Source: a virus
Taxonomy: Duplodnaviria; Caudoviricetes
Direction: 5' to 3' (one strand)
DNA: 33,764 bases
IMG/VR virus record: IMGVR_UViG_3300032226_000257
Coordinates: 1-33,764 of that record
A program made the position numbers and the translations under genes. The notes under the pieces are model-generated. The model worked only from the letters and a program-made list of their open reading frames with translations, did not search any database and was not told where the DNA came from. This document shows positions 1 through 33,764 of the stretch, piece by piece; within the stretch, counting starts at the first letter, position 1; every line of letters begins with the position of its first letter.

Positions 1-42
1 AAAGATTACAAAGCAACGTAACGTTCTATAGGAGCAAAATAG

Positions 43-945
43 ATGGCAACATTCAGCCAGCTGACGTCAGAGGTACAGAGTAACCTACAGGGCTATTCCC
101 TGCGCCAAGACCGCATTACGTGGGTGGCAACAGCAGGTGGCATTTCGGCTACTTCGCTTACCATCAAGATCGGTTCAGCAGATAACCTTGCTAAAGGTAT
201 CGTGCAGATTGATAACGAACTTATCTGGGTCAACTCATTCGACCGACAGAACCTCACGCTTAACGTGGCTCCTGGCTTTGGTCGTGGCTATATGGGTACA
301 ACACCAAGCCCACACGCAGAGTATGCACAAGTAATCCTTACACCTACATTCCCAATCACAATGATTCAGCAGGCTATCAACGACAGTATCAACTCCTTGT
401 ACCCGAAGTTGTTCCAAGTCTCATCAACTACCTTTACCTTCAACGCAGCACAGATTGCATACCCACTACCAGATGATGCACGTGATGTGCTCTACGCATC
501 GTGGCAAACACCTGGTCCATCAAGAGAGTGGCTACCTATTAACCGCTGGCGTATTGACCGTATGGCAAACGTCGCATCATTTAACACTACGAAGACGGTG
601 AATCTCTATGAAAAGATTGTCCCTGGTCGTACGGTCCAAGTCTATTATTCCACTATCCCAAGTAATCTCACTAACGACAATGATGACTTTGCTGCTGTTA
701 CAGGCCTACCGGAATCATCAAGAGATGTCGTTACTCTTGGAGCTGCGTACAGACTCCTCTCTTACATTGATACCGGTCGTATTAACCTATCCAGCGCAGT
801 AGCAGATTTAGCAGATACCAAGCTGCCATCAACTGCTGGTGCTTCTGCATCTAAGTACATCTTTGCGCTATACCAACAGCGCTTACAAGAAGAGTCAACC
901 AAACTTCAAGACCGATTCCCAATCCTTCTCCACTACACCCAATAA
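43..945 (+). CDS. Virion structural protein, probable head-tail adaptor / tail tubular protein A-like
   Basis: 300 aa ORF with GGAG RBS; first gene of the tail block, downstream of the capsid module in circular order; N-terminal 'ATFSQLTSEVQSNL' helix and 'IQQAINDSINSLYP' resemble adaptor proteins. Call is mainly from synteny. Confidence 0.5.
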   Translation: MATFSQLTSEVQSNLQGYSLRQDRITWVATAGGISATSLTIKIGSADNLAKGIVQIDNELIWVNSFDRQNLTLNVAPGFGRGYMGTTPSPHAEYAQVILTPTFPITMIQQAINDSINSLYPKLFQVSSTTFTFNAAQIAYPLPDDARDVLYASWQTPGPSREWLPINRWRIDRMANVASFNTTKTVNLYEKIVPGRTVQVYYSTIPSNLTNDNDDFAAVTGLPESSRDVVTLGAAYRLLSYIDTGRINLSSAVADLADTKLPSTAGASASKYIFALYQQRLQEESTKLQDRFPILLHYTQ

Positions 946-954
946 GGAAAACCT

Positions 955-1821
955 ATGACCCGTCTGTATAGCTCCGTCTCAGTTGAGACAATTCTTTCTG
1001 CCAGTATTACCAGCTCGCAGACCTCAATGGCTGTGTCTACTGGTACTGGTTCCGCACTCCTTGGTGGTGTAGTCCTTGCCGCTGGTAACGTAGACCAGTT
1101 CACAGTTGCTATCGATCCTGACACTGTCAACGAAGAAATCTGTTTTATCACTGGTAACTCTGGCGATACATTCACAATCGTTCGTGGTCGAGCAGGTACA
1201 TCTGCTATTACACACGCATCAGGTGCCACAGTACGTCACGTACTTACATCCGATGACCTTGACTATTTTAATACTGCAATTCAGCCAACACAGTTAACCG
1301 CTAAGGGTGCGCTGATTACAGCAACCGCTGCGTCAACTGTATCTACGCTTTCAGTAGGTACAAACGGACAGGTACTCACCGCAGACTCTACAGAGGCTAG
1401 AGGAATCAAGTGGGCTACACCATCGTCACTACCGTCACAGACAGGTAACGCTGGTAGATATCTCAGCACAGATGGAACTACAACATCTTGGGCTGCAGCG
1501 GTGGCAACGCTAAATGTAACCTTTAATGCTCAGACTGGTACAACTTACAGCCTAGTAGCAGGGGACGTTAACAAGTTAGTTACCCTGTCTAACGCAGGCG
1601 CTATTACCCTGACTGTACCTAACGGTGTCTTCACTGTAGGCCAGCAGATTAACATTCAGCAACTTGGCGCAGGACAGGTCACAGTAGTATCAGATGGAAC
1701 TACAGTCCTTACCTCAACAGGTGCTACATCTACTGCGCCTAAGCTACGTGCTCAGTACTCAGCAGCCACAATTATCTGTACATCAAGTAACAACTTCACA
1801 GTGATCGGGGACCTATCCTAA
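955..1821 (+). CDS. Tail fibre / fibre-anchor protein
   Basis: 288 aa, Thr/Ser/Gly-rich; fibre-like motifs 'VGTNGQVLTADS' and 'LPSQTGNAGRYLSTDGTTTSW'; C-terminal domain paralogous to 2141..2503. Confidence 0.7.
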   Translation: MTRLYSSVSVETILSASITSSQTSMAVSTGTGSALLGGVVLAAGNVDQFTVAIDPDTVNEEICFITGNSGDTFTIVRGRAGTSAITHASGATVRHVLTSDDLDYFNTAIQPTQLTAKGALITATAASTVSTLSVGTNGQVLTADSTEARGIKWATPSSLPSQTGNAGRYLSTDGTTTSWAAAVATLNVTFNAQTGTTYSLVAGDVNKLVTLSNAGAITLTVPNGVFTVGQQINIQQLGAGQVTVVSDGTTVLTSTGATSTAPKLRAQYSAATIICTSSNNFTVIGDLS

Positions 1822-2141
1822 TGCCAACATATAAAGTCTTAGCGCAGTCAGCGCCTAGCGCTGCAACTGCTAGTACGCTATATACAGCTACGAATGCTGT
1901 AATTGTATCTAGCCTCAACGTGGCTAATACAGGAGGTGCTGCAGATTTAATCCGTATTGCAGTGCGTCCAGCAGGTGCCACTTTGGCTAACCTGCACTAC
2001 TTGGTCTATGACGTACAGGTTCCTTCAGGATCAATCTTTACCTACACAGGTGGAGTTACTCTAGCCAATACAGATGTTATTACTATTTACTCAACTACTG
2101 GAACATCATCCTTTAGTGCATTTGGAAGCGAGGCTAACTAA
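1821..2141 (+). CDS. Small virion structural protein (beta-rich, tail-fibre associated)
   Basis: 106 aa, TAATG-coupled to neighbours in the tail block. Confidence 0.55.
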   Translation: MPTYKVLAQSAPSAATASTLYTATNAVIVSSLNVANTGGAADLIRIAVRPAGATLANLHYLVYDVQVPSGSIFTYTGGVTLANTDVITIYSTTGTSSFSAFGSEAN

Positions 2142-2503
2142 TGTCCGTATCGATTATAGGCGGAACGGTTCAGGCATCTGCTGCATTAGTAATTGATCCT
2201 AAGACTGGTACCACATATACCTTTGTGTTGGCTGATGCTAACAACGAACTGATTACAGCAAGCAACGCATCTGCTCAGACTTACACAATCCCAACTAACG
2301 CCTCAGTGGCGTTTCCGATTGGCTGCCAGATAAACGTCATCCAAATCGGAGCAGGACAGGTAACCTTCGTAGGAGCAGGTGGAGTTACTCTTGCTTCAAC
2401 TGGTGCTACCTCAGCTTCGCCAAAGTGTAGAGCGCAGTTCTCTGCCGTAACTTTGGTGAAGGTCGGAAGCGATTCTTGGTACGCGATTGGGGACATTAGC
2501 TAA
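2141..2503 (+). CDS. Tail-fibre adaptor-like protein, paralog of the C-terminal domain of 955..1821
   Basis: Shares TGTTY...QIN.Q.GAGQVT...STGATS..PK.RAQ.SA...IGD(L/I)S with the upstream fibre. Confidence 0.6.
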   Translation: MSVSIIGGTVQASAALVIDPKTGTTYTFVLADANNELITASNASAQTYTIPTNASVAFPIGCQINVIQIGAGQVTFVGAGGVTLASTGATSASPKCRAQFSAVTLVKVGSDSWYAIGDIS

Positions 2504-4251
2504 TGCCTATTCTTGGAATTTTTGCTTCACAAAATTATGTACGTGGCTTATTTGTTGACTACCTTGTAGTTGCTGGTGGTGGTGGTGCAGGATATGACAC
2601 CGGTGGAGGCGGCGGTGCTGGTGGTGTTCGCTCTACAGTTACAGCAACTGGTGGCAGTGGTTCATTAGAATCTGCATTAAGCCTTACTTTTAATACTTCT
2701 TATACCGTTACTGTTGGCGCTGGTGGTACAGGTGGGACTCTGGCTTCACCTAATGGAACAAATGGAACTAATTCAGTATTTTCAACAATCACTTCTTTGG
2801 GTGGCGGTTATGGTCCAGGTAACGCATCTGGTATTGCTGGTAACTCGGGTGGCTCAGGTGGTGGAGGTTCTGCAACAGGTAGTGTAACAACAGCAGGTGG
2901 AACTGGATCATCAAATCAAGGTTTCAATGGTGCTTCAGGTTCATTACCAGAAGCAGCTGGTGGTGGTGGTGGTGCAGCCGAAGCCGGTAACACAGACGGA
3001 ACTTCATTCGGTGGAGATGGTCGCTCAATTTCTATTACTGGTACAGCCGTGTTTTATGGCGGTGGTGGCGGTGGTGGAAAAGTCACAACTGGTTCAACTG
3101 GAGGAGATGGTGGTGGTGGAAACGGCGCAGCATCTGGTCCTGGTGGAACTGGTGTAGTAAATACAGGTGGTGGCGGTGGTGGCGGTGGCTCCGCAGGAAC
3201 ATCTGGAACACGCACAGGTGGTGCAGGTGGTTCAGGTATTGTCATTGCTCGCTATTCAGGCACCACACAAAGAGCAAATGGTGGAAATGTAACTACATCA
3301 GGTGGCAATACAATTCATACATTTTTATCATCTGGAAACTTTGTAACACTTGCATCAACTGCAACTACTAAAGCAGTCGGTGGAATTGTTAGCACTGACG
3401 GCTCATTCTGGTATCACACATTCACATCATCAGGAACCTTTACTCCAAACCAATCACTTACTTGCGATTATATGATTGTTGCAGGTGGCGGTGGCGGCGG
3501 AGGAGGAACATTCTCCAATGCTAACGGCGGTGGTGGTGCAGGTGCTGGTGGTTTACGCACATTCACATCTCAAGCATTTAGTGCAACTGGTTATACAGTA
3601 ACTGTTGGAGCAGGCGGTGCTGCAGGTAATACATCTACTGGTGTGGGCGGTAGCGGAAATACTACAACATTCTTTTCTACATCCGCATCTGGTGGCGGTG
3701 GCGGTGGATCCGAATCCGTAGTCAATAATGGTGGTTCTGGTAAAGGTTCTAATGGCGGATCAGGTGGTGGCGGTTCGGGCAGTGGATCAAGTGCTGCTTC
3801 TACTGGTAATGCTGGAGGATATTCTCCAGTTGAAGGTTACGGTGGCGCTGGCTGGGTTCCTGGTTCTGCATCTGGTTCAGGCGGTGGTGGTGCAGGTGCT
3901 GCTGGAACAGGTTCTACTAATAATAATATTGGTGGTCCTGGTGGTATTGGTGCGACATCTGCATTAATTAACGCAATGGGTGCTGCAACAAGCACTGGTC
4001 AATTATCAAGTGGCAATTACTACTACGCAGGCGGTGGTGGTGGTGGTACTTATGAAAATAGTGGCAACACAACTAACGTCGGAGGTTTTGGCGGAGGCGG
4101 TAAAGGCAATTCATTACGTTCGTTCCCGGGCGATGGCACTGCAGGCACAGCCAATACAGGTGGTGGCGGTGGTGGCGGTAACAGCGGAAGCGGAGCGCGT
4201 GATGGTTACGCAGGCGGTTCTGGTATTGTTATCGTACGATATGCAGTCTAA
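2503..4251 (+). CDS. Glycine-rich putative receptor-binding / tail-fibre protein
   Basis: 582 aa; two tandem Gly-rich domains, each beginning DY(L/M)(V/I)VAGGGG and ending GGSGIVI(A/V)RY. Confidence 0.7.
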   Translation: MPILGIFASQNYVRGLFVDYLVVAGGGGAGYDTGGGGGAGGVRSTVTATGGSGSLESALSLTFNTSYTVTVGAGGTGGTLASPNGTNGTNSVFSTITSLGGGYGPGNASGIAGNSGGSGGGGSATGSVTTAGGTGSSNQGFNGASGSLPEAAGGGGGAAEAGNTDGTSFGGDGRSISITGTAVFYGGGGGGGKVTTGSTGGDGGGGNGAASGPGGTGVVNTGGGGGGGGSAGTSGTRTGGAGGSGIVIARYSGTTQRANGGNVTTSGGNTIHTFLSSGNFVTLASTATTKAVGGIVSTDGSFWYHTFTSSGTFTPNQSLTCDYMIVAGGGGGGGGTFSNANGGGGAGAGGLRTFTSQAFSATGYTVTVGAGGAAGNTSTGVGGSGNTTTFFSTSASGGGGGGSESVVNNGGSGKGSNGGSGGGGSGSGSSAASTGNAGGYSPVEGYGGAGWVPGSASGSGGGGAGAAGTGSTNNNIGGPGGIGATSALINAMGAATSTGQLSSGNYYYAGGGGGGTYENSGNTTNVGGFGGGGKGNSLRSFPGDGTAGTANTGGGGGGGNSGSGARDGYAGGSGIVIVRYAV

Positions 4252-4259
4252 GGAGAACT

Positions 4260-4457
4260 ATGACCAACGTAACCAAAATTAAAGAAACAAAGCCAACTCA
4301 ATGTTTTAGCTTTGAAGTAACAATGCTAGTCCACGTCATCGCAGATGATGAGGCCACAGCCAAGTCACAGCTTGATGAAAAAGGTGGCATTATGACAAAA
4401 CGTGATGTCAAACTATTGAACACAATTACACTCTATGGTGAAGAGGAAAAGAAATAA
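4260..4457 (+). CDS. Hypothetical protein
   Basis: 65 aa, AAGGAG RBS, coupled to the next gene. Confidence 0.6.
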   Translation: MTNVTKIKETKPTQCFSFEVTMLVHVIADDEATAKSQLDEKGGIMTKRDVKLLNTITLYGEEEKK

Positions 4458-4795
4458 TGGCACATTTTGCAAAAGTAGTAGACGGTATTGTAGAACAAGT
4501 CATTGTTGCTGATACCAAAGAATGGTGTGAGGCTAACCTTGGTGGAGAATGGGTGCAAACCTCATACAACACACAAGGCAACGTTCACATATTAGGTGGC
4601 ACTCCATTGCATAAGAACTATGCAGGTATTGGATACTCTTGGGATGGTGAAGGCTTTGCTCCACCACAACCATATCCATCTTGGTCGCTTGATCTGTTTT
4701 CATATCAATGGCAGGCACCTATTGCATACCCAGAAGATGGCAAGAAGTATTCTTGGGATGAAGCAACAACCTCTTGGGTTGAAGTAACCCTTTAA
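4457..4795 (+). CDS. Conserved phage protein, possible fibre-assembly chaperone
   Basis: 112 aa 'MAHFAKV...WVQTSYN...KNYAGIGY...PPQPYPSW...W.API.YP', a type often found after Gly-rich fibre genes; function inferred from position. Confidence 0.55.
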   Translation: MAHFAKVVDGIVEQVIVADTKEWCEANLGGEWVQTSYNTQGNVHILGGTPLHKNYAGIGYSWDGEGFAPPQPYPSWSLDLFSYQWQAPIAYPEDGKKYSWDEATTSWVEVTL

Positions 4796-4809
4796 TTTCT
4801 AGCAGTACC

Positions 4810-4835
4810 GCACCGCTTAACAGGCGGTGCTTTGT
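4810..4835 (+). terminator. Hairpin / weak intrinsic terminator after the fibre cassette
   Basis: GCACCGC(T)-taaca-(G)GCGGTGC followed by TTTGT, intergenic. Confidence 0.55.
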
Positions 4836-4863
4836 CGTACCCAAAACAATTTAAGGAGAAGCA

Positions 4864-7041
4864 ATGCCATATGGCGATGACATCACGGACGCAATCCCTT
4901 ATCCGTTATCAAACCCAACAGGATCACAGTCCTATGCAGCAACTGGTATTGCTTACGACGTAGCCTTTGGTGGCATACCGTTCTTCTTAACTACAGGCGA
5001 CGAGAACCCGTACCGTAGAGTAACTGCTCAGTATCGTAAGCAGCAGATTGATATGTCACGTGAGCCAGGTGAGCAGACGCTCACTGGTTGGTGGCTACGT
5101 TCACAGTCAACCTTCCACCTTGGTCAAGGCATTAAGTTCTTTGAGCCACAGCAGGATGAGTCACTGCGTTTCCAGTACACCTTCAGTAAGGGCTGCAACG
5201 TATGGGACAAGGGGCAGGTAACACTGCTCAAGGATGTAGATACCTTTCACGCAACTACTGGTGAGTTGCAAGCCAACAAGCGACCATTCCAAATCCTGCG
5301 TTCTATTAGACCAGACTGGACTGTAACTAATAGAGCCTTGACATCTAATGTAGTAACGCTAACTATCGGTGCACACAAGCTGACTGTTGGTTCTACAGTA
5401 AACGTTGACAACATCAACAGCACTTTTAATGGTACCTACGTACTGACTGCGGTAGCAGCAACAACTATCTCCTATGCCAAGACAGCAGCTAACGTAACAT
5501 CGGTAGCATCTGGTGGATCCGTAACTCAGGACTCTGTCCTTCTATGGGATGAGTACGACGTAGACAAGATTGACGTGGGTGGGAAACTTACCAACTTTAT
5601 TGACTACGTACCTGGTACAGACTATCGAGTATTTGCTATCTGCGATGATGGAACCTTTGCCTACTGGGTAACTAACGTACTCAATAGTGGTACTCCAAGA
5701 CTAAGAGTATACAAGAAGTTACTAACTGACGACAGTTCTGTATCGCCTACTCTAATGATTAGCGATAACAGTATTACTGTAGTCAACGCTGTTATGGAAT
5801 ACACCAAAGAACGTATTATTATGTGCGTTAACGACAAGGTGTATGAGTTTGCTAGTACTGCAACTGCACTACCTGCTGCGGTCTATTCACACAACGATCC
5901 AGACCATATCTTTACTAGCATCACCTCAAGCGGTGCTGCAATCTACGTGGCAGGCTACGGCGGTATCCAGTCAAACATCTACAAGTTCACGCTGACTACA
6001 GCAGGTGCTATGCCTACGCTGACCAGTGCTATCACTGCAGCTGAACTACCAGTAGGCGAAGTAGCCTTCCGTATCTATTACTACCTTGGCTATATGGCTA
6101 TCGGTACTAACCTAGGTCTTCGCGTTGCTGCAGTATCAGACCAAGATGGCTCTATTGCCTACGGTCCACTTATCTTTGAAACAGACCAGCCTGTGTATGA
6201 CGTGGCAGGGTATGACAAGTATCTATGGTGCACAACCAACGTAGATGGCGCACCTGGTGTTACCCGCGTAGACCTTGGCCAGCAGGTAGGAACTAACCTA
6301 GTCTTTGCTTACGCTTGGGATCTATACGACCCAAGTAAGACTAACTTTACTACAACATCTTGTTCATTCTCAGGCAATACAAATCGTTTAGTATTTTGTA
6401 CAGCCAATAACGGTACAACTGATGGAACTGTCTTCATTGAATCAGCTTCAAGACTAGTACCTACAGCAACTCTACGTGTGGGCTACATCCGATACAACAC
6501 ACTTGAGAACAAAATCTTCAAGTTCCTACAGCCACGCTTTGAGTCAGCCAACGGCGCTTTATCTATCTACTCTATTGATTCAAACAACAACGAGTACTCC
6601 ATCGGTTCATTCTCACAGGGTGCAGACATCACGCAGATTGGTATTCCATACCCTGCTACCCCTCAGCAGTACCTTGGCTTCAAGTTCATAATGACTCGTT
6701 CAGATACAGACAACACCAAGGGGCCACTCTTTACTGGCTACCAGATTCGAGTGCTGGCTTCTATCCCACGTCAGCGTTTGATTCAGTACCCAGTAGAACT
6801 CTACGACAGCGAGATGGATAAGTTTAATAACCCAACAGGTTATGAAGGCTACGCCTATGACCGCTTGATAAATATGCAGGGCATAGAAAACCTTGGCGAC
6901 CTTATCCGTGTGGAGGACTTCCGTACTGGTGAGTCATACCTTGGACTCATCGAAGAGATGGACTTTATTAACCGCACACCTACTGATAAGCGCTACTCCG
7001 GATACGGCGGAATGCTACTGATTACAATTAGGACGGCATAA
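4864..7041 (+). CDS. Large tail protein, probable tail tubular protein B / nozzle-like (beta-propeller-like)
   Basis: 725 aa, AAGGAG RBS, beta-rich aromatic repeats, last structural gene before lysis genes. Confidence 0.55.
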   Translation: MPYGDDITDAIPYPLSNPTGSQSYAATGIAYDVAFGGIPFFLTTGDENPYRRVTAQYRKQQIDMSREPGEQTLTGWWLRSQSTFHLGQGIKFFEPQQDESLRFQYTFSKGCNVWDKGQVTLLKDVDTFHATTGELQANKRPFQILRSIRPDWTVTNRALTSNVVTLTIGAHKLTVGSTVNVDNINSTFNGTYVLTAVAATTISYAKTAANVTSVASGGSVTQDSVLLWDEYDVDKIDVGGKLTNFIDYVPGTDYRVFAICDDGTFAYWVTNVLNSGTPRLRVYKKLLTDDSSVSPTLMISDNSITVVNAVMEYTKERIIMCVNDKVYEFASTATALPAAVYSHNDPDHIFTSITSSGAAIYVAGYGGIQSNIYKFTLTTAGAMPTLTSAITAAELPVGEVAFRIYYYLGYMAIGTNLGLRVAAVSDQDGSIAYGPLIFETDQPVYDVAGYDKYLWCTTNVDGAPGVTRVDLGQQVGTNLVFAYAWDLYDPSKTNFTTTSCSFSGNTNRLVFCTANNGTTDGTVFIESASRLVPTATLRVGYIRYNTLENKIFKFLQPRFESANGALSIYSIDSNNNEYSIGSFSQGADITQIGIPYPATPQQYLGFKFIMTRSDTDNTKGPLFTGYQIRVLASIPRQRLIQYPVELYDSEMDKFNNPTGYEGYAYDRLINMQGIENLGDLIRVEDFRTGESYLGLIEEMDFINRTPTDKRYSGYGGMLLITIRTA

Positions 7042-7244
7042 TGCAGGCACAAGACTACGCAACAGTAGCCATTGCAGTAATGACAATCATCGGTGGATTT
7101 ATTGGCGCCGTTAAATGGTTGGTTAAGCATTACTTGAATGAACTTAAGCCCAACTCAGGCTCAAGTCTCAAGGACTCCGTCACAAGGCTAGAGGAAAAGG
7201 TTGAGATTCTCTACCAGATTATGATTCAACGAGGTGGTAAGTGA
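7041..7244 (+). CDS. Small membrane protein of the lysis cassette
   Basis: 67 aa, one N-terminal TM segment and a C-terminal coiled segment; precedes the endolysin. Confidence 0.55.
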   Translation: MQAQDYATVAIAVMTIIGGFIGAVKWLVKHYLNELKPNSGSSLKDSVTRLEEKVEILYQIMIQRGGK

Positions 7245-7696
7245 TTCCATTAGCAAAGAAGGCAAGCCCTGCTGCTATTGCAGCTCTACGTCAGGCAACA
7301 GCCTTGCGCCCAAAGCGCAAGAAGGCTAGCGATGGGTTACTACCATCTAAGGATCACATCAAGCAGAACCCAAACTCTGACCACAACTCAGGCTTTGCAG
7401 TAGACATTACTCACGACCCAGTAAATGGGATTGATTGTTCCTTTGCTTTCATCAAGCTACAGCAGGACAAGCGCGTGAAGTATCTGATATTCAACGGCAA
7501 GATATGGTCACCTGAAAAGGGCAACCGTGACTACACCGGTAGCAACAAACACACAAAGCATCTTCACATCTCCATCAAGGAGAAGTGTGGGTACGACACC
7601 TCGCCTTGGTTTCCTTGGCTTGGTGAAGTGACGAAGATAAACAAAGTAAAGGCTAAGTTTCCTAAACCTTTACCTAAGAAGAAGGAAGTTAAATGA
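7241..7696 (+). CDS. Putative endolysin, Zn peptidase of the M15 / Hedgehog-DD-peptidase fold
   Basis: S-D-H-x6-D motif (NSDHNSGFAVD) and H-x-H (KHLHIS); Lys-rich C-terminus; flanked by membrane protein genes. Confidence 0.7.
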   Translation: MIPLAKKASPAAIAALRQATALRPKRKKASDGLLPSKDHIKQNPNSDHNSGFAVDITHDPVNGIDCSFAFIKLQQDKRVKYLIFNGKIWSPEKGNRDYTGSNKHTKHLHISIKEKCGYDTSPWFPWLGEVTKINKVKAKFPKPLPKKKEVK

Positions 7697-7839
7697 AGAC
7701 ATATATGAAGAACCCAATCGTTCTCGCAGCTGGTGCATTCCTTGCTGCTTGGGCCTCAAGCAATTTTGACCTTGACTACCGCGCAATTCTTTGGGCAGTA
7801 CTCTCAGGTATTTTTGGATACGCCACACCAAAGAAGTAA
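7693..7839 (+). CDS. Putative holin (48 aa, two TM segments)
   Basis: Not in the ORF track; read manually as MKTYMKNPIVLAAGAFLAAWASSNFDLDYRAILWAVLSGIFGYATPKK; ATGA overlap with the endolysin stop. Confidence 0.7.
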   Translation: MKTYMKNPIVLAAGAFLAAWASSNFDLDYRAILWAVLSGIFGYATPKK

Positions 7840-7858
7840 TTATTGACTGCGAGGCTAT

Positions 7859-7896
7859 AGCCCCTGCTCAGGAGAAATCCTGGGTGGGGGCTTTTT
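7859..7896 (+). terminator. Intrinsic terminator ending the late transcript
   Basis: AGCCCCTGCTCAGGA-gaaa-TCCTGGGTGGGGGCT stem (with G-U pairs) plus a T tract, between convergent genes. Confidence 0.85.
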
Positions 7897-7898
7897 CG

Positions 7899-8255
7899 TC
7901 ATTGTATGCCGGAGTTACTGTCACCGTTCAAGTGTGTCTTGAGGCGGTGGCAGTTTGCACATAGCGTCTGTAGGTTAGACGGGTCGTTGTTGAACCTGTC
8001 TCCGTCGATGTGGTCAACGTCGAGCTGACTGATGTGTACTGGTTTGAAGTCGCAGTGCTGGCAGTAGTCCTTCTTGTGGACTGCGTATGGGTATCTACTC
8101 TTGATGACTGTGCGCTTGTAGACTGCGTAGCATCTGTACTTACTGGTAACAGATTCAAGTCTGCCGTCACGTATCTTGACTTTTGTAGGTCCACAGATTG
8201 AACATACACCCGTCCGTAGGGTTTCATTAACTTCCGAAAGTCTGTGCTTCATCAC
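7899..8255 (-). CDS. HNH endonuclease
   Basis: CxxC...LDVDHIDGDRFNNDPSNLQTLCANCHRLKT, a canonical HNH motif; extra N-terminal CSIC. Confidence 0.9.
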   Translation of the reverse strand: MMKHRLSEVNETLRTGVCSICGPTKVKIRDGRLESVTSKYRCYAVYKRTVIKSRYPYAVHKKDYCQHCDFKPVHISQLDVDHIDGDRFNNDPSNLQTLCANCHRLKTHLNGDSNSGIQ

Positions 8256-8493
8256 GATCTGGAGGGCAAGGTAGCTTTACTAGATTGCCACAATTTACGC
8301 AGGTTCCGTCCAGGAAATACCAGACTAGTTCGTAGTCATCAAAGGACACTAAGGCGTTGAAAACCTGTGACCCACACGGACAGACGTGTACTGGTCCTAA
8401 GTCCCGCAAATCGGCCCCAAAAGGCTCAGGAAGGCCATTGTATGGGTTACGATAAGACCTGAATTTCTGCAGGGTTGGTAGACGGAGCCGCAT
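8227..8493 (-). CDS. Hypothetical Zn-ribbon protein
   Basis: CPCG...CVNCG; start moved to ATG 8493 because AGGAGG lies 9 nt upstream. Confidence 0.65.
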   Translation of the reverse strand: MRLRLPTLQKFRSYRNPYNGLPEPFGADLRDLGPVHVCPCGSQVFNALVSFDDYELVWYFLDGTCVNCGNLVKLPCPPDRDEAQTFGS

Positions 8494-8502
8494 AGTATCG
8501 GG

Positions 8503-8615
8503 CCTCCTGACTGTCGGCCCTCTAAGGGCCGCTACCGTTATTCGCCTACGGCTCATATTATAGACACCATCTGCCTAGTATGTGTCTTACGACACGCCGT
8601 GATAGGATGCCTAGT
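8503..8615. promoter_or_regulatory. Divergent promoter region with GACAC motifs
   Basis: Minus-strand TATAAT at 8562-8557; plus-strand TAGGAT at 8603-8608, 7 nt before ATG 8616 (leaderless geometry); GACAC at 8563 and inverted GTGTC-ttac-GACAC at 8582-8595; hairpin CGGCCCT-cta-AGGGCCG at 8515-8531. Confidence 0.6.
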
Positions 8616-9176
8616 ATGACAACACTCGTAGGTATCCAAGGTCACGACTTTATTCTAATGGCGGCAGACTCGCAGATAACTGACGGGGATCAACGCATCA
8701 TATCTATCGAGACTCCGAAGATAGTCAACACTAGTAAGTACCTACTCGGTCTTACTGGTGACTCACGACCAGGAGATATCCTCGCCTATACGTGGAAGCC
8801 ACCGCTCTATCGCGGTGAGAACCCAACGAAGTTTATGGGTAGCAAGGTACTGCCTAGTATCTCAGCTGCTTTCAAGGAAGGTAACTATGAGGTAGATAAC
8901 AAGGAGATGAACTTCTCGTTCCTTATCGCTTTCAATGGCAACCTGTTCTCTATTGGTGGTGACCTGTCCTTTAACACATCCGAGCGTGGGATATTCGCGG
9001 CAGGCTCAGGTGGAAATTATGCCCTTGGGTACTTGTATTCCTTGCCACCTAAGAATTACAATAAGGTTCTCACAGCAAGTGTGGTAGCTGAGAGGGCAGT
9101 GCAGATTGCATCTATCTTAGATATCAACACATCACCACCGATTCAAGTAGTAGTACAGGAAAGGGTTTACAAATGA
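8616..9176 (+). CDS. Proteasome beta-subunit / HslV-like Ntn threonine protease
   Basis: From ATG 8616 the mature N-terminus is TTLVG; Thr1, Asp17, Lys34, Gly47 and GSG (Ser130) line up with proteasome-beta catalytic positions T1/D17/K33/G47/S129. Confidence 0.85.
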   Translation: MTTLVGIQGHDFILMAADSQITDGDQRIISIETPKIVNTSKYLLGLTGDSRPGDILAYTWKPPLYRGENPTKFMGSKVLPSISAAFKEGNYEVDNKEMNFSFLIAFNGNLFSIGGDLSFNTSERGIFAAGSGGNYALGYLYSLPPKNYNKVLTASVVAERAVQIASILDINTSPPIQVVVQERVYK

Positions 9177-9277
9177 AAGAGTTGATTGTTATTGGCATTA
9201 GTTTTATCTCTGGATTTGTTGGGGCGTACATCTTTGATATGTTCTTAACGTGGAGGGATGACCGCAGATGGCGATAG
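9173..9277 (+). CDS. Small membrane protein (34 aa)
   Basis: Read manually: MKELIVIGISFISGFVGAYIFDMFLTWRDDRRWR; ATGA overlap, fills the gap between genes. Confidence 0.6.
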   Translation: MKELIVIGISFISGFVGAYIFDMFLTWRDDRRWR

Positions 9278-10227
9278 AAGATCCAAAAGAATTACTACTG
9301 CACGTACTGCACGCACAAGATGCAAGTCGTGACAGAAGTATGCAGACAGAGGTAGGCCCATCAGAGATTGGTGGCTGTCGTCGTAAGGTCTGGTACAGAC
9401 TGAACGCACAGCCTCATACAAATGACAACCAATCTAAGTTGGCTGCCATTATGGGTACTGCGATTCACGCAGCTATCGAAGATGCTATTGGTGCTATAGA
9501 CCCTGAGGGTAAAGAATACTTGGTGGAAACTGAGGTTGCCTTTGGTGATATGAAAGCACACGTTGACTTATTCGTACCTAGTACTGGAGCAGTCATTGAC
9601 TGGAAGACCAGCAAGGTAAAGAATATGAGTTACTTCCCGTCCAACCAACAGCGTTGGCAGGTACAGATCTATGGCTACTTGCTATCTAAGAATGGCTACG
9701 AAGTTAAGACTGTCAACCTGGTAGCAATAGCAAGGGACGGTAACGAGAAGGACGTCAAGGTACACACAGAACCTTACGATGAGACGATGGCACTAACAGC
9801 TCTTGCCTGGCTAGAGAATGTCAAGGCATCTAAGGAGTTACCGGCACCTGAGAAAGATGCCAGTTTCTGTAAGGACTACTGCCAATACTACGATGCAACT
9901 GAGCAGATGGGTTGCGGTGGTCTTAAGAAAGAACGTATCGTCCTTAGTGAAGTCGTGATTGAGGACGCAGAAATTGACAAGCACGCACTGCACTATCTAC
10001 AGTTAGACAGCAAGATAAAGGAGCTGGAGAAGGAACGGGATTCCTACAAGGCTTCTTTAGAAGGCGCTACTGGAGTTACTGCTAGTGGCGTAGAAATCAG
10101 TTGGACAACAGTCAAAGGTCGTGAGACTGTAGACGCAAAGGAAGTTGAGAAACTTCTAGGGTTTGTTCCCAAGATTATTGGTAACGAATCTGTAAGACTA
10201 AACATCAAACCAAGTGGAGGAAAGTAA
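9268..10227 (+). CDS. Cas4-like PD-(D/E)XK exonuclease (phage recombination nuclease)
   Basis: PSEIGGC, GTAIH, D-x10-DWKT, QVQIYG and C-terminal Cys cluster (FCKDYC...GC). Confidence 0.85.
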   Translation: MAIEDPKELLLHVLHAQDASRDRSMQTEVGPSEIGGCRRKVWYRLNAQPHTNDNQSKLAAIMGTAIHAAIEDAIGAIDPEGKEYLVETEVAFGDMKAHVDLFVPSTGAVIDWKTSKVKNMSYFPSNQQRWQVQIYGYLLSKNGYEVKTVNLVAIARDGNEKDVKVHTEPYDETMALTALAWLENVKASKELPAPEKDASFCKDYCQYYDATEQMGCGGLKKERIVLSEVVIEDAEIDKHALHYLQLDSKIKELEKERDSYKASLEGATGVTASGVEISWTTVKGRETVDAKEVEKLLGFVPKIIGNESVRLNIKPSGGK

Positions 10228-10617
10228 ATGGCTGCAAACGAAAACACCAAGTTCCAAATCAACTACAAGTTAGCTGACGGAACACTCATCAATCTTTATG
10301 CAACAGATGTTAAGGATCTTGAGACGGGTCTAACAGACCTATCAATGGTGGCAACACTTATCAAGTCAACATCATCTGAACTATCAGGTGGCAACGCCAC
10401 AGCTGCTGCAGTACATAACATCCAAGCACAGTTCAACAGCACGCCAGTAACACAAGCGCTACCACCACAACAGGTAGAAGCACCTGGTACTAAGCAGTGT
10501 CGTCACGGAGTGATGGCCTTTAAGACAGGCACATCAGCACGTGGACCTTGGCAGGGTTATATGTGTGCAGCACCTAAGGGTGCGCTAGATAAGTGCGAGA
10601 CTATCTGGGTTCGTTAA
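10228..10617 (+). CDS. Conserved actinophage protein with C-terminal Cys/His knuckle
   Basis: CRHG.M.FKTG...W...MC...C motif; adjacent to the exonuclease, possibly an ssDNA-binding or annealing partner. Confidence 0.55.
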   Translation: MAANENTKFQINYKLADGTLINLYATDVKDLETGLTDLSMVATLIKSTSSELSGGNATAAAVHNIQAQFNSTPVTQALPPQQVEAPGTKQCRHGVMAFKTGTSARGPWQGYMCAAPKGALDKCETIWVR

Positions 10618-10620
10618 TGT

Positions 10621-10908
10621 ATGCGCGGGCCTTGGGAGTACGAAGACCCAGCTTGTGCTGATGTAGGTGGTGATTTCTGGTTTCCTGAATTCAATCAAGA
10701 AGTTGCATTCCTTGTCAGCAAAGACGAAAGACAGATAGAAGCCCAAATAGCAAAAAGCATTTGTAATGGTTGTACTCATAAAATTGAGTGTCAACAATGG
10801 GGACTAAGGAAAGAAAGATTCGGCATCTGGGGCGGTCTAACTGAAAGAGATCGTATACCAATTCGTAGACGCTTGAATATAATCATAAAGGAGGAGAGCG
10901 TTGCTTGA
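10621..10908 (+). CDS. whiB: WhiB-family Fe-S transcription factor
   Basis: Four Cys (C...CxxC-x5-C) and the GIWGGLTERDR signature. Confidence 0.93.
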   Translation: MRGPWEYEDPACADVGGDFWFPEFNQEVAFLVSKDERQIEAQIAKSICNGCTHKIECQQWGLRKERFGIWGGLTERDRIPIRRRLNIIIKEESVA

Positions 10909-11779
10909 CTTACAGCGTGCGTGGGGCACAATTCTTACTAAAGCAACGCCTCTTCCTGATGTATGGAAAGGTTTAGCATCTAAGCAGATTAAGTTCCGCA
11001 GGGGACAGGTCTGTATGGTAGCTGCTGCACCTAACGCTGGTAAATCAATGTTTGCTCTTATCTATGCAGTCAAGGCAAAGGTACCTACGCTGTTCTTCTC
11101 AGCAGATACTGATACCACAACTGTAATGTTAAGAGCTGCAGCGCACGCATCTGGACATAACCAAGTAAATGTGGAGCAGAACCTTTCGACTGACTCACAC
11201 TTTTACGATGGTGCATTTGATAAGTTAAAACATATCAAGTGGGTCTTTGATTCCAGTCCGTCACTCGATGATATCGAGTTGGAGATAAAGGCTTATGTCG
11301 AGTTGTACGGCCAAGCCCCTGAGTTGATCATCATAGATAATCTTATGAATGTAGCTGCTGAGACAGACAACGAATGGGCTGGCCTGCGTGCAATTATGAT
11401 GGAGCTTCACGATATGGCACGTAAGACAGAAGCCTGTGTGCTGGTACTGCACCACGTCTCTGAGCAATCAGAGTACGGTTCTCCAACAGAACCACCAGCA
11501 CGTCGTGCTATTCACGGCAAGGTAAGCCAGTTGCCTGCACTTATCCTGACACTGGGTTATCACCCAGTACAAGGTGAGTTAAAGATTGCAGCGGTTAAGA
11601 ACCGCTTTGGTCCACACGCAGCAGATGGCAAGGACTATATAACCCTGTATGTAAATTATGGTGCGTGTCAGATATCAGATGGGGACGCCTATGGCGCTAT
11701 GCTGGCACGAGATGCACGAGCAGGGTACAAGGATGATTACATACCGCAGGATGAGTACGGACACGAGGTAGCAATCTAA
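10901..11779 (+). CDS. DnaB/RecA-like helicase ATPase (C-terminal domain only)
   Basis: Walker A AAPNAGKS, Walker B IIIDNL, LVLHH, and KNRFGP arginine-finger motif. Confidence 0.88.
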   Translation: MLDLQRAWGTILTKATPLPDVWKGLASKQIKFRRGQVCMVAAAPNAGKSMFALIYAVKAKVPTLFFSADTDTTTVMLRAAAHASGHNQVNVEQNLSTDSHFYDGAFDKLKHIKWVFDSSPSLDDIELEIKAYVELYGQAPELIIIDNLMNVAAETDNEWAGLRAIMMELHDMARKTEACVLVLHHVSEQSEYGSPTEPPARRAIHGKVSQLPALILTLGYHPVQGELKIAAVKNRFGPHAADGKDYITLYVNYGACQISDGDAYGAMLARDARAGYKDDYIPQDEYGHEVAI

Positions 11780-11949
11780 TGGCTAATACAGAAATCCAGT
11801 ATTTGAAGAATGAGATTAAGCAACTCAAGGCTGATATGGCTAACCTGATTATGGCTTTGATTGAACTCAAAGTATTTAAGATTAAGATTGATGAAGACGG
11901 CAACGCCGTCTATGACACAGGCAAAGATGTCAAGTCCGAAGTACAATAA
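11779..11949 (+). CDS. Hypothetical coiled-coil protein (56 aa)
   Basis: Read manually: MANTEIQYLKNEIKQLKADMANL...; TAATG coupling and GAGG RBS. Confidence 0.65.
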   Translation: MANTEIQYLKNEIKQLKADMANLIMALIELKVFKIKIDEDGNAVYDTGKDVKSEVQ

Positions 11950-12283
11950 GGCTAAGGGCGCGACCTTCGAGATCGATGTAATGAAATGGTTTCGAGGACT
12001 GGGTGTATTAGCTGAGCGCTTACGTCTAGCGGGTAAAGATGACGAAGGTGATTTAGTATGTGTTGTCGCGGGAAAGACATACATACTAGAACTCAAGAAC
12101 ACGGCGAGACTAGACTTGCCGGAGTTCTGGAGGCAAGCAGAAGTTGAGGCGCTTAACTACGCTAAGGCTCGTGGTATTGGGGAAGTGCCACTGCATTATG
12201 TTGTAGTTAAGCGTCGCAACGCTGGCATAGAGAAGGCTTGGGTAGTCCAAGACTTAACACAATGGTTGAAGGAGAAACAATAA
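11927..12283 (+). CDS. Holliday junction resolvase (Hjc-like PD-(D/E)XK)
   Basis: KAKGATFE...DEGDL...ILELKN pattern; start placed at ATG 11927. Confidence 0.8.
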   Translation: MSSPKYNKAKGATFEIDVMKWFRGLGVLAERLRLAGKDDEGDLVCVVAGKTYILELKNTARLDLPEFWRQAEVEALNYAKARGIGEVPLHYVVVKRRNAGIEKAWVVQDLTQWLKEKQ

Positions 12284-12396
12284 TGCCAATACCAGGCGGA
12301 AATATAACAACATCACAGATTTGGAGCGAGGCTCCAGCAGAAGAAGTAGAAGTTATTGAAGAAGAATTACCTGAAGAGGAGTTGGACCAAGCGTGA
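12283..12396 (+). CDS. Small acidic protein (37 aa)
   Basis: MPIPGGNITTSQIWSEAPAEEVEVIEEELPEEELDQA; AAGGAG RBS, TAATG coupling. Confidence 0.55.
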   Translation: MPIPGGNITTSQIWSEAPAEEVEVIEEELPEEELDQA

Positions 12397-12563
12397 TATG
12401 CGATCCTTGTATTGAAGCAGGCGAATACAATCGCTTGAATCAGATTAAGCTCAGTCAAAAGCATCACCAACAATGCGAGGGGTGTGTATGCCAGCACAAG
12501 ACTGGTCCAGGGTACGTAAGAGCAAGGGCTTCAAAGGAGTCGACGCCAACGACATCCCGATAG
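12393..12563 (+). CDS. Small Cys/His-rich protein (56 aa)
   Basis: GTGA overlap; MICDPC...HHQQCEGCVCQH. Confidence 0.55.
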   Translation: MICDPCIEAGEYNRLNQIKLSQKHHQQCEGCVCQHKTGPGYVRARASKESTPTTSR

Positions 12564-12862
12564 CACCCATCGTTAGGTTCTTTGGTGGTGAAGTAAGAGA
12601 AGGTAAGTCAGCTAGTGTCCGGTGCTGCTTACATTCAGACAGTAGACGATCTGCTGTCATTAACACGTACGACAACTTGTACTACTGCCATACCTGCGGT
12701 AAGGGTGGTAACGCAGCTAACCTAGTGTGCATACTAGAGAACTTGGAGTTTAATGATGGCCTCAAACGCGCAATCGAAATTGCTGCTGGAAGCGGCGCAG
12801 AGATACGCACAGCAAATAAGTCCAGAGGCAATCGTCGCGCTCTCAGAACGTGGGATATCTGA
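12488..12862 (+). CDS. DNA primase zinc-binding (CHC2) subunit
   Basis: CCLHSDSRRSA...YYCHTCGKGGN; GAGGGG RBS before ATG 12488 (ORF track start is 12473). Confidence 0.85.
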   Translation: MPAQDWSRVRKSKGFKGVDANDIPIAPIVRFFGGEVREGKSASVRCCLHSDSRRSAVINTYDNLYYCHTCGKGGNAANLVCILENLEFNDGLKRAIEIAAGSGAEIRTANKSRGNRRALRTWDI

Positions 12863-13406
12863 AGAGGTAGCTGCACTCTATATGTTGGGTAGTGTCTACG
12901 AGCCAGCTAATGGTCACGAGATGCAAGAGGGGTGGATATCCATTCCATACATCACTGCCCTTGGTCACTGCGTAGGCTTCAAGTTTCGTAGGTTAGATGA
13001 TGGCAAGCCTAAGTATGGCTCACCTACTGGGCAGAAGGCACATCTATACAACGTAGTTGATACCACTATCTTGAGTAAGCACATCGTGGTATGTGAAGGT
13101 GAGTTAGATACAGTCATAGTCTCAGGTGTGCTTGGCATACCTGCAGTGGGTGTACCTGGAGTACAGGCTTGGAAGCCTCACTTTGCTAAGTTACTCAATG
13201 GCTATGACACTGTCTATGTTGTAGGCGATAATGACGTGAAGGAAGATGGAACCAACCCAGGAGCTGAGTTCTCTAAGCGTGTGGCTTCCGAGGTATTGAA
13301 CAGTACTATTGTAACATTGCCACCTAATATGGACATTAACGACTACTACTTGGTTCACGGAGCGCAAGCGACGCAGACCTTGTTAGTCGGTGAGCAGATT
13401 GGATAA
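12753..13406 (+). CDS. DNA primase catalytic TOPRIM subunit
   Basis: LSERGI, IPY, KFRR, PKY, VCEGELD, GDND and DIND motifs. Confidence 0.9.
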   Translation: MMASNAQSKLLLEAAQRYAQQISPEAIVALSERGISEEVAALYMLGSVYEPANGHEMQEGWISIPYITALGHCVGFKFRRLDDGKPKYGSPTGQKAHLYNVVDTTILSKHIVVCEGELDTVIVSGVLGIPAVGVPGVQAWKPHFAKLLNGYDTVYVVGDNDVKEDGTNPGAEFSKRVASEVLNSTIVTLPPNMDINDYYLVHGAQATQTLLVGEQIG

Positions 13407-13518
13407 GAGTGATTGGCAACAGATGATACAGACTTTGCATACTATGGGCTTTCACATTTTGCAGATCAACGAAGAAGAGGAGACGCTCCTAATATGTCCA
13501 ACTCGAATCCGCTTGTAG
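13390..13518 (+). CDS. Hypothetical protein (about 42 aa)
   Basis: Read manually: MSRLDKSDWQQMIQTLHTMGFHILQINEEEETLLICPTRIRL; fills the gap, start uncertain. Confidence 0.4.
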   Translation: MSRLDKSDWQQMIQTLHTMGFHILQINEEEETLLICPTRIRL

Positions 13519-13802
13519 ACCACGCTGCCGTTACTGGATACCGAGCAGATGGTGTCTCAACTGAAGACCTGACATCTTTCATTGAATCTTTTGCGTCACT
13601 GCGTGCATCACGTGTACGTGGTGTTGGCGCAGACCAGTACTCACTGGCTAAGGGGCAGAAGTTCGAGTCCTTTTCTTTCTCCGATACCATCAGAGAACTG
13701 GTAGAAGAACTGGCCGATGCTAGTAACTACATAGACTTCCTTGCTATCAAGCTGCTGAACTTACAGCACATTATAGATTCGGAACTACCTAACTGTGACT
13801 GA
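13494..13802 (+). CDS. All-alpha NTP pyrophosphatase (MazG-like) fold protein
   Basis: G..QY...RELVEELADASNY motif; GAGGAG upstream of ATG 13494. Confidence 0.5.
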   Translation: MSNSNPLVDHAAVTGYRADGVSTEDLTSFIESFASLRASRVRGVGADQYSLAKGQKFESFSFSDTIRELVEELADASNYIDFLAIKLLNLQHIIDSELPNCD

Positions 13803-14427
13803 ACTCCACCCGTCCATCTTCGAGATTACACCTAGCGTTGCTTACGCTGTCCATCGACAGTTCAAGCAGTGGGTCGAACGTGATGACGTGAAGCAGGAGT
13901 GTATGCAGTGGGCTATGGCTCGCGTTGCATATATCAACGAGCAGTTAGGCGAAGAGGATACAGAGCAGCGCAGACATAACGAGCAGAAGATTGCGTGGCA
14001 GATGTCAAGGGCAGCTGAGCGCTACTGTCGTAAGGAGAAGGCGGTTAAGTCTGGCTATCAACTAGGCGATGAGGCTTTCTATCAGACTGCAATGCTCGGT
14101 CAGTTACTTCCATTTGTTATTGCCTCCGTCATAGATGGCACAGTCCTTGAGCAAGCACAAGAGATGATACGTGATGGGCAACCTAAAGGTTCATCAAGTC
14201 CTGCCGAAGGTGGCAACCTGCTGGCTATGCTATTAGATATTAAGAAGTGTTACGAGAAGTTAGACGATGAGGATAAGCAGATACTTATGCTGCGCTATCA
14301 CGAGAACCTTACGCTTGAGCGTATCGGTGAGGTGCTAGGTTGCCATCGTTCCAGCGCTGATCGTAGATGCAGTCACGCTCTGCGTGAACTCAACAATCTC
14401 CTTGGCGGAGCCAGTCCATACCAGTGA
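13795..14427 (+). CDS. Phage RNA polymerase sigma factor (ECF-like)
   Basis: Region 2-like 'VERDDVKQE' and region 4 HTH 'LDDEDKQILMLRYHENLTLERIGEVLGCHRSSADRR'. Confidence 0.8.
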   Translation: MTELHPSIFEITPSVAYAVHRQFKQWVERDDVKQECMQWAMARVAYINEQLGEEDTEQRRHNEQKIAWQMSRAAERYCRKEKAVKSGYQLGDEAFYQTAMLGQLLPFVIASVIDGTVLEQAQEMIRDGQPKGSSSPAEGGNLLAMLLDIKKCYEKLDDEDKQILMLRYHENLTLERIGEVLGCHRSSADRRCSHALRELNNLLGGASPYQ

Positions 14428-14807
14428 ACGAGATTATCCTGTATGACTTTCTTAAACTTAATCTCTACCCTGATTTACAGCGTGCGCCTGGTATCTATGA
14501 TGCCTTCGACTGCACCAGTGAGAAGGCCGGTCACTTCATCGAACTGAAGTGTCGCCAAACCCATTATTCTACGCTACTTATAGAGCAGATGAAGTACCGC
14601 AAGCTGATTGAGCAGGCATACCACCGCGACCTTCTGCCTTTCTATATCAACAGCACACCACTTGGCATCTACTCCTTTGACTTGACCGAGATAGACGAAC
14701 CTGAGTGGTTTGTCCACGAGATGCCAGCAACCACAGAGTTTGAGCGTAACGAAAAGGTTGATAAGATTGTCGGATACTTAGATACAGAGGAGGCTATCAG
14801 GCTATGA
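14424..14807 (+). CDS. PD-(D/E)XK nuclease-like protein
   Basis: FDC-x8-IELKCR motif. Confidence 0.6.
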   Translation: MNEIILYDFLKLNLYPDLQRAPGIYDAFDCTSEKAGHFIELKCRQTHYSTLLIEQMKYRKLIEQAYHRDLLPFYINSTPLGIYSFDLTEIDEPEWFVHEMPATTEFERNEKVDKIVGYLDTEEAIRL

Positions 14808-14983
14808 CATACGACTACGAGTGTCCAGGGTGCGGTGATGTACGCACCATCTCACGTGGCATCAACGATCCCGAAGAGACATACATATGTACGCAGTGTG
14901 ACTGCACCTTCCAACGCAAGTGGTCGTCTCCTCTTGTAATCTTTAACTCATCAGGCTTCTACAGTGTGGACAATAAGAAGTGA
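14804..14983 (+). CDS. FmdB-family zinc-ribbon protein (59 aa)
   Basis: Read manually: MTYDYECPGCG...CTQC...FNSSGFYSVD; overlaps both neighbours by 4 nt. Confidence 0.8.
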   Translation: MTYDYECPGCGDVRTISRGINDPEETYICTQCDCTFQRKWSSPLVIFNSSGFYSVDNKK

Positions 14984-15441
14984 CACAAGGATTTACTAGC
15001 GGTATGCGTACCTCACTTGATGACACCTGGACTACACCACGTGAGTTCTTTGATGAACTTAATAAAGAGTTTAACTTTGGGTTAGATGCAGCTGCGCTGC
15101 AGAACTCTACTCTTGTACCGGATAACTGGTACGGACCCGATCACCCAGACCCTGCTGCTCGTGATGCTCTTCGCATAGACTGGAACCATAACTCACGCGG
15201 CAGACCTATATGGTTGAACCCACCTTATGGTCGAGTCATTAAGGACTGGATGCGTAAGGCTAGTGAAGTAGCTTCAGGGGGGGGTACAGTCGTGTGCCTA
15301 GTACCAGCTCGTACTGATACCAAATGGTGGCACGACTATTGCATCAACGCCTACGAGATTAGATACATACGCGGTCGCCTTAAGTTTGGTGGGCAGAAGA
15401 ACTCTGCCCCTTTCCCTAGTGCATTGGTGATAATGAAATGA
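14980..15441 (+). CDS. Phage DNA N6-adenine methyltransferase (Dam-like)
   Basis: WTTP..FF, F.LDAAA, WLNPPYG, LVPARTDT.WW, RGRLKFGG and APFPS motifs. Confidence 0.92.
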   Translation: MTQGFTSGMRTSLDDTWTTPREFFDELNKEFNFGLDAAALQNSTLVPDNWYGPDHPDPAARDALRIDWNHNSRGRPIWLNPPYGRVIKDWMRKASEVASGGGTVVCLVPARTDTKWWHDYCINAYEIRYIRGRLKFGGQKNSAPFPSALVIMK

Positions 15442-16022
15442 CATACCCTAATTGGTTTAGACAGATAGCCCAGCATAACTTCGAGGAGTTCCTCCTCCCA
15501 CTAGCGGGTAAAGAGTGGCTACGATTCTTACAGCTTGGTTGCTTTACTGGAGATGCCAGCGTATGGCTATGTCAGAACGTACTCACTGGTGAACACAGTT
15601 ACCTTGATGACGTGGATACGTGGCGCGGTGCGCCTAACGAACCTATCCAAACACAGATGGACTTCGATGATGTCTATGCTACATACCTTGCCAAGACCGA
15701 AGGTATGCCTATCGTAGTTAATCGCAAGACAACTACCGAGTATCTACTAGACCACGATAACGCAGTGATGCGCCCTTCCTTCTTCGACTTCATCTACGTG
15801 GACGCACACCACACGTCAGCTTCTGCCTTCCTCGATAGTGAACTATCGTGGCCTCTCCTTAAGTCAGATGGCATACTCGCAATAGATGACTACGAGTGGC
15901 AGCACCCTGATGGCGTTGATATACACGCACCTAAGCTGGGCATACATATGTTCCTTGATCGCCACGAAGGTGAGTACACCGAACTCGTACGCAACCAGCA
16001 GCTATGGATTAGAAAGCGATAA
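15438..16022 (+). CDS. Class I SAM-dependent methyltransferase (Methyltransf_24-like)
   Basis: LQLGCFTGDAS, VDTW, FDFIYVDAHH and LLKSDGILAIDDY motifs. Confidence 0.85.
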   Translation: MTYPNWFRQIAQHNFEEFLLPLAGKEWLRFLQLGCFTGDASVWLCQNVLTGEHSYLDDVDTWRGAPNEPIQTQMDFDDVYATYLAKTEGMPIVVNRKTTTEYLLDHDNAVMRPSFFDFIYVDAHHTSASAFLDSELSWPLLKSDGILAIDDYEWQHPDGVDIHAPKLGIHMFLDRHEGEYTELVRNQQLWIRKR

Positions 16023-16053
16023 ACCCCGCCGGAAAGAGTAACGGCGGGGCTTA
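16021..16053. terminator. Probable bidirectional terminator between convergent operons
   Basis: CCCCGCCG-10 nt-CGGCGGGG stem with short T tracts on both strands. Confidence 0.75.
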
Positions 16054-16086
16054 TCAGAGGAGGGCTTGGTTAGTGTAGCACAAGTA

Positions 16087-16365
16087 CTACTCAGTACCAC
16101 CCTCTTCTGTCGCTATGCCGGAGAGCGCGGCACGCACTCCCTGAATAGCGGTGTTCAAGGTATCGTAAGCCGTGAAGGATCTGTAGTTCAGGTCGTGAAC
16201 TACGTTCTCCAAGGAGTTGAGCAATTCCATAAGCCGAACTTCGTTTGTTGTCGGCAAGGTGGTCAAACCTGCTTTCACGGGTCCATAGGGTGATAAGGCA
16301 CGCAACTTCTCTTCTCGAATATCCGAGAGCGCGACTATATTCTCTTGCGATTCGTTTGTTCTCAC
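16087..16365 (-). CDS. Possible overprinted gene inside the transglycosylase gene (92 aa)
   Basis: Open over almost all of the SLT domain in another frame; GGAGGAG RBS and GTGA overlap with the stop of 16362..16649. Confidence 0.4.
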   Translation of the reverse strand: MRTNESQENIVALSDIREEKLRALSPYGPVKAGLTTLPTTNEVRLMELLNSLENVVHDLNYRSFTAYDTLNTAIQGVRAALSGIATEEGGTE

Positions 16366-16507
16366 GCTTCTCCTCCCCTGTCGCCTTCGTCCTCGCCGTT
16401 ATCTGCGGTTTGTGGTCCAGCTGGGGTAGCGTTGGCTCGTGTATCCAGCTGGCTAGCAGTAGTAGCACCAGTAATATCAAGCCATTTCTTACCAAGTTGT
16501 TCGTCAC
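16091..16507 (-). CDS. Membrane-anchored lytic transglycosylase (SLT-like)
   Basis: N-terminal TM segment; CL..LW.RES.F...A.N..SSAYGIAQ.L...QI..GL.Y...RY...C.A......GWY, the pattern of actinobacterial transglycosylases. Confidence 0.85.
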   Translation of the reverse strand: MTNNLVRNGLILLVLLLLASWIHEPTLPQLDHKPQITARTKATGEEKRENKRIAREYSRALGYSRREVACLITLWTRESRFDHLADNKRSSAYGIAQLLGERSSRPELQILHGLRYLEHRYSGSACRALRHSDRRGWY

Positions 16508-16649
16508 TCGCCTTCTCCTCCTCTAAGTATTCTTTATACTGATCGGGGTAGGCTTGCGCCAACCGCGTGAACGCTCTATCTCTTGCTCGTCTGTAGTTCC
16601 GGTAATAGACCGCTTGGTTAGCGGCAGCTTTAATCCTGCGCTGGGTCAC
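16362..16649 (-). CDS. Hypothetical basic helical protein
   Basis: 95 aa, GTGA-coupled to the upstream gene; YYRNYRRARDRA motif; overlaps the transglycosylase 5' end by 146 nt. Confidence 0.6.
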   Translation of the reverse strand: MTQRRIKAAANQAVYYRNYRRARDRAFTRLAQAYPDQYKEYLEEEKASDEQLGKKWLDITGATTASQLDTRANATPAGPQTADNGEDEGDRGGEA

Positions 16650-16729
16650 TCGTTCACCTTCTCTTCCAGTCTAATCAAGCCGTATGCTACCAGCAAGATA
16701 GCCCCCATTCCCAGCCAGTAGAGCATCAT
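16646..16729 (-). CDS. Small membrane peptide (27 aa)
   Basis: MMLYWLGMGAILLVAYGLIRLEEKVNE; coupled at both ends. Confidence 0.55.
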   Translation of the reverse strand: MMLYWLGMGAILLVAYGLIRLEEKVNE

Positions 16730-16983
16730 TCTCCCTTTCCTTTGGCTATTGCTTGGTTGATGATGTGCGTTATGTCTATCGGTTGCCCGATAAGCACGGC
16801 ATCTTCCTCATCTGATGACCACGCAGAGACAAGCACACGGCTACCGATAGGGGCACGTGTGTACCAGTCCACAGCTTCGTGAGGTTTCTCTCCTCCCCAT
16901 TGAGCGATACCCTCCGCGTCCGTCACCTCGTACAAGTTGATGAGGTCATACTTTGCAGGGTGGAAACTGATTACATTACTCAC
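16726..16983 (-). CDS. Hypothetical early protein
   Basis: 85 aa, AAGGAGG RBS. Confidence 0.7.
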   Translation of the reverse strand: MSNVISFHPAKYDLINLYEVTDAEGIAQWGGEKPHEAVDWYTRAPIGSRVLVSAWSSDEEDAVLIGQPIDITHIINQAIAKGKGE

Positions 16984-17266
16984 TATCGTCCTCCTTCATC
17001 TGTCCGCAATCTTCTTCATCGGCCTCGCACTCTGCAAGAGGGCGACCGCAATCTACACACTCTTCCTTTGGGAAGAGCTGATCCCAGCAAGCGGGGTGTG
17101 TGCCGGATATAAGAATCTCTCTATCTCCCGCACTCATATCAGGAAAGGTGTTTTGGATATTCTCTCCCTCTTGCCATCTAGTTACAGCATCTCGCTCTAA
17201 GCTCCACACTTCATAGTTATCGCAGACACAGCAAGGTTTGGTTTTAATTAAGATAGTGCTGCTCAT
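16976..17266 (-). CDS. Hypothetical Cys-rich early protein
   Basis: 96 aa from ATG 17266; CCVC...REILISGTHPACWD...CVDC. Confidence 0.7.
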   Translation of the reverse strand: MSSTILIKTKPCCVCDNYEVWSLERDAVTRWQEGENIQNTFPDMSAGDREILISGTHPACWDQLFPKEECVDCGRPLAECEADEEDCGQMKEDDSE

Positions 17267-17439
17267 TGAGCTGCCTCGCAATCGTTGAGGAATTGAACGC
17301 GATCAAAGGTCGCATCGCTCTCCTTGAAGGCGTCTGCCAGTTCTCTTGCGACTACTTCCATAGTGACCGGCAGTCCTTGCTCATCGTGGTTAATGCCGGA
17401 TAGAACATCGGCTACTAGTAGGTAAATATCTTTATTCAT
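17263..17439 (-). CDS. Hypothetical early protein (58 aa)
   Basis: MNKDIYLLVADVL...LADAF...FDRVQFLNDC; GGGAG RBS. Confidence 0.7.
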   Translation of the reverse strand: MNKDIYLLVADVLSGINHDEQGLPVTMEVVARELADAFKESDATFDRVQFLNDCEAAQ

Positions 17440-17545
17440 CGTCTCCCTCTCCCTCTTCCATATTGAATATGCGCGATAGCGCACTATTGGCACGCATAAG
17501 CGTAGCTAACATCTCTTCCTGCTCTCTCTTCATCGTCTCCTGCAT
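17432..17545 (-). CDS. Hypothetical early peptide (37 aa)
   Basis: MQETMKREQEEMLATLMRANSALSRIF...; AAGGAG RBS. Confidence 0.55.
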   Translation of the reverse strand: MQETMKREQEEMLATLMRANSALSRIFNMEEGEGDDE

Positions 17546-17559
17546 TGTCTCTCCTTCTC

Positions 17560-17658
17560 TCATATTAGGCACCCACAATTCTCGATGGGTGTTAAGCAGT
17601 CACCGCAGAAAATTGTGCATATGGTGCAGCCATCTCCCTCACACTCTTTACATATCAT
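17560..17658 (-). CDS. Cys-rich micro-protein (32 aa, 8 Cys)
   Basis: MICKECEGDGCTICTIFCGDCLTPIENCGCLI; ATGA coupling. Confidence 0.6.
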   Translation of the reverse strand: MICKECEGDGCTICTIFCGDCLTPIENCGCLI

Positions 17659-17792
17659 TTGCTCTCCCTCTTTTCTGTGATTGCGTTAATTTGATAGCTC
17701 TCTTCCTCATCAAGATTAAGGAAGTTATCCCAATCCCACTTGGCGGGGTTTGTGGGAGTAGTAATCTCAAAGGTAATTGTGTAGGTATTCAT
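17655..17792 (-). CDS. Hypothetical early protein (45 aa)
   Basis: MNTYTITFEITTPTNPAKWDWDNFL...; ATGA coupling at both ends. Confidence 0.65.
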   Translation of the reverse strand: MNTYTITFEITTPTNPAKWDWDNFLNLDEEESYQINAITEKRESK

Positions 17793-17911
17793 TTGCTCTC
17801 TCCTTTATAGTCCATTAGGTAGCCCTCTGCCTTACAGCTAGTGCAGGTGTCGGAGAGGTTGCCCTCTTGCCCTGCCTCGCACCAGTTACAGCGTGTCAAT
17901 AGGTCATTCAT
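17789..17911 (-). CDS. Zn-ribbon micro-protein (40 aa)
   Basis: MNDLLTRCNWC...CTSCKAEGYLMD; ATGA coupling. Confidence 0.65.
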   Translation of the reverse strand: MNDLLTRCNWCEAGQEGNLSDTCTSCKAEGYLMDYKGESK

Positions 17912-18066
17912 TCGCTCTCCTCCTTTACCTCTCCGCTCTCACACGCACTGCACGTGAAAGAGTTGTACTCGTTATGGTCGAACAGACTGCCGCACGTATC
18001 GCACTCTATGAAGTCTGAAGTGTCATTGAACGCGGGATCGAATGCGTAGTAGCTATCGGTGCCCAT
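17908..18066 (-). CDS. Zn-ribbon micro-protein (52 aa)
   Basis: MGTDSYY...ECDTCG...TCSACE; TGATG coupling. Confidence 0.65.
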   Translation of the reverse strand: MGTDSYYAFDPAFNDTSDFIECDTCGSLFDHNEYNSFTCSACESGEVKEESE

Positions 18067-18224
18067 CACTCCCCCTCCGCACAATCGTCACAGTTGACGG
18101 CGTCGTCTCTCTGTATGAGGTCGCACTGCTGGCAGTTAATTTCGTGGTCTTCCTCGCTGTGAATTGTGTGAACCGCTCCCTCTGCCCCACAGTTAGGGCA
18201 CTCTAAAGAGTTCCACTCGTTCAT
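18066..18224 (-). CDS. Zn-ribbon micro-protein (52 aa)
   Basis: MNEWNSLECPNCG...CQQC...CDDC; TAATG coupling and GGAGG RBS. Confidence 0.65.
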   Translation of the reverse strand: MNEWNSLECPNCGAEGAVHTIHSEEDHEINCQQCDLIQRDDAVNCDDCAEGE

Positions 18225-18547
18225 TATCGCCCCTCCTCTACATCTACTAGGTAGCTCGCATAGTCCCACAGGGCAGAGCCTTCCTTTACTTCTTTCGTCG
18301 CTGTATCAAACCAATCAGAGAAGCGGTAAATTATTTTCTTAATGCCGTCCTCATTATGTGTAATCTCTAGGTAATCAGACGGACCGCCATACGATAGGCA
18401 GACAGTAGTGACCTTATCGGTGTCAATGGAGAGGATAATCTCCTCCTCATTCTCACCAAGATTATCAAGCAGCTCTCTTACTTGTGCCTCACGGCTCGCC
18501 AGCTCTTCGCCTATGCGGTCCTTGCAGCTTGTCTCTTTAGTGCTCAT
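18224..18547 (-). CDS. Hypothetical acidic early protein
   Basis: 107 aa with LSYGGPSD...YRFSDWFD motif. Confidence 0.75.
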   Translation of the reverse strand: MSTKETSCKDRIGEELASREAQVRELLDNLGENEEEIILSIDTDKVTTVCLSYGGPSDYLEITHNEDGIKKIIYRFSDWFDTATKEVKEGSALWDYASYLVDVEEGR

Positions 18548-18592
18548 TCTCTTGCTCTCTCTTTCTCTTGTAGTTTGCCCTACTGCCTTAGC

Positions 18593-18639
18593 TGTAGGCT
18601 ACCACACTCTACCACATAGGCAGAGCGTGATAGTCCACA
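18593..18639 (-). other. Long intergenic RNA hairpin, candidate RNase III processing site
   Basis: Minus strand CTATCACGCTCTGCC-tatgt-GGTAGAGTGTGGTAG pairs over 15 bp including three G-U pairs, and extends by TGTGG/CTACA. Confidence 0.6.
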
Positions 18640-18640
18640 T

Positions 18641-18766
18641 CTATTCGCACTCTCTTCTAATATCTTTGCCGCAATCTTGGCAGAAGATTAGGTAGCACTT
18701 CGTGCCGTCTAGGTGTCGCAGGCAGGGCGTAAGCCCCTCCTCCTTCTGTAAGCAATCGTGACTCAC
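18641..18766 (-). CDS. Cys-rich micro-protein (41 aa)
   Basis: MSHDCLQKEEGLTPCLRHLDGTKCYLIFCQDCGKDIRRECE; GTGA coupling. Confidence 0.55.
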   Translation of the reverse strand: MSHDCLQKEEGLTPCLRHLDGTKCYLIFCQDCGKDIRRECE

Positions 18767-18981
18767 TCCTTCTCCTCCTCATCCTCGAACCCGCACAATT
18801 CATCTTCGCCGTGATACTCCTCGCAAGTGTCGCACTTATCGAACCAACCTTGCACAGTGAACTCTTCTCCGCACTTGTCGCAATCGTTGCCGTAGAGCGT
18901 GCCATCTTCTCGGTCATAGGTGCCCTCACCTTCCAGCACTTGCCCGCACTCACACTCTGATGCGTAGCTAGTCGTCTCCAT
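18763..18981 (-). CDS. Acidic Cys-rich early protein
   Basis: 72 aa; CEC, CDKC, CDTC; TAATG coupling. Confidence 0.7.
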   Translation of the reverse strand: METTSYASECECGQVLEGEGTYDREDGTLYGNDCDKCGEEFTVQGWFDKCDTCEEYHGEDELCGFEDEEEKE

Positions 18982-19124
18982 TACTTGCCCTCCCTTTCTC
19001 TTATCTTAAAGAATATGCGGCAGCCTAGCTCTAGCAAGCCCCACAAGATAACACCCTGCACGGCCAGCGATAGCAAGCCTCCGGCCAGCTCTACGAATTG
19101 AGCGCCGATCGATTCCCTCTTCAT
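18981..19124 (-). CDS. Small membrane protein (47 aa)
   Basis: MKRESIGAQFVELAGGLLSLAVQGVILWGLLELGCRIFFKIREREGK; TAATG at both ends. Confidence 0.65.
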   Translation of the reverse strand: MKRESIGAQFVELAGGLLSLAVQGVILWGLLELGCRIFFKIREREGK

Positions 19125-19228
19125 TACTTGCCCTCCTTGTGGTTATCGTTACAGCATTCGCAATAGCGATTGAGATTAGCGTGACCGCAAGAGTCACACC
19201 TATCCGGTGACATAGCTCCCCCTGCCAT
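19124..19228 (-). CDS. Cys-rich micro-protein (34 aa)
   Basis: MAGGAMSPDRCDSCGHANLNRYCECCNDNHKEGK; TAATG at both ends. Confidence 0.6.
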   Translation of the reverse strand: MAGGAMSPDRCDSCGHANLNRYCECCNDNHKEGK

Positions 19229-19431
19229 TACTTGCCCTCCCTTTCCAATGTATCGCAGGCATCTAGCCACGCCTGCGGATTCTGCCGTACTAGCGTCATC
19301 TCTGATACGCCGTAGCTCTTGTATAGCTCTGCGTCCGCGCACCCTTGCGCGTCCGAGGTAGTAAGCCCCTCGCCCTCAAGCTCTGCAACGAGGGCGCGGT
19401 ATTCGCGGATATATTCGATAGCCGTAATCAT
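19228..19431 (-). CDS. Hypothetical early protein
   Basis: 67 aa with V.ELE.EGLTTSDAQG..DAE motif. Confidence 0.7.
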   Translation of the reverse strand: MITAIEYIREYRALVAELEGEGLTTSDAQGCADAELYKSYGVSEMTLVRQNPQAWLDACDTLEREGK

Positions 19432-19584
19432 TTACTTATACTCCGCCCAGATGTCGGTCTCTTCGATGCCTTCGCCGTAGACTTCACGGAGATAGTCGAG
19501 GGCGTAGCGAACGCCTTCGGCGTATGCCATTGTAGATTGCTTACGCATCTCTGCGGCGTTAGCTTGTATCTCTTTCATATCCAT
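19432..19584 (-). CDS. Hypothetical early protein (50 aa), directly downstream of the ribozyme
   Basis: MDMKEIQANAAEMRKQSTMAYAEGVRYALDYLREVYGEGIEETDIWAEYK; AAGGAGG RBS. Confidence 0.7.
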   Translation of the reverse strand: MDMKEIQANAAEMRKQSTMAYAEGVRYALDYLREVYGEGIEETDIWAEYK

Positions 19585-19609
19585 TTACTTGCCTCCTTCT
19601 GTAGCTGAT

Positions 19610-19659
19610 GACCTCATCAGTAGCCGAGTAACGGCTAGACGCCTCACGGCGTTTCGGTC
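19610..19659 (-). ncRNA. Type II hammerhead ribozyme
   Basis: Minus strand: GACC GAA ACGCC gtga GGCGT C TAGCCG ttact CGGCTA CTGATGA GGTC. All core nucleotides (GAAA, GUC triplet, CUGAUGA) and three Watson-Crick stems are present; predicted cut between 19638 and 19637. Confidence 0.93.
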
Positions 19660-19763
19660 TATAGCTCTACGAGCCTATCGTCCGTGAATTGCTCGCAGTA
19701 CTTGCAGACTTGCATACCACGGACTACGGAAGCTACCTTCCGAGCTGAGCATATCTCGCACAT
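19659..19763 (-). CDS. First early gene, Zn-finger micro-protein (34 aa)
   Basis: MCEICSARKVASVVRGMQVCKYCEQFTDDRLVEL; AAAGGGG RBS just downstream of the promoter. Confidence 0.65.
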   Translation of the reverse strand: MCEICSARKVASVVRGMQVCKYCEQFTDDRLVEL

Positions 19764-19793
19764 ATTTACCCCTTTCCCTCGCGGTGTGCGCCC

Positions 19794-19822
19794 ATTATTG
19801 CCTATGGGGTATAGCGTGTCAA
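19794..19822 (-). promoter_or_regulatory. Housekeeping-sigma promoter for the early operon
   Basis: TTGACA (19822-19817), 17 nt spacer, AATAAT (19799-19794). Confidence 0.75.
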
Positions 19823-19838
19823 GCCCATTTAGCTATTT

Positions 19839-19864
19839 ATTTGATAACGATTTGATAACGATTT
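19839..19864. repeat. 11-bp tandem direct repeat
   Basis: ATTTGATAACG twice, plus ATTT. Confidence 0.85.
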
Positions 19865-19958
19865 CCGGTGAGCTTGTGTCGATATGTCGACAATTAGAAG
19901 TGGTTGAAGATTCAACTATCTCTGCAAGTTACCGGCGAGTAACGTTACTAGCGGGTAA

Positions 19959-19974
19959 TCGAACAGTTGTTCGG
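19959..19974. promoter_or_regulatory. LexA (SOS) box, Gram-positive/actinobacterial type
   Basis: TCGAAC-AGTT-GTTCGG against the consensus TCGAAC-N4-GTTCGA. Confidence 0.75.
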
Positions 19975-20073
19975 ATCTTTACATAATGGGGCAGATTGTC
20001 AACCATTTACAGTTACAGCTTAAATGTCTAGGGTGCCGGAGCTGGAGTCAGCCCTCCATTTTTTTACAGAAAC

Positions 20074-20118
20074 TTATCCACAACCCTTATCCACAGCTGG
20101 GGACAAACCTGTGGACAG
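20074..20118. promoter_or_regulatory. Cluster of four DnaA boxes
   Basis: TTATCCACA at 20074-20082 and 20087-20095; inverted TTGTCCCCA (20098-20106) and CTGTCCACA (20110-20118). Confidence 0.8.
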
Positions 20119-20236
20119 CCCACAACGCGCTCGGGCGCGTCCCCCCGTGTTAAAATCTGGCGCGGGTGGTCCCTATACTCCCCAGAAAAATATATTTCCT
20201 AAAGTGAAAGTGGCTCTGACCTGCGGTTATACTGTA

Positions 20237-20252
20237 TGTGTTACAACTCACA
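20237..20252. promoter_or_regulatory. CRP/GlxR-like site
   Basis: TGTGT-N6-TCACA, one mismatch from TGTGA-N6-TCACA. Confidence 0.45.
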
Positions 20253-20550
20253 GTAGTAAATGTGAGAAATCGAGTCCAATACTCGCCTTATATATAGTAG
20301 GGGAGAAAAGTACGGGGAAGTAGTTTTCGAGCAGTGCGCTACGGGGTGAAACCCCTTCGCGTAGCCCCCTAGGGCGAAGCGAGCTGTACCACTAAATGCG
20401 GGATAGGTCTATCTAAATCTAGATCACTGATATCCCAGTATGTGAGACAATCTGCCCAGTAGTGAAATCGAAGATTTCTATTAAAAGTTGCAACTTCCCT
20501 AGTATAAAAGAAGAGCCATCACGGCCGATTTTTAGAAAAGGAATACCAGT

Positions 20551-20700
20551 ATGATTATCTACGAGTCAGACCGTAAGAACAAGAAGCACTACACGGCGTC
20601 CCGCCGTAAGGCTGACCAAGAATTTTTGAAGCAAGCACGCCGCCGAATCGCGGCAGCTATTCTGGTAGAAGAGGCCCGACGCAAGGAAGCCAATGCCTGA
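20551..20700 (+). CDS. Small basic protein (49 aa) upstream of terminase
   Basis: MIIYESDRKNKKHYTASRRKADQEFLKQARRRIAAAILVEEARRKEANA; AAAGGA RBS. Confidence 0.55.
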   Translation: MIIYESDRKNKKHYTASRRKADQEFLKQARRRIAAAILVEEARRKEANA

Positions 20701-22552
20701 AAATAGCGCCGACATAGCCAAGAGGATTATCCTCGGCTGCGTCGCAGAAGGTATGACCATCGACGCCGCTTGCGGCTCAGCTGGCAAGTCGATAAAGACG
20801 TATGAGTACTACCGTCGCACAGATAAGATTTTTGCAGACAAGGTAGATCGTACTAGGCTAGGGCTTAAGGACAAGCAGTTCCAAGGTGGAGACGTTCACG
20901 ATATTGACTTCGTGACCTTTCGCCAGAAATTCTTGCACTCCAAGACTTTTCCACATCAGGTAAACCTGATAGATGTGATTGAAGGACGTGAGCCTAGTTG
21001 GCTCCATCCCAGTATGAAGTTTGAACCAGGCCTGGCTAGCAACCGCGTTCTGATTAACATACCGCCAAACCACGCCAAGTCGATTACGGTCACCGTCGAC
21101 TACGTGACGTGGAAGGTAGCCCAGAACCCGAACTTCCGAGTTTTGATTGTATCCCAGACCCAGCAGTTAGCTGCCGACTTTCTCTACGCCATCAAGCAAA
21201 GACTGACGCATCCTATGTATGCAGACTTGCAGAGCGCTTATGCTGCTGGCGTAGGGTTTAATTCTAAGTCAGCTTCTTGGCAGGCAACGCGAGTCACCTT
21301 CGGTGATGAACTCCGTGAGTCTAGTGAGAAGGACCCGAACATTGAGGCCGTCGGTATCGGCGGTCAGATTTACGGCAAGCGTGCCGATATGATTATTGTA
21401 GATGACGCGGTCACCTTAAAGAACGCTAATGAGTTTGAAAAGCAGATACGTTGGTTGACCCAGGACGTGCGATCTCGTCTTAACCCTACCGGTAAGTTAA
21501 TTGTTATTGGAACCCGTGTAGCCTCGGTGGACCTATATCGAGAACTTCGTAATGAGGACCGCTACCCAGGCGGTCAGGTCCCTTGGAAGTATCTGGCGAT
21601 GCCAGCACTGCTGGAGATAGATGAGGACCCCGACAAGTGGGTTACCTTATGGCCTGCCTCAGATGCTCCATTCGATGGACAAGAAGAATCTGATAAGAAC
21701 GAAGACGGTCTATATCCTAGATGGTCTGGTCGTAACTTATATAACGAACGCCAAGCTATGGATGCAGGAACCTGGGCGCTGGTCTACCAGCAACAGGACG
21801 TATCCGAGAACGCTGCCTTTGACCCAGTATGTGTACGTGGCTCTATGGACGGAATGCGTAAAGCAGGACGTTTGGAGATGGGACACCCAGGGCACCCGAA
21901 AGACTTAACAGGCTTCAGTTTTATCTGTGGTATGGATCCGGCCATTGTCGGAGATACCGCCGCTGTCTGTTACGCCATTGACCGTACTACCTCTAAACGC
22001 TACATCGTAGACGTTATTAAGATTACTAAGCCTAGCCCGCAGCAGATTCGTGACATCATCATTAACTGGACGCAGCTCTACAGCCCGTCCGAGTGGATTA
22101 TTGAGAAGAACGCCTTTCAGGCTTTCCTTACTCAAGATGAAGGTATCCGTATGTTCCTTGCAGGACGCGGTGTAGTTCTTAAAGAACACCATACCGGTTC
22201 TAATAAGTGGGATTCAGGCTTCGGTGTGGCATCTATGGCCACCCTCTTTGGTACTAAGCAAGCAGATGGTAAGCACCATCGAGATAACTTGATACACCTA
22301 CCTAGTGATCAGACAGAGAACATCAAGGCTCTAGTAGAGCAGTTGATTACGTGGACGCCAACAACTAAGGGTAAGACCGATATTGTGATGGCGCTCTGGT
22401 TCTGTGAGATTCGAGCACGTGAGATGCTCAACTACGGCCAGTACGCAACGCACCACCTTAAGAATCCTTTCCTCTCCAGGGCGGAGTTGGGAAAGCGAGT
22501 AGTTGTCAACATAGATGAACTACTAGCACAACAGAATCAAACATTCGTCTAG
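20693..22552 (+). CDS. terL: Terminase large subunit with N-terminal HTH extension
   Basis: Walker A variant PPNHAKS, Walker B IIVDD, coupling motif IGTR, nuclease GMDPA, IEKN and DIVMALW. Confidence 0.93.
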   Translation: MPENSADIAKRIILGCVAEGMTIDAACGSAGKSIKTYEYYRRTDKIFADKVDRTRLGLKDKQFQGGDVHDIDFVTFRQKFLHSKTFPHQVNLIDVIEGREPSWLHPSMKFEPGLASNRVLINIPPNHAKSITVTVDYVTWKVAQNPNFRVLIVSQTQQLAADFLYAIKQRLTHPMYADLQSAYAAGVGFNSKSASWQATRVTFGDELRESSEKDPNIEAVGIGGQIYGKRADMIIVDDAVTLKNANEFEKQIRWLTQDVRSRLNPTGKLIVIGTRVASVDLYRELRNEDRYPGGQVPWKYLAMPALLEIDEDPDKWVTLWPASDAPFDGQEESDKNEDGLYPRWSGRNLYNERQAMDAGTWALVYQQQDVSENAAFDPVCVRGSMDGMRKAGRLEMGHPGHPKDLTGFSFICGMDPAIVGDTAAVCYAIDRTTSKRYIVDVIKITKPSPQQIRDIIINWTQLYSPSEWIIEKNAFQAFLTQDEGIRMFLAGRGVVLKEHHTGSNKWDSGFGVASMATLFGTKQADGKHHRDNLIHLPSDQTENIKALVEQLITWTPTTKGKTDIVMALWFCEIRAREMLNYGQYATHHLKNPFLSRAELGKRVVVNIDELLAQQNQTFV

Positions 22553-22560
22553 GAGACAAA

Positions 22561-22740
22561 ATGGCATTAACACCAAGCTACAAGGCTGAAACAACAGAAG
22601 AGCATTACATCAACAAGGGTGCTGTAACAACACCTCAGACAAACCCAGTAGTTGAATCAAAGTACGCAGCAGGCAAGGCACAAGCTGCAGCAACAGACAA
22701 AGTCGAATGGCCAACAAAGGTCGCAGGACGCACTAACTAA
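22561..22740 (+). CDS. Hypothetical protein (59 aa)
   Basis: MALTPSYKAETTEEHYINKG...; AGGAG RBS, fills the gap between terL and portal. Confidence 0.7.
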   Translation: MALTPSYKAETTEEHYINKGAVTTPQTNPVVESKYAAGKAQAAATDKVEWPTKVAGRTN

Positions 22741-22748
22741 GGATTACA

Positions 22749-24506
22749 ATGCTAACAGTTAAAGAGGTTACCGCTAAGGTAGCTCGCTTGCAGACGAAGT
22801 ACGCAGCACGCGATGCTCGTATGCGCGACGTCCTTTCGGTACGTCAGGGAGACATCTCCAAGGTCTACCCTTCTATGTTTTCTGATGAGTACCCAAAGCC
22901 ACTCGTCGCCAACATTATTGACGTCGCCGCACGTGACCTCGCAGAGTCAATGGCACCACTGCCATCATTTAACTGTTCAGCATCTAATACCGTTTCCGAT
23001 ACAGCACGCAAGGCAGCAGACCTACGTGGACGTATTGCAAACTATTACGTAGATCGTTCAGAGCTTGGCGTACAGATGTACACCGGCGCTGACTGGTACA
23101 ACACATATGGAATGCTTATCGGTCGCGTAGAACTTGATTACGAGAACGATAACCCAATCATTAAGATGATTAACCCGTTTGGTGCGTACCCAGAGCTTGA
23201 CCGTTTCGGTCGTTGCCTATCTCTTACCCAGATTGTGGGTATGGATGGACAGACTTTGGCTTCTATGTACCCAGAGTTTTACAATGAAATCGTCGGAACT
23301 AACCAGTACACACCAGGTTCTCCGTACCTATCACTAGTTCGTTACCACGATAAAGACCAAGACCTTATCTATCTACCAGATCGTAAGGGATTAGTTCTAT
23401 CTAATACACCTAACCCAATCGGTGAATGTATGGTTCGCGTTGCTATGCGACCATCTATCGATGGTGAAGCACGCGGTCAGTACGATGACGTGCTCGGTGT
23501 ACAGCTTGCTCGTGCACGCTTTGCAGTCCTACAGATTCAGGCAGCAGAGAAATCTATCCAAGCACCTATTGCTATCCCACAGGATGTGCAAGAACTTGCT
23601 CTCGGACCAGATTCTATTATGCGTTCTGCCAACCCACAAGGTATTCGTCGCGTTCCACTTGAACTTCCAGCCGGTGTATTCGGTGAGTCTGGGGTCCTTG
23701 AGCGTGAACTTCGTACCGGTGCTCGCTATCCAGAAACACGCGGTGGTAACTCAGACGCTTCTATCGTTACAGGTCGTGGCGTACAGGCTCTACAGGCTGG
23801 ATTTGATACACAGATCAAGGCAGCGCAGTCACAGTTTGCTCGCTTGTTTGTAGAGATGATTGGTCTTTGCTTTAAGACTGATGAGAAAATCTTTGGTAGC
23901 CGCCAGAAGGAAATTCGTGGCGTCGATGACGGCACACCGTACACAATCAAGTACGTACCTTCTAAGGCTATCAACGGTGACTACACAGTAGATGTCCGTT
24001 ACGGCATTATGTCTGGTATGAACCCAAACAACGCAACAGTGGCTCTGCTACAGATGCGTTCAGACAAGTTGGTATCACGCGACTATGTACGTCGTGAACT
24101 TCCTATCGAAATCAACGTCGGTCAGGAAGAGCAGAAGGTTGATATTGAAGAGATGCGCGATGCACTTCGTGCAGCTATCGGGCAGACCGCTCTTGCAATC
24201 CCACAGATGGTTGCACAGGGTCAAGATCCAATGAAGATTATTACCTCCTTTGCAGAGATGATTAAGAATCGTCAAAAGGGTATGAGTATTGAAACTGTTG
24301 TGGAGAAGGCGTTTACGCCTGAACCTCAGCCAGCAGCTCCAGAGATGGGGATGCAACCTCCAGTAGCAGGTGCGGCCTCCGCTCCTGCCTCGCAGCCAAT
24401 TCCAGGACAACCTGGCGGTATGGCCCCTGCTGCTGGTGGTGCCCCTGCACCTGAAGGCAGACCAGACATTGCATCATTGCTCGCATCAATCGGCGGCGCG
24501 GCATAA
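22749..24506 (+). CDS. Portal protein
   Basis: 585 aa after the terminase; helical with a Pro/Gln/Ala-rich tail as in podovirus portals. Confidence 0.85.
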   Translation: MLTVKEVTAKVARLQTKYAARDARMRDVLSVRQGDISKVYPSMFSDEYPKPLVANIIDVAARDLAESMAPLPSFNCSASNTVSDTARKAADLRGRIANYYVDRSELGVQMYTGADWYNTYGMLIGRVELDYENDNPIIKMINPFGAYPELDRFGRCLSLTQIVGMDGQTLASMYPEFYNEIVGTNQYTPGSPYLSLVRYHDKDQDLIYLPDRKGLVLSNTPNPIGECMVRVAMRPSIDGEARGQYDDVLGVQLARARFAVLQIQAAEKSIQAPIAIPQDVQELALGPDSIMRSANPQGIRRVPLELPAGVFGESGVLERELRTGARYPETRGGNSDASIVTGRGVQALQAGFDTQIKAAQSQFARLFVEMIGLCFKTDEKIFGSRQKEIRGVDDGTPYTIKYVPSKAINGDYTVDVRYGIMSGMNPNNATVALLQMRSDKLVSRDYVRRELPIEINVGQEEQKVDIEEMRDALRAAIGQTALAIPQMVAQGQDPMKIITSFAEMIKNRQKGMSIETVVEKAFTPEPQPAAPEMGMQPPVAGAASAPASQPIPGQPGGMAPAAGGAPAPEGRPDIASLLASIGGAA

Positions 24507-24524
24507 CTTCTAGGGAGGTGAAAT

Positions 24525-24665
24525 ATGAACAAGGGAACACAAGCACCAGCATCTATGTCTAAGCCAATTCACGGCGCAGCAGGAGCAGGAGCACGAGTAA
24601 CAGGTGGCGAAGTTAAGCAGCCATTCGCTGGAACACCAAAGCCAGGCAAGAAAGTAAAGAAGTAA
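24525..24665 (+). CDS. Small basic protein (46 aa)
   Basis: GGAGGTG RBS; MNKGTQAPASMSKPIHG...KKVKK. Confidence 0.65.
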   Translation: MNKGTQAPASMSKPIHGAAGAGARVTGGEVKQPFAGTPKPGKKVKK

Positions 24666-24692
24666 AGACTTTTTAGAAAGCGGGTGTACTGG

Positions 24693-24911
24693 ATGGATGG
24701 TAACAAGGTTCCTCGTCCAGTACGCCCCGCTGACTTCTTGGTCGTAGTAACAGAGTTCTTTTACAATATGTCACAAGTATTTACAGGACTAGCGGAGTCC
24801 TTGATGGAGCTATCCATCTATAATGCAAACCGCAAAACAGAATTGAACAAAGCGTGGGAAAACTTCGCTACAGATTTAGAAACTATTCAGGAGGATACAG
24901 ATGGCGCTTGA
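24693..24911 (+). CDS. Hypothetical protein
   Basis: About 72 aa, helical; start 24684 or 24693. Confidence 0.6.
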   Translation: MDGNKVPRPVRPADFLVVVTEFFYNMSQVFTGLAESLMELSIYNANRKTELNKAWENFATDLETIQEDTDGA

Positions 24912-25320
24912 AGACGCTACTAACCCTATGCAGGGTGTATCAGGTCCTGGACCATACTCAAAGCGTACAGATCTTGCCTACCAGTCAGAGTCTTACGGCG
25001 ACGGCGTAAAGTATGATGCAGAGAAATCAGGCGCTCCACTCTCACGTGCACCTAAGTCACCATTACTTTCACAAGCCCCACGCATTTCAGGCGCAGGTGG
25101 CGGAGCAGCAGGTGTTGGTCTTTATGAACCATCACAGCGCCCAGGCGAAGATATTACAACAGGTGTAGATGTAGGACCAGGTGCTGGATCTGAAGCCTTA
25201 ATGATGCAGTCTAAGTTTGCTGAGCGCAAATTGTCAGATATCTTGGCAGAAATGATTCCCTACGATCCTACTGGAGAAATTCAGTACCTCTATCAAAATG
25301 CTTTGTCTAGAGGTCAGTAG
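24901..25320 (+). CDS. Putative virion / small ejection protein
   Basis: 139 aa, VSGPGPYSKRTD motif, AGGAGG RBS. Confidence 0.6.
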   Translation: MALEDATNPMQGVSGPGPYSKRTDLAYQSESYGDGVKYDAEKSGAPLSRAPKSPLLSQAPRISGAGGGAAGVGLYEPSQRPGEDITTGVDVGPGAGSEALMMQSKFAERKLSDILAEMIPYDPTGEIQYLYQNALSRGQ

Positions 25321-28300
25321 TGTCAGACTCATTGAGGGCTGCGTCATACGCAGCAGGACTGTCAGAAAAAGATAAAAGAAAAGTAGATAACCTTAGCAAA
25401 GCATTAGCCGTACACAAAAACTTGCTTGCTATGCCATCAGAGGCAGCTAACGCTATCTATAAGACACTTCCTGAATCTCAACAGCAGAATCTTGTAGACA
25501 ATTTTGGCAATGAATCAGAAGAAGAAAAGCCAAAGGGATTACTCGGTACTGCAAACCATTATACTTTTTATCAAGGCTACAAGGCACTAAACTTTCTAGC
25601 CGATAGAACTAGCCAGGCTTATCGCGCAATAGCCATACCTCTTATTGAGCGTAAGGAAATTGGGTTTGCTTGGGATGAAGCAGGCAAAGACGGCGAAAAG
25701 GTTTACAACTCTGGACGTCTTGAAGCAGCAACCAGAAAATATGGCGATGCTCAAATTAAGATTGCTCAAAAAATCAGCGAAGGCGTAGATGTAGAAGATT
25801 TAATTCAGAGCGCTACTGAAGAAGAAAAGTATTATCTTCGTATTGCAGATCCTAGAAATAAAGAATCAAACAGAGAAGCAAGAGAAGAATTTGACGAAGC
25901 ACTAAATGCTGTTAATGCTGCAAAGTTTTCTCCTGGTCGCCAACTAGCAAACCTTGTCGATATTGCAACACCTGGTGATTTTTACGAACAGGGCTTCTTT
26001 TACAAGATGGTATCTGGCGTTGGCGATGCTATATTCCGTTTACGCACAGACCCTTTTCTTGTACTAAGTAAAGCAAAAAGACTTTACGATATTAACCATT
26101 ACGCGGTTGATGTAGTCGCATCACAGGCTGGTGGTAAAGGCGTAAGATTTGATAAGTACTTTGACCAACCTTCAACCATAGAGTTATGGGATAAAGCAGG
26201 CGCTTCTCTTAAAAAACTAAAAGAAGCCAAAGGCAAGAACCCTCAAGCTGCAGCAGAAGCAAGAAAAGAACTTGCTATACTTATGCCAGAATTTGGCCCA
26301 AGAGTAATAGATGAGTTTATTAAGGGACCTGCTCCTATCACAAGCGTTACTACCGCTAAGGCTTGGTTTGAAAACAGTAGAGATGTCTTAAAGGTCGTTA
26401 CTGAAGGAGCCGTAGCTCGTCAAAGAGTTATTTTGCCTCGTATGACTCCTTCTCGCAAGGCACGAGTATTTACACTAACTCAGGCAAACAAAGTCTTTGA
26501 TATTGGGAAAGTATCTCCAACCCTAGTGAACGCAGTATTTGGTTCTCCAAATAACGCAGATGGTTTACTTGACGATCTTGTTAATATGGAACCTGGTAAG
26601 TTAAGAGAAGCTCTAGATGGTGTTAGAGTAAAAGGAACTGCTAGATTTTCTATGCTTCAAATAGCATATGGTCTGGACAAGATTAAACGATCATTGACTC
26701 CAGTACCAATGTTTAAGAATGAAGAGTTTGACTTACTTGCAAAAGATGCACCAGACCAAATCTATCGTCTTGCTGCAATCTTTATGCCTACAAACTTTGC
26801 TTCATTGATGAAGGAAGTATATTCTGGAACAGATTCTATCGCTAAGAAAATGAGTCTGTACCAAGCACTCTTAAAGCAGACCAACAATGCTAGAGGTTTA
26901 GATTTAACAGATACCGGAAATACAGTATCTAGAATCCTGAGCAGAAAAGGTGATGTTCGCTACGGTCTAGGCGAAGGTGAATTGTCTAGAAAAGCGTTAT
27001 TACCTAGTGAGATGAATACAACAGTCTCTGCTCCAAGCCTTGCAGATTTAGATATTCTAGCAGGCAAGAGCACCATTGCAAAAGTGGTACTAGGAACAGC
27101 TAACAGCAAATGGGTAGAAAGCATTACCAATGGTTGGTCATTCTTAACTCTTGCAGGTCCTCGTTATGCAATTAGAAATGCTGGCGAAGACTTAATGATT
27201 GGTCTTGCTATAGGAACAAGCCCTTGGGGTCTTGCAAAGCAAAGATATGTTTCCACTAGACTCAATACAGTCTTGCAAACCGCAAAAGGGCTAGACAAGA
27301 TGGAAGCCTTTGCTGCAAATCCACTTGGCGTTATGCTTCGTTTTGTAAATAAAAAAGAAGCAGAGAGTAACGCAGCAAAAATAAAGGCTCTTGATGAAGA
27401 GATAGTCACAGGAAGAGAAGAACTCTTCCGTCTCAAAAAAGAACTTTATAGTATGACTGCGGTAACGTATGATGCTAAGAAGTCAAAAGAACTCGCTAAA
27501 CAAATTTCAGATTTAGAAGATAGAATTGAAGGTGGAGTTGCTGGTCAAGTCAGAAAGATAATGGCAGAATCTTTATCTAAGGGCAAGATAGACACCTTCC
27601 TTCGCCAATTTGGAATTAAACTTGTAGACGACGAGTCTATTGATATTTTAACTGACCAGGTTATTTACGGAAATATCGACAATCTTTTATCTGAGGTATC
27701 TGAAGGTGCAGGAAACTTTGCCACAGGTTCTACCTACAACGAATCTGCACTGCAGTTAGTCAAGGATCTTGGAGTAGACGTTAGACCACTTAGACTGGAT
27801 TTAACTACTTCAAAAAACAGATACACAGTAGCTGCTAACAAGGCAGGCTTTGGTACCAGAGCGATTACTAGCGACAAGAGCGAATCCTCATTAGTTGGGT
27901 ACCTCCTACGTTTAAGCTTTTATGGCAACGATGAACTTGGTTCTCTTGCTTTGGCGAACGCAGACCTTCCTGAAGAGCAGACAATGAAGATACTTCTTAA
28001 TTGGCTAAGAGACTCACGAGGCACAAAATTAAAGTCTGAAGCAACTGCAATCAATGAACTTGATGTAGATGACATTACATATGCAAGAGAAGTCCTCAAT
28101 AGAGCTAAGCAGTTAATTACACGCAGGTCAGATGGAACAGTCAACAAGGAACTTTTAGATAAGATTCGCCAGTATGACCCATCTACTCCTTTGGGAACTG
28201 GTGTTAAGACCTATACTATTACAGGTAAACTAGGTTTGGACGATGTTCGAGGCCTTGATATCGATGACTTGCCAGCAGAATACGTTGGTCCAGAATTAGT

Positions 28301-30188
28301 TCCTGTTGTTGAAGAGTCACAGCGTACCTATAACCTGATGAAAAACGGTTGGGTTTGGCTTGGTCTTGCTAATGCACGTCTATCACGTCAGCCTATGGCT
28401 CTTTATGAAGCAGTTCGTATCCGTAAGGAAATGAGAAGCAGCGGTTTTGAGCAGAAGTTTATTGACGACTGGACAAAAGGCTTTAGCGAAGGAAGTCCTA
28501 ACTACGCAGCTGCAGTAAAAGCTGCTAAAACAGAGCTAGCAAAGGCTGCAGAAGAACGAGCAATCGGACAAGTATTGTCTTATGTGGACAATCCTTTGAT
28601 TAGATCTCAGGGTTCATTTGCTATCCGTAACTTTGCACGTTTCTACCGTGCTCAAGAAGACTTCTATAGAAGACTAGGTCGCCTTGCAAGATACAATCCA
28701 GAGGCGTTTGCAAAAGCCGCTGCAGTATTTGATGGCATAGACCACAATGGATTTATCCAGAAGGATGACCAGGGTAATTCTTATTTTGTTTACCCTCACT
28801 TTGCTCCTGGATACAGGGCAGTGCAAGTTGCACTAAAGGGAATGGGCATACCTCAAGACTTCAAGGTGCCATTCCCAGTACAGTTTGGTGGGTCTATTAA
28901 GATGCTCACACCATCTTTGAACCCAGACTCAATTCTTCCAACATTCTCTGGACCATTAGCTGCGCTATCTGTTACAACGCTAACCAACGTAGCAAACTTC
29001 TTGCCGTTTGAGGGAGCACAGCAGAACGCAGATACAATTACAGGTATGGTTTTAGGTAAGTATGCAGTAGATCAACCTCTTCTATCTAGACTAATGCCTG
29101 CTCACGTCAACCGAGCCATATCTGCTTTGAATCAAGATGAGAGAGATTCTCAGTATGCTTCTGCATACCGTAAAGCAATCACATATCTAGAAGCATCAGG
29201 TAATGGTTTGCAAGAAAAGATTGATGCAAACGGAAATGTAATAGCACCATCTCTTGCTGAAAGAGAAGCTTACAGAGAGAAGCTAAAGAATACGACTTTG
29301 TCTATTCTTGCTGTACGTTTTGTATACGGCTTCTTTGCACCTGCTTCACCATCAGTACAGTTAAAATCAGAAATGTCAGACTGGATTAGAGATTCCGATA
29401 GGGCTAGCTGGAAGCAAGTCTGGTACGGATTGCTTGAAAAGAACAATGGCAACACAGATGCGGCTATGCAAAAGTGGGTAGAACTATACCCAAATCAGGT
29501 TCCATACACTGTATCTGAATCAGAGCGCAAGACTGTTGCTTACTTCCAATCAGCTGAAGACGCAGGCAAGTTTGTTGATGAGAATGGCGAACTGTTCAAA
29601 ACTTACAAAGACGGTGCAGCTTTCTTGATTCCGCATCAAGGAGCATTCTCTTGGGACGCCTATAAGACTATGAAAGATATGGGCTTAAGAGAGAATAAAA
29701 GAGTAGAAGACTACTTGTTGGAAGTACAGACAGCGGCTGATGCTCAGACTTATTACGACAGAAAAGATGAGTTCGATAACTCTATTACCAATATAGTAGA
29801 TCCAGAAACCAGGAAGATACTTCGCAGACAGTACAATACCTGGAAAGATACCTATATGGCAGGCCGTCCAATGCTAGAAGAATATCTAGGCAAGGGTAGA
29901 GAAAAGGCAATAGAAAGAGTTAGAGCACTAGATGATTTATCAGCTATGCTTGATGACCCTAGATTCTCAAACATCCGACCTTCTACACAAAATGTTCTAC
30001 GTGAAATGGTAGAAGCTTACCAAGGATATGTAAAGCAAAAAGATGTGTTTGATTTAATCGGTGGAAACGCTGACACCATAGATGTCATTAGGACTGGAAC
30101 ACTAAGAAGAATAAAAGACTTGTCTGGTTTTAATGAAAACACAATGGCAGCATATATGTCCATATTTAGTAGATTGCTAGGAGAGTAA
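25320..30188 (+). CDS. Large internal virion (DNA ejection) protein
   Basis: 1622 aa, helical, in the head module; functional call from size and position only. Confidence 0.6.
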   Translation: MSDSLRAASYAAGLSEKDKRKVDNLSKALAVHKNLLAMPSEAANAIYKTLPESQQQNLVDNFGNESEEEKPKGLLGTANHYTFYQGYKALNFLADRTSQAYRAIAIPLIERKEIGFAWDEAGKDGEKVYNSGRLEAATRKYGDAQIKIAQKISEGVDVEDLIQSATEEEKYYLRIADPRNKESNREAREEFDEALNAVNAAKFSPGRQLANLVDIATPGDFYEQGFFYKMVSGVGDAIFRLRTDPFLVLSKAKRLYDINHYAVDVVASQAGGKGVRFDKYFDQPSTIELWDKAGASLKKLKEAKGKNPQAAAEARKELAILMPEFGPRVIDEFIKGPAPITSVTTAKAWFENSRDVLKVVTEGAVARQRVILPRMTPSRKARVFTLTQANKVFDIGKVSPTLVNAVFGSPNNADGLLDDLVNMEPGKLREALDGVRVKGTARFSMLQIAYGLDKIKRSLTPVPMFKNEEFDLLAKDAPDQIYRLAAIFMPTNFASLMKEVYSGTDSIAKKMSLYQALLKQTNNARGLDLTDTGNTVSRILSRKGDVRYGLGEGELSRKALLPSEMNTTVSAPSLADLDILAGKSTIAKVVLGTANSKWVESITNGWSFLTLAGPRYAIRNAGEDLMIGLAIGTSPWGLAKQRYVSTRLNTVLQTAKGLDKMEAFAANPLGVMLRFVNKKEAESNAAKIKALDEEIVTGREELFRLKKELYSMTAVTYDAKKSKELAKQISDLEDRIEGGVAGQVRKIMAESLSKGKIDTFLRQFGIKLVDDESIDILTDQVIYGNIDNLLSEVSEGAGNFATGSTYNESALQLVKDLGVDVRPLRLDLTTSKNRYTVAANKAGFGTRAITSDKSESSLVGYLLRLSFYGNDELGSLALANADLPEEQTMKILLNWLRDSRGTKLKSEATAINELDVDDITYAREVLNRAKQLITRRSDGTVNKELLDKIRQYDPSTPLGTGVKTYTITGKLGLDDVRGLDIDDLPAEYVGPELVPVVEESQRTYNLMKNGWVWLGLANARLSRQPMALYEAVRIRKEMRSSGFEQKFIDDWTKGFSEGSPNYAAAVKAAKTELAKAAEERAIGQVLSYVDNPLIRSQGSFAIRNFARFYRAQEDFYRRLGRLARYNPEAFAKAAAVFDGIDHNGFIQKDDQGNSYFVYPHFAPGYRAVQVALKGMGIPQDFKVPFPVQFGGSIKMLTPSLNPDSILPTFSGPLAALSVTTLTNVANFLPFEGAQQNADTITGMVLGKYAVDQPLLSRLMPAHVNRAISALNQDERDSQYASAYRKAITYLEASGNGLQEKIDANGNVIAPSLAEREAYREKLKNTTLSILAVRFVYGFFAPASPSVQLKSEMSDWIRDSDRASWKQVWYGLLEKNNGNTDAAMQKWVELYPNQVPYTVSESERKTVAYFQSAEDAGKFVDENGELFKTYKDGAAFLIPHQGAFSWDAYKTMKDMGLRENKRVEDYLLEVQTAADAQTYYDRKDEFDNSITNIVDPETRKILRRQYNTWKDTYMAGRPMLEEYLGKGREKAIERVRALDDLSAMLDDPRFSNIRPSTQNVLREMVEAYQGYVKQKDVFDLIGGNADTIDVIRTGTLRRIKDLSGFNENTMAAYMSIFSRLLGE

Positions 30189-30192
30189 ATAA

Positions 30193-31578
30193 ATGGCTAG
30201 CCTTAAAGAGCTGTTGGCAGATGCCAAGGCCAAAGAACTCGACCTTAAGAATAAAAAGGCAGCACTTAGAACAGCCTCTAAATTTACTGGATCAAGGTAT
30301 GACAGTTTCAGAGAAAACCCTAAGAACAAAAGTCAGGTCGATGAATTAAGAGCACGTCAAGCTGAGGCTCAGAAAGCAGTCAAGGAAGCAGAAGATGCTT
30401 TTAAGGCTGCCAAAAAACTTGCTGATGATTTGGCTGAGGAAAGACGATTAAATCCAAATGCTGAAGAGAAGCAAAGATTAGCAGACGAAGCAGCCCGCAA
30501 GGGTGAGGTTTATGAGGGGCCAGAAGGAACCCAGTCAACTAATGTTGACATTGGTGACTTCACAAAGAAGATAGAAGTAGCCGGAAGATACATCGCAGAA
30601 TTAGGCGATCCAGGTAGGAAGCAACTAGCCCAGCAGTTAAATGCTGTCTATGGATTAAAGATTCCTGTCACTGGAAAGTATTCTGCAGAATTAAAGAATG
30701 CTTACATTAAGGCATTATCTGATAACCTAGTACGCGCTACTGACTTTAACGAGAACATACCTTTTGAACAGTTCCTGGTAATAGCGGAAAAAGAAGGAAC
30801 ATACAGACGTCCTGGTGGCGAAGGCGGCGAGAATGACCCATTTGGTTCGCTTGCTGTTTGGGATAAAACTAAGACTAAAACTGAACTAACCGCACTCTTT
30901 AACGAGCTAGGTCTTGACAGAGATCCTACTGAAAAAGAAATAAACAATATCTTTGCCAAGCTCGACAAGAAACAAAAAGAGCAAAAGGCTACCGTAACTA
31001 AATACAAGATGATTAACGGTGTGCGTACTCAAGTAACTACACCTGGCTTTAATCAAGCAGCGTTTATTGTTGACCTTGTCAAGAATACCCAAGAGTATAA
31101 AGATCTTGTTGCCAAGAAGGCTACACAAGAAGAGAGCAAGAACCTTGCATCTGCTCAAACTTTGAGAAGCGTAGCAGATAAAAACGGTATCACTTTAGGT
31201 CAAGAACAGTTAGATACCTTTGTCAATAGAGTTAAAAAGGGTGAGGATATTAACCTTGTAGCAAATGATATCCGCAGGCTTGCCGCTATTGGCCAGCCAG
31301 ATAACATTAAGAAGTTAATTGACCAAGGCGTTGACTTAGCAACCATCTACGACCCATACAAGAAACTAATGGGTGGTGTGTTAGAAATCAATCCTAATTC
31401 AATTCCTTTGAATGACCCAACACTTCGTATGGCTATCGGGCCAGACAAAGAAATGTCTTTGTATGAGTATCAGAGAATGCTACGCAAGGACAATCGTTGG
31501 CAGTACACTGATCAAGCACGTACCGAAGCAGCTGATGTTGCTAAGACCGTGCTCCGAGACTTCGGATTTATGGGGTAA
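30193..31578 (+). CDS. Putative internal virion protein
   Basis: 461 aa, coiled-coil N-terminus, ends LRKDNRWQYT...VLRDFGFMG. Confidence 0.55.
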   Translation: MASLKELLADAKAKELDLKNKKAALRTASKFTGSRYDSFRENPKNKSQVDELRARQAEAQKAVKEAEDAFKAAKKLADDLAEERRLNPNAEEKQRLADEAARKGEVYEGPEGTQSTNVDIGDFTKKIEVAGRYIAELGDPGRKQLAQQLNAVYGLKIPVTGKYSAELKNAYIKALSDNLVRATDFNENIPFEQFLVIAEKEGTYRRPGGEGGENDPFGSLAVWDKTKTKTELTALFNELGLDRDPTEKEINNIFAKLDKKQKEQKATVTKYKMINGVRTQVTTPGFNQAAFIVDLVKNTQEYKDLVAKKATQEESKNLASAQTLRSVADKNGITLGQEQLDTFVNRVKKGEDINLVANDIRRLAAIGQPDNIKKLIDQGVDLATIYDPYKKLMGGVLEINPNSIPLNDPTLRMAIGPDKEMSLYEYQRMLRKDNRWQYTDQARTEAADVAKTVLRDFGFMG

Positions 31579-31580
31579 CA

Positions 31581-32834
31581 ATGGCTAAACGTAGACTAGA
31601 ACCCACTGTTACTATTGGTGGAGCACCAGCTGGGTACAAACCAGAAACAACTTTGCAATCTACTGCAACTTTAGGTGGAGCACCTGCTGTATATCGGCAA
31701 GTTACAACACCTAATTACATTACTGGTGCGGGTGTTCCTGGGGTTTCACCAGCTCCACAGGTTCCACAGGCTACGCCTTATCGTGGATTCCGCGCCGCAG
31801 AGGACGAGTCCAATATTGGCGCACCTGTCTACACACCATCAAGTTTAACGCAAACTGGTGAGTTTATAGAAGAAGACGAAAATAAAAGAAATACAGAAGA
31901 CGCTACACAAAGACTTCTTTTAGAACGTCAAATAGCTGCAGAAGAAGAAGCAGACCGTCGTGATCGTCAGTCTGCCTATGACATTCTTTACAACGAATTT
32001 AATAAATATGGATTAGGTAGCCTAGTAGAAGACATCAAGTATCTTTTACAGTCAAACGTATCTCCATCGCAGTTTGCTCTGGAACTACAGAATACCAAGG
32101 CTTACCAACAGCGTTTCTCCGCTAACCAGAACCGTATCAAGTCTGGGCTTCGCGCCTTAACTCCAGCAGAGTATATTGGACTAGAGGACCAGTACCAGAA
32201 CATTATGCGTAACTACGGGCTACCTGCATCTTATTACACTAAGGACACTACTGGTAAGCAATCAGGATTTGACAAGTTCCTAGAAGGCGATGTTTCTGCT
32301 TCTGAACTAGAAGATCGGATTATCACCGCACAAGACCGAGTACTAAAGTCTAACCCAGAAGTTCTTAATACTCTTAAAGCTTTCTATGGCAGCACTATTA
32401 CTAATGGTGATATCTTGGCTTACACACTTGACCCACAGAATGCACTTAAGGATATTCAACGTAAGGTAACGGCTGCTGAAATCGGTGGCGCTGCAACTGC
32501 TGCTGGTCTAAGTATCGGTAAGACTGCAGAAGAAATCGCAGCATCTGAGGCTAGAGCGCAGATGCTTGCAGGTTACGGCGTAACTAAGCAAGCAGCTATG
32601 ACTGGATTCCAAACAGTTGCTGATATTGCACCACGTGGTGGCGAACTTGCTGCATTCTATAACCGTCCTACATATGGCCAGATGGAAGCAGAACAAGAAG
32701 TGTTTAATCTAGAAGGAGCAGCTGCTGCTCGTAAGAAACGTCAACAACTTACAGCACTTGAGCAAGCATCCTTTAGCGGATCATCAGGTGCATCACAAGG
32801 AGCACTATCCCGCGATAGAGCTGGAAACATATAA
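31581..32834 (+). CDS. Putative internal virion protein
   Basis: 417 aa; low-complexity N-terminus with a duplicated (I/L)GGAPA.Y; helical core. Confidence 0.55.
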   Translation: MAKRRLEPTVTIGGAPAGYKPETTLQSTATLGGAPAVYRQVTTPNYITGAGVPGVSPAPQVPQATPYRGFRAAEDESNIGAPVYTPSSLTQTGEFIEEDENKRNTEDATQRLLLERQIAAEEEADRRDRQSAYDILYNEFNKYGLGSLVEDIKYLLQSNVSPSQFALELQNTKAYQQRFSANQNRIKSGLRALTPAEYIGLEDQYQNIMRNYGLPASYYTKDTTGKQSGFDKFLEGDVSASELEDRIITAQDRVLKSNPEVLNTLKAFYGSTITNGDILAYTLDPQNALKDIQRKVTAAEIGGAATAAGLSIGKTAEEIAASEARAQMLAGYGVTKQAAMTGFQTVADIAPRGGELAAFYNRPTYGQMEAEQEVFNLEGAAAARKKRQQLTALEQASFSGSSGASQGALSRDRAGNI

Positions 32835-32842
32835 CAGACCTG

Positions 32843-32928
32843 CCACTAGAACCACCGGCCTAGTGGAGCGACAACAATACCGGTAGTAGGAGCCACGCTG
32901 GAGATCCCCAGAACTGCGTGAGGCCTGC
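32843..32928 (+). ncRNA. Structured leader (H-type pseudoknot plus stem-loop) upstream of the scaffold gene
   Basis: CCACTAG/CTAGTGG stem; loop ACCGG complementary to downstream CCGGT; nested GTAGG/CCTGC, CACG(C)/(G)CGTG and CTGG/CCAG stems. Confidence 0.5.
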
Positions 32929-32956
32929 GTTAACTATAACGAATGGGAGATGGACT

Positions 32957-33424
32957 ATGTCCAACTACGAGTACGAGGACGACGATGACGATGTCACCAC
33001 AAGTGACAACGGAAATGATCTCGTCAAACAGCTGCGTAAAGCAGCAAAGCAAAAGGATAAGGAACTCGCTGAGCTTCGTGCACAGTTCGAGGGAGTATCC
33101 AAAGCACAACGTGAACGAAACATTAAGGACGTTCTCGAATCTCGCGGAGTGAATAGCAAAATTGCTAAATTCATTCCATCGGACTTAGACCCAACTGAGG
33201 AGTCTTTGTCTAAGTGGCTTGACGAAAACGGAGACGTTTTTGGTTTTTCCACTGAATCCAACCAGCCTGTCGTCGACCCAGCCCAAGCTGCGGCGTATAA
33301 GCGAATGAATAGTGTTACTGAGCAAGGGTTAACTCCTGATGCTTCAGATGACATTATGCGTCGCCTTATGAACGCTAACAGCAAGGAAGAACTGGACGAT
33401 ATTATTAGACAGTCTGGACTCTAA
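32957..33424 (+). CDS. Capsid scaffolding protein
   Basis: 155 aa; acidic N-terminus and coiled coil; immediately upstream of the major capsid gene; GGGAG RBS before ATG 32957. Confidence 0.8.
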   Translation: MSNYEYEDDDDDVTTSDNGNDLVKQLRKAAKQKDKELAELRAQFEGVSKAQRERNIKDVLESRGVNSKIAKFIPSDLDPTEESLSKWLDENGDVFGFSTESNQPVVDPAQAAAYKRMNSVTEQGLTPDASDDIMRRLMNANSKEELDDIIRQSGL

Positions 33425-33448
33425 CCAACAACCGAAAGGCATAACCTA

Positions 33449-33764
33449 ATGGCAGTTCCAGATGGTACGCTGACCGGCACATCCGCAGTAAGCAACCTAG
33501 TCAGAACAGCGTATGATCAATACGTTCGTATGGCACTACGTAGCATTCCAGTAATGCGCTCACTTGCAGATGTCAAGCCAGTCCAGCAAGCAATGCCAGG
33601 TTCATCAGTTGTATTCTCAATCTATTCAGACTTAGCTCAGGCTACTTCTACATTGACAGAAGCAACCGATGTATCTTCTATTGCTCTTGGTAATCCAAAC
33701 CAGATTACAGTTACACTCAATGAATACGGCTCAGCCGTAACCACAACTAAGAAGCTCAATATGA
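33449..33764 (+). CDS. Major capsid protein (5' part, truncated by window end; N4 gp56-like)
   Basis: MAVPDGTLTGTSAVSNLVRTAYD...MPGSSVVFSIYSDL...LTE...VTLNEYG, open to the end of the window; GAAAGG RBS. Confidence 0.88.
   Translation, partial: MAVPDGTLTGTSAVSNLVRTAYDQYVRMALRSIPVMRSLADVKPVQQAMPGSSVVFSIYSDLAQATSTLTEATDVSSIALGNPNQITVTLNEYGSAVTTTKKLNM

Follow-up and report, generated by a model that had tools for sequence, protein, structure and literature searches.

Between the first two genes of a leftward early gene run in a 33.8-kb virus record (84% complete; all 33,764 nt of it are here called the window) lies a sequence that can fold into a hammerhead ribozyme. The locus raises the question of what such a ribozyme would do to the early message, and why nucleotides of its catalytic core can also pair into a second hairpin. 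Perreault et al. (2011; PMC3088659, RF02276) described, in the accessible part of the paper, type II hammerheads in gene-flanking prophage and phage clusters and proposed that they cut long transcripts; both the phage intergenic layout and the processing idea have thus been known since 2011. The role of bacterial and phage hammerheads is still called an open question in the available text of PMC6765202.

The element and its genomic setting

Genes for a portal protein, a helicase, a primase and a sigma factor were identified in the window, together with a terminase gene at 20693 and a WhiB gene at 10621-10908 (PF02467). Since WhiB is encoded and the terminase is ~43% identical to those of Streptomyces phages, the host is probably an actinobacterium. 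A putative sigma-70-like promoter at 19822-19794 on the minus strand faces a series of about 20 small leftward ORFs. The promoter scan returned four sites in total, a number at chance level (mean 4.6); the relative L335 retains the -35 hexamer of the early promoter. Between 16040 and 19800 there are 23 ORFs with a Shine-Dalgarno (SD)-like motif, three of which are overlapping alternatives, and the run is presumably carried on one transcript. The features are as follows.

19794 to 19822, minus strand: putative sigma-70-like early promoter (TTGACA, 17 nt, AATAAT; 11 of 12 consensus matches)
19659 to 19763, minus strand: gene 1, a 34-aa CxxC...CxxC protein, whose stop codon TAG (19661-19659) overlaps the ribozyme
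19656 to 19660, minus strand: A19660, the predicted partner of U1.7, and the stem II 5' strand GACC (19659-19656)
19638 to 19655, minus strand: GAAA, stem III with a GUGA loop, and the GUC triplet; predicted cut 19638/19637
19621 to 19637, minus strand: stem I, 6 bp, loop UUACU, U19631 being U1.7; first hairpin of the 3' product
19614 to 19620, minus strand: catalytic core CUGAUGA (direct reading and Rfam match)
19610 to 19613, minus strand: stem II 3' strand GGUC (pairwise check)
19605 to 19620, minus strand: 6-bp hairpin over the core with loop AGGU, which cannot form alongside stem II and the core
19582 to 19598, minus strand: gene 2 SD AAGGAGG, a spacer with AGUAA, and the start codon; includes GGCAAGTAA
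16087 to 19584, minus strand: run of about 20 small early ORFs 3' of the predicted cut
16019 to 16056 (ends approximate), minus strand: strong hairpin after the last early ORF, a candidate terminator (-26.3 kcal/mol, z -6.4)

The original prediction of a complete type II hammerhead on the coding strand held up when the minus strand was read and every pair was checked. A CUGANGA core, GAAA and a NUH triplet are present and ordered around a three-way junction, and stems I, II and III measure 6, 4 and 4 bp. Loops cap stems I and III, and stem II is open, as in the type II permutation. GAAA occupies 19655-19652, and the stem III strands 19651-19648 and 19643-19640 form 4 bp plus A15.1-U16.1 (hammerhead positions are numbered by the usual convention). 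The GUC triplet was located at 19640-19638, which places the predicted cleavage between 19638 and 19637 as proposed, and the downstream product would begin with the stem I hairpin, fully paired over 6 bp (19637-19632 with 19626-19621). In the core-covering hairpin, 19620-19615 pair with 19610-19605. The ribozyme had also been placed between the stop of gene 1 and the ribosome binding site of gene 2; the elements are at these places, with the correction that the ribozyme overlaps the stop codon, which supplies the first base of stem II (its G) and the one directly before it (its A). This order of stop codon, ribozyme and next ribosome binding site within a run of phage genes fits that of gene-flanking phage hammerheads.

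The suggested Infernal search gave a mixed outcome. The model RF02276 Hammerhead_II matches 19599-19659, but at 22.9 bits (E 0.016) the match falls short of the gathering threshold, 37, and the scan of the whole window at gathering scores returned no Rfam match. When the window was dinucleotide-shuffled 100 times, no descriptor match as good as the real one arose, and a single loose match was seen over all 100. In the virus's own genome a family search found no matches at E 0.001, with the controls silent as well, and BLAST of the region against cultured phages gave only six short matches, at chance level. A hammerhead on the opposite strand was considered and rejected: the plus strand reads CUGAUGA at 19605-19611, but no GAAA is in position after it. 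Judged by its sequence and pairing, the element around 19659-19605 is a genuine type II hammerhead.

On the minus strand the gene 2 signals lie at 19598-19592 (SD AAGGAGG), 19589-19585 (AGUAA) and 19584 (ATG). The gene 1 product had no match in PHROGs and Pfam searches. The sequence GGCAAGTAA, which combines SD spacer, stop and start, occurs at 19593, 19236, 19132 and 18989 (minus strand), that is, at four early gene junctions of the operon. EGK ends three of the upstream proteins, and the motif may be a recombination point for early-gene shuffling. As a separate observation, the AUG within the catalytic core starts a 10-codon frame (19617-19585, minus strand) whose stop directly precedes the gene 2 start; this AUG is not conserved, since many relatives have a C at core position 7.

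A compact subclass and its core-covering hairpin

To place the element among its relatives, viral and metagenome contigs as well as genomes were scanned with sequence patterns; the frequencies describe these samples and not whole collections, and each count covers the members with sufficient flanking sequence. Viral contig scans and terminase loci gave 318 distinct type II hammerheads among the matches listed; the stem I segment spans 16-18 nt in 196 of them and 20-25 nt in 122. The shorter ones form a compact subclass with a 6-bp stem I, an unpaired U1.7, a 4-bp stem II and no pseudoknot. Among the matches listed, 182 of these 196 have a stem II of exactly 4 bp and 191 have an A directly before it. 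U1.7 was required by one scan pattern and was counted only in sets not selected for it, where it is present in 45/50 and 114/115 of the members listed. Among the matches listed, 250 of 299 compact members have an upstream ORF of at least 40 codons whose end lies 12 nt or less before G12, compared with 14-21 of 299 in three control windows, and the upstream stop lies at -6..-4 in 115/299. Covariation in related phages, which the original prediction proposed as a check, was found: in 27 relatives all six stem I pairs have changed on both sides, and core position 7 covaries with its tail partner as detailed below. The stem II pairs hold in many different sequence types, in part because the search defined them so.

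In the accessible text, the type II hammerheads of Perreault et al. share with the window element the permutation, core, cleavage triplet, phage intergenic position and proposed role in mRNA processing. The window element differs from them in having no pseudoknot between loop I and the tail, a loop I of 5 nt that contains U1.7 and a stem II of 4 bp, and in scoring under the Rfam cut-off; a core-covering tail was not found in the part of that paper available. The cut-off of 37 is reached by only 2 of 21 window-type elements; compact relatives above it include L004 (39.2), L225 (38.6) and L303 (37.1). As most of the class falls under the cut-off, standard annotation undercounts compact hammerheads. 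A second likeness is to the minimal hammerheads of O'Rourke et al., which, as summarized in the available text of PMC11875169, make a Hoogsteen contact between U1.7 and an A in the stem II loop. They and the window element both have an unpaired U seven bases after the cut, a 4-bp stem II and an A where the last loop base would stand. In the window element, by contrast, stem II is open, the A often comes from the upstream stop codon, and the contact is suggested by conservation. U1.7 together with an A beside a 4-bp stem II is the geometry of that minimal class, and we infer the same contact here. Fig. S5 of PMC3088659, as far as that source is accessible, gives scores for a U...A tertiary motif in each of the three hammerhead types and may already cover the contact itself, and the type II alignment in Dataset S1 of the same paper may hold compact members.

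The original prediction had loop I (UUACU) pairing with AGUAA between the SD and the start codon of gene 2, which would couple cleavage to translation. The window does contain this perfect 5-nt match, but such matches are at chance level and show no family-wide excess. Mean complementarity between loop I and tail in 171 compact members (matches listed) is 2.87 against 2.90 +/- 0.05 expected, and perfect 5-mers number 9 against a mean of 5.3 and a maximum of 11, whereas the same test detects the known pseudoknot of the long-stem-I class (4.56 vs 3.45 +/- 0.09). AGTAA also occurs eight times in the early operon, four of them inside the repeated junction motif GGCAAGTAA, and one related contig (a single contig among the matches listed) combines two loop I changes with indels across AGUAA. 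U1.7, moreover, is expected to be taken up by the contact with stem II. The pseudoknot of the Perreault type II consensus, at least 4 bp between loop I and the tail after stem II, is likewise absent from the compact class. We reject this pairing as very improbable.

The second hairpin, predicted to use the core and to exclude the active fold, fared differently: it is conserved in the compact class and covaries with core position 7. Among the matches listed, a helix of at least 5 bp between core and tail occurs in 65/196 compact viral hammerheads, with shuffled tails giving means of 19.7 and 23.3 and maxima of 32 and 34. In a distinct set, drawn from metagenomes by stem II GACC/GGUC and not by the tail, 100 of 115 members among the matches listed have a hairpin of at least 5 bp (null 32, maximum 46). 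Of these 100 hairpins, 85 are in a short register with a 3-nt loop (matches listed), which is weaker evidence because in 13 of 27 members an AG stands after GGCC as well. CUGAN has its exact complement in the first tail window of 37/317 members and in the next window of 0/317 (matches listed). A pattern scan of cellular genomes gave no such excess: at least eight hammerheads were found in 120 loci, with the hairpin in 2/8 against a null of 1.6.

The window-type register is present in 31 of 316 members among the matches listed. In these 31, core position 7 and its partner read U-A in 18, C-G in 11, U-G in one, U-U in one and C-A in none. In members without this hairpin a core-7 C stands opposite A in 37 and opposite G in 4 (matches listed). 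With one member per cluster (n=19), the core-7 covariation has a median Fisher p of 0.005 and a worst value of 0.02. An alignment of 27 equal-length members counts UA 15, CG 11 and UG 1 at this pair; these members were selected for UCAG, which makes the four invariant hairpin pairs uninformative. The fixed core leaves four of the six hairpin pairs without any variation. The pairing also ends at C3 and spares stem I: an extension into stem I is seen in 1/31 members (permutation mean 5.6, P 0.011) and in 6/114 of a second set (permutation mean 13.4, P 0.0065).

Part of this pattern could come about without selection, if the element is an ordinary processing ribozyme and the hairpin a neutral by-product of template switching or slippage at a quasi-palindrome, spread by shared ancestry. 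The tail does resemble a 3-nt duplication in a GGUC context, the members are related (the largest cluster holds 102 of 316 among the matches listed, and relatedness was handled by crude clustering), and the hairpin is missing in most compact members, 131 of 196 among the matches listed. This would not readily give a repeated unit that matches core position 7, a pairing that ends at the stem I boundary, or a hairpin that occurs with eight stem II sequences and in several registers. It would also leave aside that the hairpin is nearly absent, 1/121 among the matches listed, from the long-stem-I members, in which the tail serves the pseudoknot. We therefore find the neutral reading improbable. 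A covarying hairpin built from the catalytic core implies that these nucleotides are also selected for a second fold, and on the comparisons above the core-covering hairpin is a real, selected feature of many compact hammerheads. Searches of the open-access literature turned up no natural type II hammerhead described as having a core-covering tail, and this second fold is apparently new to it. By sequence, then, a genuine hammerhead stands in a known setting, and the novelty lies in the compact subclass and its conserved core-covering hairpin. Single phages (L273, L100, L254, L227 and L239) carry compact hammerheads both with and without the hairpin.

Folding before and after the predicted cut

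At which step the hairpin would act was approached through nearest-neighbour energies, which omit core and tertiary contacts. In the window the active fold has -21.0 kcal/mol, the active fold with an extended stem II -25.0 and the hairpin fold -22.3, with ensemble shares of 0.34 for the active and 0.63 for the hairpin fold. During transcription stem II forms first (P 0.98-0.995), before the tail is made, and the two folds then compete. Across the window-type register the hairpin is favoured over the active secondary structure by a median of 3.55 kcal/mol. With this lead it could also suppress cleavage, and the sequence fits an action before or after cutting. The 3' product folds as two adjacent hairpins in 71% of the ensemble (z -2.9), and the 5' product would be held by 4 bp only. 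A role in freeing the SD was tried and rejected, as forcing the core to be unpaired changes the predicted SD accessibility little.

An action before cutting would make the hairpin a switch or attenuator that competes with the active fold in uncut RNA. In one version a ribosome terminating on gene 1 would open stem II and let the inactive hairpin form, so that cleavage would be translation-dependent or merely delayed. The near-equal energies in the window and the overlap of the stop codon with stem II are in line with this, and no more than 5 nt beyond stem II the tail has been transcribed, probably ahead of cleavage. On the other hand, the hairpin is not enriched where the upstream stop lies at the ribozyme (50/64 vs 88/126, p 0.30, matches listed). 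The stem II extension into gene 1 codons is particular to the window; tried as a family feature it was rejected, since the real upstream sequence beats shuffled sequence in 15/30. The idea of a switch coupled to the upstream gene, raised in the original prediction, is thus left without family-wide support, and we hold a pre-cleavage switch to be unlikely, if still a serious possibility. The fuller form, a subclass with a built-in off fold in which the terminating ribosome would open the ribozyme, the tail would lock the core and translation of gene 1 would set cleavage, seems to us rather unlikely. If true, it would be a natural, ligand-free, ribosome-gated ribozyme switch that is widespread in phages.

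We consider it the likeliest reading, and somewhat probable, that the hairpin acts after the cut, that is, that the compact hammerhead would cut the early polycistronic RNA once after gene 1 and that the hairpin would then lock the ribozyme and cap the downstream message. The ribozyme would fold when the terminating ribosome frees stem II, and U1.7 would pair with the stop-codon A, giving fast cleavage. Gene 1 would retain its stop codon and end in a 2',3'-cyclic phosphate, and the downstream message would carry a 5'-OH with its first base paired. The tail would then displace the 4-bp stem II and fold over the core, releasing the 5' product, blocking re-ligation and hiding the single-stranded CUGANGA linker. 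Some slowing of cleavage by the tail is also probable, given how little the two folds differ in energy. The result would be two stacked hairpins 6 nt before the SD, resembling a natural RiboJ insulator.

Actinobacteria have both RNase E, which prefers 5'-monophosphates, and RNase J, which needs an unpaired end. That self-processing stabilises the downstream message is plausible by analogy with RiboJ, in which the sTRSV hammerhead is joined to a 23-nt hairpin and which, in the accessible text of PMC6206723, raises mRNA about 2-fold and protein 2-10-fold in E. coli. Both RiboJ and, if cleaved as predicted, the window element leave a hairpin at the 5' end and have a second hairpin before the ribosome binding site. 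RiboJ differs, to go by the same text, in being engineered and in having an appended second hairpin without the catalytic core; this is a functional analogy with no family relation.

Cleavage could also work in the opposite direction, destabilising or uncoupling the downstream message and giving a short pulse of early proteins, with the hairpin only blocking pairing of the core with the SD or coding region. The precedent is glmS, which like the window element (as predicted) cleaves itself upstream of a coding region and leaves a 5'-OH, but which is ligand-dependent, has a different fold and triggers degradation, as stated in the part of PMC6765202 available; a 5'-OH alone therefore does not protect. 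Differing stabilities after processing have been proposed earlier, in the accessible sources without a direction. Against destabilisation, the first base of the product is paired in 317/317 compact members listed, partly by search definition, RiboJ in its available description raises mRNA, and the predicted SD accessibility changes little with an unpaired core. We judge this outcome quite improbable.

Precedents for the cleavage itself come from phage-associated type II hammerheads, three of which, near phage-like genes, cleave in vivo (PMC8782182, from the text available), and from HHphage of the haloviruses HF1/HF2, where the early transcript 5' end lies within 3 nt of the hammerhead cleavage site (PMC3088659, likewise in part). 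From that description HHphage resembles the window element in standing just upstream of a start codon in an early region, and differs in its core variant, its archaeal virus and its place upstream of a helicase gene. The natural versions with and without the hairpin, sometimes in one phage, make the processing, stabilising and switch ideas testable, and the compact element could serve as a very short natural insulator part.

Distribution among close relatives

Of 80 terminase loci 44 were scored, and 36 with less than ~1.7 kb of upstream DNA were left out. A type II hammerhead lies 1.1-2.3 kb upstream of the terminase in 11 of the 44. In each case it occupies a gene junction of the leftward operon, though the gene before it varies. 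The original prediction had named loss of the core and stems in close relatives as evidence against a ribozyme. The element is indeed lacking entirely in 33/44 scored loci, among them L002 (97%), L005 (95%), and L008 and L010 (91%), the closest with enough upstream DNA, but no decay was seen, and at these loci it appears to have been gained and lost whole. Eleven distinct standard-core elements of the clade have the hairpin with at least 5 bp in nine cases and with 4 bp in the other two. L335, the nearest ortholog, has the same sequence throughout the ribozyme and is uninformative on covariation. With the hairpin absent in the majority of compact members listed and the hammerhead in three quarters of the scored loci, neither can be essential.

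A scan of ten loci, eight of them hammerhead-free, found no other ribozyme at the Rfam gathering score in the same slot of these eight, and L038 and L042 are among the terminase relatives without a hammerhead; at such early gene junctions the search for other structured RNAs covered Rfam families. In L377 (199-251) a weak twister-P1 match (36.8 bits, cut-off 67.2) lies one gene upstream of a compact hammerhead. A type II hammerhead in L009 (1028-1070, minus strand) has one extra base between core and stem II together with a core-covering tail. Elsewhere in the window, positions 25320-30188 hold a 1622-aa ORF after the portal gene, for which PHROGs and Pfam searches gave no match. The stretch at 20020-20460 is non-coding, is conserved across many terminase relatives and contains runs such as tgtggataa; it may be an origin or the end of the genome. 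In L339 a GC-rich inverted repeat lies before the SD, upstream of the gene 2 homolog.

Follow-up and report, generated by a model that had tools for sequence, protein, structure and literature searches.

Judging from comparative sequence analysis, the group of host-type binding sites that lies upstream of the terminase gene in a 33,764-nt viral DNA (the window, meaning the whole stretch analyzed) is a genuine and conserved element, matched to host sites and ordered in its structure, and we did not find its kind described. Its best reading, to which we give a probability of about 40%, would be that host proteins cover the end of the phage DNA as a helically phased cap. We prefer this reading because the binders are interchangeable, a protein that is not a regulator (XerD) is among them, the array appears to lie at the DNA end, and the sites are phased. 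It is a still more tentative idea that these phages copy the strongest sites of many unrelated host proteins into a phased, swappable cap cassette and that several unrelated lineages do likewise.

Setting and composition of the array

The window is a virus record that is 84% complete. A scan of 50 ORFs found genes for WhiB, a DnaB-like helicase, a primase, a sigma factor, a portal, and the terminase large subunit (20693–22552, plus strand; phrog_38, E = 4e-63), and no repressor or integrase was found among the scanned proteins. By terminase, the nearest named relatives are E7 and F5, two phages cultured on Ca. Planktophila (PMC10202952), at 47% identity, and the terminases of Streptomyces cluster BF phages share 42–43% identity with that of the window. 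By these comparisons, the window is a freshwater actinophage with kinship to both groups.

The array lies between a leftward sigma-70-type promoter-like site (19794–19822, minus strand, 11/12 matches) and the terminase leader. The promoter-like site faces the small early-type genes on the minus strand (16087–19584), inward from the inferred right end, and a second promoter-like site lies near the array at 20150–20179. We rejected the array as coding or structured RNA, as three ORFs across it had no PHROG match and no Rfam match fell inside it. Outside the array, in the early leader, 19599–19659 (minus strand) gave a sub-threshold Rfam match (22.9 bits, E = 0.066) to a hammerhead of type II, and this stretch is common to relatives in read data. 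An identical 21-bp repeat occurs at the early-gene junctions 18978–18998 and 19225–19245, and contigs of relatives skip 18765–18990, suggesting gene cassette exchange. An assembly artefact was also rejected, as a single Logan contig, possibly from the source sample, crosses the array and equals 19323–20382 with zero differences.

The motif positions given in a preliminary description of this DNA, which had proposed a decoy for transcription factors, were all recovered from the sequence. From left to right, they comprise an 11-bp tandem direct repeat of the GlnR/MtrA type (19839–19864, with the RTAAC-n6-RTAAC core at 19844–19859), a TGTCGA-N4-TCGACA(ATT) palindrome (19877–19895, the palindrome itself at 19877–19892), a putative MarR-family operator of the inferred host (19901–19918, with the GTTGAA palindrome at 19903–19916), two abutting TTAC-N6-GTAA palindromes that are probably operators of an acyl-CoA/fatty-acid regulon (19928–19959), and a LexA (SOS) box (19960–19973). 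What had been taken for one XerD arm at about 19978–19986 is indeed present, but it makes up only the left side of a 25-bp site with two arms (19977–20003, GACA-N13-TGTC, 7-bp spacer), and a second XerD-arm pair follows at 20005–20031. Four DnaA boxes come next (20074–20118), those at 20074 and 20087 being perfect and those at 20098 and 20110 having one mismatch each. The array had been thought to end at about 20120; in fact, host-type sites continue rightward through 20214–20448.

The first feature beyond the DnaA boxes is a family-wide landmark on the plus strand (20141–20205) consisting of a C-run/GTGTTAAA, ACTCCCC, an AT-rich run, and TAAAGT, which is likely a packaging signal. It is followed by a CTCTGACCTGCGG element (20214–20226, plus strand; 40/70 arrays), which recurs in degenerate form between the DnaA boxes of the host dnaA-dnaN origin region (11 origins aligned), and by a CRP-like box (20237–20252; 60/70 arrays) with a conserved TATAGT (20237–20300 in all, plus strand). 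The distance from the CRP-like box to TATAGT is 55–56 nt in 49/59 arrays, and the box is also present in BF phages; together they may form a rightward promoter, or an element for unwinding, that serves the terL end. A putative operator of the IclR type (leucine/branched-chain regulon) lies in the terL leader (20432–20448) and in 8/70 arrays. A perfect 12-bp inverted repeat (19989–20000 and 20446–20457, 445 nt apart) links the first XerD pair with the IclR box.

Palindromes had been expected to be denser here than in shuffled sequence, which held for arms of at least 6 (4 observed vs 0.61 in 1,000 dinucleotide shuffles, p = 0.003) but not for arms of at least 4 (13 vs 9.6, p = 0.16). The count of 4 long-arm palindromes was reached by 1.4% of 286-bp genome windows. 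Chance was ruled out for the long arms by the enrichment and by conservation. In the rest of the 33.8 kb, the only further occurrences of any array motif are two DnaA-type boxes, both weaker, at 14965 and 28583.

Conservation, exchange, and spacing of the sites

Relatives were collected from 80 terminase loci, 43 of 80 WhiB loci (L085–L127), and 120 landmark loci, the WhiB-based search adding little. Enough flank was present in 95 loci, which dereplication reduced to 70, or 69 without a false landmark (L091), the window included. Among these 69 arrays, the GlnR-type repeat was present in 30, TGTCGA in 11, MarR in 16, the acyl-CoA sites in 18, LexA in 5, the XerD pair in 41, and DnaA boxes in 37, with shuffled means of at most 0.6 per motif; the relatives have common ancestry and recombine, so these counts are not independent. 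None of the eight motifs tested was found in 10/69 arrays. In gapped alignments, motif identity was modestly higher than spacer identity in 12/13 relatives.

A second set, gathered by the TGTCGA pattern, comprised 81 viral stretches, of which 80 were read and 60 remained after dereplication, 51 having a terminase match in the locus. The prediction that relatives keep the motifs while shuffling order and spacers was borne out in that motifs are kept, spacers vary, and order and copy number are reshuffled in the distant relatives of this set (terminase 41–48% identity), but close relatives keep the site order of the window and differ in their spacers. Copy number expands to six acyl-CoA sites in L048, five DnaA boxes in L484, and up to six MprA-like boxes in L479. 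Of the cultured phages, E7 and F5 each carry sites of the CRP-like, TGTCGA, and MarR-like kinds, with a XerD pair in addition in E7.

Comparable mosaics occur next to other gene content. A 4.5-kb fragment (L626, positions 1–230) has a XerD pair, many DnaA-type boxes, and a MarR site, and a complete 76-kb genome (L429, 700–1700), in which a search run without a positive control gave no match to the terminase of the window, has DnaA boxes, two TGTCGA sites, CRP-like boxes, and LexA, suggesting that other phage families use such sites. Streptomyces BF phages have different repeats at this end and almost none of the sites of the array (6/6 inspected). Their non-coding right ends (L084, L535–L539) contain TGTCCG 7–11 times, GCAGGTCA 1–3 times, and 12-bp direct repeats, and these motifs are possibly an analogous pad for other host proteins.

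Several further repeats were seen in these loci. Distant relatives (L453, L466, L479, L428) have runs of CTGAGA-n5 repeats, MprA-like, of up to six pairs; the MprA-like repeats have only weak host matches (upstream of an OmpR-family regulator gene in the host genome G217) and are degenerate in the window. Tandem CTAGACC repeats occupy the repeat slot in L024, L286, L301, L318, L339, and L349, where DnaA and XerD sites are absent. One contig (L029:1–376) starts with an inverted copy of the terL leader, which is probably an assembly fold-back. The names MprA, BldC, AdnAB, NdgR/LtbR, Zur, and XDS are used throughout as what we take to be family labels.

The repeat slot is where the exchange of sites is clearest. 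Among the 69 arrays, it holds DnaA boxes only in 36, a XerD pair only in 14, both in 0, and neither in 19, and a tree built from 66 downstream regions implies 11 changes of the XerD state, of which well-supported branches force at least 10. Other occupants are a LexA box (L058, L062), an IclR box (L008), and a Zur/Fur-like box (L127). The identity of the binder in this slot seems not to matter.

Spacings change mostly in whole helical turns, that is, in steps of about 10 bp: the GlnR-TGTCGA distances are 34/44/55, the TGTCGA-Xer distances 70/81/91/103/112, and the MarR-Xer distances 26/38/45/56/67/76. Helical phasing was supported for 11/15 pairs at p < 0.05 on distinct distances and for 9/15 after stricter dereplication, falling to 3/17 pairs (p < 0.05) once distances that differed by no more than 2 bp were merged. 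Phasing to the GlnR-type repeat was seen for GlnR-TGTCGA, GlnR-MarR, and GlnR-DnaA (p ≤ 0.005), and the acyl-CoA sites had no phasing to GlnR, TGTCGA, or MarR (p 0.14–0.97).

Most motifs had been judged too far upstream to repress the single promoter. This stands for the repressor sites, which lie 80–300 bp upstream and overlap no promoter found (the LexA box is about 140 bp upstream of the -35, and its nearest promoter-like sites are 19794–19822 and 20150–20179), but not for the 11-bp repeat, which lies 19 nt from the -35. In 15/26 arrays, the direct repeat is 19–22 nt from the -35-like hexamer, and the 19-nt gap of the window equals the gap at a host sugar-uptake promoter (L414). The GlnR/MtrA-type repeat is likely a true promoter input and probably an activator site.

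Counterparts of the sites in host genomes

As host proxies, we used 22 genomes of 1.3–1.5 Mb from one family, whose likeness to Planktophila rests on size, 48% GC, and class; one of them (G217, 1,347,384 bp) was read whole. Six of the seven motif kinds appear to have host counterparts, namely, MarR, LexA, DnaA, acyl-CoA, GlnR/MtrA-type, and paired XerD arms. The view that these are host-regulator sites thus holds for six kinds, with matching sites beside the expected host genes, but not for the TGTCGA palindrome. That pattern occurs in 81 viral stretches against 12 scattered GTDB matches, and it was found in 1/251 host-family genomes; with one mismatch allowed, it occurs in 5/22 hosts, which is not above control.

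The MarR pattern was found in 27/401 Actinomycetes-class genomes, of which 22 have 2–5 sites each (control, 1 site) and are the proxies, picked by this very motif. Directly after these sites come pirin, doxX, yceI, and also marR, and multiple copies were found in only one family among the 401 genomes sampled. LexA boxes number 2–4 per genome in 22/22 hosts (control, 2 in all) and lie at lexA and recA, and the exact box of the window occurs in 5/22 hosts. DnaA boxes mark the host origin region. Host sites of the IclR type were found at ilvB, at the aspartokinase gene (ask), and between leuC and the iclR gene.

For two motifs, support comes from gene context only. The acyl-CoA motif has a raw host count below control (28 vs 71), and its top profile matches in G217 precede genes for acyl-CoA dehydrogenase, etfB, thiolase, acyltransferase, and carboxyltransferase; in 12 hosts, 10/19 distinct sites inspected precede genes of the acyl-CoA type, the names being assigned partly by eye. 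The 11-bp repeat fits the GlnR box, GTnAC-n6-GTnAC (PMC10704036), and MtrA binds repeats similar to that box (PMC5650626). Raw counts of the direct repeat in the 22 hosts are not above control; GTAAC-n6-GTAAC is found upstream of glnA and amtB in G217, and the three best host profile matches precede sugar-binding proteins.

Several other candidates gave little. The hosts encode Crp, but a CRP regulon was rejected, as the CRP-like box was found in 1/22 hosts and the best profile score was below that of shuffled controls. The GGTCWGACC and CTGACC profiles pointed to no clear host regulon, and patterns for parS, CIRCE, HAIR, NrdR, IdeR, Rex, and ArgR were absent from 69 + 80 arrays, a weak test, as most were absent from the host as well. 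Lsr2 was found in none of 4/4 hosts.

The XerD-type sites are members of the array that are not transcription-factor sites. All 22 hosts have a dif, with the arm TTATGTAAAG in 15 of the 21 printed, and the arm at 19977–19986 in the window is identical to the host dif XerD arm. The phage site has two XerD-arm-like halves in 25 bp, with a 7-bp spacer in 33 arrays and 14-nt variants in 3; the 6-bp spacer of host dif was found in none of 70 arrays. A strict form of this pattern occurred in 0/22 hosts against 24 in control, and a relaxed form, itself depleted in hosts (25 strand matches vs 209 in control), then revealed a single site 3.8–4.0 kb from dif that 10/22 hosts keep (e.g., G217:C1:610241–610265, which is L510, and L505, L506, L508, and L509). 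In the five translated, the site lies inside the same gene, and its codons are rare (GTA 16%, GAC 19%, ATA 8% in G217), which suggests selection on the DNA. This host site near dif is a candidate XDS-like terminus site in these actinobacteria and is apparently undescribed. XerD bound at XDS sites unloads SMC at the Bacillus subtilis terminus (PMC11894783), and the likeness lies in a XerD-arm-type host site that is near the terminus and depleted elsewhere, in hosts that carry XerC/D-like genes and SMC. A phage with copies of such a site was not found described.

Location at the DNA end

Two observations bear on where the phage DNA ends. In Streptomyces phage Immanuel3, the direct terminal repeat measures 275 bp and stops directly ahead of a landmark that the window shares at 20141–20183, and BF phages are podoviruses with 253-bp repeats (PMC9753666). 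In relatives of the window, 10/21 left contig ends lie between -173 and -145 relative to 20200 (p = 3e-9 against a uniform spread), a result from contigs only, to which assembly breaks could contribute; no start or stop peaks at ends were seen in contigs. The clustering and the shared landmark would place a direct terminal repeat of about 150 bp, carried on each end of the virion DNA, at about 20027–20176, with the landmark at its right edge and the second XerD pair adjoining its left edge. Each end would then have the DnaA boxes, and the remainder of the array would occupy about 200 unique bases from the right repeat to the early promoter, so that the array would take up everything from the DNA end to the first promoter. 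There is no gene between this end and the array. In T7, the analogous end enters first, and by analogy we infer that the array end enters first here.

Discussion

The preliminary description had offered three functions for the array, namely, titrating host regulators as phage DNA amplifies, coating the incoming DNA end with host proteins, and integrating host state. Coating fits best, given the end location, the DnaA/XerD interchange, and the phasing, whereas a report on host state fits the promoter-proximal repeat only. We propose that the array would bring host proteins onto the DNA end in register with the helix and that this cap would shield or organize the entering DNA until early transcription starts. 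It might hinder end-loading nucleases, such as a host AdnAB-like pair, which we infer from two adjacent PD-(D/E)XK genes of about 1,030–1,090 aa in 4/4 hosts. Many different binders would be sensible in a streamlined cell in which each regulator is scarce and some are always non-binding, and titration of regulators after replication would be a side effect. Several points count against a cap: RecBCD-type enzymes can evict single bound proteins, no other non-coding stretch is as long as the array, so that decoy sites would gather there in any case, and the BF phages carry other repeats at this end. With 19/69 arrays lacking DnaA and XerD in the slot and 10/69 lacking any motif, the cap is either dispensable or made of sites that we did not recognize. 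Brownian-ratchet entry was also considered and set aside, as the pressure in the capsid should be enough to drive in the first few hundred bases and the literature search for it was empty.

Among the alternatives, the leading one, though doubtful, is a decoy for many targets. Tens of replicated phage copies would titrate LexA, the MarR-family and acyl-CoA repressors, DnaA, and XerD, leaving repair, redox, and fatty-acid genes derepressed and host replication and segregation stalled. Titration is plausible by the numbers, as hosts have few sites to compete (2–5 strong MarR, 2–4 LexA, one dif, and at most one nearby XerD pair), and the phage sites are near-perfect, expand in copy number, appear to match genuine host operators except for TGTCGA, and are reshuffled among the distant relatives; no family-A polymerase was found in 5/5 relatives, so host repair and replication proteins matter, and decoy sites do work in engineered E. 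coli (PMC7826281). However, independent sites need neither helical phasing nor a fixed order, and close relatives keep the order. Titration also leaves the mutual exclusion of DnaA and XerD unexplained, should harm the phage in the case of GlnR, an activator, and would have only one of each site to work with at entry. An extended control region for the early promoter, in which phased host proteins bend DNA around RNA polymerase or report host state, and so set the strength or timing of early transcription, is rather unlikely, even if such a module may extend past the GlnR-type repeat. The distance of that repeat from the -35 speaks for it, phasing to the repeat equals phasing to the promoter, and phage promoters under host LexA exist in GIL01 (PMC4551915). 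It is at odds with repressor sites that lie so far upstream, with a set of signals that lacks a coherent logic and varies between close relatives, with XerD pairs, which are not regulators, and with the lack of Lsr2 in 4/4 hosts, which leaves counter-silencing unsupported.

The two remaining explanations fail in their defining features. It is improbable that the array is a replication origin or packaging scaffold at the concatemer junction, where DnaA and phased proteins would wrap the DNA, opening AT-rich 20185–20205 or positioning terminase cuts. A CTCTGACC element and a TATATATA run are common to the terL leader (20214–20300) and to host dnaA-dnaN origins (L189, L262–L273), and the second XerD pair adjoins the inferred repeat edge; the phage has its own DnaB-like helicase and primase, and the lack of a family-A polymerase in the 5 relatives belongs here as well. 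Yet the slot is free of DnaA boxes in 33/69 relatives, the AT run and CTCTGACC are oriented to each other in the opposite way to the host origin, no GC-skew switch occurs at the array, and a similar mosaic is found in the 76-kb genome in which that search (no positive control) detected no such terminase. Least probable is a mimic of dif for Xer-mediated integration or dimer resolution. The left arm of the first pair is the host XerD arm and the window has no integrase, but in place of a XerC arm, a 6-bp center, and a XerD arm, there are two arms of XerD type with spacers that are never 6 bp, in one or two copies at varying places, and 28/69 arrays have no site at all.

A search of the literature, which covered few subscription papers, found no natural multi-operator array in a phage, in agreement with the earlier statement that its author knew of no described system of this form; the closest described cases involve one host factor each. 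The injection-stop region (iss) of T5, with a proposed role in DNA entry, belongs to a terminal repeat, is non-coding and rich in palindromes, and holds several DnaA boxes of the host (bioRxiv 10.1101/866236), and here, too, four DnaA boxes lie in the inferred repeat. T5 involves one host factor in a fixed layout of 8 boxes about 8% into the genome, whereas here at least six host factors lie within about 350 bp of the end with interchangeable content; neither a conserved layout nor pre-early genes were found, as 33/69 arrays lack the boxes and no gene precedes the array. Synthetic transcription-factor decoys or DNA sponges (PMC7826281, PMC8599769) likewise supply extra operator copies able to titrate regulators, but those are engineered or act on a single factor, and the array is natural, multi-factor, ordered, and helically phased. 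The LexA-controlled promoters of GIL01 (PMC4551915) share with the array a perfect host SOS box in phage DNA; the LexA box of the array overlaps no promoter found, as a LexA-repressed temperate switch would require, and occurs in 5/69 arrays. BF phages (Beephvirinae; PMC9753666) have a related terminase, the same repeat-edge landmark, and a long, motif-rich non-coding right end, but their motifs are not the sites of the array.

Lambda Gam and T7 gp5.9 are phage end-protection proteins with the purpose that the cap would have, namely, to keep the helicase-nucleases of the host away from the ends of linear phage DNA. They are encoded by the phage, whereas the predicted cap would consist of host proteins recruited by DNA sequence alone. 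Mu Gam is a further end-protection protein (bioRxiv 10.1101/2025.08.30.673261).

The motifs are useful in their own right, and they pointed to the apparently undescribed XerD-type site beside dif in these bacteria. Since multiple MarR sites occur in only one family among the 401 genomes sampled, such arrays can link phages to hosts without CRISPR. Whether the array acts as a cap, a decoy, or a promoter module is testable now, as versions of it are present in E7 and F5, which are in culture on Planktophila. Phages disarm their hosts with proteins and RNAs; if our reading is true, these phages would follow a different strategy, in which a stretch of non-coding DNA at the genome end gathers some six unrelated proteins of the host. 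The viruses that use it would be abundant ones, infecting a bacterial group that is among the most abundant in freshwater, and their cassettes would list which DNA sequences the proteins of a barely cultured host recognize.
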